From IMG/VR virus record IMGVR_UViG_2595698945_000001: DNA of 14,937 nucleotides. The stretch is one strand, 5' to 3'. Shown here piece after piece: positions 1-14,937 of this stretch. Each line of letters opens with the position of its first letter. The first letter of the stretch is position 1. A program made the translations under genes and the position numbers. The notes under the pieces are model-generated. The model saw only the letters and a program-made list of their open reading frames with translations, ran no database searches and was not told where the DNA came from. Source of the stretch: a virus. Taxonomy: Duplodnaviria > Heunggongvirae > Uroviricota > Caudoviricetes.

Positions 1-7
1 AATAAGA

Positions 8-20
8 AAACAATTTGTTT
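8..20. promoter_or_regulatory. Palindromic operator AAACAA-T-TTGTTT, copy 1
   Basis: Perfect 6-1-6 palindrome abutting the RBS of the 33..269 gene; its promoter would lie upstream of the window. Confidence 0.7.
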
Positions 21-32
21 AAGGAGTTGATC

Positions 33-269
33 ATGCTCGGAACCGCAAAAGACATCATCGAAAAGCTGGAGAACTACCCAGAAGACGAGCCGCTGCTAAT
101 GGTGATGTGGCACAAGGAAGATGTAGGTGAAGTGCGACCAGACCTGACTGACGAACAGTGCGTTCAGGTTTTGCGAAAAATCAAAGAGTGCCATGACGCC
201 AACGTCGGCGTGAATTGGGATGTCATTTCTGACACGGCCGACATTCTGTTTCCAAAGGAGAAGGCATGA
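33..269 (+). CDS. Small acidic hypothetical protein, DUF1380-like (78 aa)
   Basis: AAGGAG at 21-26, ATG at 33 (the track's start at 15 lies inside the operator). The pattern M.GT...I...LE.YP.DEPL.MV.W..EDV....LTDEQ...VL resembles plasmid DUF1380 proteins as I recall them. 18 D/E vs 9 K/R. Confidence 0.7.
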   Translation: MLGTAKDIIEKLENYPEDEPLLMVMWHKEDVGEVRPDLTDEQCVQVLRKIKECHDANVGVNWDVISDTADILFPKEKA

Positions 270-586
270 TGCTGAAAATCACCGAATCGTATAAGACGGC
301 GGTGATCAGCACCGCCCACGTTACACAGCATGACTCTGAGTGTCTGCCTAATATCTGTTTCGACCCACTAACAGATCGTGGACTGAATTGGGTACACGGC
401 ACGGAGTACGGATGGATTGTCCGCGCAGGTATGCGTGGCAACGACTGGAAAGAAGAGTTACGTGATTACGGCGTCACATGGCAAACCATCGAGAACATTC
501 AGAAGGTACTGGATGCCGGCTATGACGCGGTTCACTTCGATTGCGACGCCGAGCTGGTGGACGGATTACCAGCCTGGGACTGGTAG
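266..586 (+). CDS. Hypothetical protein, DUF5983-like (106 aa)
   Basis: ATGA overlap with the upstream stop. ISTAH, YGW and C-terminal FDCDA...LPAWDW motifs resemble the mobile-element DUF5983 family (from memory). Confidence 0.7.
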   Translation: MMLKITESYKTAVISTAHVTQHDSECLPNICFDPLTDRGLNWVHGTEYGWIVRAGMRGNDWKEELRDYGVTWQTIENIQKVLDAGYDAVHFDCDAELVDGLPAWDW

Positions 587-595
587 GAGATGATT

Positions 596-787
596 ATGAC
601 GACGGTTGAAGACTTGATAAATGATGTGTTGGTGAATTTAGGGAGGACGCCAGACGAGCTGCTAATAGCAACGGTTTTCGATAGTCTGCCAGACGATGTA
701 TGCAGATTGGCGAAAGAGTGGGGATGGTGTGATACAGAAGTGCGTGAAAGGGTGTACGCTGTGGCGTGGAAAATAATCAATAATTAG
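596..787 (+). CDS. Small hypothetical phage protein (63 aa)
   Basis: AGGAG at 585-589 overlaps the upstream stop and is 6 nt from ATG 596; ATG 590 is too close to the RBS. Contains WGWCDTEVRE. Confidence 0.7.
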   Translation: MTTVEDLINDVLVNLGRTPDELLIATVFDSLPDDVCRLAKEWGWCDTEVRERVYAVAWKIINN

Positions 788-819
788 CTATCAGAAGTAT
801 GGCTTACAAGGAACCGCAA

Positions 820-2019
820 ATGACAGACACAGCATATTCAAAAGCTCTGCAAAAAGAGGTAGATCCGGAGCAATATGTAGCATTGTTGGGTTTAGATGAC
901 AGCACCGTACATGCCTTTGCTCGTGAAGATGTCGTCTGTCCTATATGTGAAACTGGCGGCGGTTCCTATGTAAGAGCATCTGTAAGCGGCGCTTATCGCA
1001 AAAAGGCCCATTTCAGGTTTGCGGGGGATGACGATATCAGCGCACATCACCCATCTTGTGATTTTTATGGCGATCGGCTTTCTAATGAGGTCAGTCAACA
1101 TCTTGTATCGTTCACTACGGAACGCACTAAAATCACTCATGTGATCAGAAAGATGGTGTGCGCAGGCATTCAAGAAAACATCTTCACGCAAGAGGCAATG
1201 CGCAATATGAGGCAATGGTTCTTTGCTAAACGTTGCGAGTCAGCTTTCGAAATTGTCTTGAGTGAAGAGCAAATCGATTGGCTGGCCTATATCGTTGAGC
1301 TGCCTGTTTATCCATATGCGTGGCCCAGAGATGAAATTATACCTTTCCATCCAATGCAGGCTATCGTGCCTGGTTTCGATTGGGGTAAGGCTATTGCGAG
1401 AGAAACGGTAAGATTGCATCAAAAGACGTTGAAGCGACTGGAAGAACTAAACCTTCACAGGAAGCACATTGTAGAACTGCAAAGTTATGTCTCAAAAACC
1501 AAACATGCCACCCTTTTAGACCCTGAGCTATTGAAAGAAGAGTATGCAAAGACCCTTCAACTAAACTCTTTCATTATCAATAACTACATAGAATTTCAGA
1601 ATAAGTCGGTTAAAGACAGAGCAAGTGGAGAGGAAAAGTTGCTCGCATTTTCAGCCTTGCTGTTGTTCGTTGCCGACTGGGATATCGATGAGGCAATTGC
1701 GAAGTTTTCTGTCATTGCCAATGTTCGGCACGTAGAGGATTTGCTTGCCGGCAACTTCATGGGCTTGAACCCTTATTTTAAGTTTTCAATTGCTAATACG
1801 GCCAAAGCACTACAGGACAACTGGCCGATTGATTATCGGGAACTGGAAGAATGGCAGGTCGAACAGTCTATGAGAGAGGCGTATGTAGAGCACAGTTTGA
1901 AGTTAGCGACGCCGCTGCCTCAGTTAAAGCCGGATTTATACGTGACGAAGCATTTAGAATTTGAGAGAAGAGAGGCTGAGTCAGCGCGCTGGATAGCTAG
2001 TGTTCTCTCTAATAGTTAG
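820..2019 (+). CDS. Hypothetical protein with N-terminal CxxC...HF...H..C putative Zn-binding (CoiA-N-like) module (399 aa)
   Basis: Long ORF; AAGGA at 808-812 favours ATG 820 over 799. Motif VCPICE...KKAHFRF...HHPSCDFY. AT-richer than its neighbours (sampled lines 1441 and 1561: 23/60 and 17/60 GC). Confidence 0.8.
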   Translation: MTDTAYSKALQKEVDPEQYVALLGLDDSTVHAFAREDVVCPICETGGGSYVRASVSGAYRKKAHFRFAGDDDISAHHPSCDFYGDRLSNEVSQHLVSFTTERTKITHVIRKMVCAGIQENIFTQEAMRNMRQWFFAKRCESAFEIVLSEEQIDWLAYIVELPVYPYAWPRDEIIPFHPMQAIVPGFDWGKAIARETVRLHQKTLKRLEELNLHRKHIVELQSYVSKTKHATLLDPELLKEEYAKTLQLNSFIINNYIEFQNKSVKDRASGEEKLLAFSALLLFVADWDIDEAIAKFSVIANVRHVEDLLAGNFMGLNPYFKFSIANTAKALQDNWPIDYRELEEWQVEQSMREAYVEHSLKLATPLPQLKPDLYVTKHLEFERREAESARWIASVLSNS

Positions 2020-2377
2020 GGCGTTTATCTGAGTAAAACACAACCCGTTGACATTGGCGGTCACAAATTGAGGATTTCTATAAGAGTCCGTTGATCGCCA
2101 CTTTCCCCACCCCTCCAACCTACCCCAGCCCAGGCGTGACAAGGCATTTAAGCCAATTACACCCATAAGAAAACAAATAAATAACACATCAACGAAATGT
2201 CAACGATTTTCCCTGATTTGGTCTAAAAAGTTGACGTTTTCGCACGCCATCTCTTATACCCAAAATCCTGCGCACCAGAATCCATCTCCCTGCGACCAAA
2301 ACGTCAAAAACGACTCGTGATACTACCCAAAAATAGACATGCTCAGAAGCGCTCCCGTTGCGTTATATTGGATATCT

Positions 2378-2390
2378 AAACAAGTTGTTT
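2378..2390. promoter_or_regulatory. Palindromic operator AAACAA-G-TTGTTT, copy 2, plus half-site at 2403-2411
   Basis: Perfect palindrome; TATATT at 2364-2369 just upstream; no credible CDS downstream. Confidence 0.6.
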
Positions 2391-2426
2391 TCAGGTACAG
2401 GAAAACAAGTTAACCACACCCACAGG

Positions 2427-2836
2427 AAACCCAGAGACGCCATTACCCAAAATCCCGGAAACACCCACCTCTTCCTGTCAGGCTACCGGAAAGACCCACC
2501 TCTTTGCCCCAGGCTACAGACCACCCACCTAATCTTCCCTGGCAATCGAGAACATAGCTCGCGCACGCAAACCCAGAGACGCCATTACCCAATACACGGA
2601 GAAGAACAGCCAGAACGAAACCCCTGACAAACCCAGACCAGAACAGGAACCGTCGCAATCTCGTTTACCCACCATTACCCCGAAAGGGAGCGCAAATTCC
2701 TGAATAGCAGGGAACGCCATTACTTCATATGCGGAGAACAACAAAAGCGCCCTACTGCCATTACCCACACTTCCATCATTTCACGTAAACGAAGAGAAAA
2801 GCGCACCTGCCATTACTCCATACACGGAGAAGAACA
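2427..2836 (+). repeat. Non-coding mosaic of direct repeats
   Basis: 24-bp exact repeat at 2427-2450 and 2569-2592; 31-bp tandem units at 2457-2487 and 2488-2518; 28-bp units at 2581, 2716 and 2809; CCATTAC six times. Confidence 0.85.
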
Positions 2837-3132
2837 CTCACCAAAACGACGAGAACGACCCAGACGAAAACACAGAGAAGAGCCACCTCAAGAAGAACGA
2901 AACCACATACGCCGGTAGAGAGAACAAACCTCCCGTTTCACCCAAAGAAATACTCGCCGTATAGAGCGTTATCAGGGGAAGGTATACGCCCCCATAAGAG
3001 GGAGAATTAGTGGTAGGTATAAGTGGGAAGGGGAAGAGGGGGATCGCTACTTTCTCCGTAGAAATTCAAGCCATAGTTTTCATCCCCCGTGACGTCCCTT
3101 TTCACCCCTTCGGTCAGCCTTCGGGCCATCCA

Positions 3133-3261
3133 GGGAAAAGGCCATGTCCCTTTTCAGAAACGGGAGCGTCGCCGCAGGGAAAAGGCTGGAGGTTTTCAGG
3201 GAAACGGTGGGAATCCCGCTATACGAACCGGGAAAAGGCTGGCTGCCGGTCGGGGAACGGG
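3133..3261 (+). repeat. Cluster of GGGAAA(A/C)GG motifs
   Basis: Copies at 3133, 3177, 3199 and 3230; variants at 3156 and 3252; related copies near 6733, 6766 and 6788. Confidence 0.75.
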
Positions 3262-3448
3262 TACATCCCGGTACAGAGAGAGGGACGGCTGCGGGAGTAT
3301 GCCTTATTCCTCATTCACCTGAAGAGTGCGGGAAATGGTGAATCCCGCAGTTGAGCGTTGAGACCAGATCAGCTTCGCACGCTCATGTCGGGAAGCCAGA
3401 TCTAGTGTAAAGGGTTACGGGTTTTGGTGGCGAAATCGCCGATGACGC

Positions 3449-3691
3449 TTATTCGAAAATCTCACTGCCCTGATTCGCATCGTCCCTGTTGTCCCACAAA
3501 TCATCGAGCGCCTCTTCTCTTGTCCCGAAGGGGCCGGAGACGACAGGTGCGTCTGAACTGGTGTCGTCCAGCTCTGTATAAATCTGACCGTTGGTCAAAA
3601 TGATGCGTCCGACAGCGATGCCGCCATGTAGCAACTCGCCTCTCTCGGCGTCGATGCTGAAGTACCCGTCTGTGTAGTCTTTATTGCTCAT
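3449..3691 (-). CDS. Small acidic hypothetical protein (80 aa)
   Basis: GAGGG RBS upstream of GTG 3694/ATG 3691; globular-looking sequence; 18 D/E vs 5 K/R. Confidence 0.7.
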   Translation of the reverse strand: MSNKDYTDGYFSIDAERGELLHGGIAVGRIILTNGQIYTELDDTSSDAPVVSGPFGTREEALDDLWDNRDDANQGSEIFE

Positions 3692-3784
3692 CACATTCCC
3701 TCTGAGTTAGCCAGATACATACATAGCAATAAATCGGCACAAGCACATCAGCCTTTAAGCAATTCTTTTCCCCCGTTTTCTTAT

Positions 3785-3819
3785 TGCGATAATAACACCA
3801 TCAAGAAAACAACGTGTTT
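3785..3819 (+). promoter_or_regulatory. Extended -10 promoter (TG-C-GATAAT) plus operator AAACAA-C-GTGTTT
   Basis: TG 3785-3786, -10 at 3788-3793, 13-nt gap, operator 3807-3819 (1 mismatch). Confidence 0.7.
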
Positions 3820-3836
3820 AGATAATGGGGAAACAC

Positions 3837-4052
3837 ATGTACAAGCATCTGAATATCAGCATCACCCTCTGTGGCGAGGAAGCGTCCTCCGAGTGTGAGA
3901 TCTCCCTCGATGACGTTATCCGCTCTCAGGATGTAGCTGGTCGCGTGGCGACGCTCATCTCTGAAGGATACAGAGAAGGGACGTTTGATTTCCATATCGA
4001 GGACAACCCAATGTCCGTCGCGTGGAACTGCACGACGTCAGAAACGAAGTGA
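3837..4052 (+). CDS. Small acidic hypothetical protein (71 aa)
   Basis: Directly after promoter-operator module 3785-3819. GGGG at 3827-3830 is 6 nt before ATG 3837 (alternative ATG 3825). 13 D/E vs 5 K/R. Confidence 0.7.
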   Translation: MYKHLNISITLCGEEASSECEISLDDVIRSQDVAGRVATLISEGYREGTFDFHIEDNPMSVAWNCTTSETK

Positions 4053-4062
4053 GGGTGAAGAG

Positions 4063-4281
4063 ATGATTAAGATGCCTGTGATGGTTGAGGTGTGGAGCGT
4101 GGATTCCCTGGCTGAGTGCCTGGATGCAGTGGGGCCGGAGCTGTATCGCAAATTGTGGTCGTTCGTCCCGGCTGAAGGGGAATCACCCAAAGGGAAGGAG
4201 ATCTGGCACCTGCTCAGTGAAGATGAACAGCGGGAGCTGGTGGACGCGGTACACATTGAGTTCCCGGACGACGAAGATTAA
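4063..4281 (+). CDS. Small acidic hypothetical protein (72 aa)
   Basis: GAGGG/GAAGAG upstream of ATG 4063, 10 nt after the previous stop; followed by a terminator. 18 D/E vs 6 K/R, acidic C-terminus PDDED. The track start at 3985 overlaps the upstream gene. Confidence 0.75.
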   Translation: MIKMPVMVEVWSVDSLAECLDAVGPELYRKLWSFVPAEGESPKGKEIWHLLSEDEQRELVDAVHIEFPDDED

Positions 4282-4286
4282 GAGTG

Positions 4287-4310
4287 AGGCCATCAGCACG
4301 GTGGCTTTTT
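4287..4310 (+). terminator. Intrinsic terminator
   Basis: GGCCATC/GGTGGCT stem (G-U pairs) plus T tract directly after stop 4281. Confidence 0.65.
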
Positions 4311-4373
4311 GCTGTTTGCAACCTCCGGGGCAGCGCAGCGCCGTAACGCTATGCTTTGTAGCCGTTTTCTCGC

Positions 4374-4409
4374 TGGTATTATTTACACAAATAAGAAAAC
4401 AAGTTGTTT
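4374..4409 (+). promoter_or_regulatory. Extended -10 promoter (TG-G-TATTAT) plus operator AAACAA-G-TTGTTT
   Basis: TG 4374-4375, -10 at 4377-4382, 14-nt gap, perfect operator 4397-4409. Confidence 0.7.
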
Positions 4410-4421
4410 ACGGAGTGAATT

Positions 4422-4733
4422 ATGAAAAACGCGATGATCACCAAACTGAGTGCGGGCCAGCCACGTAAAGAAAAACCAACCGCAATGAGCCAACTGACCC
4501 TGCTCGATATCATCGCCAATGGCACTGCCATTCGCCTGTTCAAAGAGACGCTGGTCTCGTTCGACAATGGTTCCCGCACGCGTTACGTCATGAGTGTGCG
4601 TCGCCAGAGTGGAAGAGGGTGGATGGCAAAACAAGTTATCTGGCCGGAAGGAGAACTGGAAATGGCGCTACTGGAGGCGAACAAAGTCGCCCAGCAAGAA
4701 ATCCAGCGTGCTTCTCTTCTGGCGACAGCCTGA
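4422..4733 (+). CDS. Hypothetical protein (103 aa)
   Basis: GGAG at 4412-4415 directly after the operator, ATG 4422, terminator at 4766-4793. Confidence 0.75.
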   Translation: MKNAMITKLSAGQPRKEKPTAMSQLTLLDIIANGTAIRLFKETLVSFDNGSRTRYVMSVRRQSGRGWMAKQVIWPEGELEMALLEANKVAQQEIQRASLLATA

Positions 4734-4765
4734 CATGTGCAAAAGCGATTAGTCGACCCTACGAC

Positions 4766-4793
4766 AGCCCCGTTCATCCTTCGGGGCTTTTTT
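4766..4793 (+). terminator. Intrinsic terminator
   Basis: AGCCCCG-9 nt-CGGGGCT followed by TTTTT. Confidence 0.8.
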
Positions 4794-4804
4794 AGTCTCC
4801 TGTA

Positions 4805-4837
4805 TTGTAAGTACATACCTATGACAATAATATAGGT
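4805..4837 (+). promoter_or_regulatory. Predicted sigma70 promoter TTGTAA-17-TAATAT overlapped by inverted repeat ACCTAT/ATAGGT
   Basis: -35 at 4805-4810, -10 at 4828-4833; IR arms 4817-4822 and 4832-4837; lies between a terminator and the 4861 gene. Confidence 0.5.
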
Positions 4838-4860
4838 TAGTCAACTACAGGGAGATAAAG

Positions 4861-5256
4861 ATGACTGTTTTACGCGAAAATCTTGTGCTGGATTTACATT
4901 ATGCGTCCGAAACCACCTTCGGCGAGAAAGTTGCCAAACTGACCGTCGTTCTGCGTGACAACACTACCGGAACGGAGGTTCATACCAGCACCTTAGTGCG
5001 CGAGGGGGAAGGTGAAAGCGCGGTATACACCGTAGGTTATCAGAACATCAGCAACGCAACCGACCCGCTGCTGCTAAAGCTGGAAGCGTATTTCCGCACC
5101 GCGGACAAGGCGATGTTCGATAAGCTGATGACCAGAGTGGATACGCTGTTTACCTCTGATTTGAACTCTAACAGCACCTGGATGGGTCAATACGGTCTGC
5201 GTATCGTTTCCAGCGCGATGGTAGACGAATTTATTCCCGAAAGCGTGTTTGAATAA
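4861..5256 (+). CDS. Hypothetical protein (131 aa)
   Basis: GGGAG RBS at 4850-4854, own predicted promoter at 4805-4833, terminator at 5264-5289. Confidence 0.8.
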   Translation: MTVLRENLVLDLHYASETTFGEKVAKLTVVLRDNTTGTEVHTSTLVREGEGESAVYTVGYQNISNATDPLLLKLEAYFRTADKAMFDKLMTRVDTLFTSDLNSNSTWMGQYGLRIVSSAMVDEFIPESVFE

Positions 5257-5263
5257 TCCCTCC

Positions 5264-5289
5264 AATGGCGCGTACCCCGCGCCATTTTC
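5264..5289 (+). terminator. Intrinsic terminator
   Basis: AATGGCGCG-5 nt-CGCGCCATT with T tail, 7 nt after stop 5256. Confidence 0.75.
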
Positions 5290-5315
5290 TTATCCCCGAT
5301 AACAAAATGTTTTAT

Positions 5316-5363
5316 GCCTTATCCACACTGCGATAATTAAACCAACAAGAAAACAAGATGTTT
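5316..5363 (+). promoter_or_regulatory. Extended -10 promoter (TG-C-GATAAT) plus operator AAACAA-G-ATGTTT; contains DnaA box TTATCCACA
   Basis: -10 at 5332-5337, 13-nt gap, operator 5351-5363 (1 mismatch), DnaA box 5319-5327, degenerate extra operator at 5300-5312. Confidence 0.7.
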
Positions 5364-5382
5364 ACGCATGGAGGATATGCAC

Positions 5383-5664
5383 ATGACCGATTTCACTATC
5401 TCACCTAAAGCTGAAAACGTATGGCTGGAATCCTGGCTCGACCTGTCGCCGGAAGAGCAGCAGGAAATGGATCACATTGAACAGGACGAACAATGTGATG
5501 CCCGCTTCTTCCGCTTTGAGGATAGCGTTTATGACATTGCCGACTTCATGCGCGATGACCGCTTCCCGGACTGGCACGCAGGCTACCCATTAAATGCCTT
5601 CGCCATGCTGATGATCCGCGTGGATGGCTCCGGCGATACCATCGACGTCGGTCTGCTCCACTAA
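5383..5664 (+). CDS. Small strongly acidic hypothetical protein (93 aa)
   Basis: GGAGGA at 5370-5375 is 7 nt before ATG 5383; follows a promoter-operator module. 22 D/E vs 6 K/R; aromatic-rich core RFFRFEDSVYDIADFMR. Confidence 0.8.
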   Translation: MTDFTISPKAENVWLESWLDLSPEEQQEMDHIEQDEQCDARFFRFEDSVYDIADFMRDDRFPDWHAGYPLNAFAMLMIRVDGSGDTIDVGLLH

Positions 5665-5671
5665 GAGAACG

Positions 5672-5695
5672 AGGCCACCATGCTGGTGGTCTTTT
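5672..5695 (+). terminator. Intrinsic terminator between convergent genes
   Basis: AGGCCACCA-TGC-TGGTGGTCT plus TTT between stops 5664 and 5694. Confidence 0.7.
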
Positions 5696-5966
5696 ATGGC
5701 ATCTTTGCGAGCTTCATCATTTTGGCGAAGTCAATGGATAATTCGGCCAGCGGCTTCAATTCTGTTTTTTGTGCCCAGAAGTTGGGAGATCTGCCCACTA
5801 CATACGAAAGTCGATAAGCATCTTCGTCGGTAATCGGCTTTCTCTGCTCCAGAAGGGCTGTTGCTTGCTCGATACTCACAGCCATGCTGCGAGCCAGTAA
5901 TTCAACGTCGATACCGAAATCGTCATAAATGCCGTCTAAAAAATCTTTCACATCACGCTGTGACAT
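5694..5966 (-). CDS. HigA/XRE-family helix-turn-helix protein, no partner toxin (90 aa)
   Basis: AAGGAG RBS. LARSMAVS...LLEQRKPITDEDAYRLSYVVGRSPNFW follows the HigA pattern LA..MGVS....L.G+..IT...A.RL...G.SP.FW. Confidence 0.8.
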   Translation of the reverse strand: MSQRDVKDFLDGIYDDFGIDVELLARSMAVSIEQATALLEQRKPITDEDAYRLSYVVGRSPNFWAQKTELKPLAELSIDFAKMMKLAKMP

Positions 5967-6127
5967 ACGAGTGTCTCCTTAAAGTAGTAAGGTAGCGAGT
6001 ATAAGCAAAGTTACATTTAGAATGTGAATACCCCGCAGACTAAAAACACCCACCTCTTACCGCCAGGCTACCGAACTACCCTCCGACTCCCTGCAGGCCA
6101 CCAGCAGCCGGAACAGAACGCTTGGAC

Positions 6128-6175
6128 GCCTTATGCGCGTAGCGATAATTAAACCAACAAGAAAACAAGTTGTTT
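6128..6175 (+). promoter_or_regulatory. Promoter (GATAAT) plus operator AAACAA-G-TTGTTT
   Basis: -10 at 6144-6149, 13-nt gap, perfect operator 6163-6175; 6143-6176 matches 5331-5364 at 33/34 positions. Confidence 0.7.
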
Positions 6176-6189
6176 AAAGGATTATCACC

Positions 6190-6672
6190 ATGAATTTTAT
6201 CGCTACTGTTAACACCCCTGCGCATGGCCATATTTCTGTGACGTTCTCTGATAACAAGAAAAGCGTGCTGGGCGCCTGGCGTGACAACGTAACCATCGAG
6301 CTGTCCGGGAAAGAGAAACAGCAGATCTCCAATGACATTATCTGCAACCGTCGCCACAAGCGCGTGTTTGAGAAAGCGTATGTCTCCACTTCGGGATTTG
6401 GCGTATTCATCTTCCCGGTACGCAGCGGTCGCTTCTGCCAGTCAAAACTCATCGAGTTCGCCACGCAGATCGCGCTATGGGTTAAAACAGAATCCGGGTT
6501 CAACTTTACCGAACAGGAAGCAGTAGGGGAGGGGATGCGCATCGCCAACAATGCCATCAAGTGCAAAAACGTCACCTACGAAGCAGGAATCGACTCGTGG
6601 AGCGTCTCGTGCGGGGAATATGTGAAAGAGGTGTACGGGAAGAACCGCATTCACATCCTGACTGGTAAGTGA
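6190..6672 (+). CDS. Hypothetical protein (160 aa)
   Basis: AAGGA RBS after the operator at 6163-6175; terminator at 6678-6705. Confidence 0.85.
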   Translation: MNFIATVNTPAHGHISVTFSDNKKSVLGAWRDNVTIELSGKEKQQISNDIICNRRHKRVFEKAYVSTSGFGVFIFPVRSGRFCQSKLIEFATQIALWVKTESGFNFTEQEAVGEGMRIANNAIKCKNVTYEAGIDSWSVSCGEYVKEVYGKNRIHILTGK

Positions 6673-6677
6673 GAGGG

Positions 6678-6705
6678 GAGGGGCTGGAAACGCCCCTTTC
6701 TTTTT
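6678..6705 (+). terminator. Intrinsic terminator
   Basis: GAGGGGC-7 nt-GCCCCTT followed by TCTTTTT. Confidence 0.75.
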
Positions 6706-7230
6706 CGTCCACCAACTGCCGCAGGGAATTTCAGAAACGGTCAGAGAGCTGTCCGGGGAACCGAAGGGAAACGGCCAGGAAATTTTAGGGAAACGGCTGG
6801 GTTTGCCTTTATGTAGAAAACCGAGCGGGAGAAGCCCAGAATCGCGCCAGAAATTGCGTAGCGGCGCTGGGGTAGCGCTGGTGGAGTTTCAGCACCTAAG
6901 CCATCCAGATAGCTTTCGCTATGTGATTATGTGAATCCGTGGGTAAACCACTGCAAGCGCGTACACGTCGCGCCAACGTGCCAATGATACGCGAGCGCCC
7001 ACGGATAGCGCCAACATTGCCGACACGTCCCGAAAGATGGCGCGGATCACGTCGCCAGACGATCACGCCCACGACACGACAAAATAAGCCACGCGCTAAA
7101 ACGCTGTAAAACGCGCTATAACGTGTTTTTTATTGTGGGTAATGGATATGTACCACCACACATAAAAACGCGTTAAATTGGCGCGTTTATGGCGCTTATT
7201 TTTGGTCTGTTTTGGCTGACTTCAGACAAT

Positions 7231-7256
7231 AAAAAACGCGCCAACAATGGCGCGTT
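7231..7256 (-). terminator. Intrinsic terminator (minus strand)
   Basis: AACGCGCCA-4 nt-TGGCGCGTT with an A6 tract on its left (U tail on the minus strand). Confidence 0.7.
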
Positions 7257-7278
7257 ATGGTGTGCGGATCTTGAAACG

Positions 7279-7304
7279 AAAAAAGCGCCCATAGTGGGCG
7301 CTAT
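7279..7304 (-). terminator. Intrinsic terminator after the 67-aa gene
   Basis: AGCGCCCA-TAG-TGGGCGCT (7284-7302) with an A tract at 7279-7284. Confidence 0.75.
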
Positions 7305-7307
7305 TGC

Positions 7308-7511
7308 TTAAATGCTGTTTTGTAGTTTTCCGATCATTTCAGACAAGCGCAAATATTCACGTTTGCGTTTACAGTCTCTTTTGCTGTTAAGCAAATCAGA
7401 AAACGTAAAATTTAATTTGTCACGTTGCGCTTTTAAGTCGTCGATTAATTCAAGTTTATAAGCGCGATATTTTGCGCGATATTCCGCGCGGATCTGGTCA
7501 TAACTAATCAT
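7308..7511 (-). CDS. Small basic helical hypothetical protein (67 aa)
   Basis: AAGGA RBS before ATG; K/R-rich; AT-rich codons like the upstream 216-aa gene; bracketed by identical hairpins. Confidence 0.7.
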   Translation of the reverse strand: MISYDQIRAEYRAKYRAYKLELIDDLKAQRDKLNFTFSDLLNSKRDCKRKREYLRLSEMIGKLQNSI

Positions 7512-7524
7512 GATTTTTATCCTT

Positions 7525-7551
7525 AAAAATAGCGCCCATAGTGGGCGCTAT
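7525..7551 (-). terminator. Intrinsic terminator after the 216-aa gene (identical hairpin to 7284-7304)
   Basis: ATAGCGCCCA-TAG-TGGGCGCTAT (7529-7551) with an A tract on its left. Confidence 0.7.
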
Positions 7552-7561
7552 ATCCGTCTAA

Positions 7562-8212
7562 TTACGCTTTGAAAGCATCAGCCAGATAGTTATAAAAATC
7601 ATTCTTGATAAAGCGATATTGCTGAGATCCGTTTTTCGCTGCGCCCATTCCTTTGATCTTCTCCACCAGTCCGAGACGTTCACAAAGATTGATTAACTGG
7701 TTGGCTTGAGTATATCCAGCGTCCAATTTAATCTCGTTGGCTTTTTTCGCTTCATTCATCAAATCGAAAACAGCGCCATTTGTGAATGTTTCTAATTCAT
7801 CATTAATCATTTCGATTAAAGCGAATACGCGAGATCCGGACATATCAGCGACGGAATAAACGCATTTACCAGACTTGATAGACTTAACCAGATAAACCAG
7901 CTTTTCGAGTGAATAGCTATTGGTCATTGCTTCGCGGAAAAACACTTCTGGCGCTTGTTTGCTTGCTTTAATCGCGTAGTAAAAGACACCAGCTAATTTC
8001 TCATCATTAACAGCGTTTAAAACGTTGTTGGTGAAGTATGCAAGTTTGGTAGTCGCTGCAAGCATGTTAGCTTTATCTGCTTTTGTGTGCGTACCATTCT
8101 GATAATGATTGTTATAAGTCTGAGTAGCATTATTGGCTGCAACTTGCAATTCATTAGCGATAACTACAGCAGCGTCGATGATGGATTTTTTAGAGATAGC
8201 AACGTTAGACAT
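7562..8212 (-). CDS. Hypothetical protein with probable C-terminal winged helix (216 aa)
   Basis: AAGGA RBS and a predicted promoter at 8291-8318. C-terminal helix-helix-(LCERLGLVEK)-beta hairpin (QQYRF) pattern is typical of wHTH domains. Confidence 0.8.
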   Translation of the reverse strand: MSNVAISKKSIIDAAVVIANELQVAANNATQTYNNHYQNGTHTKADKANMLAATTKLAYFTNNVLNAVNDEKLAGVFYYAIKASKQAPEVFFREAMTNSYSLEKLVYLVKSIKSGKCVYSVADMSGSRVFALIEMINDELETFTNGAVFDLMNEAKKANEIKLDAGYTQANQLINLCERLGLVEKIKGMGAAKNGSQQYRFIKNDFYNYLADAFKA

Positions 8213-8290
8213 GATATTAATCCTTATGTAATATTGATAACTTAATTTGTTATTTATTTATCGTTAGCGTGTTCGCTTTCGATGTGACTA

Positions 8291-8318
8291 ATTATCGATA
8301 TACGGAAATTAAAATCAA
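8291..8318 (-). promoter_or_regulatory. Predicted sigma70 promoter TTGATT-16-GATAAT for the 216-aa gene
   Basis: Minus-strand -35 at 8318-8313 and -10 at 8296-8291, with A/T tracts upstream (UP-element-like). Confidence 0.55.
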
Positions 8319-8430
8319 GAGTTTTTTACGCGGGAGCGAAAAAAATTTTATTCAATAAAAATCAAACTCTTAGAAATAAAACGCTTTTTCTCGAAGGTGT
8401 TGCCTAAATAAATTCCCTATTCGGTCAATC

Positions 8431-8543
8431 ACCCTTATATATTTAAAACGGAATCGTGATTAGGGGAGATAAATATAACGGGAAGTGACACATAAAATAA
8501 TAACCGGACTTAGCCGGTTATTACCCTTATAGATTTAAAACGG
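8431..8543. repeat. 21-bp direct repeat ACCCTTATA(T/G)ATTTAAAACGG
   Basis: 8431-8451 vs 8523-8543, 20/21 identical; the second copy contains the last codons and stop of the 8535..9062 gene. Confidence 0.8.
8499..8522. terminator. Probable terminator after the Sm-like gene
   Basis: AATAACCGG-6 nt-CCGGTTATT, 12 nt after stop 8535. Confidence 0.65.
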
Positions 8544-9062
8544 TAAAATCCGTTCGACCCAATCGAACATGACGACTGTCTTCCGACCGTCCCCCATGTT
8601 GAGAGTGACCTGGCAAGCGTCAACGCCTGAAGACACACCCTCAATTTCACGGCCATCCGCCATGTAGACCCTTATAGACTTCTGCATCTCATGAGCCTGG
8701 CGACAAATTTTGAAGAAATCACGGCGAGATGGCCGATTGTCCACATAGTCTGGGTGTACCGTTGTCCGACCCGTGAAATCGTGCGCAATGCCTTCTGTCA
8801 CACCTGATTCAATCGTGCTGATTCGCTCAAGTGGGAGCCTTATACGATTTTCTTTGTCGAACGGGGCAGGGCAAAGGTCGACTTTGTTGCGAGACGACAT
8901 GAGACCCTGAACGTACATGCAGAACACCTGACCATCTTCCATCGTGACCCTTACAGGGATGAGATACTTACGCCAGAACATCAGCGCCTTCTCCACGTTG
9001 GTGTAATCGCGCGGCCAGACTTCTGCAGGAATCCCGTAGGTGATGTCAGTAATATTCGTCAT
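8535..9062 (-). CDS. Protein with two tandem Sm/Hfq-like (SH3-type barrel) domains (175 aa)
   Basis: ATG 9062 lies 4 nt after the lipoprotein stop (the track start at 9098 overlaps that gene). Domain 2, SIRVYMADGREIEGVSSGVDACQVTL...VVMFDWVERILP, fits the Sm1 pattern; domain 1, IPVRVTMEDGQVF...LPLERISTIES, is a more divergent copy. Confidence 0.65.
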   Translation of the reverse strand: MTNITDITYGIPAEVWPRDYTNVEKALMFWRKYLIPVRVTMEDGQVFCMYVQGLMSSRNKVDLCPAPFDKENRIRLPLERISTIESGVTEGIAHDFTGRTTVHPDYVDNRPSRRDFFKICRQAHEMQKSIRVYMADGREIEGVSSGVDACQVTLNMGDGRKTVVMFDWVERILPF

Positions 9063-9066
9063 ATCG

Positions 9067-9489
9067 TCACAGTGTCGTTGGTAGGATGTCGATGTCACCT
9101 GCGTTGCTGGTGAACACCCGGAAGACTTTCGTCTCGCCAGCTTTGGTGATCGTCTCGCGTTCCTGACGAGCAGGGTTCAGTGCGCACAGCCCGGCGCCTT
9201 CCAGTGAAGCGCCAACAATCCATTCTCCGGCATCCAGATGAAAAGTGACTTTTTCACCTGTCTCCAGTTTGGCAACGGTTTCGCCATTGATGAAGATCGA
9301 TGCGTCGCAACCTGCGCCCACCATGCTTTTGTCCCTCAGAACCACCAGCGCAGATGCCGCTGGAGATTGGTATTTGAATATTCTGGCCTGCGGTGCTGGC
9401 TTTGCATCAGAGACAGAAACAGGACGAGATTGACATGCAGTGATAAGTAACGCGGAGGTAGCAATCAGAGGAAGTAATGCGTGTTTCAT
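9067..9489 (-). CDS. Putative lipoprotein, DUF2846-like (140 aa)
   Basis: MKH + hydrophobic core + lipobox LITA-C. The mature region V.RD..MVG.GC...IFING..VA.L..GE....LDAGEW resembles DUF2846-type lipoproteins. Alternative TTG start at 9501. Confidence 0.75.
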   Translation of the reverse strand: MKHALLPLIATSALLITACQSRPVSVSDAKPAPQARIFKYQSPAASALVVLRDKSMVGAGCDASIFINGETVAKLETGEKVTFHLDAGEWIVGASLEGAGLCALNPARQERETITKAGETKVFRVFTSNAGDIDILPTTL

Positions 9490-9517
9490 TGTACCGAACA
9501 AAATCCTTATCTTTACG

Positions 9518-9544
9518 AAAAATCATGGCGCCTCAAGGCGCCAT
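9518..9544 (-). terminator. Intrinsic terminator after the helicase-RHH genes
   Basis: ATGGCGCC-4 nt-GGCGCCAT (9525-9544) followed on the minus strand by GATTTTT. Confidence 0.7.
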
Positions 9545-9549
9545 AATAC

Positions 9550-9828
9550 TCAATCGAGGCGTTTTAGAATATCGGCCAGATCTTCTTTGGTCATACCCGA
9601 GTTTTCGTAAATCTTCATGACCTTTTCGCGAGCTTTGGCTGAAGCCTCTAATGATGTAGCTGCCTTATCAAAATCAGCCATCGTCATGTTGGACAGCACC
9701 AGATTAATGATGTCTGCCTTTGACAGTTTTATGTTGCGTTCACGCAGTCGATTCTGAAAGGTTTCCAGCTTGTCGTTTGCTTTTTCGGTTAACTGAACCT
9801 GGCAGTGTATAGCGCGTTTCTCGCTCAT
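9550..9828 (-). CDS. Ribbon-helix-helix DNA-binding protein (92 aa)
   Basis: Starts 2 nt after the helicase stop. The alternating strand IHCQVQL, helix TEKANDKLETFQ and helix SKADIINLVL follow the RHH pattern. Confidence 0.7.
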   Translation of the reverse strand: MSEKRAIHCQVQLTEKANDKLETFQNRLRERNIKLSKADIINLVLSNMTMADFDKAATSLEASAKAREKVMKIYENSGMTKEDLADILKRLD

Positions 9829-9830
9829 GC

Positions 9831-11390
9831 TTACTCTCTATTCAAAACAGTGAAATCGAATGTGCTACCCACCGGCAATACTCCCTCGGCAAATCCAGGC
9901 GTCGTGTCGATAATGTGCTTCCGCTCATATGAATGCGACATGAGGTATTTGTTGCTCACGTCAATGAAGTCGGTAATAAAGCACACGTTAGCCTGATTCT
10001 TTTTGGCTCGAAGACCGCGACCAACACGTTGGCGCATCTCAACTTCAGCTTTGCCGCCACCACCCAGAATCACCGCACCTACGCTTGGAACGTCGACGCC
10101 AACATCCAGAATGGTTGAACCAATCAGAACATCTATCTTGCCTGCCGCCAGACTGTTGAGCTTTGCTTGTCGGGTAGTCTGGTTTGATTCTCCGTAGATG
10201 AAATCGACCTTCAGGCCGCTCTCTTTCATCATTTCCATCAAGATCTGACCATGACGCTTCAGGCGAACCAACGTCATACAGTTCAGACCGTGGCTCTTGT
10301 ACATTAACGCTTCACGCACAATAGCTTCGTTGCGTCCCAGATTATAAACGATGCCTAACTGATAGGCTTTCTGGTAAGCCGTACTCATTCCAACCCGAAA
10401 ATTCAGGTGTTTTGAAGCAAGTTCGGCTCTAATCCGCACCTCGTCTGGAGTGTACGCGATTTTATGATATAGAAAGTAGGGTTTGGCTAAAATACCTCGA
10501 TCGATCAAATATTTCTCCGTGACCTTTATCTCAATGCGACCAGCAACGGCCATGAGACGCATATTTGCTTCAGTCGAGCCCTTCATGAACGGCGTTGCTG
10601 TCAGCGCCAGACGGTAGTCAGCATTGATGCACAACCGGGCGATGTCGTAGAAGTTAGAACCAGATGATTCGTGTGCCTCTTCCAGAATCAGCAGAGAAAC
10701 GCTGGACAGGAAGCGTTTAACCAGTTCCCGGCGCTTCAGGTGGTACTGTTTTTTCTCCGGTGATGCGTCGCGCGGTGGCTCTTCGAGAAAACTGGCCAGG
10801 GTCTGCACCGTGGCAACGTTGATATGGCGCGAGACCTGGAACTCACCAGATCCAATCACCCCAACTTTCTGACCTTTCAGCCACGGCTCGCCATTCTCCG
10901 CGCGGTAGTCGATGGATTTCTGGAAGTTCTCTGCCATCTGGAACATCAGAACCGATCGCGTGGTTAAAAACAGCGTCATACGACCAATGCGAGCAGCTGC
11001 CTTACACGCTACGTTCGATTTACCACCACCCGTCGCAATCTGGGCAATCATCATCCCTTCGCGCACCAGTGTTTCCACAGTCTGATCCTGATACGCATAG
11101 TCCGGGTTATACGGGAATGGGTTAACTACCGGGTTCGGCTTGCCCAGCGCGGGGGCTTTTTCCTTGCGCACATGCACGCATTTGATGCCAGCTTTCAGAA
11201 GGTTGGCTGAAACTGGCTTCGCAAACCCAGCCGGGAACGCGTTTTTGCTCCAGTTGAACATCGTGCTGGTTCCTTTCCAGTCCCCAGCCTCCACCTCATA
11301 GCTCAACATCTCCTGAACGAGCCGCTTCACGTTGTCATCAGCGCCAGAAATCAGCGCATTGACTGCATTCGATACAATCCGAACTGTCAT
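9831..11390 (-). CDS. Superfamily 2 DNA helicase (DEAH-like; UvsW/XPB/ResIII type, 519 aa)
   Basis: Q-motif YAYQ, motif I IATGGGKS, motif II LEEAH, motif III TAT, motif V DVGVDVP, motif VI QRVGRGLR. Confidence 0.95.
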   Translation of the reverse strand: MTVRIVSNAVNALISGADDNVKRLVQEMLSYEVEAGDWKGTSTMFNWSKNAFPAGFAKPVSANLLKAGIKCVHVRKEKAPALGKPNPVVNPFPYNPDYAYQDQTVETLVREGMMIAQIATGGGKSNVACKAAARIGRMTLFLTTRSVLMFQMAENFQKSIDYRAENGEPWLKGQKVGVIGSGEFQVSRHINVATVQTLASFLEEPPRDASPEKKQYHLKRRELVKRFLSSVSLLILEEAHESSGSNFYDIARLCINADYRLALTATPFMKGSTEANMRLMAVAGRIEIKVTEKYLIDRGILAKPYFLYHKIAYTPDEVRIRAELASKHLNFRVGMSTAYQKAYQLGIVYNLGRNEAIVREALMYKSHGLNCMTLVRLKRHGQILMEMMKESGLKVDFIYGESNQTTRQAKLNSLAAGKIDVLIGSTILDVGVDVPSVGAVILGGGGKAEVEMRQRVGRGLRAKKNQANVCFITDFIDVSNKYLMSHSYERKHIIDTTPGFAEGVLPVGSTFDFTVLNRE

Positions 11391-11472
11391 AAACCTCTTT
11401 CCTTCGTGCCTTTTGTATGGTAATTGGCTATTATAGTAAGTAAGTGCTTATGCAATGGATTGTATCAGAATT

Positions 11473-12153
11473 ATGGGTGTGAAAATTACGATTCTGCAGG
11501 TGGAAGTCGCGAACCTGCGTCCAAATCCCTGGAATACCAACTCCGTTGGGGCGCAAAACTTCGAAAAACTCAAAGGCTCTATCGAAAAATTGGGCTTTTT
11601 TAAGCCAATTCTGGCGCGGGAGCTGGACGGGGGCATTTTTGAGATCCTCGGTGGCGAACACCGCTGGCGTGCCGCGATGGAGCAGGGCATTTCAACGGTT
11701 CCCGTCATCTCCGTGGGCAAAATTAACGACCTGGTGGCCAAACAGATGTCTCTCGTCGATAACGAACGCTACGGCGAAGACGATCAGGTCGCTTTGCAGC
11801 GCTTAATCGAAGAAATCCAGTCTGAAATCGACTACCGGTTGTCCGATATCGCCCCGTATGACGACGAAATGGCGGCAACACTCGCCAAAGCGTCCGTTAT
11901 CGATCTTGAAGCGCTGGAAGCGCTCTCCCGTGGCGATGACGAGCCGGTCGATGAGGACAAACGCGAGAAAACCGAGCGAGTCGGCGCTGAACACCAGACG
12001 ATGCGCTTCAAGGTGACGTTTGATGCGTCAGATCGCGTCGCCGACACCATCAAAACCATCATCAAAGAGCAGGGAATCAATACCGGTAACGAAATGGAGA
12101 ACGCCGGGGAAGCCCTGGTGTGGCTGGTCGACTACTACAAGGAGCGTATGTAA
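11473..12153 (+). CDS. ParB/Sulfiredoxin N-terminal domain protein 1 (about 226 aa; start could be 11455)
   Basis: LRPNPWNTN...LKGSIEKLGFFKPIL...ILGGEHRWRAA is a ParB N-domain with a GxxRxxA motif, followed by an acidic linker and a possible RHH-like C-terminus. Confidence 0.9.
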   Translation: MGVKITILQVEVANLRPNPWNTNSVGAQNFEKLKGSIEKLGFFKPILARELDGGIFEILGGEHRWRAAMEQGISTVPVISVGKINDLVAKQMSLVDNERYGEDDQVALQRLIEEIQSEIDYRLSDIAPYDDEMAATLAKASVIDLEALEALSRGDDEPVDEDKREKTERVGAEHQTMRFKVTFDASDRVADTIKTIIKEQGINTGNEMENAGEALVWLVDYYKERM

Positions 12154-12821
12154 TGACCAAAAACTTTGAAATCGTCTATCGAAACCCGGCAGAACTCATC
12201 CCGTATGAGATGAACGCCAAAAAACATGACGAACAGCAGATCCGCGACCTGGCGGCCGCCATTAAAAAGCGCGGTTTTGACCAGCCGATCACGGTCGACA
12301 AGCATGACGTCATCATTACTGGCCACGGTCGTCGCGAGGCGGCTCTTCTGGCTGGTCTGGAGCGTGTGCCGGTCATCGTTCGCGACGATCTGAGCGAAGA
12401 AGAAGTGAAGGCGAAGCGTCTGGAAGACAACCGCCTGGCCAGTATTGACTACGACGCCATCAAATTGCAGCAGGAACTGGAATGCCTGGTGCTGGGCGAC
12501 GTCGAGGTCTTCGGTTTTGAAGAGCGCGAGCTGAACGTGCTTGTCGGCAGCATGACCGAAGAGATGGAAACCGGCTCTCTGGTGCTCGATCTGGGCGAAG
12601 AGACGGAACGCCAGAAAGAAGAGCACACCGAGATCAGTCGCGAAGTAGCCTCTGAAGAAGTCCGCGTCATCGACGTATTGGGCTTTAAAACGCTCCCTGC
12701 TGGCTCTGCAATTGTGGTTGGGGATTTGCTTGCCCACATGGAAGAAATCACGGGAGAGAGCGGGGTAGACGCTTTCGTGGCGTATGCGGAGAAAGTTTCT
12801 TCTGGGGAGCTGGCTGCATGA
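12153..12821 (+). CDS. ParB/Sulfiredoxin N-terminal domain protein 2 (222 aa)
   Basis: TAATG overlap and AAGGAG at 12139-12144. LIPYEMNAKKH...IKKRGFDQPITVD...IITGHGRREAA is the GHGR-type phage ParB domain; acidic C-terminal half. Confidence 0.9.
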   Translation: MTKNFEIVYRNPAELIPYEMNAKKHDEQQIRDLAAAIKKRGFDQPITVDKHDVIITGHGRREAALLAGLERVPVIVRDDLSEEEVKAKRLEDNRLASIDYDAIKLQQELECLVLGDVEVFGFEERELNVLVGSMTEEMETGSLVLDLGEETERQKEEHTEISREVASEEVRVIDVLGFKTLPAGSAIVVGDLLAHMEEITGESGVDAFVAYAEKVSSGELAA

Positions 12822-13456
12822 GCAAATACACCATCAACGTATCGTTTCAGACCCGCGTGAACAAAACCACGCGCACGCTGGAGATTGCCGAATCGTTCGG
12901 TCTTGGTCTGGACGAAAAAGAGTGGACGCTTTACGACAATCTGGAGCTGGAAGTGAAGCAGGGCGATGTGGTGTACATCACCGGCCAATCCGGTTCCGGT
13001 AAATCCGTTGTGCTGCGCGAGCTGCAACGCCAGATGAAGGATGAAGGGCTTTCTGTAGCCTCCATCGATGACTTTGCCTTCGACAATGAGGTTAACGTCA
13101 TTGACCAGCTGGGCAAAACCACCAGCGAAGCGCTGGGGCTGCTGTCTATGGCCGGATTGAATGACGCCTATCTCTTTGTGCGTAAGCCATCCGAGATGTC
13201 TGACGGCCAGAAATACCGTCTCAAGATCGCCAAGCTGATCGAGTCCGGCGCGAAAGTCTGGGCTGCCGACGAATTTGGCGCTGTTCTCGACCGTGTAACC
13301 GCCCAGGTTGTGGCGTCGAACCTCCAGCGTGCCGCCCGTAAGGTTGGTGCGACGGTAATGGTAGCCACGACCCACGAAGACCTGAAGAACGCGCTGCGCC
13401 CGGATATGCAGATCACCAAGCACTACAAAGAACGGGTGAAGGTGGAATATGCCTGA
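12818..13456 (+). CDS. Stand-alone ABC-family ATPase, no membrane partner (212 aa)
   Basis: Walker A GQSGSGKS, signature-like MSDGQ, Walker B WAADEF, H-switch ATTHE; ATGA overlap with the previous gene. Confidence 0.92.
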   Translation: MSKYTINVSFQTRVNKTTRTLEIAESFGLGLDEKEWTLYDNLELEVKQGDVVYITGQSGSGKSVVLRELQRQMKDEGLSVASIDDFAFDNEVNVIDQLGKTTSEALGLLSMAGLNDAYLFVRKPSEMSDGQKYRLKIAKLIESGAKVWAADEFGAVLDRVTAQVVASNLQRAARKVGATVMVATTHEDLKNALRPDMQITKHYKERVKVEYA

Positions 13457-13703
13457 TTTGAAGATCGTAGAGCTGAAGCCATCGAAAGAGGCTGACAACA
13501 ACAACGTTGAAGTCATCCGCCTTATGGAAGAAGCACTCCAGTACGCCAGAGAAGGCAAAAGCCAGAGCCTGGCGCTGCTGATGATCAACAACGACGGCAG
13601 TGTTCTGGATTGCTGGCATAACGGTGGGCGTCCATACGTCATGGTTGGGGCGATGGAATCGCTTCGCCTGGACTTCATCAATGCCAATATCGAGCGCAGG
13701 TGA
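13449..13703 (+). CDS. Small hypothetical phage protein (84 aa)
   Basis: Overlaps the upstream stop (ATGCCTGA) and the downstream start (GTGA); GGTGG RBS. Confidence 0.8.
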   Translation: MPDLKIVELKPSKEADNNNVEVIRLMEEALQYAREGKSQSLALLMINNDGSVLDCWHNGGRPYVMVGAMESLRLDFINANIERR

Positions 13704-14599
13704 TCGACATGACGGACATCATTATCAAACGCTACCGCCAGGAAGAGTTCCCGCGTCATCTGGACTTTCTGGAGCGTATGACCGTTACCAAAGGCACGGT
13801 TGAAGACTGGCACGCGCTGAAGTCGCTGCACTACAAGACGGATGGTAAGCCGTTCGCGCCAACGTATTATCGCTGCGAACTGGACGACCGGCTGGTGGGC
13901 GTCGTGGTTATGGCTTACCCGAAACTGCTGCTGGCGCCTCGCCATCGCATGTTTCCTAAGCTGAAGCCAACCACCAATACCACCGTGGCCAACCAGTATT
14001 GGGGCCGGTACGTGAACAACAACTTTGCGGTGATCAGCCGTTCCGTTGTTGACACTCAGTACCGCGGTGTCGGCGTCTCCTATCGAATGATTAATCTGGT
14101 TAGCAGGATGCACGACCGGCCAATCATCGAGATCCAGTCGTCGATGAGCAAATACAACCCGTTCGCCATGAAAGCAGGGTTCCAGTTCATCCGTCCGGAG
14201 CGTCCGAAGAGCTATGAGAGTGCGTTGCGCGTCTTCCAGCGTCATTTCCGTTCTGACCCTGGCGACAACGAAGCGATCGTCAAAGAGCTGTTCGCTATGA
14301 GTGAGTCTCGCCGTCGTCGTGCGCTGCGCGATCTGGTCGCTGACTACCACAAGAACAGTTCCCTGGCCAAAGCCGGGCGTAATCGTGGCACGACGATTCA
14401 GGACATTGCCGACAGTCTGGTGGACGAGGCCAGCATCGTGAAGCTGCTCAAGGACATTCACAATCTGAGCTTCACGTCTCCGCTGTATGGCGTGTATCGA
14501 AACCCGGACTTTGGTCGTCAGCTGCCGGACACGCTGCCACTGCTGGCATTCGACAAACAGCCTTTGAATAAACCTCTTGAAATTGCATTACCGGCATAA
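13700..14599 (+). CDS. GNAT-fold acyltransferase, Mom-like (299 aa; alternative ATG 13709)
   Basis: Acyl-CoA-binding motif A ISRSVVDTQYRGVGVS, N-terminal LHY, strand LVGVVVMAYP, motif B-like PFAMKAGFQFI; extra helical C-terminal domain. Confidence 0.8.
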   Translation: MIDMTDIIIKRYRQEEFPRHLDFLERMTVTKGTVEDWHALKSLHYKTDGKPFAPTYYRCELDDRLVGVVVMAYPKLLLAPRHRMFPKLKPTTNTTVANQYWGRYVNNNFAVISRSVVDTQYRGVGVSYRMINLVSRMHDRPIIEIQSSMSKYNPFAMKAGFQFIRPERPKSYESALRVFQRHFRSDPGDNEAIVKELFAMSESRRRRALRDLVADYHKNSSLAKAGRNRGTTIQDIADSLVDEASIVKLLKDIHNLSFTSPLYGVYRNPDFGRQLPDTLPLLAFDKQPLNKPLEIALPA

Positions 14600-14608
14600 G
14601 GATTTGCC

Positions 14609-14875
14609 ATGACGTTGACCGACAAACAAAAAGACATCATCAAAACCATCAATTTAGGCCATGAGCGTGGGCATCTGCTCGATCTGGACGAGCTGCTTGA
14701 AGTGCTGCCGTACAAAACGACCAAACAGAGTATGCAGTTCTCTATCCGCGCACTGGTGAAAAAAGGGCTGGTGGAGAAAGGAATGTGTCGCCAGCGCGGT
14801 GATTCCGGCTACCACCGTCGCACGCTGGGACTGACCACGTTAGGTCGTGCCAGAGCCAAATTACTGGTGATGTAA
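14609..14875 (+). CDS. Winged-helix DNA-binding protein (88 aa)
   Basis: AAGGA overlaps the upstream stop. LTDKQKDII...LDLDELLE...SMQFSIRALVKKGLVEK...LTTLG follows the wHTH (MarR/BlaI/LexA-N-like) pattern. Confidence 0.8.
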   Translation: MTLTDKQKDIIKTINLGHERGHLLDLDELLEVLPYKTTKQSMQFSIRALVKKGLVEKGMCRQRGDSGYHRRTLGLTTLGRARAKLLVM

Positions 14876-14937
14876 GTCGGTCTGGGAGCCAGTTTGAGAG
14901 CCTGCTTCCGTATATATAAATACTAAGTGACTTATTA

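Follow-up and report, generated by a model that had tools for sequence, protein, structure and literature searches.

Dispersed-operator regulons such as those of P1 C1, RK2 KorB and the omega type rest on a site that recurs at many promoters of one replicon, at a fixed distance from core promoter elements. The 12 operators that KorB recognises on RK2 are dispersed 13-bp palindromes of the 6-N-6 type, some of them just 5' of the -35 element, and the operators of P1 are asymmetric 17-mers. Omega of pSM19035 represses several dispersed promoters from sites that double as centromeres; the known sites of omega and of ParG are arrays of short repeats, not isolated dyads. Repression may also act on the transcript, as FljA-type proteins prevent the translation of fliC mRNA (PMC2652032). 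Regarding the SSU5-type phage-plasmids, we found no description of the control of lysis, lysogeny and maintenance in the literature searched. A search on the motif presented here and on SSU5 or pHCM2 operators returned nothing relevant, in line with a first-pass annotation of this DNA that knew of no operator for the family. These elements are common in clinical Enterobacteriaceae, with more than 800 matching plasmid records that include pHCM2-type plasmids and Yersinia pestis pMT1. The family also contains a phage record, vB_Kpn_1825-KPC53, that has a carbapenemase in its name.

The window, that is the whole stretch of 14,937 nt that we analysed, contains six copies of the 13-bp palindrome AAACAA-N-TTGTTT against 0.06 expected by chance, a count reached in 0 of 200 shuffles. 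The first-pass annotation had listed perfect palindromes at 8, 2378, 4397 and 6163 and copies with one mismatch at 3807 and 5351, and all six are indeed there; the degenerate copy that it placed at 5300 spans 5300-5312, with two mismatches and 51 bp 5' of the 5351 site. The -10-like hexamers that it described are likewise present (GATAAT at 3788-3793, 5332-5337 and 6144-6149; TATTAT at 4377-4382), with a TG extension one base 5' of the hexamer in three of the four promoters and a distance from hexamer end to palindrome of 13, 13, 13 and 14 nt for the hexamers at 3788, 5332, 6144 and 4377. Its conserved flanks were recovered as well, with CCGTTTTCT at 3773 and 4362, GCCTTAT at 5316 and 6128, and AAGA preceding the palindrome. 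The elements, with sites divided into a P and a D class, are the following.

8..20, + strand: P-class operator, perfect, 5' of gene 33-269; the promoter lies beyond the window start
2378..2390, + strand: D-type operator, perfect, flanks T...TC, before an ORF-less C/A-rich repeat region
2403-2415: half-site, AAACAA only, 25 bp past the 2378 site
3785..3793, + strand: extended -10, TGcGATAAT, promoter of the 3837-4052 cassette
3807..3819, + strand: P-class operator, one mismatch at position 8, 17 nt to the ATG at 3837
4374..4382, + strand: extended -10, TGgTATTAT, of the 4422-4733 cassette, 3' of a terminator at 4286-4308
4397..4409, + strand: P-class operator, perfect, 12 nt to the ATG at 4422
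5300..5312, + strand: D-class operator, two mismatches, over the -35 region, 3' of a terminator at 5264-5286
5329..5337, + strand: extended -10, TGcGATAAT, promoter of the 5383-5664 cassette
5351..5363, + strand: P-class operator, one mismatch at position 8, 19 nt to the ATG at 5383
6144..6149, + strand: -10 hexamer GATAAT, without TG, promoter of the 6190-6672 cassette
6163..6175, + strand: P-class operator, perfect, 14 nt to the ATG at 6190

In a relative, the site matching 8..20 has a D-class partner 51 bp upstream. The palindrome-bearing promoters of the window were not called by a simple sigma-70 scan, because they have no match to a -35 element. Four RNA-library runs on the window consisted entirely of contigs, hence starts, strands and levels are unreadable from them; one of these runs was DNA-like.

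The analysis supports a module common to these promoters, in which an extended -10 is followed after 13-14 nt by the palindrome and then by the RBS. P sites lie 13-14 nt 3' of the extended -10 and directly 5' of the RBS, 12-20 nt 5' of the start codon both in the window and in an Enterobacter relative. D sites lie exactly 51 bp 5' of P sites and cover the -35 region; they are the reverse complement of P sites (flanks T..TCT versus AGA..A) and are positioned upstream of the promoter that they flank, outside its transcript. Of 320 distinct sites, 146 are preceded by a -10-like hexamer whose end lies 13 or 14 nt from the palindrome. The arms are separated by a single nucleotide in 320/320 exact cases, with none at 0 or 2-7, and neighbouring sites are spaced by 51 bp (88 pairs), 25 bp (47 pairs) and almost nothing else. 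While several cassettes have the whole 45-bp module in common, the non-homologous promoters of dnaB, nrdB, a cobT-like gene and terS share only the dyad. Recurrence at many promoters of one replicon and a fixed distance from core promoter elements are both seen here, the transcription start itself being predicted.

The first-pass annotation had proposed to scan the full replicon and its relatives, and in these the motif is far above chance: a 109-kb Enterobacter plasmid has 20 sites (control 0), the E. coli phage Cyrano has 18 (control 4), and 319 perfect plus 275 one-mismatch sites occur in 80 related viral contigs (1.42 Mb), where the reversed pattern used as control gave 0 and 10 (594 versus 10 in total). 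Placement upstream of genes held too, as all 20 sites (at most one mismatch) are intergenic in the Enterobacter relative and nearly all are 5' of a same-strand gene; one exception precedes an ORF-less repeat region and the other has its nearest gene on the opposite strand. Limiting the regulon to the cassettes between 8 and 6176 was, instead, too narrow. About 20 sites are found per replicon, and beyond the window cassettes they precede parA, dnaB, the cobT-like gene, nrdB, DUF4942 and the small terminase gene terS, the latter with a palindrome pair 25 bp apart. Early accessory cassettes and genes for partition, replication and packaging would all be gated through one site, which would offer an experimental handle on about 20 promoters.

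The family bearing the palindrome is that of the widespread SSU5-type phage-plasmids (pHCM2, pMT1 and Cyrano relatives). In the nearest genome (4.9 Mb), 13/13 perfect sites are on its 112-kb phage-plasmid contig, within 29.8-110.8 kb, and neither the Enterobacter chromosome nor a Salmonella genome contains a perfect palindrome. This confinement to the element argues against a host regulon, and we rejected a host regulator as the binder on these grounds; the consensus sequences of KdgR, LacI-family proteins and IHF do not fit the palindrome either. A divergent Klebsiella plasmid, CP110724, keeps 20 identical sites. The palindrome is absent from a Moellerella phage-plasmid, from an Acinetobacter phage-plasmid and from the lytic phage nickie. 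Every motif-bearing lineage has the motif unchanged, so that nothing can be learnt from site and regulator varying together, and only conservation arguments apply. We also considered whether the site might be ancestral to the packaging module, as ACAAGTTGT occurs 5' of terS in nickie. We take this as chance: nickie has 2 motif copies genome-wide versus 2 in the control, and three other lytic relatives have no such site 5' of terS.

What, then, is the palindrome for? Most probably, a single regulator encoded by the element docks there. More specifically, we consider it probable that it is a double-stranded DNA operator for a two-fold symmetric protein that gates extended -10 promoters. The window encodes three proteins that enter into the alternatives.

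8535..9062, - strand: FljA-family protein with two tandem Hfq-like domains (PF03614, E 2.4e-96)
9550..9828, - strand: 92-aa protein with a ribbon-helix-helix-like sequence pattern and no Pfam match; disfavoured
11455..12153, + strand: ParB/Spo0J-family protein, Spo0J match over residues 13-161; a minor candidate by analogy with KorB

As the first-pass annotation had supposed, arm spacing, arm variants, folding and the existence of D sites are better explained by a DNA site for a symmetric protein than by an RNA hairpin. Half-site variants occur in both arms (TAACAA in 3 and 3 site groups, AAATAA in 8 and 5, AAACAT in 3 and 11), and this, with the invariant spacing, favours a two-fold symmetric protein on double-stranded DNA. 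An RNA stem is expected to tolerate C4>U, which leaves a wobble pair, and not G10>A; the two are found in 8 versus 5 site groups, so a wobble bias is not shown. Some sites in which a pair is broken are nevertheless conserved (TTGGTT in 40 loci, TTATTT in 20). The 13-mer folds at 0 kcal/mol and the 5'UTRs have z-scores of -0.75 to +0.79: a hairpin at the palindrome is not stable. Symmetric variants, an unstable hairpin and D sites outside the transcript also speak against the FljA homologue, which could bind the P-site RNA beside the Shine-Dalgarno sequence and block the translation of about 15-20 mRNAs. P copies would then fall in the first 20 nt of each 5'UTR, abutting the RBS as they do, and the protein would be a global translational repressor similar to T4 RegA and to FljA on fliC mRNA. 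It is a full-length family member (33% identical to Salmonella FljA; AF2 model pLDDT 85.6, each half matching Hfq) and a backbone gene in hosts without flagella, which leaves its target open. The Salmonella fliC 5'UTR has CAAGTTGT in a weak 5-bp AU-rich hairpin directly 5' of AAGGA, unlike the fljB leader. The likeness is weak, however, as 8/12 core positions are expected in an estimated 1 in 8 leaders of such length. The motif is absent where the family is absent (Acinetobacter phage-plasmid, nickie) and in Moellerella, whose copy is truncated and 27% identical (tblastn found none, yet the Pfam model matched 141 aa at 34 bits), so that a clean argument from presence and absence does not hold. 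On the other hand, the FljA-like operon itself has no copy of the palindrome, and CP110724 has its 20 identical sites although its FljA-like protein is only 34% identical and is without the otherwise invariant WPRDY. Salmonella FljA is equally distant, and the palindrome does not occur in the Salmonella genome. Unchanged sites beside so divergent a protein weaken this explanation, which we regard as quite unlikely. If true, it would imply translational control of a regulon across the whole phage-plasmid, and the repressor of flagellar phase variation in Salmonella might then have its origin in a phage regulator of this kind.

We would be somewhat surprised if the operator on DNA belonged to the ParB/Spo0J-type protein, the 92-aa protein, the XRE repressor adjacent to the integrase or some small protein that lacks annotation. 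The alignment of the first ParB-like protein with Spo0J runs through the DNA-binding region, but this protein and an 88-aa protein are kept in lytic relatives (nickie-type phages for ParB) and in Moellerella, both without the motif, so that ParB is not specific to site-bearing elements as a KorB-type binder should be. The 92-aa protein is present in 80/80 related loci and its Cyrano orthologue is 12-fold over background in lysogens; nonetheless, its predicted DNA-reading strand varies (H/Y/S/N/F; Q/A/K/P) between loci whose palindrome does not differ, and the CP110724 version has only 33% identity. The XRE gene bears a second, different palindrome in its own promoter, not AAACAA-N-TTGTTT. Several conserved small proteins of unassigned family are missing from the motif-less Moellerella plasmid, which speaks in their favour. 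The other regulators named in the first-pass annotation fared no better than its ribbon-helix-helix candidate at 9550: the HigA-like gene at 5694 was not found in the parts of Cyrano examined, and the Moellerella phage-plasmid, where the motif is missing, retains those at 7562 and 14609. Finally, no trans factor might be needed, if the palindrome were a promoter or leader element in its own right (an initial transcribed region, an A-rich translation enhancer or a terminator tail) spread by cassette duplication. The 45-bp module suggests common descent, and the left part may be intrinsic, as Moellerella promoters have the -10 and the AAGAAAACAA leader but not the right arm. Such an element gives no role to the right arm, the exact single-nucleotide centre, the inverted D copies or the 51/25-bp spacing, and does not account for non-homologous promoters that share only the dyad; we consider it very improbable.

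Returning to the symmetric DNA operator, our best candidate for its binder, put forward tentatively, is the 119-aa partner of ParA, encoded outside the window. ParA is a small Walker ATPase of 221 aa (AAA_31, MipZ and CbiA matches); the partner gene overlaps its stop codon, and a P-type site lies 36 nt 5' of the parA start in three elements. The partner is at least 90% identical in 736/797 plasmid records. A basic arm, an SRTMS strand and the FTRSDVIRAAI helix start are invariant in homologues down to 48% identity, including the CP110724 type with its identical sites. Its Cyrano orthologue, CYRAN_29, is 9-fold over background in lysogens (PMC9928086). Judging from its sequence, the protein may consist of an N-terminal ParA-contact tail and a ribbon-helix-helix-like core. 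Pfam and a PDB sequence search gave no match for it, and the AF2 monomer is poor (pLDDT 64; helices 48-61 and 70-84, strand unformed). Moellerella counts against it: a 37% identical homologue keeps the KSRT.S.EDEY and SRSDV segments where the palindrome is absent, and its parA promoter has two direct ATAACAAGGC repeats in place of the palindrome. By tblastn, none of the 797 records is from Yersinia and pMT1-type plasmids are unmatched, versus 62 Yersinia records for the FljA-like gene. Some 80 ORFs of the relative lack a homologue in Moellerella, and the binder could be one of several small uncharacterised proteins among them.

Food for thought is how such a regulator would act. The gated promoters would form a class with an extended -10 and no -35. 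Given a start about 7 nt past the hexamer, as we infer, the P site would span about +7 to +19, and the inverted D site, 51 bp upstream, would be centred near -38; occupation of either could keep RNA polymerase off the promoter. In a naive cell without regulator, all palindrome promoters would fire together, and a growing supply of the regulator would then dampen them without switching them off. The ParA partner might behave like omega, as parA autorepressor, global regulator and possibly centromere binder. The first-pass proposal of cassettes silent in the plasmid state is too simple, since the Cyrano parA operon, with a perfect site 36 nt 5' of the start, is expressed in lysogens, its second and third genes 9- and 6-fold over prophage background (PMC9928086 Table 1). 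About 25 promoters have the second palindrome in their -35/-10 spacer, and it is a likelier classical immunity operator than AAACAA-N-TTGTTT.

The system recalls several known ones without coinciding with any. As with omega (pSM19035) and ParG (TP228), a small protein with a predicted flexible N-terminal tail and strand-helix-helix-like core directly follows a Walker ParA and has a site at its own promoter, and the sub-site spacing of 7 bp centre to centre is that of omega. If the ParA partner is the binder, partition would be coupled to gene control, a link that pSM19035 has and that would be new in a phage. Unlike those systems, single 13-bp dyads, or pairs 25 or 51 bp apart, occur at about 20 promoters instead of arrays of 7-10 heptads, the regulon belongs to a phage-plasmid and includes replication and packaging genes, and fold and binding are predictions. 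KorB and its OB site share the 13-bp 6-N-6 format, a dozen or more copies per replicon, the link to partition and copies just 5' of the -35 as in the D class, but the sequence is another, P sites are downstream of the predicted start and ParB-family proteins also occur in motif-less relatives. P1 C1 offers the precedent of one operator type scattered over a plasmid prophage and controlling many operons, although its sites are asymmetric and the second palindrome here looks more like an immunity operator. With FljA on fliC mRNA and T4 RegA the locus shares a site that abuts the target RBS, and an FljA homologue in the window; recognition of RNA is made less likely by the two-fold symmetric variation, by the D sites and by how far the CP110724 protein has diverged. 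Finally, in T4-type promoter-early stem-loop (PeSL) cassettes, each small accessory gene lies between a terminator hairpin and an early promoter that is nearly identical from cassette to cassette, flanks that favour shuffling; the module described here adds a dyad operator and serves core genes too.

All six copies of the palindrome AAACAA-N-TTGTTT listed in the first-pass annotation lie where they were placed in the window (8, 2378, 3807, 4397, 5351 and 6163; 0.06 expected), and the accompanying -10 hexamers, TG extensions, 13-14 nt gaps, flank words and degenerate copy at 5300 were each found as well. In a sequence search, 807 plasmid records matched the window, 144 of them near full length. 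The best plasmid match, Enterobacter hormaechei pD-CRECL423 (97.6% identity), was used as a stand-in for the window's own replicon in whole-replicon analyses; SSU5-type phage-plasmids also match, for example Escherichia phage Cyrano at ~82%. With up to one mismatch allowed, pD-CRECL423 contains 20 sites, whereas the reversed pattern gives 0. All 20 are intergenic and nearly all stand 5' of a same-strand gene; the exceptions are one site before an ORF-less repeat region and one whose nearest gene lies on the opposite strand. The idea of a regulon of small cassettes holds in that such cassettes carry the site, but not as a limit, given that parA, dnaB, nrdB, the cobT-like gene, DUF4942, the alarmone hydrolase and the small terminase gene carry it too.

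The palindrome is widespread among related elements. Cyrano has 18 sites at positions equivalent to those of pD-CRECL423, the Klebsiella plasmid CP110724 has 20, unchanged, and in the nearest genome 13 of 13 perfect sites fall on the 112-kb phage-plasmid contig. Across 80 related viral contigs (1.42 Mb) we counted 319 perfect and 275 one-mismatch sites (control: 0 and 10). No perfect site was found in the Salmonella genome scanned. The motif is lacking in the Moellerella phage-plasmid pW18-2-b and in lytic phages such as nickie, and the Acinetobacter phage-plasmid yielded neither the motif nor a FljA-family gene.

Flanks and position separate the sites into two classes. P sites, flanked by AGA...A and followed by the RBS, come after a -10-like hexamer, with a gap of 13 nt in 98 sites and of 14 nt in 48. 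D sites carry the same flanks reverse-complemented (T...TCT), cover the -35 region exactly 51 bp upstream of the P site (88 pairs) and often directly follow the terminator of the preceding gene. A 25-bp site pair (47 cases) occurs upstream of terS and of the ORF-less repeat region. The arms are spaced by 1 base in 320 exact cases, and by no other distance from 0 to 7. The site-bearing promoters show an extended -10 but nothing that matches a -35, so a simple promoter scan misses them. Several neighbouring features were also seen. In the 5383 cassette promoter, the stretch from the D site to the -10 contains a perfect DnaA-box word (TTATCCACA, window 5319-5327). Directly 5' of the cobT-like promoter-operator, at L002:18515-18547, is a perfect inverted repeat with 12-nt arms and a 9-nt loop. 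Window 2400-2950, after a D-type site and a half-site, is a C/A-rich, T-poor repeat mosaic without an ORF, for which a non-coding RNA, a centromere and iterons are possible readings. In Moellerella pW18-2-b, a direct repeat of ATAACAAGGC, its two copies 20 bp apart, takes the place of the palindrome at the parA promoter (L106:15350-15390), and the cassette promoters retain the -10 together with the AAGAAAACAA leader but lack the right arm.

The annotation had preferred a protein site to an RNA hairpin, and tolerated variation points the same way. We sorted 594 sites into 58 site families, in which the same half-site variants recur in both arms (TAACAA in 3 and 3 families, AAATAA in 8 and 5, AAACAT in 3 and 11). 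An RNA stem should accept C4>U, which leaves a wobble pair, and exclude G10>A. Such a bias is absent (C4 changed in 8 families, G10>A in 5), and some conserved sites have broken pairs. The 13-mer shows no folding (0 kcal/mol), the leaders are no more stably folded than shuffled sequences, and D sites stay outside the RNA made from the promoter beside them. Taken together, these observations favour duplex DNA as the target, bound by a protein with two-fold symmetry.

One rival to this reading involves a protein encoded in the window:

8535-9062, - strand: full-length member of the FljA family (Pfam E 2.4e-96; 33% identity with Salmonella FljA)

FljA-type proteins block translation of fliC mRNA (PMC2652032), and the predicted structure of this one (pLDDT 85.6) consists of two Hfq-like domains in tandem. 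It might bind the 5'UTR copies of the palindrome as RNA, and the Salmonella fliC leader does hold CAAGTTGT in a weak hairpin directly 5' of the RBS, while the fljB leader lacks it. The likeness to fliC, however, covers 8 of 12 core positions, a degree of match not uncommon by chance. Two-fold symmetry and the D sites both speak against RNA binding by this protein. More decisive is CP110724, of a divergent lineage, whose 20 sites are unchanged although its FljA-like protein (L110:11965-12513) shares just 34% identity and is without the WPRDY motif, invariant elsewhere. We regard binding by the FljA-like protein as improbable. The FljA-family gene is also kept in phage-plasmids whose hosts lack flagella.

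The best candidate for the favoured DNA-binding protein comes from outside the window: a 119-aa protein whose gene directly follows that of the small ParA. A P-type site precedes its operon, 36 nt upstream of its start. In 736 of 797 records the protein has an identity of 90% or more. Among homologues as distant as 48% identity, the CP110724 type included, the basic arm, the predicted short strand and the predicted start of the second helix do not vary. A further point in its favour is that its Cyrano orthologue is expressed in lysogens. Counting against this candidate, the Moellerella homologue has similar reading segments but different repeats at parA, and the 119-aa protein was not found in Yersinia pMT1-type plasmids among the 797 matching records. 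The 92-aa RHH-like protein (9550) proposed earlier is present in 80 of 80 related loci; it fits poorly, as its predicted DNA-reading strand varies and the palindrome does not. ParB-like proteins and the 88-aa and 216-aa proteins are disfavoured, being kept in the Moellerella phage-plasmid without the motif, the ParB-like protein also in lytic phages such as nickie.

As to effect, the annotation had the operator silencing its genes in the plasmid state. The parA operon carries the palindrome and is nevertheless expressed in Cyrano lysogens, where the orthologue of the 119-aa protein reaches 9-fold over background (PMC9928086); the operator would therefore damp rather than silence. Contigs from one small-RNA library terminate in the 5' adapter at two places, window 3697 and 10142 (- strand). 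At the level of contigs, this gives a hint of a 5' end lying 3 nt upstream of the start codon (ATG) of gene 3449-3694, and of an internal start in the helicase gene that would serve the 92-aa and FljA-like genes.

A second palindrome, TAGGTAAGTACTTACCTA, sits in the -35/-10 spacer at about 25 other promoters, with up to 4-5 mismatches and some 25 copies in L002-L004; the promoters include those of structural genes and nrdA and the divergent helicase/ParB promoters. Its copies in the window are:

4804-4821: second palindrome
11437-11454: second palindrome

It is retained in the Moellerella phage-plasmid, and the XRE gene beside the integrase has a copy just upstream, at its own promoter. This palindrome is more likely the classical immunity operator, and the element would therefore have two promoter classes, each with its own putative operator. 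The 131-aa gene at 4861-5256 falls under the second class; a very deep contig (~1600x) covers it in one small-RNA library of a relative.

The annotation knew of no described operator for this phage-plasmid family, and our literature search likewise found no description of the AAACAA palindrome as an operator in the papers searched. The kind of system is already known from omega, KorB and P1 C1, and the putative AAACAA operator is a new and widespread member of it, with a candidate binder.
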